A DNA stretch of 64,000 nt, taken from NCBI GenBank assembly GCA_041641295.1, contig JBEPYO010000001.1, forward strand, positions 1,056,001-1,120,000, given 5' to 3'. The stretch is from Nitrososphaerota archaeon. GTDB taxonomy: Archaea > Thermoproteota > Nitrososphaeria_A > Caldarchaeales > Calditenuaceae. This document shows, piece by piece, positions 1 to 64,000 of the stretch. The position numbers were made by a program, and so were the translations under genes. The notes below the pieces were generated by a model. The model did no database searches and had not been told where the DNA came from. It saw nothing but the letters and a program-made list of their open reading frames with translations. Position 1 is the stretch's first letter. The number at the start of each line of letters is the position of its first letter.

Positions 1-194
1 ATAGTTATAATATTTTCACGCACCCTACCGTTATTAAATACACGCGAAAGGAGGAATAGGCATTAGAATAATTGAGGCTAAGCGCTGTTTTGACCAACTT
101 TTTAAGATCCGACTACTTTCTCTCCATTATCCCCTATCGTCCCGAGAGGTGGTTATGCGGTGGGATTTAGAAGAGTGTTTTATGGCCTCAGTTT

Positions 195-853
195 TTAACT
201 GCCTCCCTCGTTATTGGGTCCTCTATCCAATAGTATCCTTCCTTCCCCTCCACTATTCATTGCCGATGTTAGATTTTTTAGGATATCGTTTAGAACCTTG
301 CTGTTTATGTTGAGCTCCCTTTTAATATCACTCCACCTCGCACCTGTTCTAACGATTCTTAACACCTTTACGTAGAGTTCTCTCCTCCTATTTTTGAGGA
401 AGTGGTCTAGCTCAGTTTGAATGATCTTTGAGCCCTCCCTCACGGTCTCCCTTAAGGCCTCATCATGCGGGAGCCTCCTCTCGCACCTGAAGTTCCCATA
501 ATATGTCAGCCACCCATTATCCTATCCTTCACGCGCTGGAAAGCCTCGTCCAAGACCCTGCCCCATCTTATCTGCAGGAACTTCAGGTTGAGTGTCAGCT
601 CATCCAGTTTCAGCCCCAACCCAGCGAGAAGCCTTTTTGAAGCATCTTCAAAACTCCTCGCTCCGAGAAGATTAACATATATCCCCCTGTTCTCTTTCGC
701 GAACGTCTTTATCAGGCTCGTCTTCCCAGTCATCCTCTTGCCCAGCACCGCGACCCAAAGCCCTGAGCCCGTTAAGCGCGAAAGCTCCCGATACTCCGCA
801 ACCCTGTCATACAGGTCTTTGAGCGATTCTTTAGGCCTTAGATCAAAGAGCAA
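195..853 (-). pseudogene. Archaeal ATPase (P-loop + C-terminal wHTH), internally deleted/frameshifted
   Basis: 506..853 starts MLFDLRPKE and has Walker A GKRMTGKTS. A different frame resumes with GWLTYYGN and a wHTH (WSDIKRELNINSKVLNDILKNL) at 195..~505. The Walker B/middle region is absent. Confidence 0.8.
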
Positions 854-854
854 A

Positions 855-884
855 GTTACCTACGTAACCGGTTACCTACGTAAC
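855..884. promoter_or_regulatory. Tandem quasi-palindromic operator-like repeat GTTACCTACGTAAC x2
   Basis: Exact 14-mers at 855-868 and 871-884, each GTTAC-N4-GTAAC, immediately upstream of the ATPase start. Confidence 0.55.
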
Positions 885-1359
885 TATTAATCCTTTCCAA
901 CGTTTTAATCCCTTAACTTTTAGGCTAAATAAGGTGGGGGTTGCGGCTTTAAAAACCGAACGTACGTGCAGCCATATGTCCCAGTGCGCGGCCCCTATGC
1001 GGATACGCCACAATCACTACCAGCAGAGCAGGTACATGACCCCAGTCAGCATACCGAAGGAGAAGGTCAGCCCACGATCGCTAGTACTTGGCAACTCACT
1101 CCACTGCCTTCCGCGAAACAAGAGGTGAGACGAGGAGCCAAAACGAATCCGGAAAAGCTGGCCAGAATGGATCTGATACTGAGTCAAATACTCCCGCTCA
1201 AGATTTTTCCGAGACTCATTTCTCAGACCTATGCGCATAATGTTTCATAATACTCTTTAATCAACCTCTTCTGCTTTGATTAGACTTGCATCTTTACTCA
1301 CATCACGGTCGCGGTGGATTTCAGCATCAGCAATAATGCTTTCTATCACCTAGAGATTA

Positions 1360-2655
1360 TTAAGAAAAGACTCTAATTTGGAGAGGATGGGGACTACCTA
1401 TCACAACCTCTGCACCCGTCCTCTTGATCGCGTTGAGTACTTTCTCGAGTGATGTGTAGATTATGTAGGCCTCCTCCAAGCTCCTTGAGTCGCGCCAGGG
1501 CTTCGCTGGCGTTCGGATCAATAGCCTGTGACCTTTAACCCTCGCCTCCCACACCAACTCTAACAGGTCTGAAGTATCGTATAGTACGTGGCCTATGTAG
1601 ATGAGGTCTAGAGCTGGACCCGGCCTTCTAATCGCGAGCCTCAGCCGTTTGCCCAGTTGTTGTCTCCTCCTCGCGGCTAGGATCCTGGCAATCCCTCTCC
1701 TCCTCGTCCTCTCTAGGACTGCTACCAGCTCCCCCGACGGCTGGGGCTCTAGGAGTTCGTATATGCCCCCCATCTCCGCCTCCACCCTCTCCAACACATG
1801 TGCGAGCGCGGTTTCCAGTGTTTCCCTGGGCCCCAGCCCATCCAGATAAAGCTCCGAGCCTTCACCAGACTTGATCATCAAGCTAATCGGGGCTCCGGTT
1901 GAGGCTGCTCCGACAACGCTTGAGAGGAAGATCGCGGCTAGCTCATCCGCAGTAATGGGTCCCGGAGCCCTCTCATCATAGACTATGAGGAATGAGGACG
2001 ATATTTCTTCTAGATACTCTTTCACCATGAGCTTTGAGTGGCGGGCGGTCGCCTTCCACTCCACCAGCCTTAACGAGTCTCCAGGGATATACTCTCTTAT
2101 ACCATAGTACTCGTCTCCCCAGCCTGTCCTCCTCCCGGGGGCTATACCTTGCCAAGCCAAGCCTGTCCCCAGCATCCTCGCTATTTCCAGAATCCAAGGA
2201 AACACTCTCGGATAGGCCTTAACCTCTATCCTCACGGGGAGGCTCGCGCTGGCTTTCATCAGGCGCAGCCTTCCCTCGACCTTGGCCCTCAGACTCTCCA
2301 GCACGTATACCCCGCTGAGCTGAGGTTTGACTTCGACCACTATGAGGCTTTTTGAGGGGAGATATGAGGCGGAATACCAATCCCCACCCTCCAGCTCCAT
2401 CTCGACTGGGCCCAGGGCCTCTATCTCAATGGTCCTTGATTCTCCTGTCTGGACCCTTAGACTGATCGCGGAGGGGTTCAGGTATGTCTCTAAGAGCCTC
2501 CTAGACCTTAACAGGGCTGAGACCGTGTCTAGGGCCATGGCTGTAAGGAGGGCGGCGGTAACGGCTGCTAGCGTGGGATCCCAGAACAGGACTGAGAGCA
2601 TGGCCGTGGCCGCCGCGGCCGCTACCAGCCTTGCCCCGCGCTGGGTGGGCCTCAA
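1360..2655 (-). CDS. DUF58 family protein (MoxR partner, vWA-like)
   Basis: N-terminal TMs; motif EYYGIREYIPGDSLRLVEWKATAR...LMVKEY; adjacent to MoxR. Confidence 0.9.
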   Translation of the reverse strand: MRPTQRGARLVAAAAATAMLSVLFWDPTLAAVTAALLTAMALDTVSALLRSRRLLETYLNPSAISLRVQTGESRTIEIEALGPVEMELEGGDWYSASYLPSKSLIVVEVKPQLSGVYVLESLRAKVEGRLRLMKASASLPVRIEVKAYPRVFPWILEIARMLGTGLAWQGIAPGRRTGWGDEYYGIREYIPGDSLRLVEWKATARHSKLMVKEYLEEISSSFLIVYDERAPGPITADELAAIFLSSVVGAASTGAPISLMIKSGEGSELYLDGLGPRETLETALAHVLERVEAEMGGIYELLEPQPSGELVAVLERTRRRGIARILAARRRQQLGKRLRLAIRRPGPALDLIYIGHVLYDTSDLLELVWEARVKGHRLLIRTPAKPWRDSRSLEEAYIIYTSLEKVLNAIKRTGAEVVIGSPHPLQIRVFS

Positions 2656-3584
2656 GCCTTCGGCACCTCTACCGTCTCTAAGGCCCGCTTTATCAGCGTC
2701 TCAGGAAGGACCCCGTCGGCCTCGTACTCAGGCTTGATTCTGATTCTGTGCTCTAGGACCGGCCTAGCCAGTGCCTTGATGTCGTCAGGAATCACGTAGC
2801 TTCTCCCCTCTATGTAAGCCAAGGCCCTCCCACCTTTGTAGAGCCAGATACTGGCCCTCGGGCTAGGCCCTAGCCTGACCTCCTTCATAGACCTGATAGT
2901 GTTGACGAGGTCTAGGATGTATCGCTTGACGGCGTCCGAGACGCGTACCTTCTTCACACTCTCCACTAGGGCCGTAACCTCTTCCGGGGTCAACACCTGC
3001 CGTATCTCAGGTCTCTCGAGCTCATCTATCCTCGTAATTATCTCCAGCTCCTCAGCAACGGTCGGGTACTCCACTCTCACCTTGTAAGCGAACCTGTCAA
3101 CGAAGACATCCGTCAGGGGATAGGTTCCCTCACCGCCGTAAGGTGTCTGCGTCGCAAGTACTATGAAGGGCTTCGGTAGAGGTATAGTCATCCCCTCAAT
3201 CGTGACTTGATGTTCCTGCATCGCCTCCAAGAGCGCCGACTGCGTCTTCGGCGTAGCCCTGTTAAGCTCGTCAGCCAAGACCACGTTGGCGAATATCGGG
3301 CCATACTTGATGCCCCAGCTACCCTCACTCAGCCTGTAATAGGTCGTCCCTATCAGGTCTGCGGGGAGGAGATCCGGGGTCATCTGAATCCTCTTAAAGT
3401 CTCCACCTATCGTCTGAGCTAAGCTCTTAGCTATCATGGTCTTTCCCACGCCCGGAGGCCCCTCGAGAAGCACGTGCCCCTCACTCAGCAAGGCCACCCA
3501 CAGCATCTTGAGGATATCTCTCTTCCCCACGATGATTCTTGAGACCTCCTCCAAGACCCTGAAGGGTCTAGGCCTAAATCCCAT
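2652..3584 (-). CDS. moxR: MoxR family AAA+ ATPase
   Basis: GHVLLEGPPGVGKT, RIQMTPDLLPAD, DELNRATPKTQSALLEAMQE, GPSPRA. Confidence 0.95.
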   Translation of the reverse strand: MGFRPRPFRVLEEVSRIIVGKRDILKMLWVALLSEGHVLLEGPPGVGKTMIAKSLAQTIGGDFKRIQMTPDLLPADLIGTTYYRLSEGSWGIKYGPIFANVVLADELNRATPKTQSALLEAMQEHQVTIEGMTIPLPKPFIVLATQTPYGGEGTYPLTDVFVDRFAYKVRVEYPTVAEELEIITRIDELERPEIRQVLTPEEVTALVESVKKVRVSDAVKRYILDLVNTIRSMKEVRLGPSPRASIWLYKGGRALAYIEGRSYVIPDDIKALARPVLEHRIRIKPEYEADGVLPETLIKRALETVEVPKA

Positions 3585-4542
3585 GCCGCAGGTCCTCCTC
3601 CAGCATCTCCAGTATCTTTCTATCCCAGTCTGGGTGCCTCTTTAAAATATCCTCCACTCCACTCCTCTTAACCCTCACCTGCTTATACCTAATCCTCAAA
3701 ACCACCGCAGTTGTCACAAGGACCATGGAGTACTTGACCTCGGGTATTGAGGCGAGGTGGAAGACGGCTGCGAGGGCCTCCTTAGCCCTAGACAACGTGC
3801 CTACTCGCCAATGAGATATGTCGAGCAGTGGCCGACGCCCATCTAGTATCCGCGCCGCGAGCTCGGCATTCCCCTCAGACTCAAACATACTGTTTATCAT
3901 GAAGCTGGAGTCCGAGACAACTATGACTCTCCCCCCACCGAAGTTTGTTTCGGCGGCCACTGAGAAGGGTCCTCTGGGCTCGCCTTCATCCCATTCCATA
4001 TTGCCATTCAGGTCTAGAAAGCTGAAGGAACTTGAGCTGGCCAGCGTCTTGAAGCCGTGCCCAGTTACTATTGTGGCGTAATTGAATGTGGGGCCCACTG
4101 CCTCCAGCCCCGCGATGCGAATTATCTTCGGCAGTTGCCTGGACTTCAGCTTGAAGTGGGGGTCTAGCAGAAGTGAGCCATCAAGCCTGATGTCTAGGCC
4201 GAGCATCTCAAGAAGTTCATTACCCGTCCCGAAGTCGTCTGCCAAGATGAGGAGACCTCCCTCCACGAGGAATCTCCTTATCGCCTCAGCCTCTTCGTAC
4301 GTGAAGGGGATCGAGGGCCCAAGGATTAAGAGGACATGCTCGCGGGCCTTCCCCGAACCCGTATAGACCCCCAGCCTCCTCAGATCCTCTAAGGGGCTTA
4401 GCCCAAGGGCTTCACTCGCCCGCGAGAGGCCGTTCCAGAACGGGTTCGCAGGGTTGAAATCGTCTATAGGAGGCATATAGTGGATCGTCAATACCAAGAC
4501 GACTATTGCTGAGGTGAGACCCAGTGCTACTGGTCTCTTCAC
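3574..4542 (-). CDS. DUF4350-like membrane-anchored protein
   Basis: N-terminal TM, NPFWNGLS, GGLLILADDFG, GRVIVVSDSSFMINSM; MoxR operon context. Confidence 0.75.
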   Translation of the reverse strand: MKRPVALGLTSAIVVLVLTIHYMPPIDDFNPANPFWNGLSRASEALGLSPLEDLRRLGVYTGSGKAREHVLLILGPSIPFTYEEAEAIRRFLVEGGLLILADDFGTGNELLEMLGLDIRLDGSLLLDPHFKLKSRQLPKIIRIAGLEAVGPTFNYATIVTGHGFKTLASSSSFSFLDLNGNMEWDEGEPRGPFSVAAETNFGGGRVIVVSDSSFMINSMFESEGNAELAARILDGRRPLLDISHWRVGTLSRAKEALAAVFHLASIPEVKYSMVLVTTAVVLRIRYKQVRVKRSGVEDILKRHPDWDRKILEMLEEDLRHGI

Positions 4543-6377
4543 AGCTCTACAACCCCCAGAGTGCTCCGAAGTTTTTCTAGGAGGGTGAGAGCCTCTGAGA
4601 CGTCCTGCATCACACCTCCGTAAACCTCCTCCTCAAGCATAAAGCTCAGCCTCTCGAAGGATTCTACACTCCTTCCAAGCTTGGGCCTCACCCTATCAAG
4701 ATATCCCCTCACGGTGTCGCTAGCCCTAAGTTCCTCGCCAGTCACCACAGCCACGATCTCAGCAGCCTTAAGGTATATCAATGATAATTGGCTGATCTCC
4801 CCGGCCGCGGGTTCTGGTGCTTCAGGCAGAGCATCCTCAGACACCACTGCATGAGGCTTAGTCCTCCGCAGAGAGAAGAGATTATTCGTTAGAAACGCGG
4901 CTAGGCCCAGCGGGATTATCAGGAGGTAGGGATTGAGGATGAGTGAGGCCACGTTAATGCCAGTAGTCTTGTAGTATGGCTCTGAGGGATTCACTAGGAT
5001 CGTTACTTGGTGCCAGCCCGAGGAGTGGGTTAGCGGGACCAATAGCTGGGCCTCGAAGCGTCCCTCACCATCCGTCTCCACTACGCTGACAGCTCCGAAA
5101 CCCTCAACCCTAACCACAGCACCCTCAACACCATCCATGGGTCCTCGTAGGAGACCCCTCACCACAGAGGGGAGGCCTGCCAAGGACAGAGGAGGCACCT
5201 CTACCTCCAGTTCTAGGGGGATTCTATAGACCTCGACTCTCACAGCCGCCGTGGCTGGTGCGTAAACGTGTCTAGCCGATGTGCGTATCTTCAGGGTTTG
5301 GGGGCCCTCGGCAGCGTCTGGAGGGACAGTAAATGTGAATCTGAAGCCGCCTCTCTCATCGACGATGCCTCTCAAGGTTCTATTAAGCCCCTCTAACCAG
5401 ACCTCCAGCCCCGGAACATCCACTAGGCCAGTGACTGTTAGGCTCTCGGTGGGCAGGACCCTCTCCCTATCCAGCCACACCTCTAGGCGCGGGGCTAGGT
5501 ACAGGAGATTCACCTCCACCTCATTTGACTTGGAGGCGGCCAAGGCTCCGACGTCTGCGCCAGAGGGCTTAAACAATGCTTGAACAGAAATCTTGGGCTT
5601 GTAGATGTATGGGATTCTCAAGGTGGTCCTGAAAACTCCTCCCCGGCCCGTCACAGCCTCGGCTGCAGGGGCCCCATCTATCGTTATTGTGACCAGCCGG
5701 CCCTCCAGCGGTGTACCATCTTCTAAGGATAGTGCTCCAATGACGGCGACATCGGAGCCAACCCAGGCCTCGGCCTCCTCAACAGATATCGTTAGGCTGG
5801 TATGGGCTGGCTGGATTCCTTTGAGCATCTCGGCCAGCTCATCTATATCCAACCCGTAGGCCTCTATAAGGAGGGCTAGTGTTCTTAGCTGGCCTCCGAG
5901 GGGCATTGGTATTGCTCTAGTCAGTTCTCGGGAGGCCGCCTCGAGCTCTGTGTGTATGATTCTTGCCTTGGCTAGGGCGGTAGATGCTTCTTGGAGGTGT
6001 TTTGAGGCATTCCTCGTGAACCCCTGCTCTATGAAGATTCTAGCCAGCTCTATCTGGACGTCCGTCTGATTCAGGAGGCTTACCTCGTCGCTGAGGAGCT
6101 CGTGGAACCTGTTTATGATGAATCTGAGGGGCTCGGGGGCGTAGACTCTGTAGGCCTCCTTCAGCCTCGAGACGGCCTCCGTGTAGTTTCCTTTACTCGC
6201 CGCGTCTACAACTCCTCCGTAGATCGTGACGAGGAGTAGGTCCGGGGGGGCCTCCTCAGTTATCTCCGCCGGGTTTACATGCCTCGGATACGTGGTCTGG
6301 GCTATCGAGTAGCCCATAATAGCCATAGCCGACAGGCCTATCACTATCGATAGGAGGACCAGTCTTAACCCGCTCAT
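4539..6377 (-). CDS. Secreted/membrane protein with helical region, Ig-like repeats, TM and DUF4129-like C-terminus
   Basis: Signal-like N-terminus, repeated beta-rich T..G.F motifs, C-terminal TM then TVRGYL...FERLS..LEEEVYG. Confidence 0.7.
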   Translation of the reverse strand: MSGLRLVLLSIVIGLSAMAIMGYSIAQTTYPRHVNPAEITEEAPPDLLLVTIYGGVVDAASKGNYTEAVSRLKEAYRVYAPEPLRFIINRFHELLSDEVSLLNQTDVQIELARIFIEQGFTRNASKHLQEASTALAKARIIHTELEAASRELTRAIPMPLGGQLRTLALLIEAYGLDIDELAEMLKGIQPAHTSLTISVEEAEAWVGSDVAVIGALSLEDGTPLEGRLVTITIDGAPAAEAVTGRGGVFRTTLRIPYIYKPKISVQALFKPSGADVGALAASKSNEVEVNLLYLAPRLEVWLDRERVLPTESLTVTGLVDVPGLEVWLEGLNRTLRGIVDERGGFRFTFTVPPDAAEGPQTLKIRTSARHVYAPATAAVRVEVYRIPLELEVEVPPLSLAGLPSVVRGLLRGPMDGVEGAVVRVEGFGAVSVVETDGEGRFEAQLLVPLTHSSGWHQVTILVNPSEPYYKTTGINVASLILNPYLLIIPLGLAAFLTNNLFSLRRTKPHAVVSEDALPEAPEPAAGEISQLSLIYLKAAEIVAVVTGEELRASDTVRGYLDRVRPKLGRSVESFERLSFMLEEEVYGGVMQDVSEALTLLEKLRSTLGVVEL

Positions 6378-6622
6378 CCCGCCAGAACCTCCGCCACCCT
6401 AAGCGCCACTATCATGGCGAAGACTGCGAGTAGTGCTATGGCTATGACGTCTAAGAACCTGCGCCTCGGCCTAAAGATGGCCAGCGCCGCGAAGTACTCA
6501 ACGGTGAACATGCTTACGTAGACGTCGAGTCTTGACTCTCCCAGGGCTGATAGAGCCGTGACCGTTATGACAATCATCACGCCCAGTACAATATTAAAGG
6601 CCATGTTCTTGTCCAAGCTCAT
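6374..6622 (-). CDS. Small 3-TM membrane protein
   Basis: 82 aa hydrophobic; overlaps both neighbours by 4 nt. Confidence 0.7.
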   Translation of the reverse strand: MSLDKNMAFNIVLGVMIVITVTALSALGESRLDVYVSMFTVEYFAALAIFRPRRRFLDVIAIALLAVFAMIVALRVAEVLAG

Positions 6623-7314
6623 TCAAGGACCTCCAAAACGATCGTCCTCACCCTTACCTCATCCCTCTCAAGAGCCACCCTCACAGGCCTCTTGAGAATC
6701 GCTGCCGCGACACAGGCTGCGACAGAAGCCTCGAGGGAACCCATCACCCTGATGAATCTCCCAGCGCCGATCAACCCCCTCGCACCCCTCACCTCCAAGA
6801 CGATGCAATCCCCACGATGCACCGTTGTGACCGACTCGCAGAGCTCTGTCTGGTCGACTAGAACCTCTGAGAGGGCGGCCTCGAGCCCCTCGGGGAGTTC
6901 TCCGAGTCTTACCAGCTCGGAGCCCGGGGGTAGGACGATGAGGTAGGGCTCCCCCTGCCACTCGGCTATCAACCGCCCTGCCTGGAGGCCAGGCGGCATA
7001 GGCCCCTTATCCGACACCAGCGGGACGTGCGTGTAGACCCTCCCGTCATCGTGCTGGACATAATAGGCTTTGTGCTGGGCGTCAACCTCCTCTAGCAGGG
7101 CCTCCAGGCCCAGCGTCGAGCCTTCTAGGAGGGCCCTCACGGTCCTACGCGGCATCGGCTCAGTCGGCGTCAAGAGGATTGAGAGGCCTAGGATGAGGAG
7201 GCCTATCCCCAGCGCAGTCATGGGTGTACTGGATATCAATAGGTAAGAGTATAGGGCTAGGGCGGCTCCGAAGGACGCGAGTGAGGCCCCGAAGGCGTGG
7301 AACCCATCCAACAC
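6619..7314 (-). CDS. Membrane protein, 2 TM plus V4R-like cytoplasmic domain
   Basis: Two N-terminal TMs, GSLEASVAACVAA motif; operon-coupled. Confidence 0.65.
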   Translation of the reverse strand: MLDGFHAFGASLASFGAALALYSYLLISSTPMTALGIGLLILGLSILLTPTEPMPRRTVRALLEGSTLGLEALLEEVDAQHKAYYVQHDDGRVYTHVPLVSDKGPMPPGLQAGRLIAEWQGEPYLIVLPPGSELVRLGELPEGLEAALSEVLVDQTELCESVTTVHRGDCIVLEVRGARGLIGAGRFIRVMGSLEASVAACVAAAILKRPVRVALERDEVRVRTIVLEVLE

Positions 7315-7543
7315 TCAATCCTCCCCGGCTTTCAGATCCATATGGGCGTGGAGCCTCGATGCTCTGCAGCTGTGATGCGGGTGATGACCAGCAGCGGGTG
7401 TGAGGTGGTGAGTATGGTTATAAAGTAAGCCTAAATCATGCATCGACTCTCATTAACTGTTAAGCAATTTATATGCATTACCGCTTCAACACATAGTCCC
7501 CATGTTGCCTCAAATCTGTGGTAGAGCTGGCGCCACATCACTC

Positions 7544-8200
7544 TTAATACTCGTGTAGGCGGCCATCTTTGAGTATGTAGTCCTTGTCTGCCGGTATTTC
7601 TTCGTGGAGGTCCGTAGTCGTTAGAACCACCGTCACCCCGCCCTCCCTGTTTATCCTGCCCAGAAGCTCCATCACCATGCTAGAGTTCTCGTCGTCAAGG
7701 CTCGATGTAGGCTCGTCTGCGACTATTATCCTCGGACTGTTCACCAGGGCCCTTATAATGGCTACTCGCTGCCTCTCTCCACCGCTCAGTGTGTCTGGAA
7801 ACCTCTCCGCTAGGCCCTGAAGGTCGAAGTATCTCAAGAGCTCTAGAGCCCTCTCCCTCCTACTCCGCCCATCCACCCCCGCGAGCGCCAGTGGAAGCTC
7901 AATGTTCTCCAGGACAGTCAGCGATGGGATCAGGTTGAAGAACTGGAAGACGAAGCCTATACCGTGAAGCCTCAGCCTCGACCTCTCATCGTCGCCCAGT
8001 CCATCGACCCGTCTGCCGAAGAGCCTGACCTCCCCGCTGTCCGGCCGCTCTAGGAGGCCAATGATCTTGAGGAGTGTTGTCTTGCCGGCGCCCGATTTGC
8101 CCCTGATCGAGACGAATTCGCCCCCATCGACCCTCAGGCTCAGGTTCTTCAGGACCCCTGTAGCCCCGTATGACTTCCAGATGTTGGATAGCTCTATCAA
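7544..8200 (-). CDS. ABC ATP-binding protein, LolD/MacB type
   Basis: GKSGAGKTT, GFVFQFFNL, LSGGERQRVAI, ADEPT; the H-loop reads TTD rather than THD. Confidence 0.92.
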   Translation of the reverse strand: MIELSNIWKSYGATGVLKNLSLRVDGGEFVSIRGKSGAGKTTLLKIIGLLERPDSGEVRLFGRRVDGLGDDERSRLRLHGIGFVFQFFNLIPSLTVLENIELPLALAGVDGRSRRERALELLRYFDLQGLAERFPDTLSGGERQRVAIIRALVNSPRIIVADEPTSSLDDENSSMVMELLGRINREGGVTVVLTTTDLHEEIPADKDYILKDGRLHEY

Positions 8201-9810
8201 GCGCCTCTACTCCCCACGACTTTTACGAAACCGTTCGAGTATATGGTATTCAGATCATACGTTTTCTCCATCCAACCCAGAGGCAGGTCTACACTATAGC
8301 CCCCATACAATACATATCCTTTCTCGAGCATCTGATCGTAGATGTATAGGGTTTTCGGCTCCGACCGGGTTTTTCCGGTCAAGTATCGGAGCCCCTGAAG
8401 CACGTCAACGCTCACGTTAAAGTATCCCTGGAGGAGGTAGGATGTCTTCACGTCTGCTGAAACAACCTGGCCCCCGCCTACCGTTGAGATCCATGCCGAT
8501 GCCTCGTATTCCTGGGGCCTGAAGAGCCAGAAGTAAGTCATATACCGCTCTTGAAGGGAGACAGATGCATACAGGCTGTAGGAGCCCATAGCCGCGATCA
8601 GGAGAAGCGCAGTAGCTGTAAACGTCTTTTTCAGCCTCCGCTTATGCTTGCATCCTACCGCTAGGCCTGTTCCATGGAATCCGACCGCGCATAGAAAAGC
8701 CAGCGGGGGCCAGAGGAAGTTTAGCGTCCTAAATGCTAAGCTCAGGCCTATGGGTGAGTTGCCGAAAACTGCATAGCATGCGGCTCCGAGGATCGTGGCG
8801 GCCCAGAAGACCGGCACCATTCTCCACTCGCTCATTATGCTTCGTGGCTCCCAAAACCCTAACGTAGCTAATGGGGCGGATAGAATGAACGGCATTGCAT
8901 AGATCATGTAGTGGTTGGGAAAAATCGGCGCGTCCGGAAATATTGGTGTCTTAGTGCTTATAAACGCTATCATGGATGCCGTCGCGACAGCGGCGCATGT
9001 GAGGCTCGCTTTAACTAGCGGATGTGCGTGGGGCTTGAAAGCAGAGTGTAGAGCTAGTGTGAAGGCGGCTGCCTGATACGAAGCTGCCGAAATAAGATCA
9101 CTAGCTGTTATGGCTATCTTGAATCCTTTATACGCGAAGAAAATGAAGTACAGGGCGGTAGCTGTCGCCAAGATCGAAACGTTCAGGACGCCAGTCTTCT
9201 CTAAACCTATGCCCTGTCTAAACCTCGTAAGGGACTTGGCTAATGTTATGGCGGCTAGAGCGGCTATTGTTATTATGGCTGTAAGATGATGAGATGAGGC
9301 CAGGGCTATAGAGGCTATCGTGAAGAGGAGTGTTTTCCTCCATCCTCCCCGCGCCAAGAATATGAAGATGCTTAGCATGTATATGGGGTTGGCGAAAGTC
9401 TCCTTCGTAACACCTGCAGTGAACATGACATGTGGATAGCCCGTAGCTAGAAGTAGGGCAGCTATAAACGCAATCACATGATTTCCGCTGAGGGCTCTAA
9501 CTAGGGCATACAGGATAAGTATGGTTATGGCCCCCGCCAGCGGTATGCCCACCGCCATTGCCTCCAAGGGCTTGAGGCCTGTTATCTGGGTGAGGACTGC
9601 TCCGAAGATGCTGCTCGCGGGCCAGTAGTTGTTGTAGCCGTCGAACACTGCGTCGTCAAGGCTTATGGGAGTGTTTTCTATGAGCAGCTCCGTGTTCCTT
9701 ATGATGGGCCAGCCGTCTGTCGAGTACGGTAGCCCGCTCAGGAGAGTTGGGTAGAGCCTCAACGCGACAGCAATGAAGAAGGGTATGACCGAGTAAAGGG
9801 TCGCCCTCAT
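8197..9810 (-). CDS. Polytopic membrane protein, GT-C-like (putative lipid-phosphosugar-dependent transferase)
   Basis: Many TMs, early loop STDGW and YNNYWP, soluble C-terminal domain ending IYSNG. Confidence 0.55.
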   Translation of the reverse strand: MRATLYSVIPFFIAVALRLYPTLLSGLPYSTDGWPIIRNTELLIENTPISLDDAVFDGYNNYWPASSIFGAVLTQITGLKPLEAMAVGIPLAGAITILILYALVRALSGNHVIAFIAALLLATGYPHVMFTAGVTKETFANPIYMLSIFIFLARGGWRKTLLFTIASIALASSHHLTAIITIAALAAITLAKSLTRFRQGIGLEKTGVLNVSILATATALYFIFFAYKGFKIAITASDLISAASYQAAAFTLALHSAFKPHAHPLVKASLTCAAVATASMIAFISTKTPIFPDAPIFPNHYMIYAMPFILSAPLATLGFWEPRSIMSEWRMVPVFWAATILGAACYAVFGNSPIGLSLAFRTLNFLWPPLAFLCAVGFHGTGLAVGCKHKRRLKKTFTATALLLIAAMGSYSLYASVSLQERYMTYFWLFRPQEYEASAWISTVGGGQVVSADVKTSYLLQGYFNVSVDVLQGLRYLTGKTRSEPKTLYIYDQMLEKGYVLYGGYSVDLPLGWMEKTYDLNTIYSNGFVKVVGSRGA

Positions 9811-10994
9811 CCCAGCTCCGAGCGTATAACGCCCAGAGCGACTAGGACGATCGAGAGTATGAAGTTGATGGCTATGATTAGGGGGTCGGGCTGGAACTGG
9901 ACCGTGTGTGACAGGACCTGCAGGTAGCCGTTTTCATGGATAAAGACCATGACCACTGAAGCCGCGGTCACTCCAGCAGACGATGAGACTATAGACCACG
10001 GTAAGAGCTTGACTAGCAGGTCTCTCTTTACCAGTTTTTTGGAGGCTCCTATCGACCTTAATACTTCTATCTCGCCCCTATGCTGTGCTACTATGCTTCT
10101 GGATGCAGCCACTATGCTCGTGCCGGAGAATAGGAAGACCAGCGCTGAGAGGGTGATCAGGGCCTCCCTAGTCACTCCATACCTCTCCATGTAGCTTTTC
10201 ATGAACCTCTGCGCCTCCTCAACCCCTATCCTCTCTACAGTGAAGCGCGCAGTGATCCTTGGTATGATCGGCTGGCCTGGCGGCTGCTGCTGGCTAGGCT
10301 CCCCCCGGCCTGGGGCTGGCTCTTCGGCCTCCTTGGCAACCTCATCAAAGATTCGGACAGGACTTATGGCGCCTTTGTCTATTCTGAATCTTATGAGGGT
10401 TACGTGGCCGTAGTCGGCTCCCCTGAGCCATTGACCCACGTACAAGGGCGCGAGGGCCTCATCATCCATGACCGAGCCCGACTCGTAGACTCCCTTAACA
10501 TGCAGCTCCACATACTGGTCTCTTAAAACGCTGAAGACCAGTACTTTATCGCCGGGCTTAAGGCCCAGAGTCCTTGCCAAGCGCTTCCCAACAATCATTG
10601 AGTATGTGTCGTTGAGCTGAAGCATCTCCCCATCCATTATCTTTAGCTTGGTTAGCTTGGCGAACTCCTTCGGGACCACCCCCCTGACGAATACGGCCCT
10701 ACCGTCTATGATGCATGGTGCTATCGCCTCTGGACTGCTGGCCAGGACACCTTCAAGGACTCCTATCCTCTCGGCCAAATAGGCTGGAACCAGTCCTGTG
10801 AAGGGTGTGCTGCTCCCCTTATCATATAGCACCACAATGTCTTCTCCACCGCCCATATAAGCTATGAAGCCACCATAGAACCCCACCAAGCTGAAGGCCA
10901 TCATCGAGAAGAGCGCCGAAGCTAGGGTCAGTATCAGGACTAGGGTCGTGATGCGTCTCCGCTTCAGGTATCTGAAGCCCGCGAGCCCACTCAT
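9807..10994 (-). CDS. ABC permease, FtsX/MacB family
   Basis: TM, large extracellular domain, EIEVLRSIGAS, 3 TMs. Confidence 0.88.
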   Translation of the reverse strand: MSGLAGFRYLKRRRITTLVLILTLASALFSMMAFSLVGFYGGFIAYMGGGEDIVVLYDKGSSTPFTGLVPAYLAERIGVLEGVLASSPEAIAPCIIDGRAVFVRGVVPKEFAKLTKLKIMDGEMLQLNDTYSMIVGKRLARTLGLKPGDKVLVFSVLRDQYVELHVKGVYESGSVMDDEALAPLYVGQWLRGADYGHVTLIRFRIDKGAISPVRIFDEVAKEAEEPAPGRGEPSQQQPPGQPIIPRITARFTVERIGVEEAQRFMKSYMERYGVTREALITLSALVFLFSGTSIVAASRSIVAQHRGEIEVLRSIGASKKLVKRDLLVKLLPWSIVSSSAGVTAASVVMVFIHENGYLQVLSHTVQFQPDPLIIAINFILSIVLVALGVIRSELG

Positions 10995-12127
10995 AGCGGC
11001 TGCTCCACGTACCTCACACGGGCCGTCTTAAACGCCGGATACAAGCATCCAAGAACCGACGAAGCAAGCGCGAGAAATACTATCTGAAGCGCCTGCCTAG
11101 GCTCCATAAATGGACTAAGCTCTATTCCTCGATGTATCCATCTAAGGATTGTTGAGACTACTTGGGCTCCGGCTGTGCCTAGGGCTATTCCCAGGATTGA
11201 GCCCAGGAGGGCTGTTGCCATGGTGTAGGCTAAGACTGTTGTATAGATGTGGTGTTTTCTGGCTCCCAAGGCCCTCAGCATGGCTAGCTCGTAGCTTGAC
11301 TCTGTTATGAGCTTCATGACGGCTATGTGGGAGGCTGCGGCGACCGCGGCGTAGACGGCTAGGGACCACACGTTCAGGAAGACCAGGGTTTGGGTATTCA
11401 TTTGCTGTGTGAACTCTCTCAGCTGTTGGGGCTGGACCAGCTTGACGTTCTCTGGCAGTAGCTTCGTGATCTGGCTCAGGGCCTCATGGCTGTCCACGCC
11501 CTCTTTGAGAGATAGCTCGATCAGCGATACTGTGTGATTGTTCGCGGCGAGGATGTTTGCTGTCTCGATGGGGACTAGGAGCTCTGCGTCGCTCTGCGTC
11601 TGGCTTCTATAAACGCCAACCACTTTAACCCTGACTTGCCTGTCACCTACTGCCAAGTCTACCTCGTCTTGGAGGCCTATTGAGAGTGCCCTCGCCAATA
11701 TCTCACCTATGTTTGCCTCCGCCCAGCCTTTTGCAATCGCCCCATTCAGATAGGCCCTCCTAGTCTTAAGGAAGCTGCCGACATCTTCTACGCCTCTAAT
11801 ATAGGCTGTGTAGCTGCCTGAGCCTGTAGCTAGGTCTGCAACAAGCACCCTCTGTGGGAGTACATAGTCTATGGAGCCGAGGCCGACGAACCTGCTGGCT
11901 AGAATCCTCTCCACTTGGCTATCCGTCAGGGCCCTAGAGTCTGCGCTCAGTATCAGATAGGTCCTGCCCAGATTTACAAGTTCTCCAATGACCTGGGTTT
12001 GATAGCTTATGGAATTGTATATGGAGTTCGTGGACGCTGGGATGGCTATGAGAAGTGCTACGGCTGAGATGAAAGCTGCTGTTCCTCCCCTCCGGAATAG
12101 CATTTTACAGCCTAGGACGAGCGCCAA
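10991..12127 (-). CDS. ABC permease, FtsX/MacB family
   Basis: ELAMLRALGA motif; same architecture as the neighbouring permease. Confidence 0.88.
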   Translation of the reverse strand: MALVLGCKMLFRRGGTAAFISAVALLIAIPASTNSIYNSISYQTQVIGELVNLGRTYLILSADSRALTDSQVERILASRFVGLGSIDYVLPQRVLVADLATGSGSYTAYIRGVEDVGSFLKTRRAYLNGAIAKGWAEANIGEILARALSIGLQDEVDLAVGDRQVRVKVVGVYRSQTQSDAELLVPIETANILAANNHTVSLIELSLKEGVDSHEALSQITKLLPENVKLVQPQQLREFTQQMNTQTLVFLNVWSLAVYAAVAAASHIAVMKLITESSYELAMLRALGARKHHIYTTVLAYTMATALLGSILGIALGTAGAQVVSTILRWIHRGIELSPFMEPRQALQIVFLALASSVLGCLYPAFKTARVRYVEQPL

Positions 12128-12152
12128 CTCTCAAAACAAAATAATGAATGGG

Positions 12153-12440
12153 CTACTCTTTCCCTTCCTCCTTCCTCATTTCCTCCTCCATCTTCTTCAT
12201 CTCCTCTTCGATCTCTTTCTCGATATCCTCAATAGGCTTCGGTGGAGGTGTTGTCGCAAGTGTGTAGCCTATCCAGCCCAGAATCCCGAATACGCCCGCT
12301 ATCGCTACGGCCCCTGTCAACTTGAGTAAGAGTAAGTCTACGCCTGTTATCGGTGGGAAGAAGACGAGCCAGATGTAGGCTATTACTATTGCGGCCGAGA
12401 CAAGCAGTAGGGCCGCACCTATTACTCTGTCCCTGCTCAT
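12153..12440 (-). CDS. Small 2-TM protein with charged coiled tail; DPM2-like N-terminus
   Basis: DRVIGAALLLVSAAIVIAYIWLVFFP, second TM, TTPPPKP then EK-rich tail. Confidence 0.75.
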   Translation of the reverse strand: MSRDRVIGAALLLVSAAIVIAYIWLVFFPPITGVDLLLLKLTGAVAIAGVFGILGWIGYTLATTPPPKPIEDIEKEIEEEMKKMEEEMRKEEGKE

Positions 12441-12782
12441 TAGTATAGCATGGGTTTAAAACCGAATATAAGCCTTATTAGATAGACGGCTTGTTTGTGA
12501 GCTTCTTAACGGTCTTTTCAATTGTCGTAGCCGTCCACCGAGGCTTTTACGCATTCCTCGGCGGACCTATAGAGCTCCTCAAGTGATCTGGTAGCATCAC
12601 CCCCTTGCTGGGTAGTCATCAGTCTCACTGAGCAAATGATCGATAAGCTTCATCTTTCTGGAGGCAGGTGTGGATGGACGGACAGGTTTCCGCACTCCCA
12701 TACGAGTCTTCATGCTAATTATTGTTAAGCACGTGGCTCCTTAGAGTGAGTCTCGAGAACTGCTTCTCTATAGCTCTCCACT

Positions 12783-14378
12783 TCAACTCGTTAAGGATAG
12801 AATGCGCTTTTCGAAGGATAGGGCTATCTTTGATAGCTTGGATATTGGCTTAATGTCCTCTGTGATTAGATTTAGGTTGTTTATGTCCTCGGGCTTTATA
12901 GCGCCTATAAGCGGGGCCAGAATCAAGTAAGCTAGGAGGAAGGTTGCTGCGGAGAGCATGAGTTTGACTAGGTGTGATGAAGGAAGATACGAGGCTATGG
13001 CAAGTATTGGCGTCGAGGATATGAGGCCTGCCGCGCAGATCCGCACGATGCCGTCTAAGTTGAATTTTAGGCCGTATTTGCTGTGGGCTGTCAGCGCCAG
13101 ATAGGCTAGAGGCGGCGCACCTGAGATTATCAGCGCGGCTATGAAGCCGGGGACCCTGTAAAGCCACGTCAGGACGGGCGTCAGCAGGAGTACGGCTGGA
13201 AGCTGGATCAATGTCGCTTTGAGCGATATGTCTGTCCTCCCTATGCCGTTGAAGAAGCTTCCCAAAACCAGTGAGAATCCGGTGTATATGAATGTGGTCG
13301 AGTACAGCGTCAGGTATAGAGGCGCCTCAACGTAGCTTGAGCCGTAAAAGACCGAGACGAGCTCCCTAGAGCTGACGGCTATGAATATGGATGCCGGGAT
13401 GACGAGGAGAAGAGTGTACTTCAACGTGTTTGTGAAGAGGCTTTGCAAGTCGCGCGTCTCGCTATCAGGGTCAAGCTTCGAGAATGCTGGGAAGAGGGCC
13501 GTCGATATAGGAGTTGTGAGAATGGCGATTGCGGCTGAGAACACTGTGGCTACATAGTAGTTTCCTATTTCCATGTTTGACGTGAACCATGCGAGGTTTA
13601 GGGACTGATACTGGCCCAGCAGGCTGGCTATCAAGGCTGACGCGTAGAGGGGTATGCCGTATCTGATCATTGGGGTTAGGCTCTGGATGATGCCTTGGTC
13701 TTCGTTTAAGCTGAATCTTGGAAGCTTAGACATCCTCGCGATCATTATAGCTCCAACCACACCTGCAACCACATAGCCTAGGACATGGCCTGCAAGCGCT
13801 CCGAAGACGCTGAGCCCCACTACTATGAGGATAGGGGCCGATACTGCCTTAACAGATGCTTGAATAACTGAGAGTAACGCCGTCTTATCCATTTTATCCA
13901 AGCCATTGAAGACACTGCTCGCTGTACCAACGAGCATGCCTCCAACTATTACTATGGAGGCCAGGCGGATAAGGGAGCCTGCTTCCGGCCTCTTAAGGAG
14001 ATGAGTTGCAAACTCATCAGCAAACAGAAACGTCAATAGAAACATTAGGAATGACATTGCAAGTCGGAAGAGGAGACCTGCCCCTACAAAGCTTCCAATG
14101 GACCCGCTTTTACCCACAGATCTGAGCTTGGCTGTGAACCTCACGAGGGCCGAGTCCACACCGAAATCCGTAAATAGGAGCATTAGGGACGGCGCTATAA
14201 GCGCTACCGAATAAAGCCCGTAGTTTGATGGTCCAAGCAGCCTAGCTACAATTATTGAAGCTATTGCGAGGATCGCTGTTGACGAGGTGTTTCCCACGAA
14301 TATGTGGAGGCTTCCCCTAGCCGCCTCCTTCGCAACCCTCGCAACCTTCGGTAATTCTGGGTTTTGCCCTCCCGGCAT
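12783..14378 (-). CDS. Oligosaccharide flippase (Wzx/MOP family)
   Basis: ARLLGPSNYGLYS, DFGVDSALVRF, ~14 TMs, ALFPAFS. Confidence 0.92.
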   Translation of the reverse strand: MPGGQNPELPKVARVAKEAARGSLHIFVGNTSSTAILAIASIIVARLLGPSNYGLYSVALIAPSLMLLFTDFGVDSALVRFTAKLRSVGKSGSIGSFVGAGLLFRLAMSFLMFLLTFLFADEFATHLLKRPEAGSLIRLASIVIVGGMLVGTASSVFNGLDKMDKTALLSVIQASVKAVSAPILIVVGLSVFGALAGHVLGYVVAGVVGAIMIARMSKLPRFSLNEDQGIIQSLTPMIRYGIPLYASALIASLLGQYQSLNLAWFTSNMEIGNYYVATVFSAAIAILTTPISTALFPAFSKLDPDSETRDLQSLFTNTLKYTLLLVIPASIFIAVSSRELVSVFYGSSYVEAPLYLTLYSTTFIYTGFSLVLGSFFNGIGRTDISLKATLIQLPAVLLLTPVLTWLYRVPGFIAALIISGAPPLAYLALTAHSKYGLKFNLDGIVRICAAGLISSTPILAIASYLPSSHLVKLMLSAATFLLAYLILAPLIGAIKPEDINNLNLITEDIKPISKLSKIALSFEKRILSLTS

Positions 14379-14512
14379 AGCAGACTACCAGCTTTAGGCT
14401 GCGCGCCGATATGAACTCTTCATTTGGAGAATGAGCTACGACTAAGAGTAGGCTCAGAGATCAGGGAAATAGACAGATAACTGTTCTGCGCTCAAACGCT
14501 TCGTCTAAGCCT

Positions 14513-16492
14513 CTACAAACCCTTACTATCGGTGACATTTTTGCCGCCGACCACCTTCAAGTAGAAGACCGAGAAAAACTGGTTGCTGTATACCTCCTTG
14601 ACTGTGGCCTTTAGGCTTGGCGCTGAGCTTGAGAGGAAGGCTTGCAGGTTCTCGTCGAACTTCTTAAGCGGTGTGAACGCGAGTAGCACGTAAGCGCTCG
14701 ACTTGTTGCGTGTGGTGATCACCTGCAATATGTCATGTGGTGTCGGCGTACTAAGAACGAATGCTAATTCAGATGTGCTGGGATTCCTTAGCTCGAGATG
14801 CACGAATCTACCCCAGCTCAGCCCGGTAATTAGCGGGGATTCCTTCAAGTCTAGACCTTGGACGAACTCTGCGGCCTCGAGGGCGCTATCGAAGACCGCT
14901 GCATAGGGTGGTGAGGGAACCATTCCATAAGGGATTCTGTAGAGGGGTGAGAACAGGAGCTGGTTGTAGTAGTGGTAGGAGGGGTGCATTGTGGCGTAGA
15001 AGCCAGGTGCTATGAGGAGAGCCACTGTGAGGACCGCGAGCTGCTTGCGCTTGATCTCTCCTAGCTGAGGTAGTGCTATTGGGAGCGCCAGCACCGCCGC
15101 AGTCATTAGGATCCTGTCCCACTCAGCAGGTGCTACATATGGCGCGAGCCACGGGAGAACGGATAGGAACAGTAGCACGGCAACCATGTAGACTGTGTAT
15201 CTAACCCTGCCCGCATATCTGTCAAACCCCATCGCGAGCAGAGGTGCGAGCGGTCCAAACGTGATAAACACGTAAGCAAATGTTCCAGACTCCCACCCAG
15301 TCCCTCCGCCAACAGCTGGCGGGGATACCCCTACCACGGGATGCTCGGCTACTGGTTTTCCAACATACCACGTTATCAACGCGTACGAGACAGACGCCAA
15401 TAGGAGGTACAGCACTGCCACCGGCAGTTTTTTCTCCCTGACGATCACGTAGGCGGATAGGATTATTGTAAAGGCCGCTCCAAGCTCCGATGCCAGGGAG
15501 GATAAAAAGAGGAGAACTGCGGCTACCACGTGCTTCCTAGAGTTAGCGCCCGCCTCCAAGACTATTAGCGCGCATAGGAGTAGGATCGTCGCCAAGAACT
15601 GCTTGTGGAGGTCCCACGCCATCCTGAGCAGGAGGATGCTGAAGGGTGCTACAAGGGCTACTAGGAGGGAGCGCCTAGTGCTGATGCCTAGAACTCTTAT
15701 CGAGAAGGTTGTCATCAACATCGCGAGGAGGCCGTAGGCAACCGGTGGATAGAGCTTGAATATGTACCAAGGGTCTACCAGTAAAGCGAGCGGGTAGAGG
15801 AACCAGTCAATCAGCGGGGGGATGTTTCTGGGCCCTCCCATCCAGTAATAAGACCCGAAGATAGACGGCCTATCTACAAAGTCCCTCAGATGGGCTACGT
15901 ACTCGACCGTGTCGTACCCGATCGGTCGAGGCCACCAGTAGACCTCCGGCAGAAGTCTCACAGTGAAGCCTAGAAGAAAGGCTATAATCTCGCTGCGGTC
16001 GAGAACCGCGCCAGCGCGGAGTGAGAGCGAGCGACAGAGCTCCCCGAGGGTGATCCCCTTCGAGAAGACGTAGGGTCCTCCATGGAGCCTGTTAACGAGC
16101 ATCGAGCCCACGCCGAGAACGCCCGCCGAGAACATAGTGGGATAGACGTATACCAGCACCTGAGGACCAGCCACTCCGCAGCCAATACACAGGTAGCCCG
16201 GCTCGATCAACAACGCACTATGAACAAGCGAGGCCGCACGGACGAAGGAAACTAGCACGAATCCCATGACCTCTAAGAGCAGGGTCGAGTACAAGCTAGC
16301 CCCGCTGTACTCCCTGAGGTCATAATACATTGCAGCCAGAAGAAGAATCGTAGAAGACCAGAAGGTGTAGTCCACTCTTACGAAGAAGTAGAAGTCAGCG
16401 CTCCCAGAGGTGATGAGTGGTAAAGTCAGTACGGCTAAGCCTAGTAAACCGAGGAGCAGCCTATGCCTACTCACGATTCCACTATCGTCCAA
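14513..16492 (-). CDS. Polytopic membrane protein, GT-C-like
   Basis: PIGYDTVEY loop, LRMAWDLHKQ motif, many TMs. Confidence 0.6.
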   Translation of the reverse strand: MDDSGIVSRHRLLLGLLGLAVLTLPLITSGSADFYFFVRVDYTFWSSTILLLAAMYYDLREYSGASLYSTLLLEVMGFVLVSFVRAASLVHSALLIEPGYLCIGCGVAGPQVLVYVYPTMFSAGVLGVGSMLVNRLHGGPYVFSKGITLGELCRSLSLRAGAVLDRSEIIAFLLGFTVRLLPEVYWWPRPIGYDTVEYVAHLRDFVDRPSIFGSYYWMGGPRNIPPLIDWFLYPLALLVDPWYIFKLYPPVAYGLLAMLMTTFSIRVLGISTRRSLLVALVAPFSILLLRMAWDLHKQFLATILLLCALIVLEAGANSRKHVVAAVLLFLSSLASELGAAFTIILSAYVIVREKKLPVAVLYLLLASVSYALITWYVGKPVAEHPVVGVSPPAVGGGTGWESGTFAYVFITFGPLAPLLAMGFDRYAGRVRYTVYMVAVLLFLSVLPWLAPYVAPAEWDRILMTAAVLALPIALPQLGEIKRKQLAVLTVALLIAPGFYATMHPSYHYYNQLLFSPLYRIPYGMVPSPPYAAVFDSALEAAEFVQGLDLKESPLITGLSWGRFVHLELRNPSTSELAFVLSTPTPHDILQVITTRNKSSAYVLLAFTPLKKFDENLQAFLSSSAPSLKATVKEVYSNQFFSVFYLKVVGGKNVTDSKGL

Positions 16493-16721
16493 CGCACTTA
16501 TGGCCGAAGAAGACTAGATACGCCGTTCTAACGGCAAAATATAGCTTCTAACATGACATAATGTAATTGATGTAGTGGTTATAAATATGTCCGCCTAGCC
16601 AGCCTCGATAACACAAATCTACCGATGCGTGACTCCCGCACCGTCTTCAATAAGATAGTGGATGTTGTTCTTGTGAAGAGTCTTCGAAGGTTTAAGTAAT
16701 ACATGAAAAAATCTGGTAACA

Positions 16722-17515
16722 TTACCCACTTCTTAAAAGTTGATCGGGATCATTTTTGATGAGTGGTGGCATTTTCTTCGATTTTATAACGCATATATAT
16801 CCGAAATATCGTAATGGTGTTCTTGAAAGGAGGGCGTTATCTAAGACCTCAAGGAGCGGAAGTAACGGTTTCAATAATCTTTTTATTAGTGGCTTGTAAC
16901 AAATGTGACCAGGAAGTATACATGCTCCTCTAGCATCTACTATTTTAAGACCAAGTCTTCGGAGCTCACTTTTTAATGTCCAATAACTTTTCCATTGATC
17001 GTATGGATGTTTCGCTTTACTTTTCCGCTCAAGGTAGATCTTCTGAGGAAAGTATAGGCTTAATACGTTAGGTGTTGACACTATGAGAACTCCATACATC
17101 CTTAGTACACGATGAAGCTCTTTAAGAGCTTCTTTCCAATCTGGAATGTGCTCTAACACCTCGCTACATACTATTTGGTTAAAAATTTCATCTCTAAATG
17201 GAAGATGTGTTAAGCTAGCTGCAATCACACAAATTCGTGACTCATGTCGCTTCAATGCTTCGAATAAGCTCCGAATAGATATATCCACTCCTACATAGAC
17301 TCCACGTGTGACGTTCATGATCATCTGCGCATCCCTCCCAACGCCGCATCCGGCATCTAGCACCATACCACTCCTAGGTTCGAGTAGATCGGCAATCTGG
17401 GACCTACGGACTCTTTGCTCGTAGCGAGAATAGGATCAACTTCAACAGCTCGACTCGAAGCAAGATCGTCAAACCATCTCGCTATCTTTTCATACAAACG
17501 GCTACTCTTGCTCAA
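16722..17515 (-). pseudogene. Class I SAM methyltransferase, apparently frameshifted near 17432
   Basis: VLDAGCGVG and SEVLEH motifs. The N-terminus (TTG right after the GT4 stop, LSKSSRLYEKIARWFD) is in a different frame from YSRYEQRVRR...MVLDAGC. Confidence 0.6.
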
Positions 17516-17516
17516 T

Positions 17517-18605
17517 TTAACTTTCTGCTAAAACACTTTCGTAGACTTTTCTATATTGGGCGGCGATGACGCCCCAGTCAAAGAGTTTAGCGTATTCTCT
17601 CGCTCTCGAAGAATAGAAATCATAGTTGTCCATAATTTGATCCACTGCTGTAGCTACTTCTCGCGGGTTCTCTCCTTGAACTAGAACACCAGCCCTAGAG
17701 TTTAAAACATGTTCTCGCATGGCATACCCGTTTCTCGCTATTACAGGCTTACCGCATGCCATACCCTCTAAAATAGGTAGACCAAAGCTGTGACAATAAT
17801 CGACTGCCAAAACTATATCCGCCGCATTATAGTATAGTGGCATTATTTCATGAGGAACCCATCCAATGAAATGTATGACGCGATCAAGTCTTAGAGCCTT
17901 AACCTTGGCTCTGTAATAAGCTAAATCTCTTCCCGTGCCGATGAATACTAAACGTGCCTCCGGGAATTTTTTAAGTATGAAAGGCATTGATGCTATATGA
18001 TAATCTATTGCTTTATGCATCTCTATCAATCCGACCTTTAACAACATCGGGTTTCCACACTTCAGCTTTAGAATCTTTTCAGGTTCACTGATAGGTCTAA
18101 ACTTTTCAGTATCAATGCCATTCGGAATTTTTACGACACTTTGACACCCAATTTGCCTTAATTCATCAACTATGTAATCGCTTATCCCTACAGTTAAATC
18201 TGCTCTAGGTGAAAAGAGTCTACAAAAATGAGCGAAAAGCGTACCTGGTATACTCGCTATTCGCGAATACTTCATAGGTACTATACCGTGATCTGTATAT
18301 ATTATCCTAGCTTTACGCTTTCTTCTCAACAATCCGGGCAAAGTATATACATCATGAGTATGAACGATGTCAAACTGATCAACTGTTTTCCCTAACATTT
18401 TCCAGAGCTCTAAAGTGGTTTTAGGTCTTAACTCTATTATCTCTACGCCTTCTTCAACTTTCCGCACAATCCTACGACAAATTAAAGTAATATCAAAGGT
18501 TTCTCTAAGCTTAATTGCCAATTGAACCGCTACTTGAGTTATACCAGCATAATTATATTCTCCAAAAAGTATAGCGAGGAAACGTTTTGGCATCTTAATT
18601 AACAC
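17517..18605 (-). CDS. GT4 glycosyltransferase
   Basis: IPNGID, SFGLPILEGMACGKPVI. Confidence 0.92.
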   Translation of the reverse strand: MLIKMPKRFLAILFGEYNYAGITQVAVQLAIKLRETFDITLICRRIVRKVEEGVEIIELRPKTTLELWKMLGKTVDQFDIVHTHDVYTLPGLLRRKRKARIIYTDHGIVPMKYSRIASIPGTLFAHFCRLFSPRADLTVGISDYIVDELRQIGCQSVVKIPNGIDTEKFRPISEPEKILKLKCGNPMLLKVGLIEMHKAIDYHIASMPFILKKFPEARLVFIGTGRDLAYYRAKVKALRLDRVIHFIGWVPHEIMPLYYNAADIVLAVDYCHSFGLPILEGMACGKPVIARNGYAMREHVLNSRAGVLVQGENPREVATAVDQIMDNYDFYSSRAREYAKLFDWGVIAAQYRKVYESVLAES

Positions 18606-20248
18606 CCTAAATTATGACAACCAAAAGCGTAATTGAATCCCGTGTAATATATTTTGTTAAATTTTATATCCATTGCAAACGTTAACTTATAGAACTCCTT
18701 TTCCCCAATTGAGCTCTGCATCTGCTTAGATAATACCACGTATTGTATACCCGCTGGATTTGTGAACCTGTATGATTCGTATTCATATGGTGTCACCAAA
18801 ATAACATTGTTCCGTTGATAAAATGGGTCTCTGAATGATATGAGCGCATTAGTATACATTGTGATTAATTTAACCGGACCTCTCTCTATGAGGAAGTCAG
18901 CCGTCGTTAATTCGCTGGTTAGAACGATCGTATCCAAACTAGTGTCATACATAATATAAGTATTGACAAGGAGGAAGATCGAACTCATAAGTAGGAGGAA
19001 TCCTTTAACCCTCTTACTGCTAGCATGAATAGCATAGGCCCCACTTAATGCTATAGGTAATGAGCCATAAAGCAAAGTCCTTTCCCATAACATGCCTCTA
19101 ACTGCTATTAAAAGGAAAGCAAAGAACAAGGCTATACCAAGCGCGTAAGAGAGTACCACCAGAAAAGACGAATCTCGCTTTCTAAACATATAATAGAACC
19201 CGTAAAGGCCCAAGCTGAAGAAGAATGAATGCTTAGCTACGGAAAGATGACTTAGCAAAAGGTTTTGTGGGGTTCCGATAGCAAGGTAGTCCGCTGCTTC
19301 CAGACCTTTAATAAAAAAGTCTAAGAAGGCCATAATAAATCCTCTTCCCATTTCTGTGACTTGATACGCTCCGTAAATATTCCACAAAAGGAATACGGCT
19401 ATAATCGTTATGATGAACAATAAATGCGGAGTCTTAGGAAAATAGCTTCGGAACCACTTCATTTTTGTGAGACTTAAGGTTAATAGAAAAAGGACAGTGA
19501 ACAAGGATGAGACTGGATGTGTGATCGTGAGCGCCGCGAATAAAAGGACACATAGTAATATACAGGGGGTGGATTTAGAGTTGTACCACCCTAGTAGCTC
19601 TCCAATAAAGTATATAACCATCAAAAAGCCCAAAGCCTGCGGCGAAAAGTGAGTTTGCAACGAATTGTTCTCAGCTATGAATATTAATGAAGTTGTCATA
19701 ACAAAGATGGTCATAGTCGCGATCTTCTTTGAAATTTTACTAAACATTCTGGCAAGCATAAAAAGTCCAATAACCATCTCGACAAGAACTATGACAGGGA
19801 AAAAATACATGAAAAATTCCCCATGTAAACCGGAAATAAACAAAAATATTGATGCGAATATGAAAGCCCCTGGCCAACTATGATATCCAAATGTTGCAGG
19901 GTCTGTATGACTTGTCCACATTATTGCATTAGCCATACCCATATGCGTAAAGCTATCGTAAATCCTAGCGTTTTCTTGTACTAGAGTTGGAGTAAAATGA
20001 ATTATGATTGTAATGAGAACAAGATACATCAAAAGCTTATTATCATCTCCCCCCATTAGTAAAGATGTTATTAGAGGCATGGTTGCAAGAGGTATCGCTA
20101 GCCAAAAGAGTGGAGGTAATATAGTAGCCGGAGATCTGTGAGGGAAAAAGACCAGAAGTTCATCAAAATTCACTCTTGCCAACACGGACGATGCTATCCA
20201 TAAACCAAGCGCTCCCATAATCATTAACAACTTTAATCTACCTAGCAT
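18599..20248 (-). CDS. Polytopic membrane protein (GT-C/Wzy-like)
   Basis: YDSFTH and YHSWPG loops, many TMs, AT-rich; lies among GT genes. Confidence 0.6.
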   Translation of the reverse strand: MLGRLKLLMIMGALGLWIASSVLARVNFDELLVFFPHRSPATILPPLFWLAIPLATMPLITSLLMGGDDNKLLMYLVLITIIIHFTPTLVQENARIYDSFTHMGMANAIMWTSHTDPATFGYHSWPGAFIFASIFLFISGLHGEFFMYFFPVIVLVEMVIGLFMLARMFSKISKKIATMTIFVMTTSLIFIAENNSLQTHFSPQALGFLMVIYFIGELLGWYNSKSTPCILLCVLLFAALTITHPVSSLFTVLFLLTLSLTKMKWFRSYFPKTPHLLFIITIIAVFLLWNIYGAYQVTEMGRGFIMAFLDFFIKGLEAADYLAIGTPQNLLLSHLSVAKHSFFFSLGLYGFYYMFRKRDSSFLVVLSYALGIALFFAFLLIAVRGMLWERTLLYGSLPIALSGAYAIHASSKRVKGFLLLMSSIFLLVNTYIMYDTSLDTIVLTSELTTADFLIERGPVKLITMYTNALISFRDPFYQRNNVILVTPYEYESYRFTNPAGIQYVVLSKQMQSSIGEKEFYKLTFAMDIKFNKIYYTGFNYAFGCHNLGC

Positions 20249-20390
20249 ACTCGGACGGATGAGTGGGAATGCTACTTTACCCTCTCTTATTCTCGTGTCG
20301 CGATGGTCTTATCTGGCAATCTCTGTACTATACTTTGTTACGCTCTTGCAGTCTCCATCCCAAAGCTCGCCCAAGTTACTCTTTGATCCT

Positions 20391-21587
20391 TCAAACACGT
20401 GACTTAGTGGCCTCTATAAGTAGTTTTAATAGTATACACACATAACGTTTCAAGTCGAGCTCCTTTACGGCTCTTTCATAAGCTTTCTTTTCCAAGTACC
20501 TATACTCCTCGAGGTTACTCAACACATGGCATAACTTTTCTGCCAGCGCGTGTGGATCATTGGGCTTAATAAGTACAGCGGCGTCTCCTACAATAGTCGG
20601 GATTCCCCCTGCATACGTTGCCACCAGTACAGAGCCAGAGGCTAAAGCCTCAATAGCTACGTTAGGTGATCTATCGCTGCTAGCATACTCCAAGAACCTT
20701 GAAGGGAGTACCACTACGTCGCTAGCTCTATAGAGGAGCGGAATATCTTCGTGCCTCAAGTAGCTGTACAATGCAACCATACCTCTTGCCACATACCTTG
20801 CTAGCTTCTTTTTGTACGTATTCTTCAGTTCAACCTTATCATGTAGAAGTCTCGATATAGGTAAGAGAAAGACTACATTCACTTCATTGCAAATTTCTTG
20901 TATAATTTCGATCGCATCCAGAAGTACATCCGCACCCTTGCAGTATGAAAGCTCCTCTATAAACACGCACCATTTCTTATTTAAGAGGCCCTCCCATAGA
21001 CCCAAGACTTTCAGCATATTTTTCTTAGCATGTTCTCTTGGCATGGAGATAAGCCTGCTAAACCTCTTTATATTTACGCCATGTACAAGAACTACCGGCG
21101 GCGTTTTACGCCTGATGTTTAATATTTCAAGTACATATCTTTTAGAAGCGAATGACTCACATACTAAAACATGGGAGTGATTGTAGACTAGTTTTATAAC
21201 GCCTATCTTTATTCTCTGAAGCAGTCTTAAGAAAGAATTGTTGAGACGAGTTATATTATTCTCTTCAACTACAACTAGAGTCTTCGCTCCTAATAGTCTT
21301 GAGACGAAGTAGATAATCAATCCAGCCATGCCTTCTATCCCAAATATTATAACAGCGTGAGGTCTATAGCGTATATACCTAATTAATTCGAGCAATCCTA
21401 TGGCCTTGTGGCTAGCTATAGTTACAGGGATAGGCTTTAATACCTCCGCTTGCTTCAACAAATCTTTGAAAGGGTAGTTACCATATACCTCACAAGTAAA
21501 CAGCTTTGCCTCAACCATGTCATTTATAATTGTCAGCATATCCGCGTGAAACGGGTAAATGAAGGGTGTAAATATCGCTATTCTCAA
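20391..21587 (-). CDS. GT4 glycosyltransferase
   Basis: HGVN, KGADVL, SDVVVLPS, IEALASG. Confidence 0.88.
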   Translation of the reverse strand: MRIAIFTPFIYPFHADMLTIINDMVEAKLFTCEVYGNYPFKDLLKQAEVLKPIPVTIASHKAIGLLELIRYIRYRPHAVIIFGIEGMAGLIIYFVSRLLGAKTLVVVEENNITRLNNSFLRLLQRIKIGVIKLVYNHSHVLVCESFASKRYVLEILNIRRKTPPVVLVHGVNIKRFSRLISMPREHAKKNMLKVLGLWEGLLNKKWCVFIEELSYCKGADVLLDAIEIIQEICNEVNVVFLLPISRLLHDKVELKNTYKKKLARYVARGMVALYSYLRHEDIPLLYRASDVVVLPSRFLEYASSDRSPNVAIEALASGSVLVATYAGGIPTIVGDAAVLIKPNDPHALAEKLCHVLSNLEEYRYLEKKAYERAVKELDLKRYVCILLKLLIEATKSRV

Positions 21588-22004
21588 CGTCTTACAGCGC
21601 TATCAAATTTCTACTTAAGTTTTTTCTGATGTGTCTTGGACAAATTTGTTTTTGTTGGTTTATGCATATCTTTTGAGGAAAGAATCATAGTGTAGAATAT
21701 CTCAGGCTTTTAACATATGATCTTATAACGTGTTTAACCCTCGTATTTCCGCACTTCCTTTGAGACGGATCTAACATTCACTCGCTCTACGAGGATTTCC
21801 AGTATGATTTTAAACGCTCCGGAAGGCGTATCGAAAAGGAGGCCTTTTAGCCAGTGTGAGATCTATAGGTTAATAGCCTAGATATTGCTCGTAACCATCG
21901 CCAAATTTACATCCTAGTATGTCTTGCAAACTCGCTAGCGGATGTATATCCGCAAAGTCTGTGTCGCCGGTTACAGAGGCGATGCGTGCGCGAATCATTT
22001 TTCA

Positions 22005-23147
22005 TCAATACAGCATGGAATTATGGTAGAGATCCAGCGAAATGCGGGCTATCTCGTCCCAAGTTATAAGCTTTTCTCTGCCTCTAGCGCCTAGGTCTTT
22101 AGCTAGCACTCTATCTTCCAGCAGTGTCAATATAGCATCAGCCAATGCCCTAGCGTCTCTGGGAGGCACTATGATTCCATCTACCAAGTGCTTGACCCTG
22201 TACGGCACCTCACCCACGCTAGAGGCTATAACAGCCTTACCCCTAGCCCACGCTTCACTTATTACCAAAGAGTATACCTCTGCATAGTTGCATACGCTAG
22301 GCAATATAAGGCATGTTGAAGCGTCTATTGCTGCTACCTTTACTCGTTCATCAACAGGACCTAAGAATAATGTCTTGTCTCTTATTCTCAATTTTTCTGC
22401 CACATCCACATACCTCTTAACATCACCGGGACCTACAAACACAAACACAACGTCATGTACTGCTTTTAAAACATAGGATGCAGCTTCCAATAGCACGCTC
22501 ACACCTTTGAGGGGGTGAAGCCTCCCGACATAAAGTATTACATTGTTGAATAGACCATATCTGACCCTAAACTCTTCCTCAAGGCTTGGCAACTCGAGGA
22601 GTTCCCTGTCTATTCCATCAGGCACGTAGTGTAAGTGTTTGGCACCATATCTTCTCTCGAGGATCTTCATGTCCCTTAGGCTTTTCACAAGCTTTAGATC
22701 AGCTACACTTAGAGCCCTCAAGGTAGTCCACCTTCCGTAGAATCTTCCAACAGTCCTAACTATTGTATCAGGGTGGTCTGACAGCGCATCTACAGCCATG
22801 AAGTGGACGGCTATCTTGGCACCTAGGCTCTTGGCCCTCTCTGCAATCGTCATGTTGAAGAGAGAGTTTTGGGAGTGAACATGAACTACATCGGCATCCT
22901 TAAACAACTTCTTGTCGAGCTCGCTGGGTACCGTAAGGTCAGGATAATGCAGTCTCAAAGCCTTAACTCTGTGTACGTAAACTCCGTTCAGCACCCCTTC
23001 AACGTAGACGCCACTACTCACTATGTTGCTAGTAACCACATGCACTTCATGATCTAACCTCGCTTGCTCTTCTGCTAACTTCTGTACGACTTTCTCAATA
23101 CCTCCAGGGGTTGGATAGTAGCTATGATGGACGTGTACTATGCGCAT
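22005..23147 (-). CDS. GT4 glycosyltransferase
   Basis: YPTPGGIE, YVGRLHPLKG, SEAWARGKAVI. Confidence 0.92.
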   Translation of the reverse strand: MRIVHVHHSYYPTPGGIEKVVQKLAEEQARLDHEVHVVTSNIVSSGVYVEGVLNGVYVHRVKALRLHYPDLTVPSELDKKLFKDADVVHVHSQNSLFNMTIAERAKSLGAKIAVHFMAVDALSDHPDTIVRTVGRFYGRWTTLRALSVADLKLVKSLRDMKILERRYGAKHLHYVPDGIDRELLELPSLEEEFRVRYGLFNNVILYVGRLHPLKGVSVLLEAASYVLKAVHDVVFVFVGPGDVKRYVDVAEKLRIRDKTLFLGPVDERVKVAAIDASTCLILPSVCNYAEVYSLVISEAWARGKAVIASSVGEVPYRVKHLVDGIIVPPRDARALADAILTLLEDRVLAKDLGARGREKLITWDEIARISLDLYHNSMLY

Positions 23148-24262
23148 AGCTGCTTATAGACTTCCTCGTATTTTGGAAGTATCTTTGACCATGAATGCTG
23201 AAGAGCCCACTCTCTCGCATTAATGCTAAGTTTTTTGTAAAGTTTTTTGTCTATTAGCAACGTTACTATTTTCTCTCCGAAGTCATTTGGGCTCGGCTTC
23301 GCGTAGAGACTCGTCTTTCTTGGAGGTGCTGTATATAGTTGTCCCCCATTCCCGGTTATAACGCAAGGCTTTCCGAACGCTTGAGCCTCAAGAAGAGCTA
23401 TGCCGAACGGCTCATAAAGTGCCGGATGAGCGAAGACTAAGCACCCAGAGTATAGCCTGCTTTTTTCGTCCTCTGATACTATGCCTAGGTACTCAAAGTC
23501 TATACCGCGCTTCTGCCCATAGCTCTTCAGCTTCATCACCAGCCCCTCGTTGGGGCCAGCTAGCATCAGCCTCGCAGCTGGAACCTCTTTCTTCACATGC
23601 ATCATAGCCTTGACTAGTAAATCAACATTTTTTGATCGGCTGATCCTACCCAAATACAGCACTATTGGACTCTTTTCTTCGCTCTGGGCCGAAGCGACGA
23701 GTCTGTCATCTATGCCATTAGGTACGATGACCACCTTCTCATCCTTAGCATGTAGCTCTTTCACAAGCACTCTTCTTTCCTGCGGCGTCAGTGCTATTAC
23801 TTTGTCATAGCTGTTCACGACGTTTTTCATAAACAAGTCCACGGTTTGATGGTAAAGCCAAGTCATCAATACAAGCTGGCCGAGTATGTGGAAAGGTGCA
23901 TGAGCATGAAGTACTGCTCTGAAGTTAAACCTTGCCTTGAGCTTTGCCACCTGAAACACATGGGGATGCCTCCACACGTGAACATGAACTAGATCTGGTC
24001 TAAGTTTTCTCAGCACTTCAGGTAGCTCAGTGCTGTATGTCCCGTGGCTCCAGATGACGTTAGGTTTCAACCTGACTACATGGACATTGTTGATGGTCTC
24101 TTCCTTAGATAGAGAACCCTCGCCACCAACTCTTAACCTATTATAAGTTACGACGTAAAGCTCGTTACCCTTAGAGGCCATGTATTCCGCTACCCTCTTA
24201 ACAACCTCCTCAACACCACCAATGACGGGATAGTAAAATGGAGCTATGTGAACTATTCTCAT
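23138..24262 (-). CDS. GT4 glycosyltransferase
   Basis: YPVIGGVE, VPNGID, EPFGIALLEAQAFGKP. Confidence 0.93.
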   Translation of the reverse strand: MRIVHIAPFYYPVIGGVEEVVKRVAEYMASKGNELYVVTYNRLRVGGEGSLSKEETINNVHVVRLKPNVIWSHGTYSTELPEVLRKLRPDLVHVHVWRHPHVFQVAKLKARFNFRAVLHAHAPFHILGQLVLMTWLYHQTVDLFMKNVVNSYDKVIALTPQERRVLVKELHAKDEKVVIVPNGIDDRLVASAQSEEKSPIVLYLGRISRSKNVDLLVKAMMHVKKEVPAARLMLAGPNEGLVMKLKSYGQKRGIDFEYLGIVSEDEKSRLYSGCLVFAHPALYEPFGIALLEAQAFGKPCVITGNGGQLYTAPPRKTSLYAKPSPNDFGEKIVTLLIDKKLYKKLSINAREWALQHSWSKILPKYEEVYKQLCA

Positions 24263-24264
24263 CG

Positions 24265-24945
24265 TTAAGGCTTTACTGCTAAGACTATTAACCTTCTAGC
24301 TAAGGATGCTTTCAGTGAGAAGAAATTATCTAATAGTCTGAAGAAAATATTCTTAGGGTGAATGTCGGAGGCTCTGGCGACCTTTACCACTTTGAAACCA
24401 TGATACTCTAAAATCTCTTTCAAGGCTCTTAGTGTGAAAGCCCTTATGTGCCCTGAAGGCATGCCGAAGATCCCCTCTCTGTAGGGGACACCAACTATGG
24501 TCTCCATTGAGACCTCGACATTATAAGGTTGGTAGCCGAGAAGGAAGACTACCCTATTGACCCAGCTAGCCAGGTTCGGCGTCGAGATAAGCAAGGTATC
24601 ACCTCTTCTGAGGACTCTGCAAGCCTCCTTCAGCATATGGTCAGGATTAGTCAAATGCTCTATCACCTCAAATGAAGATACTACATCAAAAAACTCGTCC
24701 GGGAAGGAGGGGCTCTCGATGTTTAGATCCAGCCTGTAGGCTTTTATCCCTCGATGATTGGCTCTCGAGACGGCCCCCTCCCTGACATCAATCCCATAGA
24801 TCTCCCTCGCTTGTAGTCTCTCTCCTAGGAGTAGGGATATTTCGCCATCACCGCAACCCAAGTCAAGAAGTCTTTCCACTTTGCCAACAATGCTAGTTAC
24901 CAACTCTAGAGCCACTTTAACCCTTGGCAAAAGTTCTGCAGACAT
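24265..24945 (-). CDS. Class I SAM methyltransferase
   Basis: LLDLGCGDG, FEVIEHL, ISTPN; likely start is the ATG overlapping the GT2 stop (TAATG). Confidence 0.85.
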   Translation of the reverse strand: MSAELLPRVKVALELVTSIVGKVERLLDLGCGDGEISLLLGERLQAREIYGIDVREGAVSRANHRGIKAYRLDLNIESPSFPDEFFDVVSSFEVIEHLTNPDHMLKEACRVLRRGDTLLISTPNLASWVNRVVFLLGYQPYNVEVSMETIVGVPYREGIFGMPSGHIRAFTLRALKEILEYHGFKVVKVARASDIHPKNIFFRLLDNFFSLKASLARRLIVLAVKP

Positions 24946-26051
24946 TATTCCTTGGACTCCTTCCGCCATACTATCTCCCTCGTCCATAGGTTCCTTAAAA
25001 CTCCTACCGCTAAAAAGAATTGCTGAACTATCCATGTTCTATACTGTTTTATACTCAATAGAGCGAGTCCTAGTATCAGGATTGCTAGGGCTGTTGGAGA
25101 ATATGCGACTAGTGCGCTTATCATTAGCAAGATTGCTACTGCGAGTAGCAATGATGGGTTTACTAGGTGCAGGAATGACTCTATGAGCAGTATTTTCTTG
25201 AACTCTCTCGGCGCCCGCTTTACCATTTTTAGCGTTTTGGCGAAGTGCTGTATTAGGTGCTGAGCTCTTCTAACCCTCCACCAGAAGTAGTCCTTATTGG
25301 GGACGGCTTCTTCCACCCAGATGTCTTCTGGCGTTATTGCTCTGAAACCGATTAGCGCCATCCTAGTTGCAGTGTGGCTGTCGTCTGCGCCGATATCTGT
25401 GGGGAAGCCGCCCAGCTTTTCTATGAGGTCTCTCCTGAAGGCCGCTAGTTCTCCATGGAATATTGGCGTGGCATAGGCCTTGCTCTCGGCGACTCTTAAG
25501 ATATTGTAGTAATGTCTGTAGTCTTCCTCGACACCTTTAACCCCGTCTCCCACAGGCTTCTTCAGGCATGATATGGCCCCGATCTCTGGGTCTGCGAACC
25601 ACTTTAAAGCCTCTGGAAGTGCTTTGTTAGGCCATGAAGCGTCAACATCGGCCAGAACTATAATCTCGCCGTTAGCATGTTTTAGTGCATTGTTAAGTGC
25701 GTAGGCCTTCCCCCTCCTATAAGCCTCCCTGACCAGCTTGAGACTCACGTCTCCATGCTTAGAAGCCCATTCTTCAACGAGCTCGGCTGTACCATCATCG
25801 CTTGCACTATCAACGACTATTATCTCCATGAGTTCTTTCGGATAGTCTTGGGAGTAAATATTGTCGAGCCTGCTCCAGATCAGCTTGGCCTCCCTATATG
25901 TAGGCACTATAATCGATGCTCTGGGCTTATACTCTTCGTCAACTTTAACATTCCAAGGCCTCGGCAGCCACTTCGCTTTAGCATACTGGTAGTAGATTAG
26001 CGGTACACCGAAGTGAATCCCGGCCAGCATCAAGGCTAAAAGGTCTAACAT
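24945..26051 (-). CDS. GT2 glycosyltransferase (membrane-associated)
   Basis: IIVPTYRE, VVDSASDD, GKAYALN, DVD, ADD, RVRRA; flanking TMs. Confidence 0.9.
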   Translation of the reverse strand: MLDLLALMLAGIHFGVPLIYYQYAKAKWLPRPWNVKVDEEYKPRASIIVPTYREAKLIWSRLDNIYSQDYPKELMEIIVVDSASDDGTAELVEEWASKHGDVSLKLVREAYRRGKAYALNNALKHANGEIIVLADVDASWPNKALPEALKWFADPEIGAISCLKKPVGDGVKGVEEDYRHYYNILRVAESKAYATPIFHGELAAFRRDLIEKLGGFPTDIGADDSHTATRMALIGFRAITPEDIWVEEAVPNKDYFWWRVRRAQHLIQHFAKTLKMVKRAPREFKKILLIESFLHLVNPSLLLAVAILLMISALVAYSPTALAILILGLALLSIKQYRTWIVQQFFLAVGVLRNLWTREIVWRKESKE

Positions 26052-26202
26052 GTTTTCTCTAAAAAAGCTGGGACGTTCGGCAATAGCTCCGTTGCCTAAA
26101 GCTCACATCTAGGAAAGTTGCTGGTGTAGCAGTGATTTAGCACAGTGAAAATGCTTAGCTTAGATCCTATGAAGACGAAGTGTGTGAATTTAGGATTCTG
26201 CG

Positions 26203-27666
26203 TCATGGTTTGTTGATTATTTCTACTTTCTGCAGGCGGTATTTCCTGTATGCTGAGGCTGAGAGTAGTCCGAGAGTTAGGAGTGAGAGTGAGACCATTA
26301 TAGGGTTGAGCCTTATGCCCCATGGCGTATAGTTAAGGACGAGACCTACTAGTGGGACGAGTGCCAAGCTCAGGCCTATGGAGAGTGCAAGCCTTTCCAG
26401 GGGACTTAGCTCCTCTCCGCGCGGGTAGAGTGCCTCGACCAGCGAGTATCCTGGGAGGAAGAGCACGAATAGCGAGCCCAAAGCCATACGCATGATAGAG
26501 AGTGCTGGATGGATGTTTGATAGGTAGACTGTTAGGATGCTTAGGATTACTAGGCCTGCCGAGACCATGAAGCCTATGTTGTGTCTTGAAACCATGTAGA
26601 TTACGAAGGTTTGTGGAGGGTTTGGGTCCACGAGCTTTAGGGCGCCTCGGCGGATCAGGTTGAAGACGGCCTTTGCCATCTTGCTCGTTGTGTACCCTGT
26701 GCTACCTGAAAAGACTAGGTTCTCTAGGCTGAGGGGGTTTTGAGACTTCACTAGTCTTCGGACTGTCTTCTCTACGTCGCTTAGGCCTTCGTCGCCACCT
26801 TCTCTCCATACAAGCCTCCAATTCCTATAGAACTTGGCTAGGTTAATCCATAGCCTCTCCCGAAGATAGATGTAGCCACCGACACCTGCGGTGGCTGCAG
26901 CTGCTAGCCCGCCTATGCCAGTGAAAAGCCTGAGCCTCGCGGCCTCGATGCCCTGCCTCGAGACTTCAGGCTCCATGGAGACTACCTTCAAGGCTAGATC
27001 GCTTGCTTCAGTCGCGTTTCCAGCCATGGCGCTGGACAGAGCCTTTCTGAGGAGCCCTACCATCTTCGATATGTCTCCGCCGTTTGACTCAGCCCTTCTC
27101 ACCGCAAGATATCCGTCTAGGATTGGCTTCTCCAGCTCAGGATTTAGGAAGGACGCCATGGAGACTGTCCGCTCGGCACCGCTCGTCACGTTGAGCCAGA
27201 GCTGGTTCCATCTGCCGTGGTATGTGAATTGTCCTAGCGTCTCATTGTAAGTCCACATCTCGAATACGAGTCTCACATTATCGCCCGGAGTATTCAACAC
27301 TATATCTACTGGGATGGTGTCGGAGGAGTTATGCGCTAGTATGGTCCTGACCTCCATTATAGGCTCAGCCGCTAAAGGCACAGTGGCGTTAACTGTGGAA
27401 TTTCTGTCACCTACCTTAACGAGGACCTGGTAATACATCACGCGGCCCTCGTGGTTCCCAACGTAGACATTGAGTCTGAAGGGCTGCCCAGCCATGACTA
27501 CCCTCGGGTAATCGGCTATCTTCCCCTTCGGCCCCAGGAGACCTAGCTCGGAGAAGGGTTCTACTACGCGCCCAGCATTCAAAACTTGAACCGCGGCGAA
27601 GACTCCTGAAATCAAAAGTATGGCGGCTATCACAGCCAAAACTTCGTCGTTGAAGACCCAGCTCAT
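26203..27666 (-). CDS. DUF1616-domain membrane protein with rearranged domain order
   Basis: EPFSELGLLGPKGKIADYP...VGNHEG at the N-terminus; FVLFLPGY...ERLALSIGLS...LNYTPWGI at the C-terminus. Confidence 0.75.
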   Translation of the reverse strand: MSWVFNDEVLAVIAAILLISGVFAAVQVLNAGRVVEPFSELGLLGPKGKIADYPRVVMAGQPFRLNVYVGNHEGRVMYYQVLVKVGDRNSTVNATVPLAAEPIMEVRTILAHNSSDTIPVDIVLNTPGDNVRLVFEMWTYNETLGQFTYHGRWNQLWLNVTSGAERTVSMASFLNPELEKPILDGYLAVRRAESNGGDISKMVGLLRKALSSAMAGNATEASDLALKVVSMEPEVSRQGIEAARLRLFTGIGGLAAAATAGVGGYIYLRERLWINLAKFYRNWRLVWREGGDEGLSDVEKTVRRLVKSQNPLSLENLVFSGSTGYTTSKMAKAVFNLIRRGALKLVDPNPPQTFVIYMVSRHNIGFMVSAGLVILSILTVYLSNIHPALSIMRMALGSLFVLFLPGYSLVEALYPRGEELSPLERLALSIGLSLALVPLVGLVLNYTPWGIRLNPIMVSLSLLTLGLLSASAYRKYRLQKVEIINKP

Positions 27667-27765
27667 CAGGCACCAGCCCCACTTTTAAGGGCCAGCTCAC
27701 CCTCCAGCCTGATTGTGTCGCAACTGTGTAAATCTTTCAAAGCCGATATAGCTTGAGGTCTCAAG

Positions 27766-29265
27766 TTAGCCTGACTTCCCGCCGACAGCCCTGAGGATCC
27801 TTCTCTCAACCCTCTTTAGGAGCAGTGATATGGTGGCTAGTGTGAATCCCTGGAGACCGATTACGAGGAGGACGAGGTCGAGCCAGGCCCAGCCCAGCGA
27901 CCATCTTTCAGCCCCGAAAACATAGCGGATGTATAGCTGCCATATCAAGATGAGCGCGCCTGGAACTGCTAGGAGCGCGGCTATGGCGGAGAGGAGGAAG
28001 ACTGGGTTGTAAAGCCAAGCCATCTTGAAGACCGTTACCAGAATGTTAAACCCATCCTTCCAGCTCTGGAGCTTTCTACGCCCAATCCTTCTCCTGTAGC
28101 TTATTGGTATCTCAGCCACCTTGCCGAGGTTGGAGAGTTGGGCCGCGATTTCAGCCTCAACAGCGAAGCCCTTGGATGTGAGTTCCAAATTTCTAACACT
28201 ATCTGTCTTTAAGACATACATACCGCTGCATGGGTCGTTTAGCCTGCGACCCATAAGCAGGCTCAAGGCCGTGCTGATAATACGGTTCCCAAGTCTATGA
28301 AGAGGTGGGATGTTGTGCCTATCCATCCTGAGGCCTATAACCTCATCATATTCTGGGGCGATGCTCAGCAGCCTTTTAATGTCCCTTGCATCATAGGTGC
28401 CGTCGCCATCCATCAGGACCATGAAGGGTGTATCAACGACTTCTATTGCGGTTCTAATGGCTCCGGCCTTACCGGCTCCACGCTGATAAATGACCTTAAC
28501 ACCTCTTTCCCTAGCAATCTCCACGGTTTTATCAGTCGAGTATCCGTCCACAACGAGAATATTGTCGTAGCCCTCACTTTTAAGCTCATCTATGACCGTC
28601 CCTATGGCCTCAGCCTCATTCAGCGTAGGTATAACAATGGTCACATGTTCCGGCGATACGTTCCCACCTCTCAGGGCGGGCATCTGAGCAGGGCCTTCAG
28701 GATCAGCCACTCTATTTGGGCCCGTAACAATGTTAGGAGGCGTGAGTGTTACTGTGCTCCCACGGCGCATTACAATGCCCAGCAACATTGCCGTAAGCAA
28801 TGTGAGGGAGATGACCAGTCCTTCGCCGGTGAGGAGTGGGGCGTCGAAGCTTTTGAGGGCTTGGAAGGTTGTGGGCTCTGTAGCCAGCGCTAGGGTTGGG
28901 ATGAGGTTGATGGAGCTGCCGATGTGAAATGTCAGGTCCGTCTCAATCCACAGAGACTCCCTATAGACGGGCCAGAACAGTGGCGTGGCTCCTGAGAAGG
29001 TGTCGAGCAGCGTATGTGAGGCTAGCGCGGAGAAGGCTAGGACGCATGTGCGCATCCCTCTCTTCATAACGTGGGCCATTATGGTGGGAGGGAGGAAGAC
29101 TGCCGCATAAACGGGAATAGAGTGGGATAGCGACCTGTGCACGAGAAAGAGGACGTCAAAGTCGGGGGCTAACGCAAGAAGCGCTAGGGGTAAAGCCTTT
29201 TTAGGGCTTAGGCCCAGGAGAACAAGCATAACGAATGGGACGGTGAAGTGTATCAGAGGCTCCAT
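27766..29265 (-). CDS. Fusion: YdjM-like metal-dependent membrane hydrolase + GT2 (Dol-P-sugar synthase-like)
   Basis: N-terminal H, PDFD, HRSLSHS, SHTLLD; C-terminal VIPTLNEA, VVDGYSTD, MDGDGTYD plus 2 TMs. Confidence 0.85.
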   Translation of the reverse strand: MEPLIHFTVPFVMLVLLGLSPKKALPLALLALAPDFDVLFLVHRSLSHSIPVYAAVFLPPTIMAHVMKRGMRTCVLAFSALASHTLLDTFSGATPLFWPVYRESLWIETDLTFHIGSSINLIPTLALATEPTTFQALKSFDAPLLTGEGLVISLTLLTAMLLGIVMRRGSTVTLTPPNIVTGPNRVADPEGPAQMPALRGGNVSPEHVTIVIPTLNEAEAIGTVIDELKSEGYDNILVVDGYSTDKTVEIARERGVKVIYQRGAGKAGAIRTAIEVVDTPFMVLMDGDGTYDARDIKRLLSIAPEYDEVIGLRMDRHNIPPLHRLGNRIISTALSLLMGRRLNDPCSGMYVLKTDSVRNLELTSKGFAVEAEIAAQLSNLGKVAEIPISYRRRIGRRKLQSWKDGFNILVTVFKMAWLYNPVFLLSAIAALLAVPGALILIWQLYIRYVFGAERWSLGWAWLDLVLLVIGLQGFTLATISLLLKRVERRILRAVGGKSG

Positions 29266-29335
29266 GCAGACTTAACCGCAATCCTCACTGGCATCCTTGG
29301 AGGGAGCTAAAATCCCAAAATCAAAGTCTAACGTT

Positions 29336-30004
29336 CTAGCCGGTGCTTTTGGATTGAGGCTTTGGCAGCCTCTCTACGACCTCCCTTAGCGTTTTCATCG
29401 TCTCGTTGAGCATCTCTCTGGTCTCCTTAGACTCTTTGACTAGGGTTTCAAGTATTATGGTCAGCTTTTCAGATATCTCGCCATACTTATCTGATATTAG
29501 CTTGAAGTTTTCATCTGTTCTTTTAGCGAAATCTCTAAACTCTTCTACATAGCTGCGGAATTCCTGCCTGTAGTCCCTGAACTCTTCCCTGAAGTCCCTG
29601 AACTCATTTCTGAAGTCTCTGAACTCCCCCCTATAGTCCCTGAACTCCGACCAGTAATCCATGAATATCGCCTGCATCGCTCCAAAGCCTTCCTGAAGCT
29701 CGTCCCCCAGCTCGCCATAAATAATCTTGAACTCCCTGACTTCAGGGCTCACCGAGGCCTTCTCCTCCTTGACCTCTCTAATCTTAGCAGGGGACGGGGG
29801 CTCTCTAACCATTCTAAGGAAGCTTGAGAGCTGCTCCCTCCCACCCTGCACAAATATTTCGACCGACCCGTCAGGCATGTTTTTAACATATCCAGCCAGA
29901 CCCAGCTCCTGGGCTAAGTCCAAGACATATCTCCTGAACCCGACCCTCTGAACCCTCCCATAAAACCTCAGGACGTATGCCTCCAACTCTACGTCTCCAC
30001 TCAA
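29336..30004 (-). CDS. Acylphosphatase domain + heptad-repeat coiled coil
   Basis: GRVQRVGFR, GYVKNMPDGSV; EFRD(Y/F)Rx repeats. Confidence 0.85.
   Translation of the reverse strand: MSGDVELEAYVLRFYGRVQRVGFRRYVLDLAQELGLAGYVKNMPDGSVEIFVQGGREQLSSFLRMVREPPSPAKIREVKEEKASVSPEVREFKIIYGELGDELQEGFGAMQAIFMDYWSEFRDYRGEFRDFRNEFRDFREEFRDYRQEFRSYVEEFRDFAKRTDENFKLISDKYGEISEKLTIILETLVKESKETREMLNETMKTLREVVERLPKPQSKSTG
29525..29650 (-). repeat. ~6 imperfect 21-bp tandem repeats encoding EFRD(Y/F)Rx
   Basis: EFRDYRG EFRDFRN EFRDFRE EFRDYRQ EFRSYVE EFRDFAK. Confidence 0.8.
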
Positions 30005-30168
30005 TTTATCAGTCCTCCAAGCATACCACTATAGTCAAGCATCGGCCCGGCTTTTAGGCTTCCCAAGCACGTCATTCACAGCCTACTCCTTTCGCCAAAC
30101 CCTAATATCAGCCATGCACCCGCATCTAAAAAGACCAGGTGTGACCGATGTGTCGATGCCGAAGCCAA

Positions 30169-30759
30169 CTACCCCTGAGACTTCTCAGCACTCATCCTAC
30201 CATGTATAGCCTTGGCTAGAGCTGAGATGGCCCCGGCTGTTAGAGCTATCCAGTAGTCGTCAGTGAGGCTGGCTACTGCAGGTGTCAGCACGTTTATGCT
30301 GAGCCCTCCGTATGGTACTGCGTATCTCATCTCGAATTTTCCAGTCAATGGAAGATCTATGCCGAGATAGGACCCGGCTACCTTCAGACCTATGAAGAGT
30401 CCCAGCAGGAATGTGACTGGGAGTGCTAGGCCGGTCATGCTTATCATAGGCTTGGACCACGGCTTTCTCACCAGAACGGATCCAACAAGTATCGCGATTG
30501 CTGCAAGTAGGATGCTGAGGCGGGCGGCCAGGGTCAGGTAAGGTATTATAGGCACGTTCACGGGCCTGCCCAGTATCTCCACGGCTATGGCGAAGGGTGA
30601 GATGTTTGCAGAAAAGGTGCATTGGTCCTCGATACACCCATGCATCCTCCACCAAGGCCGATTAGAAGATACCGTGTAGAGAAGTAGTAAGGTTGCAGCA
30701 ATCCCCGGCAGGTTCACCCTACCGTTCAGCGATAGAGCATCAACAAGCATCATGGGCAC
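30169..30759 (-). CDS. Hypothetical membrane protein
   Basis: About 4 TMs; overlaps the upstream gene. Confidence 0.65.
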   Translation of the reverse strand: MPMMLVDALSLNGRVNLPGIAATLLLLYTVSSNRPWWRMHGCIEDQCTFSANISPFAIAVEILGRPVNVPIIPYLTLAARLSILLAAIAILVGSVLVRKPWSKPMISMTGLALPVTFLLGLFIGLKVAGSYLGIDLPLTGKFEMRYAVPYGGLSINVLTPAVASLTDDYWIALTAGAISALAKAIHGRMSAEKSQG

Positions 30760-31283
30760 TCCAGGCCTAGTGCCTTAACATCCTCCCGGCTAAGCCGGAA
30801 AGACGTCGTTAACGGCACAGTCACAACAGATCCGAAAACCTTTACGAATACTTCACCCTTAACCTCTATGTCTACATAGCCCCGGTCTCTAAAGTATGGC
30901 AACAGTCTGGTAACCGAGCCCTCGCTAAGACTGATGTCTAGGACCACTTCTTTTACAGAGCCAGGGGATGAGGTGACCGGGTGGGCCAAAGTTACAGGAG
31001 CAACCGCCTCCCCACTAGGTCCATAGGCTGTAGCGTTTAGACCCACTAGTTCAAGCCCAATCTCACCCAAGTTAGTTAGCCTAAGAACAGCCTTAGGCTC
31101 CTTATCTATAACTCTAAAGCCAGTAAACTCCATGCGGAAATCCACTTTTGGAGGTGAATACGATGGCGTGATCAATGGAGTGATGTTCCAGCCGTACTGG
31201 TTCAGCGCGAAAACTATTGGGCCCAGCCCAACTCCTATTGACAACGAGATCATGACGATCCTGACTACACTAACCATATTCAA
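30750..31283 (-). CDS. Membrane-anchored LEA_2/WHy-like beta-sandwich protein
   Basis: N-terminal TM, LRLTNLGEIGL, V.V.G.V pattern. Confidence 0.55.
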   Translation of the reverse strand: MNMVSVVRIVMISLSIGVGLGPIVFALNQYGWNITPLITPSYSPPKVDFRMEFTGFRVIDKEPKAVLRLTNLGEIGLELVGLNATAYGPSGEAVAPVTLAHPVTSSPGSVKEVVLDISLSEGSVTRLLPYFRDRGYVDIEVKGEVFVKVFGSVVTVPLTTSFRLSREDVKALGLECP

Positions 31284-31558
31284 ATATAGGCCGTCTCAAG
31301 GGTTTCAGCCACATCTCTGGGAAGCATATGAGGCCTAGATCGCTGAATACACATGTATATTACTTATCATCCCATTTATGCCGTGGCCACAAACACACCA
31401 ATACATCCTCATCTGCCTAGAAGCTCCAACTACTAGTTTTAGCCCTGCTAGGAGAGCCTCTCGACGGCTTCTCTGAGAAGCTTTAACGTCTCACTCACCA
31501 ATAGGATGACCACACCTATGACTTGGTCCCTACTCATCCACTAAGCACCTACGCTCCA

Positions 31559-31999
31559 TTAGATCGACTCTATGACCCCTATACCATAGAACCTACTCAA
31601 CAGTTTTAGGGTTACCGCGTTGTAGATTATGAATGCGGTGTCGTTCCTCCACTCATCTGCTGTTGGGTGGCCCCAGCTCGAGGCAAGCATGCTGAGCCTC
31701 CAGGCATGCCTGACCCCGGCCCTGAGCGGTATATACCGCTCCATGGCCAGCTCCCTAAGCTCCATAATCGTCCTTACAACTAGTCTAATCAACTCCATAC
31801 TCCTGACCCTGGTCAGCCTCAGCTTGAGGAAGGCCCTGATGAAGGCCTTACGCAAGGCACTAACTAAATGCCACTTCCTAGCTCTCTTAACCCGCTCAAC
31901 AGAGTCAGCCAGTCCCTCGTGGAGAAGCCTAGCCACGCCGTCAACCCCACCCGGGTAATCCGGTGATATGCCAAGGGTATCATGGTTAAGCATACTCAT
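31559..31999 (-). CDS. Hypothetical basic helical protein
   Basis: 146 aa, SWGHPTADEWRND motif. Confidence 0.65.
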   Translation of the reverse strand: MSMLNHDTLGISPDYPGGVDGVARLLHEGLADSVERVKRARKWHLVSALRKAFIRAFLKLRLTRVRSMELIRLVVRTIMELRELAMERYIPLRAGVRHAWRLSMLASSWGHPTADEWRNDTAFIIYNAVTLKLLSRFYGIGVIESI

Positions 32000-32279
32000 A
32001 CTCAGGCTTGGGGTAAACTTAGAAAAGGGTACATATATCCTTTTTCAGAGAAGAGATTTTTGTCTAAAGTTTAGAATCACAAAAGCTATATATAGATAGA
32101 CGTAGGAGATCTATTAATCTCCCGTCGTTGGTTTTCATGACGCTAGGTCTTCCCCGTTTTTATGGAGGTTGGGAGTTAACGGATCAAAGTGTAACATTTT
32201 CCTCGGTAATAGATGATGTGAGCTTGGCATAGCTTATGTGACCGTTATCCCATGATAGAACTACTAGATACGCTCAGCC

Positions 32280-32786
32280 CTATAAGCCACTTCTTTTTCT
32301 TGGGATGAATAGTGCTAGGGCTGTGAGTAGGGATGCTATTAGGAGGCCTTCCGCTGTGAATATTGGGGCATCTAGGCTTGCTATTACTCCATAGTTATAG
32401 GGTTCCTCGAGGATTCTGAATGCCAGATATATTGCAGGCTGGCTCTCTACATGCAGCCTGGACTCAAATACCAGTCTGTAGGAGTTTTGTGAGAGGGGCC
32501 AGAGTATGGGTGTGTATCCCTCCATGAAGTCTATGAATGTGTGGGAGGCCCATCCTAGGGCTGAGAGCCGGAGAATAGAGCCCAGCAGGACAGCCCTTGG
32601 TAGGAGTGATATTAGGGCAAGTATTATGGAGGGGGTGATCGAGTGGGTTATAGATCTGTGCATGAGGAGTAGGACGTCTAGGTCTGGTAGGATGCCTATG
32701 ACGCCGAGTAGGAGGCTCCGTCGTAGCCCCAGCCGGAGAATAGAGCCAATGGCGAAAGGAATTGCGAAGTGTAGCACGGGTTCCAT
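32280..32786 (-). CDS. YdjM-like metal-dependent membrane hydrolase
   Basis: MEPVLHF, LPDLD, HRSITHS, SHTFID; paralog of the N-terminus of 27766..29265. Confidence 0.85.
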   Translation of the reverse strand: MEPVLHFAIPFAIGSILRLGLRRSLLLGVIGILPDLDVLLLMHRSITHSITPSIILALISLLPRAVLLGSILRLSALGWASHTFIDFMEGYTPILWPLSQNSYRLVFESRLHVESQPAIYLAFRILEEPYNYGVIASLDAPIFTAEGLLIASLLTALALFIPRKRSGL

Positions 32787-33064
32787 ACACTATCAGCCCC
32801 TCGGTAAGCCGCTACCGCCGGGCCGAAGACTTGGTTCCCGCCTCTCCTTAAAGGTCATTTGCCCGCGCTTTATGAAGCCTATCACTACTATATACGATTG
32901 AAGACGCGATCGCTTCTAGTGGCCTCTCTATGGCTGGTGTGGGTGGATTCATGCTTCTTCGAGAAAGGCTTTAGGCTATACCGATACACCCCCCGGGGTG
33001 AGCGTAAGTGCTTTCCCATTGTTCTTTAAACTTCACGGTCACGAGTTTTTATGAGACTATCCTA

Positions 33065-33820
33065 CTACTGGGGCAACATACCCTCAAAATACTTTTCAAT
33101 AGCTTCGCCGCGTAGTTTTTCATAGCTCTCTATGCTTCCCACATCGCACCAGAATGCGTCTGTTATGTAGGCGTGGACAGGCTCACCTTTCATGACAAGA
33201 TGTGGGAGCAAGTGGGACATTATGTCTAGCCTCCTAGTCTTCTCGCCGAGATGCCGGAGCTCCTCCAACGCCCTCTCTTCTAGTGCCAGTATACCGATGC
33301 CCACCAGCATATCTAGCTGGGGCTTCTCCCTAACCCCCACTATCCTCGTCCCCTGGACCTCAACCACGCCAACCGGGAGCTGGTATTTCGCGGACACCGC
33401 TAGCGTCGCGGTGGCCCGCGTCTCCCCGTGTTGCCGGAGCATATCAGTCAAGTCAATGTTTGAGAGTATGTCGCCGTAATAGATAAGGATGGTGTTTTGG
33501 CTCAACATTCCCTGTAGATATGCGTTGAGGAGTGCTCCACCAGTTCCCGCGAAATCGGGGCTATCGCGCACATAGCTGATCTTTACGCCGAAGCGACTTC
33601 CGTCATCGAAGTAGTTCTCGATCTGCTCATGCTTGTATCCTACAAGCAGAGTTATGTCTTTTACGCCATGGCGGTGTAGGAGCCGGATAATGTATTCGAG
33701 GAGAGGTTTCTGTCTTCTGCCGATCGGGATCATACCCTTCTGAAAATAGTATGTTAGGGGGCGTAGCCTAGTACCCTCTCCGCCGCAAAGAACCACACCT
33801 TGAACTCCACCAGCAGACAA
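33065..33820 (-). CDS. Sugar-phosphate nucleotidyltransferase
   Basis: LCGGEGTRLRPLT, GTGGAL, YYGD, EKP, WCDVG. Confidence 0.92.
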   Translation of the reverse strand: MSAGGVQGVVLCGGEGTRLRPLTYYFQKGMIPIGRRQKPLLEYIIRLLHRHGVKDITLLVGYKHEQIENYFDDGSRFGVKISYVRDSPDFAGTGGALLNAYLQGMLSQNTILIYYGDILSNIDLTDMLRQHGETRATATLAVSAKYQLPVGVVEVQGTRIVGVREKPQLDMLVGIGILALEERALEELRHLGEKTRRLDIMSHLLPHLVMKGEPVHAYITDAFWCDVGSIESYEKLRGEAIEKYFEGMLPQ

Positions 33821-34565
33821 TCTTTATCCCCCCAAGACAGGAATGAGCCGTTATGAGTGTTTTATTTTTATTGTCCGTGTCATAAAAATATTGCTACCAT
33901 ATAGCTCTCCTGATGTTGGGGCTGGGTGAGACACTCCATCAGCGTGTCGCGCAACTGTTAATTTTTATAGACGCTATAACCGGGCTTTTATCTCAGCCCG
34001 GATGCGATGATTAGTGCAGCCGTGGAGAGCGTCGACGATATAATATGAGGTCGGCTTATGCTTAGGAAGATTCTTCAGCAGATCAACAACATAGGAGCGA
34101 AACATACCAAGGAAAAGGGCTCATAGACATAGATAGAATAACGAGAATATACCCAGCTCACCTCCCGCTAGACCGCATCAGCGACACACCCCTTTACTAA
34201 CGCTATGATGTTGGAGGACCAGATGCTGAATCTGCCCAAAAAATCTCTATGGGGTGACGATTTCGCGTGTGTCCTACCCAAGCCCACCGTCTATTATCTC
34301 TTCCGAGATCTTCCAGCCCCTTTCTTTCTGGTTCTAACTTTCTTCCTCCTCGACATGTTTCCTCGTTAGATATAGAGTTTGGATGTATAAAATATTATTG
34401 ATTTAGAATCGTTGTGAGGGTTACATATATCAGACACTACGCCTCTACGCTGGTATGCAATCTTCTTCAGGTCTCAACTCCACAGGTAATTACTCGTGCA
34501 TGTTGGACTCTAGGTTATGCGGAGTCTGTGGAGTTATTCTGGAACATCTAATCGCTCTTGGTAGA

Positions 34566-35863
34566 CTACTCTCTGATCCCCAAGCTCCTGCGAAGTGAGA
34601 GTGACATAGTCTTCAATCTATCCTCATCTCCCGCCAGGTGCGCTGAGAGTGCTTCCACGATCATCTTGACATCCTTTTTGTCAAGCTCCTTCTTCTTTAG
34701 GAACTTGGAGACCCCCTTCCAACCTTTCTTTGCTATGGTTCGTGTGAGGCCTGGCATTAGGGCCTCGGACACAGCCAGTCTCAGGGCTTGGTCGCGGTGG
34801 ATGTGCTGTGAAGCCCTCTCGACAGCTGCTCTCAAGTCCAAGCGGACCTTGACCGGTTTGAACCTATTCTTAACAGACTCTGGGAGGGCATCGTATATCG
34901 ACCTATGTGTCAGAAGTGCTGTTTGATAGGGTAGCCCCGCGGCCTCGCTGAACTCGATGAACCCTTATGGTTCCTCTCCACGCCCACCCTCCGAATCCTA
35001 CTCGGACGGACAGCCCTAGTGAGGATTAGGAGCGGAACTCTGTCTAGTAGGCCCAGCTCAAGCCGTATCTCCTCGCAGCGTGTGGTCTCCATGTTATACA
35101 CCTTGCAGTTCCTCCAAGGTAGGCTGGCCGGGATTGCTGAGGGTAGGCCGGGGGCCGAGACCACCTCTTCGTCCAGCAGATAGGCGACTCCAGGCTCAGG
35201 CCCCCTCTCGACCAGCTCATCCAGGAAGATTTCCTCATATAGAGGAGTCTCGACCGCTTGGCCGACGCCATGCTGGTGCTGGCTCATTCTCAGGAAGTCC
35301 TCTAGCACAGTGGACATGTTGATTATGAAGGCTTCCCTCTCCGTCTCATTAGCGAAGCTGAACCTCTCCGAGAGTATTACTGAAGCCAAGTATGCTGTAA
35401 GCTCTGTACCGTTCTCCCTGACCACCCTGACAGCCGCTAGGACTTCTTCAACTGTTAGACCCATGCCCTTAACAATCCTGGAGAACCAGTCAGGAACTCT
35501 AGAAGTGGCAACATCTTCCCGCCCTGATGGTTCAGCCCCGCCAGCAGACCCGTGCCGGCTTTCCTCGATCTCGTTGAGAGCCCTCATCAAGCCGGAAGGG
35601 ACTATCCGCCCCGTCCGCGAGGTCGAGGCAGGCCGCCCTCTAGACCTCCACCAACCCCCAACAAAAATATGTGTAGTCGCGATGAACAGCACTATGGAAA
35701 CAGCTATGATCAGGAGGACAACTAGCCAGTCCCAGGAACTATCGGGAGGCTCCTCTCCCGACAATAGCCAGACAGGCTCGGAGCCTCCAACAGCGGCCAG
35801 TAGTATGGGGGTTTGAGCGAGCCCAGCAATTATGAGGGCGGCGAGTATTGAGACCCATGCCAT
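34566..35863 (-). pseudogene. Hypothetical membrane-anchored protein, probably split by a frameshift near 34.93-34.98 kb
   Basis: 34910..35863 has a signal peptide and TM; the frame of 34566..34841 stays open upstream and overlaps its end. Confidence 0.45.
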
Positions 35864-35989
35864 TAGCCTGTCCCCACCTCGTGCTATCTATTATCACACT
35901 ACAGAGTCGCTGAGGATGGATAAAAAAGGTTAGAGCCTATACGCGCTCAGCCATGTCAGGTCTTGAGGCTACCCCACCCCTACATACTC

Positions 35990-36034
35990 TTTGCACAACC
36001 CGTGTCACAATCCGCGTCACATTTTGTGTCACAA
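35990..36034. repeat. Four iteron-like 9-mers at 12-bp period
   Basis: TTTGCACAA 35990, GTGTCACAA 36002, GCGTCACAT 36014, GTGTCACAA 36026. Confidence 0.6.
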
Positions 36035-36438
36035 CTGCTTAAATCTGAGTCTCCGCGTGTCTCTCTCGGACAGTCCTCCAATGGGTCTCCGATGAGGAGG
36101 GCGTCCCCCCAGTCGGGCGATCGATCCAATGAGGCAGGGGATAGCCGAGGCGCCTCCTCCAGGGGCGGTGGAGGAGGCGTAAAGGAGCGGTCGCCCGATA
36201 GCAGAAGAGTCCGCGAAGGCATGGTGCAGTCCCACGCCTCTCGCGGGACGGGCCTCCGCCGCCGGGCTGAGGCCGCGCGCCCATAGAAGACGCGGCTATA
36301 GGTCTGGACAGAGAATATAGACGATGACCATAACCACATCCTTCTCCCCCGATTCTCACCCTAGTATGGGTGACCACCCCATACTCTCGTCATGGGTGGG
36401 GTGGCGGGGGGAGGGGTTTGGCTGGGCTCTGGGCCTTG

Positions 36439-36551
36439 GGACGGCCGCGTGGCTGACCACGCACCCGGACAGCCGCGTGGTTGACGGGTGTGACCCCGAA
36501 GCCATGCATGCCGGGACCGCCACTCCTGGGCAGGACAGCCGCGTGGCTGAC
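36439..36551. repeat. Three copies of a 19-nt hairpin motif GGAC(A/G)GCCGCGTGG(C/T)TGAC
   Basis: Copies at 36439-36457, 36467-36485 and 36533-36551; core CAGCC-GCGT-GGCTG. Confidence 0.8.
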
Positions 36552-36963
36552 GGACGCGTGGAAGGGGACGAGGGATGCCAAATAATTGCCGAAGATATCG
36601 GATGAGCCTTGATGTTTCTGAATGACTGTTCCCTGTGCCACGCTAGCTCCGAGAACTCAGAAGAACTCAGGTTCTCAGGAGATTACTGACGACCGGGGCG
36701 GCAACACCTGATCCGAGGGCGGGTCCGAGGGGGCGTGGAGGCTTCCCGGCTGTTGCCGGCCTCCCCAATATGTCTATGGGGAGGAGAAAATGGTCTCCCG
36801 TCCCTCATCGGACCCGCGCCCCGGGGTTGCAGGGGGGCCTGGTCCCGGGCCTAAGCACGACCCCCCTTCGGGGTCTCGACGCAGGGACCCGCGGACAATC
36901 CGCGGAGCCAGCCGCCAAATCAAAGTGGAAGAACTCGAGGATTAATGGGAGGATGACGAATAG

Positions 36964-37857
36964 GTGATGGGGATGATGCAGACCTCCGTGAGAGCTGTTA
37001 GAAGATTCTACATCGACATACACAGACTAGCTAATAAGAATAGAAAGAATAAGACTGAGGAGAGCTATCACATATACACCATTGATGGTGAGATGTTCGG
37101 CAAGGCGAGGACCTTGATGGATATTACAGCCAAAGAGGGAGACGAGCTCTACGTAGATACAATCCCGATAGAGCTCACAGACGAGTTCATTGAGATGCTG
37201 AGGAGAGGTGTTAGGGTCTTCTATTTGAGAAGACCAACATTGATAGCGAGGAAGAGAAAGGAGTTGGGATTGTCTAAGACTAGTAGAAACGATCTCAGAG
37301 CTATGATGACGCTAGAGCCTAAATGGTTCATAGAAGTCGGTGAAGACTTTCTGGTGATTAGAAGGCTAGCTGCCACGTTCAGAAGTCTATTAAAGACTCA
37401 TGTGAGCCTTTTGAATAGGGCTAAGGCCCTACAGGAGGCTGAGAGGAAGATTCTGATAGATTCTGTCAAGTCCCTCGAGAAATCTATGAGTGATATGGCT
37501 ATGTTGATTGTCGCAGAGGCGGAGAAGAGGATGCCAGCCTACCGTAAAGTGGTCGAAGCTCTAGGAATCTCCGGCGACAACTATCTATTTGCTAAGGAGG
37601 CTCTAGCAGAAATCATGCCATACATTGACAGAAGCACATCGTGTAGAAGGATTATGAAGTTATTAGGCCTCTATAGAGGACATAGAGGTGTTGACAAGTT
37701 CTACAATAAACCGGCTAGGAGCGCTCTTTCCAGACTGACAGCAGCGTTACTGAACAATACATATCACAGAGCAAAGGACGAGGAGAAAATACTGCGAAGA
37801 ATATGGACAACAATAAAACAATCGGAGCCCCAGGAAAGGCTGGGGGCACCGGCCTAG
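36964..37857 (+). CDS. IS110/TasR-like protein (RuvC-like N-terminus, coiled coil, Nop-like C-terminus lacking the IS110 catalytic Ser motif)
   Basis: YIDIH, YVDT, P..I...R..LGLSKTSRND (cf. KTDxxDA), IRRL...RSLLK...LLNR, LGISG...LAEI, LGLY...YNKPARSAL; no GLxPxxxxSG. Confidence 0.7.
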   Translation: MMGMMQTSVRAVRRFYIDIHRLANKNRKNKTEESYHIYTIDGEMFGKARTLMDITAKEGDELYVDTIPIELTDEFIEMLRRGVRVFYLRRPTLIARKRKELGLSKTSRNDLRAMMTLEPKWFIEVGEDFLVIRRLAATFRSLLKTHVSLLNRAKALQEAERKILIDSVKSLEKSMSDMAMLIVAEAEKRMPAYRKVVEALGISGDNYLFAKEALAEIMPYIDRSTSCRRIMKLLGLYRGHRGVDKFYNKPARSALSRLTAALLNNTYHRAKDEEKILRRIWTTIKQSEPQERLGAPA

Positions 37858-37997
37858 ACAGCAGGGAAAAACCCTAGACGGCCGGTGCCCGAAAAGATAT
37901 AGGTGGTAGAGAAACTCTCTACCGCCCCCTCAATTTATAGCCCGGTCGTCCTTTCCTAGGGGTTCCTAGGTGCTGTCTGGCAGGCCTGCCCCCAGCC
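37838..37997 (+). ncRNA. Candidate dual-guide hairpin RNA (stem-loop tigRNA/bridge-RNA-like)
   Basis: Nested helices GGCTGGGGGCA/TGCCCCCAGCC, TAGACAGCA/TGCTGTCTG, ACGGCCGG/CCGGTCGT and GGTGGTAGAGA/TCTCTACCGCC; internal loop with CCC-GAAAAGATA-TAG and CCC-CTCAATTTA-TAG. Confidence 0.7.
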
Positions 37998-38222
37998 AAA
38001 CCCTCCCCTATCTCTCCCTCCCAATTCTTGCCTCACACCAGTATAGGATTCCTTCTCGAGCTTAGCTACTAAGAGAGTATAATCCTACCCACGAGACCCG
38101 GTTAGCTACCCTGCGAGTTTTAGTCTCGCTGAGAAGCCACTGAATTACGCCTAGTCTGTGTCACCTATCAACAACTATTACAGGCTTACCATCACAAATG
38201 TCTAGTACCCTTCTTAAGAATG

Positions 38223-38363
38223 TTAGGGCAGTGACGATGGGTCTACTCCTGGATGCGTATATGTGTATATAGCTGTTATCTCTCTAAATCCACACCTATT
38301 GCAGACCAACATGTATACTATGCTGCCGTAGACCTTCTCTACAGTCTCGTCTACGACACCCAT
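38223..38363 (-). CDS. 46-aa ORF with a CxxC half zinc ribbon (possibly a remnant)
   Basis: MGVVDETVEKVYGSIVYMLVCNRCGFREITAIYTYTHPGVDPSSLP. Confidence 0.35.
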   Translation of the reverse strand: MGVVDETVEKVYGSIVYMLVCNRCGFREITAIYTYTHPGVDPSSLP

Positions 38364-38669
38364 CCTCCTAGGCCTCCTCTTCGGCCCTGAATAAAATCCT
38401 CAGTCTATGAACCATCTCTAATACTCTCTCTAGCAGCATAATTTCAGAAAATATCTCTCACATATATCCCCAAGGCTAAGATCAGCTATAACAGAACAAC
38501 AGCATACAACCTCTCAGAAGGACTATACCTATTGGTTCAGAACAGTTTGAGAAAGACTATACTACATGGTTCGTTCAAAGATATGCATAACAAAGTGAGA
38601 CAACTACAAGGCCTTGAACTGTCTCTAAAAATCTTAAATAAAAGTTGACAGCACCCTGCAAACCATCCG

Positions 38670-38707
38670 TTAAATATAAATTGAGCGGGCTTCCTTTTTC
38701 AGCCCGC
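38670..38707 (+). promoter_or_regulatory. TATA box of the aro operon plus palindrome GCGGGCT-N9-AGCCCGC
   Basis: TTAAATATAAAT at 38670-38681, ~30 nt before ATG 38708; inverted repeat at 38685-38707. Confidence 0.65.
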
Positions 38708-38797
38708 ATGAGTAGGGGGAGGGGCGTAGGTCGTAGCTACTTAACACCTCTATGGGGTACTACGACCTATGCCTATTTCTTTGGACCGATTGACTAG
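38708..38797 (+). CDS. Candidate aromatic-rich leader peptide (29 aa)
   Basis: MSRGRGVGRSYLTPLWGTTTYAYFFGPID followed by TAG TAG; directly upstream of the aro operon. Confidence 0.65.
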   Translation: MSRGRGVGRSYLTPLWGTTTYAYFFGPID

Positions 38798-38851
38798 TAG
38801 GTCCTCTTCTCCCCCCTCCCCCCTGCTCTGCGGATGTGTGGTGTATGTACC

Positions 38852-39904
38852 ATGTCTAGGTTAGGTGTAGCTATACTCGGAGCGACGGGGATGGTTGGCC
38901 AAATATACGTGCAGATGCTGAGCAAGCATCCATGGTTTGAGATTAGGGCTGTGACGGGGAACTCGACGGTGGGCAAGACGCTCAGAGAGGCTTACCGAGG
39001 CAGGGGCCATGTGCCGGAGAAGTATGCCGACATGGAGGTTCTGCCCTCAGACCCATCTAAGATAGACGCCGACCTGGTCTTCAGCTGTCTTCCAACAAAA
39101 TCTGCCAGAGAGGTTGAGCCCAAGTTCGCAGCTGCCGGCTTCCCGGTTGTAAGCGACTCGTCAGCCCACAGATACCTGCCCGACGTTCCTCTAATCATAC
39201 CGGAGGTAAACCCAGAGCATCTTGACTTGATAGATGCCCAGAAGAGGAGGCGCGGCTGGGACGGCTTCATAGTAACAACTCCCAACTGCACTACCGTCGG
39301 ATTCGCGACCCCCCTCAAACCACTAGCCGATGACTTCGGCCTCAGATACGTCAACGTTGTGACGATGCAGGCGGTCTCGGGGGCGGGCTACAACGGCGTG
39401 CCGTCGATGGCTATCTTGGGAAACATTATCCCCTATATTGAGGGGGAGGAGGCGAAAGTCTCTGAAGAGCCTAGAAAGATTCTGGGCAGGCTGGTTGACG
39501 GTGAGGTTCAGCCCATGGATATTCCAATTGATGCGACCTGTATGAGGGTGCCGACGATTGTAGGCCACCTCGAATCAGTCCAGGTTGAGCTTGGCAGGGA
39601 CGCCTCCGTGGAGGAGGTTGTAGACTCGCTGGCGGGATTTATCGGGCTGCCTCAGAAGCTGGAGCTACCGACCGCGCCTAGACGCCCGATAAATGTTCTC
39701 ACTGATGAGGAGAGGCCTCAGCCTCGGCTGGACGCGGATGCAGGCGAGGTACCGGGGATGGTTATCTCTGTCGGCAGGGTTAGAAAGGGTAGAAAGCCGG
39801 GCACGGTGATGTTCGTCACGTTGAGCCATAACCTTATAAGAGGCGCTGCCGGCGGCGCTATATTGACCGCTGAGCTGCTCTACGCTTTGAGGAGGTTGGA
39901 TTAG
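38852..39904 (+). CDS. asd: Aspartate-semialdehyde dehydrogenase
   Basis: ILGATGMVGQ, PEVN, PNCTT, QAVSGAG, HNLIRGAAG. Confidence 0.97.
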   Translation: MSRLGVAILGATGMVGQIYVQMLSKHPWFEIRAVTGNSTVGKTLREAYRGRGHVPEKYADMEVLPSDPSKIDADLVFSCLPTKSAREVEPKFAAAGFPVVSDSSAHRYLPDVPLIIPEVNPEHLDLIDAQKRRRGWDGFIVTTPNCTTVGFATPLKPLADDFGLRYVNVVTMQAVSGAGYNGVPSMAILGNIIPYIEGEEAKVSEEPRKILGRLVDGEVQPMDIPIDATCMRVPTIVGHLESVQVELGRDASVEEVVDSLAGFIGLPQKLELPTAPRRPINVLTDEERPQPRLDADAGEVPGMVISVGRVRKGRKPGTVMFVTLSHNLIRGAAGGAILTAELLYALRRLD

Positions 39905-40704
39905 TGATGGTGTCGGGTAAGAAGGTCAGGCTTTCGAGACTGACAGAGCGTGGGAGGATGCTCTGCATTCCCATGGACCACGGAATAACCGTCGGGCCAA
40001 TGAAAGGGCTTGACACAATATACAAGACGATCCGCGAGGTGGAGAAGGGTGGGGCTACAGCGTTCCTTGTCCAGAAGGGGATAGTGAAGCACATGCCTGA
40101 GCCTCCGCAGATCGGGTTCATAATCCATGTATCGGGAAGCACCTCGCTGGGCCCAGACCCCAACTGGAAGGTTCGCGTCGGAGGAGTGAAGACCGCACTC
40201 CTGCTGGGTGCCGATGGCCTCTCAGTTCACATAAACATAGGCAGCAAGGCTGAGCCCGAGATGCTGAAGAAGCTCGGAGAGGTGGCGGACGAGTGCGAGT
40301 CTTGGGGTGTCCCGCTGATAGCTATGATGTATCCGAGGGGTGAGGGAATCAAGGATCCGAACGACCCGAACGTGCTGATGCATGTCGCGAGGGTTGGTGC
40401 TGAGCTGGGGGCTGACATAGTTAAGGTGCCCTACAGCGGGAGCGTGGATACGTTTAGACGGGTTGTTGAGGCCTGTCCTGCGCCGGTCGTCATGGCAGGA
40501 GGTCCAAAGATGGATGACGACTTGGCGGTCTTGAGGATGGCTCGCGAGGCTATGGATGCTGGCGCGATGGGGGTAACCATAGGTAGGAACGTCTTCATGC
40601 ATGAGAGACCGGCGGCAATCGTCAGGGCGCTACGCGCAATAGTAATCGAGGACAGGAGCGTAGAGGATGCCCAGAGCCTGCTTGGGCGTGAGCTTAGGGC
40701 TTGA
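39904..40704 (+). CDS. aroA': 2-amino-3,7-dideoxy-D-threo-hept-6-ulosonate synthase (DhnA-type aldolase)
   Basis: [30 protein letters not shown]; lies between asd and DHQ synthase II. Confidence 0.88.
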
Positions 40705-41699
40705 ATTCAAGCGGGTCTAAAGAGATAGTCATAGAAGTCTCTGACGAAGAGGAGGCTGAGGAAGCTGTAGCGGCCGGTGCCCCCATACTACTCTATACGG
40801 AGGGCGAGACGCCGGCAAACCTGAAAGTCCGTGCAAAGATATACTCTCTCGGCAGGGAGATTGTTCCAGTCAAGGTATCCAAGCCCAGCGACATTGATGA
40901 GATTGTTAGGCTGGCTCGGACGGGGGTTGGGTCAATACTGGTGGAGACCGCTGACATTAAGATTATTCCGTTGGAGAACATATTGGCCAGTCTTCAAGGG
41001 TCTGGGACGAAGGTTTTCGTGAGGGTTGGGAGTGTCGAAGAGGCTGAAGCCATGCTAGGAGTGCTTGAGAGAGGCGTTGACGGGGTTGTCTACCGGCCAT
41101 CCAGCCCGAGCGAGATTGGTCTTCTCCTCGATATTGTGAGGCAGGTGAGGAGGGTCGAGCTGAGGGCTGCTAGGGTGTCCGACGTCTTCGACGTTGGTAT
41201 GGGTGAGAGGGCGTGCGTTGACACGACATCGATGCTCAGGTATGGTGAGGGGATGCTTGTTGGCAGTATGGCTAGGATGCTCTTCCTCATACACAACGAG
41301 TCAGTGGGCTCAAAGTTCACTCCACCTAGACCCTTCAGGGTAAACGCGGGCGCGGTCCACCTCTACACTCTAGGCCCGACCGGTAAGACACTATACCTCT
41401 CTGAGCTCAAGTCGGGTATGCGGATCCTAATGGTGTCCAAGGATGGGTCTGCGAGAGTTGTCACTGTGGGTAGGGTGAAGATTGAGAGGAGGCCGATGGT
41501 GCAGGTCAACGCTGAGATAGACGGGGTCTTCGGCTCAGTAACGCTTCAGAAGGCTGAGACGATAAGGCTTCTGACAGCTAAGGGCGAGATAGTAGATGTC
41601 ACCTCACTCGCTCGGGGAGAGGAGATATTGGTCTGGCTCTCAAGTAAGGCTGCACGACACATGGGAATGGAGGTAGACGAGTTCATAGATGAGGTCTAG
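40701..41699 (+). CDS. aroB': 3-dehydroquinate synthase II
   Basis: IIPLEN, RACVDT, RPFRVNAGAVH, YLSEL, GRVKIERRP, QKAETIRL, RHMG. Confidence 0.95.
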   Translation: MNSSGSKEIVIEVSDEEEAEEAVAAGAPILLYTEGETPANLKVRAKIYSLGREIVPVKVSKPSDIDEIVRLARTGVGSILVETADIKIIPLENILASLQGSGTKVFVRVGSVEEAEAMLGVLERGVDGVVYRPSSPSEIGLLLDIVRQVRRVELRAARVSDVFDVGMGERACVDTTSMLRYGEGMLVGSMARMLFLIHNESVGSKFTPPRPFRVNAGAVHLYTLGPTGKTLYLSELKSGMRILMVSKDGSARVVTVGRVKIERRPMVQVNAEIDGVFGSVTLQKAETIRLLTAKGEIVDVTSLARGEEILVWLSSKAARHMGMEVDEFIDEV

Positions 41700-42402
41700 C
41701 CTAGCCGAGAAGGTCTGCGTCTCGATAATGCCCAGGAATATCGGAGAATTCGGACAGCTGTGCGAGAGGGCCTTAGAGCTTGGAGCTAGGCTGGTCGAGC
41801 TACGCCTAGACGGTCTACAGGAGGGTGAGATCGGTGGGGCGGCAAGACTGGTCCAAGACATGAGCATTAAAAAGATCATCACACTTCGGCCAAGCTGGGA
41901 GGGTGGACTCTACGCTGGGGACGAGCAGAAGAGATTGGAGCTTTTGAGACGGGTATCAGTGGATGCAGAGTATGTTGATCTTGAGCGCAGGACTGTAGAT
42001 GCTAATCCTAGGCTTGTGGAGGAGCTGCGAAATGTGGGGGTCAAGGTAATCTCCTCCAAGCACTATTTCGGCGAGGCTCCGTCTAGCCTTGAGCTGCGGA
42101 GGGTTGTTGCGGAGGGGTTGGGGATGGCGGATATAGTCAAGGTGGTTAATAATCCGGGGAAAGTGTCGGAGGCTATGGATATTCTCGCGCTCTACTCTGA
42201 GGCCTCTTTCAGGGGTAGGGTTATCTCGTTCAGTATGGGTGAGAGATGGTGCCTCACGCGGGTGCTCAGCGTCCTGCTTGGGGCGCCCTTCACATACGCA
42301 TCTCTACCCGGCCAGCCCGTGGCTCCAGGCCAGCCCAGCTTCCCCGATACTCTAGAGGCCTTGGAGGTGTTCCTGAAGAGTTGGCCCTCTTGGCAGTTAT
42401 AG
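41689..42402 (+). CDS. aroD: Type I 3-dehydroquinate dehydratase
   Basis: VELRLD, ITLR...EGG, SKHYF, FSMG, APGQ. Confidence 0.93.
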   Translation: MRSSLAEKVCVSIMPRNIGEFGQLCERALELGARLVELRLDGLQEGEIGGAARLVQDMSIKKIITLRPSWEGGLYAGDEQKRLELLRRVSVDAEYVDLERRTVDANPRLVEELRNVGVKVISSKHYFGEAPSSLELRRVVAEGLGMADIVKVVNNPGKVSEAMDILALYSEASFRGRVISFSMGERWCLTRVLSVLLGAPFTYASLPGQPVAPGQPSFPDTLEALEVFLKSWPSWQL

Positions 42403-43220
42403 GCTACCCGATATCTCACTCGGCCTCGCCGGTCATGCATAATGCAGCCCTCCGAGCCCTTAACATGCCTAACCGCTACATCGCAATAGAAGCCCGCCCA
42501 GAGAAGCTGCACGAGACCTTGAAGACACTCCACAGACTCGGCTTCAAAGGACTTAACATAACCATCCCACACAAAGAAGCAGCGGCCCAGGTCGCTGTCG
42601 TGCTCTCGGAGGAGGCCGAGACGATAGGCGCCGTAAACACGCTCAAGAGAGTGGAGGATGGCTGGACCGGATACAATACCGACGTCGAAGGCGTCGTGAG
42701 GTGCCTATCCACCCATGTTGAGGGACGTCCCGACCATGTGCTGGTCCTAGGAGCCGGTGGTGCGGCGGCAGCCGCCCTCTATGCCCTGTGGAGAATGGGT
42801 GCTGAGAGGGTGGTTATAGCCAACAGGAGCCGGGGGCGGGCCGAGGTGTTGGCCGGGCGATTCAGGAATAGGTTGGGGCTTAACATCAAAGTAATAGCGC
42901 TAGAGGGTGCCGGACGCGAGGCACGCAGCGCAGAGGTCATAATAAACGCGACACCCCTCGGCCTCACCTACCACGAAAGCCCTATAAGTCCAGGCGACAT
43001 AACCGGGCGCCACATAGTCCTCGACATGGTTTACTCTCCTGTGCCGACGCCACTCCAGAGGGCTGCCGCCAGAGCAGGCGCCCAGTATATTGACGGTGTG
43101 AAGATGCTTGTTGAGCAGGGGGCCAGGGCGTTCGAGATTTTCCACGGTGTCGAGCCTGACAGGTCTTTGATGGAGAGGGCTGTGAGAGCTTGGCTTGAGC
43201 GGCGCGGTGGGCCGGGATGA
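42381..43220 (+). CDS. aroE: Shikimate dehydrogenase
   Basis: GYPISHSASP, NITIPHK, GAVNT, NTD, GAGGAA, NATPLG; TTG start after GGAGGTG. Confidence 0.95.
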   Translation: MALLAVIGYPISHSASPVMHNAALRALNMPNRYIAIEARPEKLHETLKTLHRLGFKGLNITIPHKEAAAQVAVVLSEEAETIGAVNTLKRVEDGWTGYNTDVEGVVRCLSTHVEGRPDHVLVLGAGGAAAAALYALWRMGAERVVIANRSRGRAEVLAGRFRNRLGLNIKVIALEGAGREARSAEVIINATPLGLTYHESPISPGDITGRHIVLDMVYSPVPTPLQRAAARAGAQYIDGVKMLVEQGARAFEIFHGVEPDRSLMERAVRAWLERRGGPG

Positions 43221-44488
43221 TCGTGAGTGTCAGGGCTGAGAGGGTTTCCGGAGAGGTTAGGGCGCCGCCAAGCAAAAGCTACACTCACAGGGCAATCGCG
43301 GCGGCACTCCTAGCACCCGGAAAATCTCGCATATTCAACCCGCTATACTCTCGCGACACAGAAGCGACAATCAACGCCGCAAGACTCTTCGGCGCGATAC
43401 TCCAGCCCCAAAGGGATGGGATCGAGATAGAGGGTGTGGAGCGTCCCAAGACACCCGAGAACGTCATAGACGCGATGAACTCCGGCACTACGCTCAGAAT
43501 AATGACATGCATCGCAGGCCTTACCGAGAGGGGATACACCGTCCTGACCGGTGATGAGAGCCTCCGTAAAAGGCCGATGCAGCCTCTCCTAGACGCCCTC
43601 GGCCAACTGGGCATCAGGTCGTGGTCAGCGAAGCTCGACGGCACAGCACCAATAATCGTTGAGGGCGGAGAGATGGGGGGAGAGTGCAGTATCCGGGGGG
43701 ATATTAGCAGCCAGTTCGTCTCAGGCCTCCTCATAGCAGGACCAGCAGCCGAGAGGCCTATAGCCATCAACATTCAGGGAGACCTAGTCTCAAAACCCTA
43801 CGTCGACTCCACGATAGCGGTCCTCAGACTCTATGGCGCCAAGGTTGAGAGGGAGGGATACAGCCACTTCTACACAGAGCCCGGCGGCTACAGGCCAGCA
43901 GCCTTCACTGTTCCAGGCGACTATGGCCTGGCCGGCTTCATCTTGGCCGCTCCGCTGATGGTGGGTGGGCGGGTCAGGGTGGCTGGTCTTGACCCTGGTC
44001 TTCCGCAGGCCGACTACAGGCTGGTCGAGGTGCTGCGGGCTATGGGTGCAGATGTAAGGGAGGGGGATGGATTCGTCGAGGTGGGTGAGGCGTCTCTAAA
44101 GGGTGTAGACGTAGACCTGAAGGACTCCCCAGACCTCCTACCCATAGTCGCGGCCTTGGCGGCAGTTGCAGAAGGCGAGACAAGAATCCACGGCGTAAAG
44201 CATGCGAGGTTCAAGGAAAGCGATAGAATCCACGTAATAGCCACCGAGCTAGCCAAGACATCAATCCGCGTGGAAGAGGCACCAGACGGGATGGTCATAA
44301 GGGGTGGCAGGCTGAGAGGTGCCCGGCTGGACCCGCGCGGAGACCACAGACTCTTCATGGCATTCACCCTACTCTCACTGGCCACGCAGGGGCTCATCGA
44401 AGTCTTAGACCCAGAGTCAGCAGCAGTCTCCTACCCCAACTTCCTAGACGACCTCAAACTACTAGGGTGCGAGGTTGAGAAGTCATGA
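43217..44488 (+). CDS. aroA: EPSP synthase
   Basis: PPSKSYTHR, NSGTTLR, SSQFVSG, KESDRI, DHR. Confidence 0.97.
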   Translation: MIVSVRAERVSGEVRAPPSKSYTHRAIAAALLAPGKSRIFNPLYSRDTEATINAARLFGAILQPQRDGIEIEGVERPKTPENVIDAMNSGTTLRIMTCIAGLTERGYTVLTGDESLRKRPMQPLLDALGQLGIRSWSAKLDGTAPIIVEGGEMGGECSIRGDISSQFVSGLLIAGPAAERPIAINIQGDLVSKPYVDSTIAVLRLYGAKVEREGYSHFYTEPGGYRPAAFTVPGDYGLAGFILAAPLMVGGRVRVAGLDPGLPQADYRLVEVLRAMGADVREGDGFVEVGEASLKGVDVDLKDSPDLLPIVAALAAVAEGETRIHGVKHARFKESDRIHVIATELAKTSIRVEEAPDGMVIRGGRLRGARLDPRGDHRLFMAFTLLSLATQGLIEVLDPESAAVSYPNFLDDLKLLGCEVEKS

Positions 44489-45591
44489 GTGGAAACATTC
44501 TGGGTAAGAGGTTCGTGGTCGTGAGCTTCGGCGAAAGCCACGGCCGATGCGTCGGAGCGGTAGTGGACGGCTGCCCAGCGGGCCTAAGGCTCTCCGAACA
44601 GGACATACAGACCCTCTTAGACCTGAGGAGGCCTGGACAATCAATCGTCACCACGCAGAGAAGGGAGGAGGACAAGGTGGAGATTTTGAGCGGAGTCTTT
44701 AACGGCTACACCACCGGCGCACCTATCGCCATGCTAGTCTGGAACAAGGATGTGGTCTCCAGAGACTACGACAAGGTGTTGGAGACGCCGAGGCCGGGTC
44801 ACGCAGACTACTTTGCGAGGCTGAAGTACGGGGGCTTCAACGACCACCGGGGCGGCGGAAGGTTCTCGGGGAGGATAACTGCGGGCTTTGTTATGGCTGG
44901 AGCCATAGCCCTGAAGCTGCTGAAGCAGGCACTAGGGGTCGAAGTACTTGCTTACACTAAGCGTATAGCGGGCATCGAGGCTAAGCCCCTCCCCATAGAG
45001 ACTATCAGGGAGAAGAGGTGGCTTAACGAGGTAAGATGCCCAGACGAAAAGGCCGCAGAGGCCATGAAACGCGCAATCCTCGAGGCCAGGTCCTCAGGAG
45101 ACTCTGTGGGCGGAGTCATAGAGTGCGTAGCCCTAAACGTCCCGCCATGCCTCGGCGAGCCCGTCTTCGACTCACTGGACGCAGACCTCTCAAAGGCGCT
45201 GTTCAGCATACCCGCAGTGAAGGGTGTAGAGTTCGGAGCAGGGTTCAGGGCGGCGGATATGAAGGGGTCGGAGCACAACGACCCACTCGGAGTAATAGGC
45301 GGAGAGGTCAGGCCCTTGACCAACAACGCGGGCGGGATAGTCGGCGGCCTCTCAACAGGCAGGGAGATAGTCGTCAGAGTAGCGTTCAAGCCGGCAGCCT
45401 CTATATCTAAGCCCCAACACACACTCAACGTTAAGAAGAGGGAGGTGGAGGAGGTGGTCGTGACCGGGAGACACGATCCATGCGTCGTGCCGAGGGCAGT
45501 CCCAATCGTGGAATCGGTCGTCGGCATCGTCCTAGCTGACCACGCCCTCCGTGCAGGCCTCATACCACCAGTACTAAGAGGTGTAGAGTAG
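44485..45591 (+). CDS. aroC: Chorismate synthase
   Basis: FGESHG, RPGHAD, GGGRFSGR, GRHDPC. Confidence 0.97.
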   Translation: MSGNILGKRFVVVSFGESHGRCVGAVVDGCPAGLRLSEQDIQTLLDLRRPGQSIVTTQRREEDKVEILSGVFNGYTTGAPIAMLVWNKDVVSRDYDKVLETPRPGHADYFARLKYGGFNDHRGGGRFSGRITAGFVMAGAIALKLLKQALGVEVLAYTKRIAGIEAKPLPIETIREKRWLNEVRCPDEKAAEAMKRAILEARSSGDSVGGVIECVALNVPPCLGEPVFDSLDADLSKALFSIPAVKGVEFGAGFRAADMKGSEHNDPLGVIGGEVRPLTNNAGGIVGGLSTGREIVVRVAFKPAASISKPQHTLNVKKREVEEVVVTGRHDPCVVPRAVPIVESVVGIVLADHALRAGLIPPVLRGVE

Positions 45592-46986
45592 TTGGGTAGG
45601 GATGAGATCGAGCGCTTGAGAGAGGAGATAAGGGCGGTGACAGAGGAGATTATTCGAGCCATAGCCAAGAGGAGGCAGCTGGCGGAAAGGCTAGGCGAGA
45701 TAAAGAGAGAGCTGGGATTAGAGCCCGTCGACCTTGACGCGGAGTCGGAACTCAGAGCACAGGTAGCCAAGGCTGCAAAAGAGAGTGGCTTAGACTTGGA
45801 GACCGCCCAGAGGATGCTCAGCCTCCTCATACAAGACGCGATACTCGTCCAGCAGCCACAGAGCAAGCCCAAGATCACCCACATGGACGTCTTCAGGAGG
45901 GCCAAGCAGCTGGAAATGAGCGGCGAGAAAGTATACCACCTCGAAGTCGGTGAGCCGGACCTCGGGGCTCCAAGCCGTGTCGCGGAAGCCCTAAGCTGGG
46001 CGGCCATGAACGGCTTCGCAGCCTATGGTGAGGCTAAGGGTAGGCCGGAGCTGCGGAGGGCGATTAAAGACCTTCTCCGCGAGAGGCTTGGCGTAGACGT
46101 TTCGGAGGACCAGATAGTGGTCACGCCGGGAGGGAGATTCGCGGTATACTTGGCTGCCGCCTCCACGCTGAGGCCAGGCGACCAGGCTGTAATCATAGAC
46201 CCCTCATGGCCCCTTTACAAGCAAGTCGTCGAGATGATGCACTCTAGGAGCCTAGCAATACACACCACGCTGGAGGATGGCTGGCGCCCCAGGCAGGATG
46301 TGCTGGAGAAAATCCTTAGACAGAGGCCGCGGACGGTATTCCTAAACTACCCGAATAATCCCACAGGTGTAACGCTCAGACGCAACGAGTTAGAGGAGCT
46401 TGTCGACGAGGTAAGACGCGCAGGCGCATACCTAGTCAGCGACGAGGTCTACATGGACTACTGCTTCACAGACTTCACTTCAGCCCTCCAGACAGGGTAC
46501 GAGAAGACCATAATGATAAACTCGTTCTCGAAGAGCTGGGGGATGACAGGCTACAGGATAGGATACCTCGTGGCGAGCAGGGAGATAGCGGATAGGGCTG
46601 CCAGAATACTGTCCCAGCTAATAACCTGCGTCCCCGAGTTCATACAGATGGCCTCGATAAAGGCTATCGAGGATAGGGAGACACCTAGGAGATATGGCGA
46701 GATAATGAAGCGGCGGATAGAAATGGTGTGCAAGGAACTCGACAGAATCGGCGCAACATACGTAAAGCCTAACGGAGGCATGTACGTCTTCCCCAAGATC
46801 GGGGACGAAGGCTTCGACTCGGCAGAGTTCGCCCTAAACCTCCTAGAGACTGCCAAGGTCGCAGTTGCCCCAGGCACAGCATTCGGCGACTATCCAGAAT
46901 ACATCAGAATATCTGTGGGGCTAGGCGACGAAGACCTTAGGAAAGGATTACAAGTGCTAGCTGAAAACCTCCAGAAAACCCGATAA
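45592..46986 (+). CDS. Chorismate mutase (AroQ) fused to a class I/II PLP aminotransferase
   Basis: LREEI...IAKRRQLA..LGEIK...D; VGEPD, YPNNPTG, SDEVY, SFSKSWGMTGYRIG. Confidence 0.9.
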   Translation: MGRDEIERLREEIRAVTEEIIRAIAKRRQLAERLGEIKRELGLEPVDLDAESELRAQVAKAAKESGLDLETAQRMLSLLIQDAILVQQPQSKPKITHMDVFRRAKQLEMSGEKVYHLEVGEPDLGAPSRVAEALSWAAMNGFAAYGEAKGRPELRRAIKDLLRERLGVDVSEDQIVVTPGGRFAVYLAAASTLRPGDQAVIIDPSWPLYKQVVEMMHSRSLAIHTTLEDGWRPRQDVLEKILRQRPRTVFLNYPNNPTGVTLRRNELEELVDEVRRAGAYLVSDEVYMDYCFTDFTSALQTGYEKTIMINSFSKSWGMTGYRIGYLVASREIADRAARILSQLITCVPEFIQMASIKAIEDRETPRRYGEIMKRRIEMVCKELDRIGATYVKPNGGMYVFPKIGDEGFDSAEFALNLLETAKVAVAPGTAFGDYPEYIRISVGLGDEDLRKGLQVLAENLQKTR

Positions 46987-46997
46987 CAGAGCGGGAG

Positions 46998-48101
46998 CTA
47001 GACCAGCAGCTGCTCTGTCTTCCCATCGTATATGTGTATCTTACTCTCCTCAAACCCGACCCAGACTTTCTGACCAATCTGCAGCGGTAGAGGAGATGTA
47101 ACCGCCTTGATAATCTCCGAGTCAATCTTAAGGTCTACAACTAAGTTTGCACCCTGATGCTCGACCACGTAAACCTCGCTCTGGAAGACTGAAGAGCTGA
47201 CCCTCTCGAAAGTTATCCGTATATCCTCGGGCCTAACTCCTAAGAAAGCCTCACTAGACTGCGCCCCCCTCAATATGGCTTCGGAATATTCTGGAGAGAG
47301 TGTGTAGCTGAAAGAGCCCGCATCGAGAACTACACTACCTCCCACCTGCTTTATGACTGCCTTTATCATGTTCATCGGTGGGCTTCCGATGAATGTTGCG
47401 ACGAAGGCGTTCGCGGGCCTATTATAGATCGTGTTAGGGTCGTCGTACTGCTGCACCTTACCCCTGTTCATGACTGCAATCTTATCGGCCATAGCCATAG
47501 CCTCGGCCTGATCATGGGTCACGTATACAGTGGTAGTCTTCAACTCCCTCTGAAGCCTCTTAAGCTCGGCTCTCATGAAGAGCCTCAGCTTAGCATCTAG
47601 GTTACTGAGCGGCTCGTCCATGAGGAATACTCGAGGCCTCCTGATAATCGCCCTCCCGAGGGCGACACGCTGCTGCTCACCTCCGCTAAGCTGCCTAGGC
47701 TTCCTATCAAGGAGGTGCGAAATCCCTAGAAGATCCGCAACCTCTTTAACCCGCCGGTCGATCTCCGCCTTTTCAACCTTCCTCATCTTCAGCGGGAAGG
47801 CCAAGTTATCGTAGACCTTCATGTGAGGATAGAGCGCATAATTCTGGAAGACCATCGCTACGTCCCTGTCTTTTGGCGGGAGGTCATTCACTATGCTATC
47901 GCCTATCCATATCTCACCCGCGTCGGGGGTCTCTAAGCCGGCGATACAGCGGAGGGTAGTTGTCTTTCCACACCCTGAAGGCCCCAGCAAGACCACGAAG
48001 TCTCCGTCAGGAATTTCCAGTGTGACACCATCAACCGCCACCACCCTGTCAAACTTCTTGTAAAGGTTCACCAGTCTGACAGAGGCCATCCGAGAATCCA
48101 C
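46998..48101 (-). CDS. MalK-type sugar ABC ATP-binding protein
   Basis: GPSGCGKTT, VFQNYALYPHM, LSGGEQQR, TOBE-like C-terminus; no permease adjacent. Confidence 0.95.
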   Translation of the reverse strand: MDSRMASVRLVNLYKKFDRVVAVDGVTLEIPDGDFVVLLGPSGCGKTTTLRCIAGLETPDAGEIWIGDSIVNDLPPKDRDVAMVFQNYALYPHMKVYDNLAFPLKMRKVEKAEIDRRVKEVADLLGISHLLDRKPRQLSGGEQQRVALGRAIIRRPRVFLMDEPLSNLDAKLRLFMRAELKRLQRELKTTTVYVTHDQAEAMAMADKIAVMNRGKVQQYDDPNTIYNRPANAFVATFIGSPPMNMIKAVIKQVGGSVVLDAGSFSYTLSPEYSEAILRGAQSSEAFLGVRPEDIRITFERVSSSVFQSEVYVVEHQGANLVVDLKIDSEIIKAVTSPLPLQIGQKVWVGFEESKIHIYDGKTEQLLV

Positions 48102-48138
48102 TCCTGAGACGCTTTAATAAGTTTTTTGAGCCTGAAAA

Positions 48139-48867
48139 TCAGGCTCGCAAAGTATTCAGGGATGTTAGAATGGATAGTGCGTCGCGGGTTGTTAGGTGAT
48201 ATATCCGCTTGTTCGCCAGCTCTTGTGGCGGCTCATACCCCATCCTCCTCAATACTTTCCCCACCACATGCCTTCTGTCTGTGAATATTTGTTTTAGGAG
48301 TCTGAGCTGGGTGGCTTCGAGTGGTGTTTGATCGTTTCTCAGCAGCCTTACTATGCTGGAAGCAACCCTTGGTCTTGGCCTAAAGGCGGATGGGGGTATC
48401 GTGTCTAGGACCTCAACCTTGTAGAAGAGCTGAGAGAGCAGGCTGATGTATAGATAATCTCTATAGCCGGGCGGGGAGGATAGTTTCCTAGCAAACTCTC
48501 TCTGAAGCGTCATGACCACCAAGCGTGGCGTTGGTCTCGAGGCTATCCATTCGATGAGTGGTCTGGATATGTGGTAGGGGGGATTGCCGACGATCATTGT
48601 GAAATTTTCGGGGTTGAGCTGTAGGACGTCACCCGTGACTACCTCGACGTTAGGCCAGCCCCTCAGCCTCTGCCGCGCCTCCGCCGCGAGCCTAGGGTCT
48701 ATCTCCACTGCTAGGACTCTGCATCCCCGCTCAGCTAGGAGCTCGGTAAGCCTTCCATCTCCACAGCCAGGCTCAAGTACTATGTCGTTTGCGGTAGGGT
48801 TGGCGAGTTCGACGAGCCTTTCGAGCACTCGTCTGCTTATGGTGAGGTGTTGGCTCAGTCTTGTCAT
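48139..48867 (-). CDS. rsmA: 16S rRNA adenine dimethyltransferase KsgA/Dim1
   Basis: LSQHL, LEPGCGDG, GNPPYHIS, QREFA, FRPRPRV. Confidence 0.92.
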   Translation of the reverse strand: MTRLSQHLTISRRVLERLVELANPTANDIVLEPGCGDGRLTELLAERGCRVLAVEIDPRLAAEARQRLRGWPNVEVVTGDVLQLNPENFTMIVGNPPYHISRPLIEWIASRPTPRLVVMTLQREFARKLSSPPGYRDYLYISLLSQLFYKVEVLDTIPPSAFRPRPRVASSIVRLLRNDQTPLEATQLRLLKQIFTDRRHVVGKVLRRMGYEPPQELANKRIYHLTTRDALSILTSLNTLRA

Positions 48868-49451
48868 ATGCTCTGATGCGCTGGGGGTCGGGTGAATAGC
48901 CAGTGCTTAGTGTTGGGGTCGGATAGTTCTTGAATTATTCTCCTAATTATTATCTTGTCTACGTTCTGTATTCCTACCCTCTTCTCTATGTCTTCGAAGC
49001 TTTTGAACGGCTCTTTGTTTCTCTCCTCGATAATGCGCATGGAGAGTTTTCTGCCTATTCCGGGGAGGGCCTCTAGTGCATGCAGCCTCGGGGTTAGTGG
49101 TCCACAGGTATTGATGAACTGGACGATCCTCTCTTCCCTCGACTTGACAAGCTCCTCGACTGCTCTCTCCAACTCGTATTTAGCGTTCTCTGTCAGCTCA
49201 TGGTAGCCTATCCGCCTAACTATCCTGATAAGGGGGCGAGGCACATCTTTCCCAATGTATATCCGCATTCCCGGCCTTGGGTTTAGACTCTGATTGATAG
49301 CCGCCTCTAAGAGTGTGAAGTGTTCCACACCCAGTACCTGCGCCAGAAGCATGCCCTTCTCTATGTGCGAAGCCCTCTCAAGCCTCGTCGGTGGAAGTAT
49401 ATCAAGGACAATTGCCTCATCCTCGTAAAGTTTTGGCTTGGCACTCCTCAT
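48864..49451 (-). CDS. DUF655 putative RNA-binding protein
   Basis: FTLLE, RLHALEALPGIG, PFKSFEDI; conserved rpl21e-rpoF-DUF655-ksgA order. Confidence 0.92.
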   Translation of the reverse strand: MRSAKPKLYEDEAIVLDILPPTRLERASHIEKGMLLAQVLGVEHFTLLEAAINQSLNPRPGMRIYIGKDVPRPLIRIVRRIGYHELTENAKYELERAVEELVKSREERIVQFINTCGPLTPRLHALEALPGIGRKLSMRIIEERNKEPFKSFEDIEKRVGIQNVDKIIIRRIIQELSDPNTKHWLFTRPPAHQSI

Positions 49452-49459
49452 GACTCTTC

Positions 49460-49834
49460 CTATTCTTGGACTTGCTCTGCGTCAACACCCTCGCGGAGGT
49501 AAGACTCGATTGTCTGGACTATCTCGGAGAGTTTCTGGTCCGAAAAAAGGATGCTTGAGATGAGCCGCTTATAGCCTGAGAGGACAGCCCTAAGCTCGTT
49601 AACATCTCTAGGGCATATGTTCACTACTTGGCAGGCCTCCTCCGGCTCAAGCCCGAACTTCTCCTGAAGCTCCTGCACAAGCTTTTTAGCCCTCTCGGCG
49701 GGGAGCTTCGAAAACGTTGTGACATAGCTGTAGACCCTAAGCTGGAGGGGTGTGAGCTCATCTTTCTTGACGGAGAGTAGCTCCGCGACCTCTGGAATGG
49801 TTATGGGTGTGTAGGATAATATTTTCCTAGGCAC
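49460..49834 (-). CDS. rpoF: RNA polymerase subunit F (Rpo4)
   Basis: YVTTFSKL, VNICP...ELRAVL; synteny. Confidence 0.9.
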   Translation of the reverse strand: MPRKILSYTPITIPEVAELLSVKKDELTPLQLRVYSYVTTFSKLPAERAKKLVQELQEKFGLEPEEACQVVNICPRDVNELRAVLSGYKRLISSILFSDQKLSEIVQTIESYLREGVDAEQVQE

Positions 49835-49841
49835 CTCGCGC

Positions 49842-50156
49842 TCACCCTGTGGATAAAGGTTTAATATGCTCAGGCAGAACGTGTAGCTTCTTCAACTTAC
49901 CTCCCAGCTCGACCTCTACCACATACCCTCTACCTCTCCGCTCCACGACACGACCTACCCTCCCTTGGTATCGCCTATGCGGCATCCCCTTATGAGTTGA
50001 CGGGTCAATATCTATGGCAACGGCCTGACCTATCTCGTACTCTTGGAGGTATACCTCTGGCCTCGGCCCACTTCTCGCACCTACCTCCCTAGTAAAGAGC
50101 CTCCTAGTCCTATGTCTATATCCGCTATGCCTAGTCAACCCTCCTCCTCTACCCAT
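49842..50156 (-). CDS. rpl21e: 50S ribosomal protein L21e
   Basis: GYRHRTR, HKGMPHRRYQGRVG, PEHIK. Confidence 0.96.
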   Translation of the reverse strand: MGRGGGLTRHSGYRHRTRRLFTREVGARSGPRPEVYLQEYEIGQAVAIDIDPSTHKGMPHRRYQGRVGRVVERRGRGYVVEVELGGKLKKLHVLPEHIKPLSTG

Positions 50157-50276
50157 GTAGCAGATGAAGCCCTATATAAACAAGGAGGACTTGTAATAGG
50201 GCCAAGGTGCAAAATCCTATTTTAGACCCAACTATGTTTGGGTTGTCTCAGCATTAGTAAGACCGATAGATGCTGG

Positions 50277-51641
50277 CTATTTTGAATGGTGTAGCGTCTT
50301 GAGTACGCCGAGGAATTTGAGCCTTATGCTGGTGGGTGGGTTATCTAGTATCTCTGCTATGCTGGGCCTGGTTCTGCCAGAGTCTCCGTGTATGAGTTCC
50401 TTAACGTATAGTCCGCCGTCAGCTTCAACGTAGAACTCGACCGTGTATGAGTCTATGAGCCTTGACTCTATGTTGAGGATCCTCTTTCTCCTTAACTTCT
50501 CTCCCCTTCTCTTCAGGACTCGGGTGGGTGTTTGCTGCTCTATAACAGCTCCTCTGAGGGAGGCTTCAAGCCTAGCTAGGTCCTCACGGCTCACCGGCTT
50601 AGAAAACTGGACGGTGGCCATGTAACGCTTGGTAGACCCCTCTATCGCCTCCTTAAGCATCTTTAGGTCGTTGTGTGTGGCGGGCTTAAGTCCCTCAACC
50701 TCCACCCGCCCCTCCGAGTAACTCTTTACCGCCTCTTTCAGGGCTTCGAGGGATACCTTCCTCCTCCGAGGCATTATCAACTCGACTATGAATGGGCGTC
50801 CCGTACCCTCTACTGTCACGTCAACATCCTCTCTCCCAGCGGCATGGAACTTGTATCCAATGGCGCCTGCCAGCCGCATGGCAGGCTCACCAACATACTC
50901 GGCCACCGAGTCCGGATACACTCTTCCGCGGCCTCCGCACCTATCACACCCAGCTCCCCAGCAGGCCGAGCAGTACCAAGGTGTCTGTGGGATGTCTGCC
51001 CTGCTCTTGAAGTAATGACCATAGATGTACAGTGGAGCGGGCTTGGCCTCGGCTGTCCCCGTAAATATGTCGACTAGTATGAGCATCTCAGGTGAGGTGA
51101 AGTTGGCCGGCTTCCCCAGCGCCACCTCCAGCTTCTTCCCCACCTCTCTCGCAACCTCTTTCCTCAGAGTCTCCGACTCGGTGAGACCGAACTCCGAGAA
51201 TATCCGCTCCTCGATCGCGGCTATGTATTTGGGTACATATGCGCCGACAAGGAAGTCCTCAAACTCATAGCCTGAGACCTTCCTGACCGCCTCTGCCACG
51301 ACTGTCTCGACCACCTCGTCTGTAAGCCTGTCTAAGCAGATTGGACATGTTTTCTTCTCGACCTCTAGTCCTCGGCCAAGCGCGACATCCAGCGCCGGCC
51401 CATACCCTGACTCTGATAGGGCTTTAACAAGAGTCTCGGCTTCTTCTGGGTTCTGGTCTAGCAGGGAGCGAGCCTCCTCCAAGAGCGCCGCCTTAATATC
51501 TTCACCTGTGTTGAGAAGTTCGGAGCTGGGCCGGTTTGAGGATAGGAGCCTACCTAGACATTTGCTGCAAAGCCGGTATTTTAGAAGGATCTGCTTAGCC
51601 TTTGAGAGCGTCTCGTTCAAATTCTTTACGCCCCAGCCCAA
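50277..51641 (-). CDS. pus10: tRNA pseudouridine(54/55) synthase Pus10
   Basis: LCSKCLGR, PQTPW, HAAGREDVDV, QQTPTRV, GGLYVKELIHGD; exact start uncertain. Confidence 0.95.
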   Translation of the reverse strand: MGWGVKNLNETLSKAKQILLKYRLCSKCLGRLLSSNRPSSELLNTGEDIKAALLEEARSLLDQNPEEAETLVKALSESGYGPALDVALGRGLEVEKKTCPICLDRLTDEVVETVVAEAVRKVSGYEFEDFLVGAYVPKYIAAIEERIFSEFGLTESETLRKEVAREVGKKLEVALGKPANFTSPEMLILVDIFTGTAEAKPAPLYIYGHYFKSRADIPQTPWYCSACWGAGCDRCGGRGRVYPDSVAEYVGEPAMRLAGAIGYKFHAAGREDVDVTVEGTGRPFIVELIMPRRRKVSLEALKEAVKSYSEGRVEVEGLKPATHNDLKMLKEAIEGSTKRYMATVQFSKPVSREDLARLEASLRGAVIEQQTPTRVLKRRGEKLRRKRILNIESRLIDSYTVEFYVEADGGLYVKELIHGDSGRTRPSIAEILDNPPTSIRLKFLGVLKTLHHSK

Positions 51642-52944
51642 GGAGGAGGTCCCGCGGCATCCTGCCGGCGCTACGCTTCAGCGTCTTCATCAGCCGCCTA
51701 GTCTCGTTATACCTCTTGATTAGTTGTTTAACATCCCTTTCAGTCACGCCTGCGCCCCTCGCGATTCTTCTGGCCCTCGACGAGTCTATTATTGCAGGGT
51801 CTCGCCTCTCCTCGGGTGTCATAGAATTCACCACTGCCTCCCACTTCTTCACCTGCTCCTCAAGCCCCTCAATGTCTATCGACTTGGCCTTGGGGAGTGG
51901 GAGCATTGAGAGGAGTTTGTCGAGAGGCCCCATCTTGGCGACCTCTTTCAACTGGTTTATCATGTCGGTGAGCGTGAATCGCCCACTCATCATCTTCTCC
52001 GCCGCGTCCTCGGATATACTCACCTCTGCGAGCTTCACCCTCTCAACGAGGCCGGCTATGTCGGGCATGCCGAGGAGCCGCGCCAAATATCTGTCGGCTG
52101 AGAATGTCTCTATGTCTTCTAGGTGCTCTCCTGTCCCTATGAAGCGGATGGGTGCGCCTGTTGCAGCCACTGCCGAGAGCGCGCCGCCCGCCCTAGCTGA
52201 TGTGTCCATCTTCGTTAGCATAACCCAGCCAATCTTGGCTACGCGGTTGAACGCTTCGGCTTGGCTCCTCGCCCTCTGTCCGATGGTTGCGTCCAGTACG
52301 AGGACAACCTCATCCGGACTCAGTACCTTTAGTATCTCTTCCATCTCCTTCATCAGCGAGTCTTGGTCTTTATGCCTGCCCGCCGTGTCGACTATTATTA
52401 CGTCCAGACCCATTGACTTTAGTTTCTCTATGCCCCGCCTCGCTATCGCGGTGGGGTCTGAGGAGTCTGCCTCCCCATAAACGGGGATGCCCTTGTCTTG
52501 GAGGAGTTGTTGGAGCTGTATGAAGGCTGCGGGCCTATAGGTGTCTGCGCAGACAACCCCTACCTTATACCCGTGCTTTGCCAAGTAGTATGAGAGCTTG
52601 GCGACGCTGGTTGTCTTCCCAGAGCCCTGTATGCCGACCGTCACCAGTACGTGCGGCTTGCCCCTAGGCTTGTAGGGGGGCTGGACACCCCCTAGAAGCC
52701 TCACTAGCTCTTCATAGAGTATCTTGAAGATGTGGTCCCTTCTTGAGACTCCCGGTGGCGGCCTAGTCTCGGCTGCTTTTCTCCTAATATTCTCCGAGAG
52801 CTCCATGACCAGCTCAACACTCACGTCTGCGGAGAGCAGAGCCCTCTGAATATCCCTGATAAGCTCCTCGAGGGCCTCCTTATCATGTGAAGCCTGACCC
52901 ATGAAACGGGAGACCGCCTTTCTGAGAGCCTCACCTATATCCAT
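51595..52944 (-). CDS. srp54: Signal recognition particle protein SRP54
   Basis: GIQGSGKTT, DTAGRH, TKMD, GTGE, M domain SMTPEER. Confidence 0.97.
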   Translation of the reverse strand: MDIGEALRKAVSRFMGQASHDKEALEELIRDIQRALLSADVSVELVMELSENIRRKAAETRPPPGVSRRDHIFKILYEELVRLLGGVQPPYKPRGKPHVLVTVGIQGSGKTTSVAKLSYYLAKHGYKVGVVCADTYRPAAFIQLQQLLQDKGIPVYGEADSSDPTAIARRGIEKLKSMGLDVIIVDTAGRHKDQDSLMKEMEEILKVLSPDEVVLVLDATIGQRARSQAEAFNRVAKIGWVMLTKMDTSARAGGALSAVAATGAPIRFIGTGEHLEDIETFSADRYLARLLGMPDIAGLVERVKLAEVSISEDAAEKMMSGRFTLTDMINQLKEVAKMGPLDKLLSMLPLPKAKSIDIEGLEEQVKKWEAVVNSMTPEERRDPAIIDSSRARRIARGAGVTERDVKQLIKRYNETRRLMKTLKRSAGRMPRDLLLGLGRKEFERDALKG

Positions 52945-53203
52945 CCCGCAGCCCCCACCCTACAAACTCAAGCCCCCACCCAGATTATAAAGCCAAACAA
53001 CCCACACAGCGCGCCACCACCAGCCAATAAACACGATGAGCTTTATCTCGGAGCACGTTAACTCATAAGACTAGGCGATGATGTGGGACTCAGGAAGGAT
53101 AATACCTGATGAATTCTCCTGGGGTATCTGAGCCCTTTTGGGATTAGTTCTCTTTTTCTCCATTATTATGAAGACATAAATAATATGGGACTGGGTTATT
53201 GGT

Positions 53204-53836
53204 ATGCGGCCCCAGTTATTGCTGGTTGTTGGCTTGGTTGTCGGATTGCTTATTGGAGGGGCGGCGGGTGTAGGTGCGGGCGCTTCTAGGGCGACCACTG
53301 TTTTGAGCACAGTCGAGGTTGTTAAGACCCAGCCAATCACATTGACGACTGAGGTTGTCCGCATCTCTACGGTTTCTACAGAGGTTTTGAGGCCGACAAC
53401 CATTCTAAGCACAGTAGTCCAGCAGACAACGGTTGTAAAGACTACCACTATCGGGGTAGTGGTCATAGGTGGGAAACCCGTGGACTTGGTGGCGAGGGCC
53501 TATCATGTGGTTGATGGGGATACTTTTGACACATTTCCATCCGGCCGGGTTAGGCTGGCTGATATAAACACTCCTGAACGGGGTCAGCCAGGATACTCGG
53601 AGGCCACCAATGCCCTGCGCATACTTGTCTTAGATAAGACCGTCTACCTCGACGTAGATAATGTAGAAGTTATGGACAGCTACAATAGGCTCGTGGCCCT
53701 CGTATATGTTGACTACAACTCAACACACGTCTTAAACGTAAACCTTTGGCTGGTTGTCAATGGGTATGCCGTATTCGCCGATTTCGCGAATGAGTTTAAT
53801 CCGCAGGAGTGGAGCCTCTACGTGAGAAAAGACTAG
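53204..53836 (+). CDS. Membrane-anchored thermonuclease (SNase) with Thr/Val-rich stalk
   Basis: VVDGDTF, VRLADINTPE, DSYNRLVA, VNLWLVVNGYA. Confidence 0.9.
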   Translation: MRPQLLLVVGLVVGLLIGGAAGVGAGASRATTVLSTVEVVKTQPITLTTEVVRISTVSTEVLRPTTILSTVVQQTTVVKTTTIGVVVIGGKPVDLVARAYHVVDGDTFDTFPSGRVRLADINTPERGQPGYSEATNALRILVLDKTVYLDVDNVEVMDSYNRLVALVYVDYNSTHVLNVNLWLVVNGYAVFADFANEFNPQEWSLYVRKD

Positions 53837-53838
53837 CC

Positions 53839-54396
53839 CTATTTCTTTAACAACTTCTGCAATAGCTCTGCAAGTCTCTCTCAGCCTTTATTTCGCTTGA
53901 TAGCTCGCTTACCTGGGTTAAGGTTTCCCTTATGTCGACCAATATGTTGCGCCTCTCAGCTCCTCGTAGAGCTTATTCAATTCGTCCTCGTTCACTATTA
54001 GGCTGGCTTGAATCAATATTCTCCCGCTTAAGACTGAGGGCCTCTCCCACCCTCAGCCCCGTCACAGCAAAAAAAACAGACCAAGATCTTCATCCTACCC
54101 TTAGCCGCTATAACCATTCTCTTAAGCTCTTGGACTGACAGGGCCCTGTCAACTTTCGTCGCACGCCGACGAGGAATATCGACTTTAAGCTTGATACGCC
54201 TCCAATCAAAAGCCACGCCATAAAATAGTAGCAGATGCTTCAGGGTTGAGAGATAGGTGTTACTAGTCGCCGAAGAGCGGCCCCCACCCCTCTTAACCCG
54301 ACCGACAACCACCTCAACGTCATCAACCTCCAACAACCAAAGCAACTTCCTGAGGGTTGGTCTCCTAGTCGCGTGTAGTCTCTCATCAAATTCCAC
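53839..54396 (-). pseudogene. Tyrosine recombinase/integrase remnant
   Basis: TYLSTLKH, LSVQEL; frameshift at the A8 run 54069-54076, then TGLRVGEALSL; the remaining catalytic motifs are missing. Confidence 0.8.
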
Positions 54397-54475
54397 ACAC
54401 CTACCACTGCGAAATCTTGGGCAAATCTCTGGGTAGGCCTGGGGTATCTGAGTCCTTCTCTAGGGGACCCTCTGC

Positions 54476-55708
54476 CTATCTCGCTTTTACTGGGATCTTC
54501 CTCTCAGGCATCGCTGGCGGTTTGAGCAAGAGGTTTGAGACGGCTAGACCGAGGACGCTGAGAGCAGCTACTGTCATGAAGACTGGTGAATAGTGTCCAA
54601 GTAGTTCCCATAGGGATGCCGACAGTGTTGGGCCGGCTAGTGCTGAGGCGCCATAGGCTGTGAAGACGATCCCATAGTTTACCGACAGGTTTTGTATGCC
54701 GAAGAAGAGTGATGTGGCTTTGGGTGCTAGGGCGAGCCATCCGCCGAAGACGAGCCAGAGAATCGAGTAGGAGATGAGATAGATGGGGAGAGTGCTTGCC
54801 TGTGTCGCCAGCAGAGCCGCCACTATGGACAGTAGGAAGGATATGCTTGAGACGATGTTTATCTTCATCCTGTCGGCGAGGTATCCGAACAAGGGCCTCC
54901 CAAGCCCGTTGAATACCGCAAAGACTCCTGTGGCCGCAGCTGCCAGCTCAGGGCTTAGCCTAACAACCTCCTGCCCAAACTTGGCCGCTTGGCTTATCGC
55001 AATAAATCCTCCCAGAGTTCCTAGCGCGTATGCGAGCCAGAGTCCCACAAAACTGCTCGTCCTCACCATTATGCCCGGTGTGAACTCTCTCGGCCCTACC
55101 GGCTGCTGTGTGCTGCCTCTCATCTGACCCCCACCCGTCTCGACCCTCGGAAGCATCATCAGTGGCGAGAGTGCTAGAAGTATGAGCCCATAGACTCCTC
55201 CAAGTATGATGAATGAGTTCTTCACACCTTGGCTGGCTATCAGATAATTCGCGAGTGGGGCTGTTACGAGGGGTGAGATGCCGAAGCCCAAGACAGTCAA
55301 GCCTACCGCCAACCCTCTTCTCTCAGGGATCCAGTGGCTCGATACAGTGATCGTCGAGTTATAAATCAGCGCAACCCCAGACCCCGCCATGACACCATAG
55401 AAGAGAATGACGTACAGCAACGGTGATTGCGTCTCCAGAGCAAAACCGGATAAAATCCAACCTCCACCCACTAGCAGTGCACCCAACAACGCGACACGCC
55501 TCGAACTATAGGCCCTCAAAACCCTTCCACCAAGCGGCATGCAGGCCGCAAAGAAAAGGAGAAAGATAGAGAATGGTATGCCTGACTCGAAACTACCCCA
55601 TCCGAGAAGAACCTCGAGTGGCTTCCTAAAGACACTCCAGCTATATATCGTCCCCAAAAGCAGATTGGCAACAAGACCCGCAAAGACGTAGACCCACCTA
55701 TTCACCAT
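54476..55708 (-). CDS. MFS transporter, oxalate:formate antiporter (OFA) family
   Basis: GTIYSWSVF, WIPERRGLAVG, NGLGR, NYGIVF. Confidence 0.92.
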   Translation of the reverse strand: MVNRWVYVFAGLVANLLLGTIYSWSVFRKPLEVLLGWGSFESGIPFSIFLLFFAACMPLGGRVLRAYSSRRVALLGALLVGGGWILSGFALETQSPLLYVILFYGVMAGSGVALIYNSTITVSSHWIPERRGLAVGLTVLGFGISPLVTAPLANYLIASQGVKNSFIILGGVYGLILLALSPLMMLPRVETGGGQMRGSTQQPVGPREFTPGIMVRTSSFVGLWLAYALGTLGGFIAISQAAKFGQEVVRLSPELAAAATGVFAVFNGLGRPLFGYLADRMKINIVSSISFLLSIVAALLATQASTLPIYLISYSILWLVFGGWLALAPKATSLFFGIQNLSVNYGIVFTAYGASALAGPTLSASLWELLGHYSPVFMTVAALSVLGLAVSNLLLKPPAMPERKIPVKAR

Positions 55709-56251
55709 TCGAGAACACCAGAACTTGTTGGCTGTAGTTTATATTTTAACTGTCTTTAAAAAATGCATACTATACTATAACCATGAATAATAAATAATGA
55801 AGATGAATACGATGCATCTCTTCCCAAAGATATGTTCTCAATCAGCAAAATGGTCAGCTTGAGATGACTTTTAAACAGTGTTAAGGAGTGGCTAACGGGG
55901 AAACCATCTGAATGTCCGCTTCAAATTGTGTGTGAGGCAGTGGTTAGACGCGGAGAGGGTTCTGTGAGCGGTTCCCCGCTCCTCCGGCCCAGAATCCCAC
56001 TCAATTTGGATAATAACGGCGATAATAGGCCCTCTCACTTTCACCTAAGTCTACCAAAAGAAATATAAACCATTCATATACGAACACGGCAATAGGTGTG
56101 ATTAATTGAGTAGCAGCAACCACATATTATTGGTCCACACAGGATATCTTACTTACGCCGGAAAGTTGAAGGCTCTCCGGCAGGGGGAATCATTACACCT
56201 GCCGGGGAGTTGCGCCACCTTTAGAGAAACCGGGAGCCTCCCGGAAAGGCC

Positions 56252-57490
56252 ATGTCACGGGATGTGGCATCTAGGGTTCCCCAGCAGATTGCTGAGGCGG
56301 CTTGCTCCTTGGTCGCTACACCTATAGTTGGGCAGGGGGCGGGCGGAGGTCTGCAGCTGTCTCCATCCGATAAGGCCACTTGGCTGCAGGGGGAAGGTGG
56401 GGTAAAGAAAACTCAGCGAAGACTAACACTAGAGGAGAAGGCTAAAGTCTTAGAAGCCATTAAAATTGGAGTTGAGAGGGGCTATGGGTACGGACGGATT
56501 TGGAAGACGTTGAAGGCGAGTGGGATGGATGTATCGAAGAGGACTGTCGAGTACTGGTATTACAAGAAATATCGGGGAAAGGTTGGAAGAAGAGGAGAAT
56601 ATCTCCCAAGAGAGCTGAGAATCAGGTTATATGAAGAAGCCCTGAAGATGAGAAAGGCAGGTCTTGGATACAAGAGGATTAGGAAGAGGATTGAAGAGCT
56701 GCATGGAGTCAAGCTTAGTCCTGCCGTGATTGCTGACTGGTGCAGTGGAGCACACAGCCCATACAACGGTGCAAGGATCCCCACGATAGACCATCTAAAA
56801 CCATCCCCGGAGCTCGCCTACGTAATAGGCGTGGTCGCCGGTGATGGGTGGGCGGTCAAAACCAACGCAAGGAGTGGAGAGTATAGGGTCGGAGCTAGGG
56901 CAAAGGACATTGAATTCATAGAGGAGTTCGCGAGATGCTTGGGAAAAGTTCTCGGCAGAGAGCCGCCGAGGCCGGTACCAGTGGAAGATGGGTTGCTTTT
57001 AGTATATGTTAGATCGAGGGCGCTGTACCAACTTTTACAGAAACCCATAGACATAGACAGGATAAGACGCTTCATAGAGCACTGCGAAGACTGCAAAAGA
57101 AGTTTTCTTAGAGGATTCTATGATAGCGAGGGATCTGTAGATAATGAGGGGAAGATTCGCTGCTTAAATACAGATACTAGACTTCTCAGATATGTACAGA
57201 AACTTCTGAAGCTTCTAGGCATAGAGACAACAGGGCCAAAAATCAGTGCGAGGAAGGGAACCCTCCTATTCGACAAAAAGTTGGGGGAGGCATACAAAAA
57301 GAGAAAGAATGTATACTACATCTATGTCAAAGCGCGGGATAAATTGAAATTCTACAAACTAGTAGGGTTCACCATAAGGCGAAAGCAACAACGCCTCGAA
57401 GAATATGTAAGATGTCACGGACTTCTAGAGGACGAGCCACCCAACCAACTCTTCCCCAATTCTCTCTTCCATTCAATTCGCTCACATTAA
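56252..57490 (+). CDS. Free-standing double-motif LAGLIDADG homing endonuclease with two N-terminal HTH-like repeats
   Basis: LAYVIGVVAGDG and FLRGFYDSEGS; protein-like sequence begins ~56402, so the true start is unclear. Confidence 0.9.
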   Translation: MSRDVASRVPQQIAEAACSLVATPIVGQGAGGGLQLSPSDKATWLQGEGGVKKTQRRLTLEEKAKVLEAIKIGVERGYGYGRIWKTLKASGMDVSKRTVEYWYYKKYRGKVGRRGEYLPRELRIRLYEEALKMRKAGLGYKRIRKRIEELHGVKLSPAVIADWCSGAHSPYNGARIPTIDHLKPSPELAYVIGVVAGDGWAVKTNARSGEYRVGARAKDIEFIEEFARCLGKVLGREPPRPVPVEDGLLLVYVRSRALYQLLQKPIDIDRIRRFIEHCEDCKRSFLRGFYDSEGSVDNEGKIRCLNTDTRLLRYVQKLLKLLGIETTGPKISARKGTLLFDKKLGEAYKKRKNVYYIYVKARDKLKFYKLVGFTIRRKQQRLEEYVRCHGLLEDEPPNQLFPNSLFHSIRSH

Positions 57491-57493
57491 CAG

Positions 57494-57586
57494 TGGGCCC
57501 GGAGGGATTCGAACCCTCGACCTTCCGGTCTCTCCCGCCATACCTGTTATCAGCCGGACGCTCCAGCCAGGCTGAGCTACGGGCCC
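57494..57586 (-). tRNA. tRNA-Ile(GAT) with 18-nt intron at 37/38 (57530-57547), CCA not encoded
   Basis: GGGCCCG/CGGGCCC acceptor stem, D arm GCTC/GAGC, TCCGG-CTGATA[intron]A-CCGGA, GGTTCGAATCC. Confidence 0.93.
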
Positions 57587-57874
57587 CTACGATATCCCAC
57601 GTAATATGGGCGCTATTTAGTATTTAATTTCTTTGTCCTTGAAGTAGATCTGCCCTAGATTGCGGCCTTCTTGGGTTCTCTGCTGGAAATTTACTGTTAT
57701 GGGATGACTTGGGGGGAGGCTGGTTATTTGATTTGATGCGAGATGAATAGGTGGGTTCTGAAGGAAAGTGGAGGATTGGCAAACCAATGTTTTTTACAAT
57801 GGCATTTGCCTTATCTCTGGGTGCCGGTCTTCAGGCTGGCGACGAGGTTAATACATATAGGATAAAGAGTAGGC

Positions 57875-58840
57875 ATGTTTTTGCGGGAAATGTCTGATGT
57901 TGACCGTCTTGTCGGCGATGTTATAGCTGGAGATACCAGATCGCTTGCAAAGGCTATCAGTATTGTAGAGGCGGGTAGTAGTGAAGCAGGACATATACTG
58001 TCAAGGCTCGCGAAACATGTTAGGGGCAGGCCCGTCATAGGATTCTCCGGGCCACCGGGGTCGGGTAAAAGCACTCTCATAGGCAAATTTGGCGAGTATC
58101 TGAAAGGTAATGGTTTGAAGGTCGCTGTCTTGGCGATAGACCCTTCAAGCCCCTTCACAGGTGGAGCGGTTTTAGGCGATAGGGTTAGGATGGTGTCTAT
58201 CGCGTCAGCGCCGGGTGTGTTCATCAGGAGTATGGCTACTCGCGGTGCGAGGGGTGGGGTTGTAGCCTATGTGAGGTCTGTTCTTCGCGTCCTCGATGCA
58301 GCTGGTTTTGACTTTATATTGGTGGAGACCGCAGGTGCTGGACAGACTGATGTATCCATCAACGATGTCGCAGATGTGGTGGCTATAGTTGTTACGCCCG
58401 ACATGGGTGATAGCATCCAGGCCATAAAAGCAGGTCTTCTCGAGATAGGAGACGTCTATGTCGTTAACAAGGCGGACGACTCTAGAAGCTCGTATATTGC
58501 CTCGATGCTCGAGGCCATGCTTAGTAGGGGAGGGGCCAAGCCTGTTGTCTTGAAGACGGTTGCAACGAGGGGGGAGGGCGTGGTCGAACTGGCTGAAACA
58601 TTGTTGAGGAAATGGGAGCAGCTTAAAACCGACGGCGAACTTCAAGCCAGGAGGAGGCGGCAGACCATCGCAGAGGTTGTGGCCCTAATCATGGAAGACT
58701 TTAGAACAGCGATAGAGAGATTCTCCTCAGATAAGGAGTTTATAGCGGAGGTTGAGAGGCTGACAGCAGAGGGCCTCGACCCCAAGTCTGTCGCCCGGGA
58801 AATGAGGAGCAGGGTGCTGGAATGGGTGAATAGGCTATAG
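57875..58840 (+). CDS. meaB: MeaB/ArgK GTPase chaperone of B12 mutases
   Basis: GPPGSGKST, DPSSPFTGGAVLGDRVRM, RSMATRG, VETAGAGQ, NKAD. Confidence 0.95.
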   Translation: MFLREMSDVDRLVGDVIAGDTRSLAKAISIVEAGSSEAGHILSRLAKHVRGRPVIGFSGPPGSGKSTLIGKFGEYLKGNGLKVAVLAIDPSSPFTGGAVLGDRVRMVSIASAPGVFIRSMATRGARGGVVAYVRSVLRVLDAAGFDFILVETAGAGQTDVSINDVADVVAIVVTPDMGDSIQAIKAGLLEIGDVYVVNKADDSRSSYIASMLEAMLSRGGAKPVVLKTVATRGEGVVELAETLLRKWEQLKTDGELQARRRRQTIAEVVALIMEDFRTAIERFSSDKEFIAEVERLTAEGLDPKSVAREMRSRVLEWVNRL

Positions 58841-58872
58841 TGTTTATATGCGTCTGAGCAGTATATGGATTC

Positions 58873-60651
58873 GTGGTAGGAATATCTGAGCGCCTCAGCG
58901 AGTTTAGCGCGAGGCGCCTCCCCTACTGGAGGGATAAGCTTGAAGCCCTCAGCAAGAGGCGCCAGGCCTCTCCGATGTATAGGGCTGACTTTTTGGAGAG
59001 GCTTGAACAGAGTTTTAAGGATTGGAGTAGGCGGTATGCTGAGGCAGCGGCAACCGGTGAGCGGAAGGCATTCTTTAAGACGACCTCAGGGTTTGAGGTC
59101 AAGCCCCTATACACCCCACTCGACGTTAAATGGCTCGACTATGAAAGTGACTTAGGATTTTCTGGCCAGTATCCATTCACACGCGGCGTCTACACCACAA
59201 TGTATAGGGGCAAGCTATGGACTATGAGGCAGTTCGCAGGCTTTGGAACACCAGAGGACACTAACAGGCGTTTCCGCTTCCTCTTAGAGCATGGTGAGAC
59301 CGGGCTAAGCATCGCCTTCGACACACCCACCCTCTATGGCTACGACCCCGACAACCCGAGATGTGAAGGAGAGGTTGGGAAGTGCGGAGTCTCTGTCGCC
59401 ACTGTCAGGGACATGGAGATAATTTTCGATGGGATTCCGCTGGACAAGGTGAGTGTATCGATGACGATAAACGCGCCCGCTGCTGTGCTTTTGGCCATGC
59501 TGATAGTTGTCGCCGAGAAGCAGGGGGTTCCCATGAGGCTGCTCAGGGGGACAACCCAGACAGACATCCTAAAGGAGTTCATAGCACAGAAGGAGTGGGC
59601 CTTTACACCTGAGGCACATCTCCGCATAATAAGAGACATGATGGAGTTTTGCACCCAGAACATGCCATACTGGCACTACATCAGCATCAGCGGCTACCAC
59701 ATCCGCGAGGCAGGGGCGACTGCATTGCAGGAACTCGCATTCACACTCATGGATGGATTCACCTACGTCGACCTAGGAGTCAGCTCTGGAATGAGTGTCG
59801 ACCAGTTTGCCCCGCGATTCTCATTCTTCTTCAACTCGACGATCAACTTCTTCGAGGAGATAGCGAAGTTCAGGGCGGCGAGGAAGATATGGGCGACGGT
59901 TTTGAAGGAGTTTTACGGCGCGAAAGACCCTAGGTCTATGACGCTCAGGTTCCACACACAGACCTCTGGAGCATCGCTAACATGGCAGCAGCCACTCAAC
60001 AACATAGTCAGGACAACTATAGAGGCGCTTGCGGCAGTGCTTGGGGGGACACAGTCGCTACACACAAACTCTTACGATGAGGCTTGGGCCCTTCCCACAG
60101 AGGAGGCGGTCCTCGTGGCTCTCAGAACACAGCAGATAATCGCTGAAGAGACTGGTGTTGCTGACACGATAGACCCGCTCGCTGGATCATACTATGTTGA
60201 GTGGCTGACTGAGCAGTTGGTGGAGGGCGCGCTGAAGTATTTCGAGAGGATTGACGAGCTTGGGGGAATGCTTGAGGCCATAAAGGCCGGTTACCCCCAG
60301 AGGGAGATACATGAGTCGGCCTACAGGACCCAGCTGGCCTTCGAGAGGGGAGAGGAGGTGCTGGTTGGCGTCAACAAATACACCATCCCCGACGAAAAGC
60401 CGATAAGGTATCTGGTAGTGGATGAAAAAGTTGTTAAACAGCAGGTTGAGAGGCTTCAGCAAGTGAAGAGGGAGAGAGACAATGAGAAGGTTCGAAAGGC
60501 TCTCGAAAACCTTCGGAGAGCATTTGAGGACGAAAGCGTCAACGTCATGCCCTACATAATAGAAGCAGTCAAGAGCTACGCAACGCTAGAGGAGATAATG
60601 AACGTTGGACGAGAAGTATTCGGGACCTGGAGCGAGCCCGTGATAATCTAG
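58873..60651 (+). CDS. B12-dependent acyl-CoA mutase large subunit (isobutyryl-CoA mutase-type signature)
   Basis: [45 protein letters not shown]. Confidence 0.93.
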
Positions 60652-60658
60652 CCGCCCC

Positions 60659-61093
60659 TCACACCGCCTCCTTCCACCTCTCCTTCCTCACCCTCTCGAC
60701 GATATGGTCTATTATTGTTTGGAGAGGTGTGCCTGGTCCAAAGTTTCCCGTAATGCCCTCCTTCTCCAAGATTGGTTTATGCTCCGGCGGTATAATGCCT
60801 CCTCCCACGACCAGTATGTCACCGGCATTCCTCTCCCTCAGGAGCCTAGCCACCTTAATGAAGTTCGGAATATGGTCTGCATTGTGAAGGCTAAGAGCCA
60901 CCACATCAACATCCTCTTGGATTGCTGTCTCAACTACCTCTTCAGGACTCCTCAAAATCCCGCCATAAACCACCTCAAACCCCGCATCCCTGAACGCCCT
61001 AGCAAGAATTAAGAGGCCCCGGTCATGCCCGTCCAGCCCGGGCTTAGCAAGCAAAATACGAATCTTCCTGTGACGCGTGGTCTGGCCCGCCAC
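60659..61093 (-). CDS. Acyl-CoA mutase cobalamin-binding small subunit
   Basis: KPGLDGHDRG, GGGIIP, FGPGT. Confidence 0.95.
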   Translation of the reverse strand: MAGQTTRHRKIRILLAKPGLDGHDRGLLILARAFRDAGFEVVYGGILRSPEEVVETAIQEDVDVVALSLHNADHIPNFIKVARLLRERNAGDILVVGGGIIPPEHKPILEKEGITGNFGPGTPLQTIIDHIVERVRKERWKEAV

Positions 61094-61354
61094 ATATTAT
61101 AAAATGCCTGCAGATGTAATTAAATTTTGGCTCTCACAATATTGTCGAAGATTGGCTCACCCTTTCTGCGTGTATCACCGAAATTAACGATGATGTTCGG
61201 ACAGGAGGCATATTTAAAGGCTGGGGGCTTTAGCAATCCACTTGGATAAGCTCATGAAATTATAATCCGGACAACTGGCGAAATAAGATAAATCATCCAT
61301 ATCCATCATTCTCCAACAACAGCTGTCTTTATTTCCAACTAGACTGGCTGGATT

Positions 61355-62341
61355 TTACTCATCATTCTCCTTCTTGACTTCTCCCCTTATCATTGAAAGT
61401 ACAATAGCAGCAAACAGGATTGAGAATATAATTGATATTGACAACCATACTGGTATTTGGATGAACCGTGCTATGAGTATTTTTATTCCCAAGAAGAATA
61501 ATATGCCAGCTAGGGCGGGCTCAACATACTTGAATCTAAACATTGTAATAGCTATTAGAGAGTAAAGGGCTCTCAGCCCCAGTATTGCGGAGATATTTGA
61601 AGTGTATGCGAGGAAGAAGTTCGATGTAATAGCTATAACGGCGGGGATAGAATCGAACGCGAATATTATGTCTGATGTTTCAATTGCAAGTAGGGCTAGG
61701 AGGAGTGGAGTAAACATTAACCTATTATCCCCTTTTGAACGAACTATAAACTTGGCACCCTCATAATAGTCAGCTATTGGAAGAACCCTCTGAGCCATTT
61801 TTACTACAGGGTTTCTTGAGGGATCTACTTTTACCTCTCCCACCCTCAGTAACTTATATCCCGCATACATCAATACAGCACCGAAGATGTATACGGTCCA
61901 GTGGAATTGCTCTATCAGCCAAAGTCCTCCGGCTATGAATCCGGCTCTTAAGACGATTGCCGTAACTATTCCCGCATACAATACGATCGGCTGTACGCGT
62001 GGGAGGACTGAGAAATAGCTGAAGATTAGTGCGAAGACAAACAGGTTATCCATGCTTAAACTCTTCTCTACTACGAATGCCGCATAGTACAATCCTAGAG
62101 AATGCAGCTTATCTTCTGGGGCTGCAAACCAGTATACAAACACGCCCCACATCAGGCCTACCGCTATCCATAAAGCAGACCAAGCTCCAGCCTCCTTATA
62201 CGTCATCGCATGCTTTCTTCTAACACCTATAATCAGATCTATTGCTATGAAGACTAGTATGACTATGTGATATAGTTCCCAGAACCACGTGGGAACTTCT
62301 ATCTGCACCTGGGTTTGAAGCTCAGCGGGATCTAAGCCCAT
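61355..62341 (-). CDS. TerC/Alx family membrane protein
   Basis: EKSLSMDNLFVF, ETSDIIFAFDSIPA, SNISAILGLRALY. Confidence 0.95.
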   Translation of the reverse strand: MGLDPAELQTQVQIEVPTWFWELYHIVILVFIAIDLIIGVRRKHAMTYKEAGAWSALWIAVGLMWGVFVYWFAAPEDKLHSLGLYYAAFVVEKSLSMDNLFVFALIFSYFSVLPRVQPIVLYAGIVTAIVLRAGFIAGGLWLIEQFHWTVYIFGAVLMYAGYKLLRVGEVKVDPSRNPVVKMAQRVLPIADYYEGAKFIVRSKGDNRLMFTPLLLALLAIETSDIIFAFDSIPAVIAITSNFFLAYTSNISAILGLRALYSLIAITMFRFKYVEPALAGILFFLGIKILIARFIQIPVWLSISIIFSILFAAIVLSMIRGEVKKENDE

Positions 62342-62399
62342 ATATTGTCAGCGGGGATGGTATGCTTTTAATTAATTTAAAAACCATTCTTAATGGGCC

Positions 62400-63425
62400 C
62401 TAAAGTATTCTGATATATTCCCTGCCAGCCCCCTCATATGAGCCTATAAGTATCTGTCTCCAAGCCTCCTCACCATTCCTCCGCGCCACCTCCAGCTTCC
62501 CATAAGCCTCGACAAGGTCACCCTCCCTCAAAACACCTGCCAACATCATGTCATAACACACAATCCTATCAATACTCCCACCCTCATCCTCCACGAAATA
62601 CACCGCCGGCGTAAAGAGCGACTCCCGCACATCAACCACTCTGCCCCTCACCTTGGCCATCCCTAGAGTGGAGTAGACCACCTCGCCATACTTGTACACT
62701 GGAGCCTCGCGTACACCATGTACTGAGAAGGGCACTCCACTGAATACTCCCTTGTTTATGACGTTGGATGCGAGTCTGCGCAGGTCATGCGTTGATACCG
62801 GGTATCTTGACGAGGCCCGGATAACCCATCCCTCAGGATCGCTACCACCCAGTAAAGCCACCTCGCCCTCACGGTGCAGCTCCTTAAGCGCTTCAAGAAC
62901 CCGCCACAAATTATCCGTGCCATAGACCACCAAATCTATATCTGAATCCTGATGATGGATTGCGGGAAGGATCGACCCAGTAACGCCGAAGTGGTCTATA
63001 GGGACGCCGGAAACCTCTGTAAGCCTCTCAACGAGTGAGACTAGAAGTCTTTCAAGTCGATTGTTGGTGGGTCTGCTCAATAGCTCTTTGAGCCGCCTCT
63101 TAGAGCTGTATACTCTGGTAATGCTGCTGATGGGTGGTGCTATGACCTTAGCGCCGACGGTAGGATCGTGGAACACGTAGCCGGGCTGCCTCTCTTCTAC
63201 GAAGTTGATTATTTTTAGAAGCTCTGAAACCGTGTACTGTCGTATTACCCTGATGAATTTTTTCTCACCATTCCCCCAGATGCCATTACCTGGTACGTAT
63301 TTGAGCAGGCTCCAAACCCGTCCCGCTGGATGAACGTCGCCTAAAACTAGGAAAATCCAGCCGTCAGTCGTCTCGAAATAGTCGTGGTCCCTTACTGACC
63401 CGTCGTGGCCTTCACTCTCCTGCAT
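62400..63425 (-). CDS. Archaeal nucleotidyltransferase-fold protein (COG1665-like)
   Basis: RDHDYF, LKYVP, GVTGS...SDIDLVVYG, C-terminal OB-like GKLE. Confidence 0.8.
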   Translation of the reverse strand: MQESEGHDGSVRDHDYFETTDGWIFLVLGDVHPAGRVWSLLKYVPGNGIWGNGEKKFIRVIRQYTVSELLKIINFVEERQPGYVFHDPTVGAKVIAPPISSITRVYSSKRRLKELLSRPTNNRLERLLVSLVERLTEVSGVPIDHFGVTGSILPAIHHQDSDIDLVVYGTDNLWRVLEALKELHREGEVALLGGSDPEGWVIRASSRYPVSTHDLRRLASNVINKGVFSGVPFSVHGVREAPVYKYGEVVYSTLGMAKVRGRVVDVRESLFTPAVYFVEDEGGSIDRIVCYDMMLAGVLREGDLVEAYGKLEVARRNGEEAWRQILIGSYEGAGREYIRIL

Positions 63426-63454
63426 TCCTCCTTAAAACAGCTATCTTGGCGGAG

Positions 63455-64000
63455 TTATAACTGTATTTTACGCATAGCGTTTTCGGAGACGATATAATCG
63501 TCGGGTGTATTTCCGATGAATATTCTGAGCCTTCTCGTGACTAGGTCTATCTCTAGCCTTCCCCTCGCGGTGAAGCGTTCTCCAGCAAAAACCTGTTCTG
63601 CAAACCTCGACCGGTAGGACACCGCTTCTCCACACTTGTAGGCCTCTTCACCACCCTCAAGCACCTCTTCGACAGTGACCCGCAGCTTCATAGGCGTATA
63701 ACAGCCGAGTGAGTCTTCCTCCACCACACCCCTCACCTTGACATATCCCAGCTCCCTCCACTTAGCCGTCCCCCATGGTTCCCAGAAATCCTCGGGCCGC
63801 TTCACAATCTTGGCCGAATAGACCACTCCCCTGAAAAGACCGTACGTGGACTTCCTACCCTCGTGCACTAGCCAGACGTCGAGGCCAAGCTTAGAGTCTC
63901 TACGCTTTAAGGCCAGGTCTTGAGTGTGTTCCCGCGTCACGGCCCCTGTAACGCCACGGTCCCTGAGCTCTCTCAAGGCCTCTATGGCCCGAAGCCCCCT
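63455..64000 (-). CDS. Probable paralog of the preceding gene (5' end beyond the window)
   Basis: Similar C-terminal half (G.F.G..YS, VRGVV, ARGRLE). Confidence 0.65.
   Translation of the reverse strand, partial: RGLRAIEALRELRDRGVTGAVTREHTQDLALKRRDSKLGLDVWLVHEGRKSTYGLFRGVVYSAKIVKRPEDFWEPWGTAKWRELGYVKVRGVVEEDSLGCYTPMKLRVTVEEVLEGGEEAYKCGEAVSYRSRFAEQVFAGERFTARGRLEIDLVTRRLRIFIGNTPDDYIVSENAMRKIQL

Follow-up and report, generated by a model that had tools for sequence, protein, structure and literature searches.

In bacteria, attenuation by leader peptides is textbook knowledge; the mechanism needs coupled transcription and translation and is represented in Escherichia coli by leaders of the trpL, pheL, hisL and thrL type. 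In the E. coli tnaC system, which involves Rho, the ribosome stalls at the stop codon of the leader in response to free Trp, and the catabolic tna operon is induced. For archaeal aromatic genes, TrpY acts as a DNA-binding transcription factor. Tar (TK0271) of Thermococcus kodakarensis is likewise described as a DNA-binding transcription factor that regulates aromatic genes (PMC6737238). Bacterial leader-peptide attenuators are covered in a comparative-genomics study (PMC1262725), and the accessible part of a preprint on the mycobacterial "Cys ribulon" describes leaderless polycysteine small open reading frames (sORFs) at which a stalled ribosome is proposed to remodel the mRNA (bioRxiv 10.1101/834739). 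In archaea, upstream open reading frames (uORFs) are said in passing to be regulatory as well in the excerpted text of a tool paper (PMC10219788), and small ORFs in Haloferax 5' UTRs are listed without function in the portion available of another study (PMC4983044). A full-text literature search, with subscription journals outside its range and absence in print therefore unproven, returned no precedent for an archaeal leader-peptide attenuator.

Here we describe the DNA upstream of asd in a Nitrososphaerota archaeon of the family Candidatus Calditenuaceae (Aigarchaeota/Caldarchaeales), whose members live in hot springs. The window is the whole stretch analyzed, 64,000 nt of contig JBEPYO010000001.1, and coordinates refer to it. 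We propose, with a probability of about 0.6, that this DNA specifies a translated, Tyr/Phe-sensing, cis-regulatory 5' leader of the asd–aro operon that is specific to Calditenuaceae, a reading drawn from comparative sequence analysis. An earlier note on the window had described a leader peptide rich in aromatic residues within a structured leader of the chorismate operon, and the uORF, the fold and the Pfam matches bear out a Tyr/Phe-rich peptide in the structured leader of a chorismate/Phe-Tyr operon. Its particulars hold as well: the uORF with six aromatic codons in 29 and a YAYFF cluster is present where it was placed; the near-leaderless ATG about 30 nt past the TATA box does lie at the distance that peaks genome-wide for leaderless starts; and the inner helix, the GGACC/GGTCC hairpin spanning the stop, and the helix between the G tract and the C tract all occur, with their reported positions, in the minimum free energy (MFE) fold. 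The features of the locus, all on the plus strand, are as follows.

38674–38681 (+): AT-rich, TATA-like promoter box, read from the sequence; its spacing to the ATG fits the genome-wide leaderless peak.
38708–38797 (+): uORF (leader peptide) of 29 codons plus TAG, kept in 8/8 congeners and probably leaderless.
38710–38723 (+): 5' strand of helix P1, the G tract, from the MFE fold and covariation; Shine–Dalgarno-like (GGAGG) in other genera.
38724–38736 (+): 5' strand of helix P2, from the MFE fold and covariation.
38760–38772 (+): 3' strand of P2, from the MFE fold, overlapping the uORF codons T-T-T-Y-A.
38768–38782 (+): Tyr/Phe codon cluster TAT GCC TAT TTC TTT (YAYFF), mostly single-stranded, between P2 and P3.
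38783–38804 (+): hairpin P3, GGACC (38783–38787) with GGTCC (38800–38804), from the MFE fold, with the stop codon (38795–38797) in its loop.
38814–38828 (+): 3' strand of P1, the C tract, from the MFE fold (with one bulge in P1) and covariation.
38841–38844 (+): GGTG, the likely Shine–Dalgarno sequence of asd, judged from the sequence.
38852–39904 (+): asd, aspartate-semialdehyde dehydrogenase, the first structural gene (Pfam PF01118 and PF02774).
39904–46986 (+): remainder of the operon, overlapping or abutting ORFs on a single strand, with Pfam matches.

The TATA-like box lies 26 nt 5' of the uORF ATG. Because its center, at about −30.5 from the A of the ATG, falls within the interval from −34 to −27, where AT-only 8-mers peak 5' of 307 crudely called ATG-start genes of the source genome (137 of 415 8-mers), the uORF ATG occupies a position typical of leaderless starts. 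Transcription would then begin at or just 5' of the uORF. Homology with congeners detected by blastn starts at the box itself (38672), with none before it. As a separate observation on the upstream flank, for which 35900–38670 was examined, congener synteny stops exactly at the promoter (38672). This flank comprises a G+C-rich segment of about 0.9 kb with no clear gene (36000–36950, GC up to 0.70), a 297-aa ORF matching no Pfam family (36964–37857), and about 0.8 kb of A+T-rich, ORF-poor DNA; the stretch 35900–38670 may be an insertion. The spacer between the TATA box and the uORF is occupied by a GCGGGC/GCCCGC inverted repeat (38685–38707), which is broken in two of the eight congeners (G005 and G001) and is probably not functional.

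The start of asd was placed at the ATG at 38852. An in-frame ATG further 5', at 38834, was rejected because one congener has no start codon there. The sequence around the asd Shine–Dalgarno, GTGTGGTG, is invariant in the eight congeners. Pfam matches give the order of the genes that follow asd as a DeoC-family aldolase, 3-dehydroquinate synthase II, dehydroquinase I, shikimate dehydrogenase, EPSP synthase, chorismate synthase and, at the end, a chorismate mutase–aminotransferase fusion. The operon is the archaeal aspartate-semialdehyde route to chorismate together with the Phe/Tyr branch. It is tied to that branch by the terminal fusion, and the position of the branch at the operon end matches the Tyr/Phe codons of the uORF. 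In the fusion gene (45592–46986, plus strand), a type II chorismate mutase domain (residues 9–88) precedes a class I/II aminotransferase. Shikimate kinase was not recognized among the ORFs scanned between shikimate dehydrogenase and EPSP synthase (42246–44488) and may be encoded elsewhere in the genome.

The uORF that opens at ATG 38708 encodes MSRGRGVGRSYLTPLWGTTTYAYFFGPID. Its aromatic richness is not beyond chance within one genome, since 55 of 2670 other small ORFs 5' of crude gene calls are equally aromatic when at least four aromatic residues in seven codons are required. What raises the uORF above chance, judged by comparison among genomes, is its conservation across 18 loci and not its aromatic content. 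A uORF of 21–29 codons is present at 18/18 family asd loci, which span four genera. In the source genus (g1) it has 27–29 codons in 8/8 species, and the ATG, G tract, P2, cluster, P3 and C tract are all kept in each of them. The other three genera (g2–g4) show the same layout at 10/10 asd loci with an ATG or GTG start located downstream, and examples of their peptides are MGRATSVTFGFTAYTYFYFWEG, VVLSSVNAFWFTTYPYFYFGN, VGSVNLTLIGFATYAYFYAWTN and MGADLRYTLGFTSDGRAYFYTDAP. The earlier note had suggested aligning asd upstream regions for a conserved uORF with aromatic codons and for compensatory base changes, and the outcome is positive at all 18 family loci. Its view that the codons cover all three aromatic end products stands in part: the Tyr/Phe cluster is conserved, whereas the Trp codon is found at its source-genome place in only 4/8 congeners, with Trp occurring 3' of the cluster in g2a and g4.

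The pattern of variation in and around the cluster resembles that of a translated frame. In 18/18 sequences, no codon other than TAT, TAC, TTT or TTC occurs in the three core columns of the cluster. This pattern requires about nine nucleotide changes or more, all of them within Tyr/Phe; as a rough neutral yardstick rather than a test, two of the nine single changes of a Tyr/Phe codon stay within Tyr/Phe. One species has TAT TTC swapped to TTC TAT, and the Gly four codons 5' of the cluster is encoded by GGT, GGC, GGG and GGA. Summed column entropy by codon position is 5.43, 4.94 and 7.36, the third position being highest. Length differences between genera 5' of the cluster amount to one and two whole codons, and the sole indel of +1 nt (in G002) lies 3' of the cluster and gives an earlier stop. 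Moreover, the start codon was replaced without loss of frame: where g1 has its 5'-terminal ATG, g4 has AAG, and GTA stands in g1 at the position of the GTG/ATG start of g2–g4, the two sites being 18 nt apart in both. The cluster frame has a start codon and a stop 5–8 codons past the cluster center in 18/18 sequences, with TAG, TAA or TGA in use. In g2–g4 the start lies 6–8 nt 3' of a GGAGG/GGGGG tract matching the 3' end of 16S rRNA, which reads ...GGATCACCTCC in the source genome. The peptide outside the Tyr/Phe run varies freely, so that the run is its sole conserved feature. Taken from these sequence patterns, translation of the uORF is probable.

An unlikely yet not negligible alternative is that the leader works as RNA only, as a structured 5' UTR element that offers a protein or small-ligand site or a thermostable structure, with an open frame that is incidental. 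In one variant, a multimeric RNA-binding protein would recognize the UAY/UUY triplets, set three bases apart, as a repeat motif, for which the GAG/UAG repeats bound by TRAP provide a parallel. The junction is nearly nucleotide-invariant within g1, as an RNA element would predict, and with the cluster region identical in 7/8 g1 species, selection on the RNA is not separable from selection on coding in that genus. However, such an element needs no in-frame start at a Shine–Dalgarno or leaderless distance, which is found in 18/18 loci, nor its in-frame replacement between genera. It likewise needs no multiple-of-three indels restricted to the 5' side of the cluster, no early stop past the cluster (seen in 18/18, with three different stop codons), and no restriction of variation to the four Tyr/Phe codons.

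The MFE structure of 38680–38860 has a free energy of −80.4 kcal/mol (z = −4.76; 1/200 dinucleotide shuffles as good), and in it the Tyr/Phe codons sit at the end of the P2 3' strand and in the single-stranded junction 5' of P3. In a 17-sequence alignment of related sequences fitted to a covariance model, as for all the structure counts given here, 94.1% of the cells in the three helices are paired, compared with 42.5–51.4% in slid controls; both-side changes occur in 16/33 pairs, and the covariation score was reached by 0/500 shuffles. One of the five covariation measures, that of further pair types, did not rise above shuffles (99/500). A 15-sequence alignment gave similar figures. P1 is paired in 97.7% of cells, and its five core G-C pairs are never flipped, which fits a G tract that doubles as a ribosome-binding site. 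P2 is paired in 93.5% of cells with both-side changes in 6/15 pairs, and P3 in 85.3% with both-side changes in 5/5 pairs. RNAalifold on a plain MAFFT alignment independently recovered portions of both P1 and P2, 6/15 pairs showing compensatory changes. Folded singly, 14/18 leaders contain P1 and P2 together in the MFE structure at both 37 and 75 °C; among the exceptions are three g2 species in which P1 is kept but the inner fold is a different one, and the g3 sequence, which folds differently. Strong covariation of this kind is also what an RNA-only element would show, whereas a match to a described RNA family is absent: a cmscan against Rfam 15 over 35500–39500 with E values up to 10 gave four weak matches, none of them within 38680–38860.

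The leader occurs throughout the family and was found nowhere else. Of 41 genomes searched at the DNA level, 36 had an asd match, and the leader portion aligned in 7/7 congeners. A covariance model built on the eight congeners detected the other genera, and a second model was used to establish the range. The second model gave one match per genome, always 5' of asd, in 17/76 genomes of the class, all of them Calditenuaceae, and 0/57 genomes of three sister families were matched. It found 16/18 other family members; the two misses are G017, the 19th family genome, which is 73% complete and has no asd match, and a divergent g3 genome, whose version of the leader was recognized by eye. Against asd loci from genomes and metagenomes, the model matched 7/7 from Calditenuaceae and 0/85 others. 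A metagenome scan with an asd alignment and very general peptide patterns returned only distant asd sequences (at most 53% identity), none with the leader. In the upstream regions of 16 sister-family asd genes there is no such leader, and these have either a plain promoter or an abutting upstream gene. Among these loci (L160–L175), the end of the preceding gene overlaps the asd start at nine f2/f3 loci and two f4 loci; a plain promoter with a near-leaderless asd start occurs at five f4 loci and also at L017 and L018.

A further reading, which we consider very improbable, is that the element is a separate small gene that only happens to lie beside asd and specifies either a stable small RNA or else a functional micropeptide. 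In favor of this are a promoter of its own and a fold that is compact and stable, and small ORFs in archaeal 5' regions are reported without an assigned function in the accessible part of one study (PMC4983044). Yet the leader is always directly 5' of asd and nowhere else, no terminator precedes asd in g1–g3, and the conservation of the Tyr/Phe run alone is typical of leader peptides and not of functional micropeptides. The leader is single-copy in the 1.56 Mb source genome, and a mobile element (MITE) was rejected on that ground. A tRNA identity was also discarded, there being none at the leader. The only tRNA found in the window is a tRNA-Ile with anticodon GAT on the minus strand (57493–57586), whose length of 94 nt suggests an intron.

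Next to the three conserved helices, competing ones were sought. In a segment duplex screen, only native pairs rose above shuffles (P1 in 15/15 sequences, P2 in 14/15, P3 in 6/15), and none of the 19 non-native segment pairs forms a conserved alternative helix, each reaching z < −2 in at most 3/15 sequences. Mutually exclusive terminator and antiterminator hairpins were not found, with P1, P2 and P3 coexisting. No run of four or more T is present between the C tract and asd in eight g1, six g2 and one g3 sequences, and T4–T5 runs between leader and asd occur only in the three g4 sequences. Because there is no alternative helix and, outside g4, no oligo-T, the leader is not a classical terminator/antiterminator device. 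Genus g4 has about 55 extra bases between leader and asd (L019:1935–2119, minus strand; L021:1303–1491, plus strand; L020:1935–2119, minus strand). They open with GAGGTG and ATGTCTA, resembling the asd start of the source genus, form in 2/3 genomes an ORF of 15–17 codons with a stop overlapping the asd ATG, and contain the only T4–T5 runs 3' of the leader.

We modeled the effect of a ribosome by folding the 18 leaders with 29 nt masked either around the cluster (stalled) or around the stop (terminating). P1 forms alike in the free, stalled and terminating folds. In this equilibrium modeling, the probability that the asd Shine–Dalgarno-to-AUG segment is unpaired changed by at most 0.01 in 17/18 leaders and, in constructs with 110 nt more of asd, by at most 0.05 in 18/18. 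Duplexes that would sequester the asd ribosome-binding site (segment pairs H-S, K-S, B-S and L-S) were no better than shuffles. An RBS-unmasking device is therefore not supported by the models. On the masked folds and the duplex screen, we rejected the idea that the C tract or the P3 3' strand masks the asd ribosome site. Pairing of the P2 3' strand with the first asd codons, seen by eye in g1 and in one g4 species, is unconserved, and the corresponding pair B-D did no better than shuffles; pseudoknots between loops and the Shine–Dalgarno, sought by eye, were inconsistent across species. Both the absence of classical alternative helices and a terminator and the lack of a predicted downstream change on masking count in favor of the RNA-only explanation.

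The same results bear on the switch that the earlier note had put forward, in which a stall at YAYFF breaks the inner helix, so that the G tract can cover the C tract, taken here as a C-rich entry site for FttA, and read-through is permitted. P1, the pairing on which it builds, is real and conserved with a core that is never strand-flipped, and archaeal factor-dependent termination of uncoupled transcripts exists (PMC13681488). However, the P1 and P2 segments are contiguous and do not compete; the two helices coexist in the MFE of 14/18 sequences, and a mask on P2 does not affect whether P1 forms. In addition, the review gives FttA a preference for U-rich and not C-rich RNA, and a C tract as its entry site therefore finds no basis in that text (PMC13681488). 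We regard this switch as very improbable.

What remains is that a ribosome on the uORF competes directly with P2 and P3, and that P1 shuts off further uORF initiation. In the proposed Tyr/Phe-sensing leader, the element's own promoter would drive a transcript that starts at or just before the uORF, and a ribosome would load cotranscriptionally and read the 21–29 codon peptide. As the Tyr/Phe run lies exactly between P2 and P3, this ribosome would have to open both helices. With charged tRNA-Tyr/Phe scarce, it would stall at the run, hold P2 and P3 open and cover the U-rich junction. With charged tRNA plentiful, it would reach the stop in the P3 loop and depart, and the closed three-helix fold would form; P1 would then bury the G tract, the uORF's ribosome-binding site, along with its start, so that sensing would be one-shot and cotranscriptional. 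The stalled, open state would raise operon expression. Both the stalling and this direction of regulation are what we infer from the arrangement.

How the stalled state would act on the operon is a matter of conjecture. FttA receives RNA directly from the polymerase, with a preference for U-rich sequence (PMC13681488), and our preferred guess, a tentative one, is that the stalled ribosome shields the U-rich junction or the nascent RNA from FttA/aCPSF1-type cleavage or termination. The stall-site junction is U-rich in most genera, and the proposal is weakened because the cluster is not U-rich in two g2 species (G011 and G013). An effect on asd translation initiation is somewhat less probable, and an effect on mRNA stability is less probable again. 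Improbable, too, is a more specific account, in which the leader would be the first archaeal ribosome-mediated amino acid sensor and would dispense with terminator and antiterminator hairpins: the UAY/UUY codons would double as a U-rich, single-stranded FttA/aCPSF1 target displayed by P2 and P3, the starved ribosome would shield the target and allow read-through, and P1 would make the sensor one-shot by burying the uORF ribosome-binding site.

Compared with the trpL/pheL type, the asd leader shares a short uORF that heads an amino acid biosynthetic operon and clusters end-product codons, a position of that uORF within conserved helices that a translating ribosome must open, and sequestration of the leader's own ribosome-binding site after folding. 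However, it is archaeal, lacks a terminator made of a GC hairpin and a U run, shows no alternative pairing (all three helices are mutually compatible), and has a leaderless start in one genus. As in tnaC with Rho, a termination factor could be denied a neighboring entry site by the ribosome on the leader ORF, and a pyrimidine-rich, unstructured tract lies 3' of the uORF; unlike tnaC, the stall would be at hungry codons, and both FttA/aCPSF1 and its site are conjectural here. Control of the Tar/TrpY type shares with this locus a regulated aromatic pathway in an archaeon, but acts through DNA-binding transcription factors, whereas what is conserved here is an RNA, transcribed and covarying, that contains a uORF. 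Judged from the available part of its description, the mycobacterial poly-Cys sORF is the nearest worked example: it too is a leaderless, first-cistron sORF with a run of codons for the amino acid that concerns the downstream genes. In that system, the duplex blocked by ribosome stalling is one that would sequester the downstream RBS, whereas in the asd leader no such duplex is seen and the modeled accessibility of the asd site is unchanged.

A second clear leader with cognate codons was not found in the source genome by a genome-wide scan together with inspection of the pheA and prephenate dehydrogenase loci. The upstream regions of the pheA operon and of prephenate dehydrogenase contain no leader. 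The unbiased scan for codon-cluster uORFs gave many matches, the ten most suggestive of which, T/I-rich, His-rich, Leu-run and aromatic-rich peptides among them, were rejected because they stand 5' of unrelated genes, namely those for an FAD oxidoreductase, ABC transporters, a tRNA methyltransferase, rhodanese, SRP54 and an MFS transporter. Intergenic long-range inverted repeats with stems of at least 10 number 30 among those listed, and two other G-rich inverted repeats have no comparable uORF. Outside the window, the trp operon (G000:C1:1034744–1034776; L146:1596–1628) is preceded, about 24 nt past a TATA box, by a 10-codon ORF with a GTG start, VISGGLVWSE. A uORF of 9–10 codons with a single Trp (V-x-x-G-G-L-V-W-x-x) is found there in 8/8 congeners, and a similar one in one g4 genome. 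It encloses an invariant 15-nt block, GGTGGTTTAGTTTGG, for which RNAalifold gives a weak hairpin only, and it may be a Trp-sensing leader or, equally, a protein operator.

An asd gene that heads a leader-controlled aro operon appears, from this comparison of genomes, to be an innovation of the family Calditenuaceae. A member of the family is in stable laboratory culture according to the accessible part of the report (PMC12979851), and experiments should therefore be feasible. The leader would provide a concrete, mutable system in which to ask whether ribosomes in archaea signal the charging state of tRNA to the machinery of transcription or decay and, if they do, how this is achieved in a domain where FttA is used in place of Rho.
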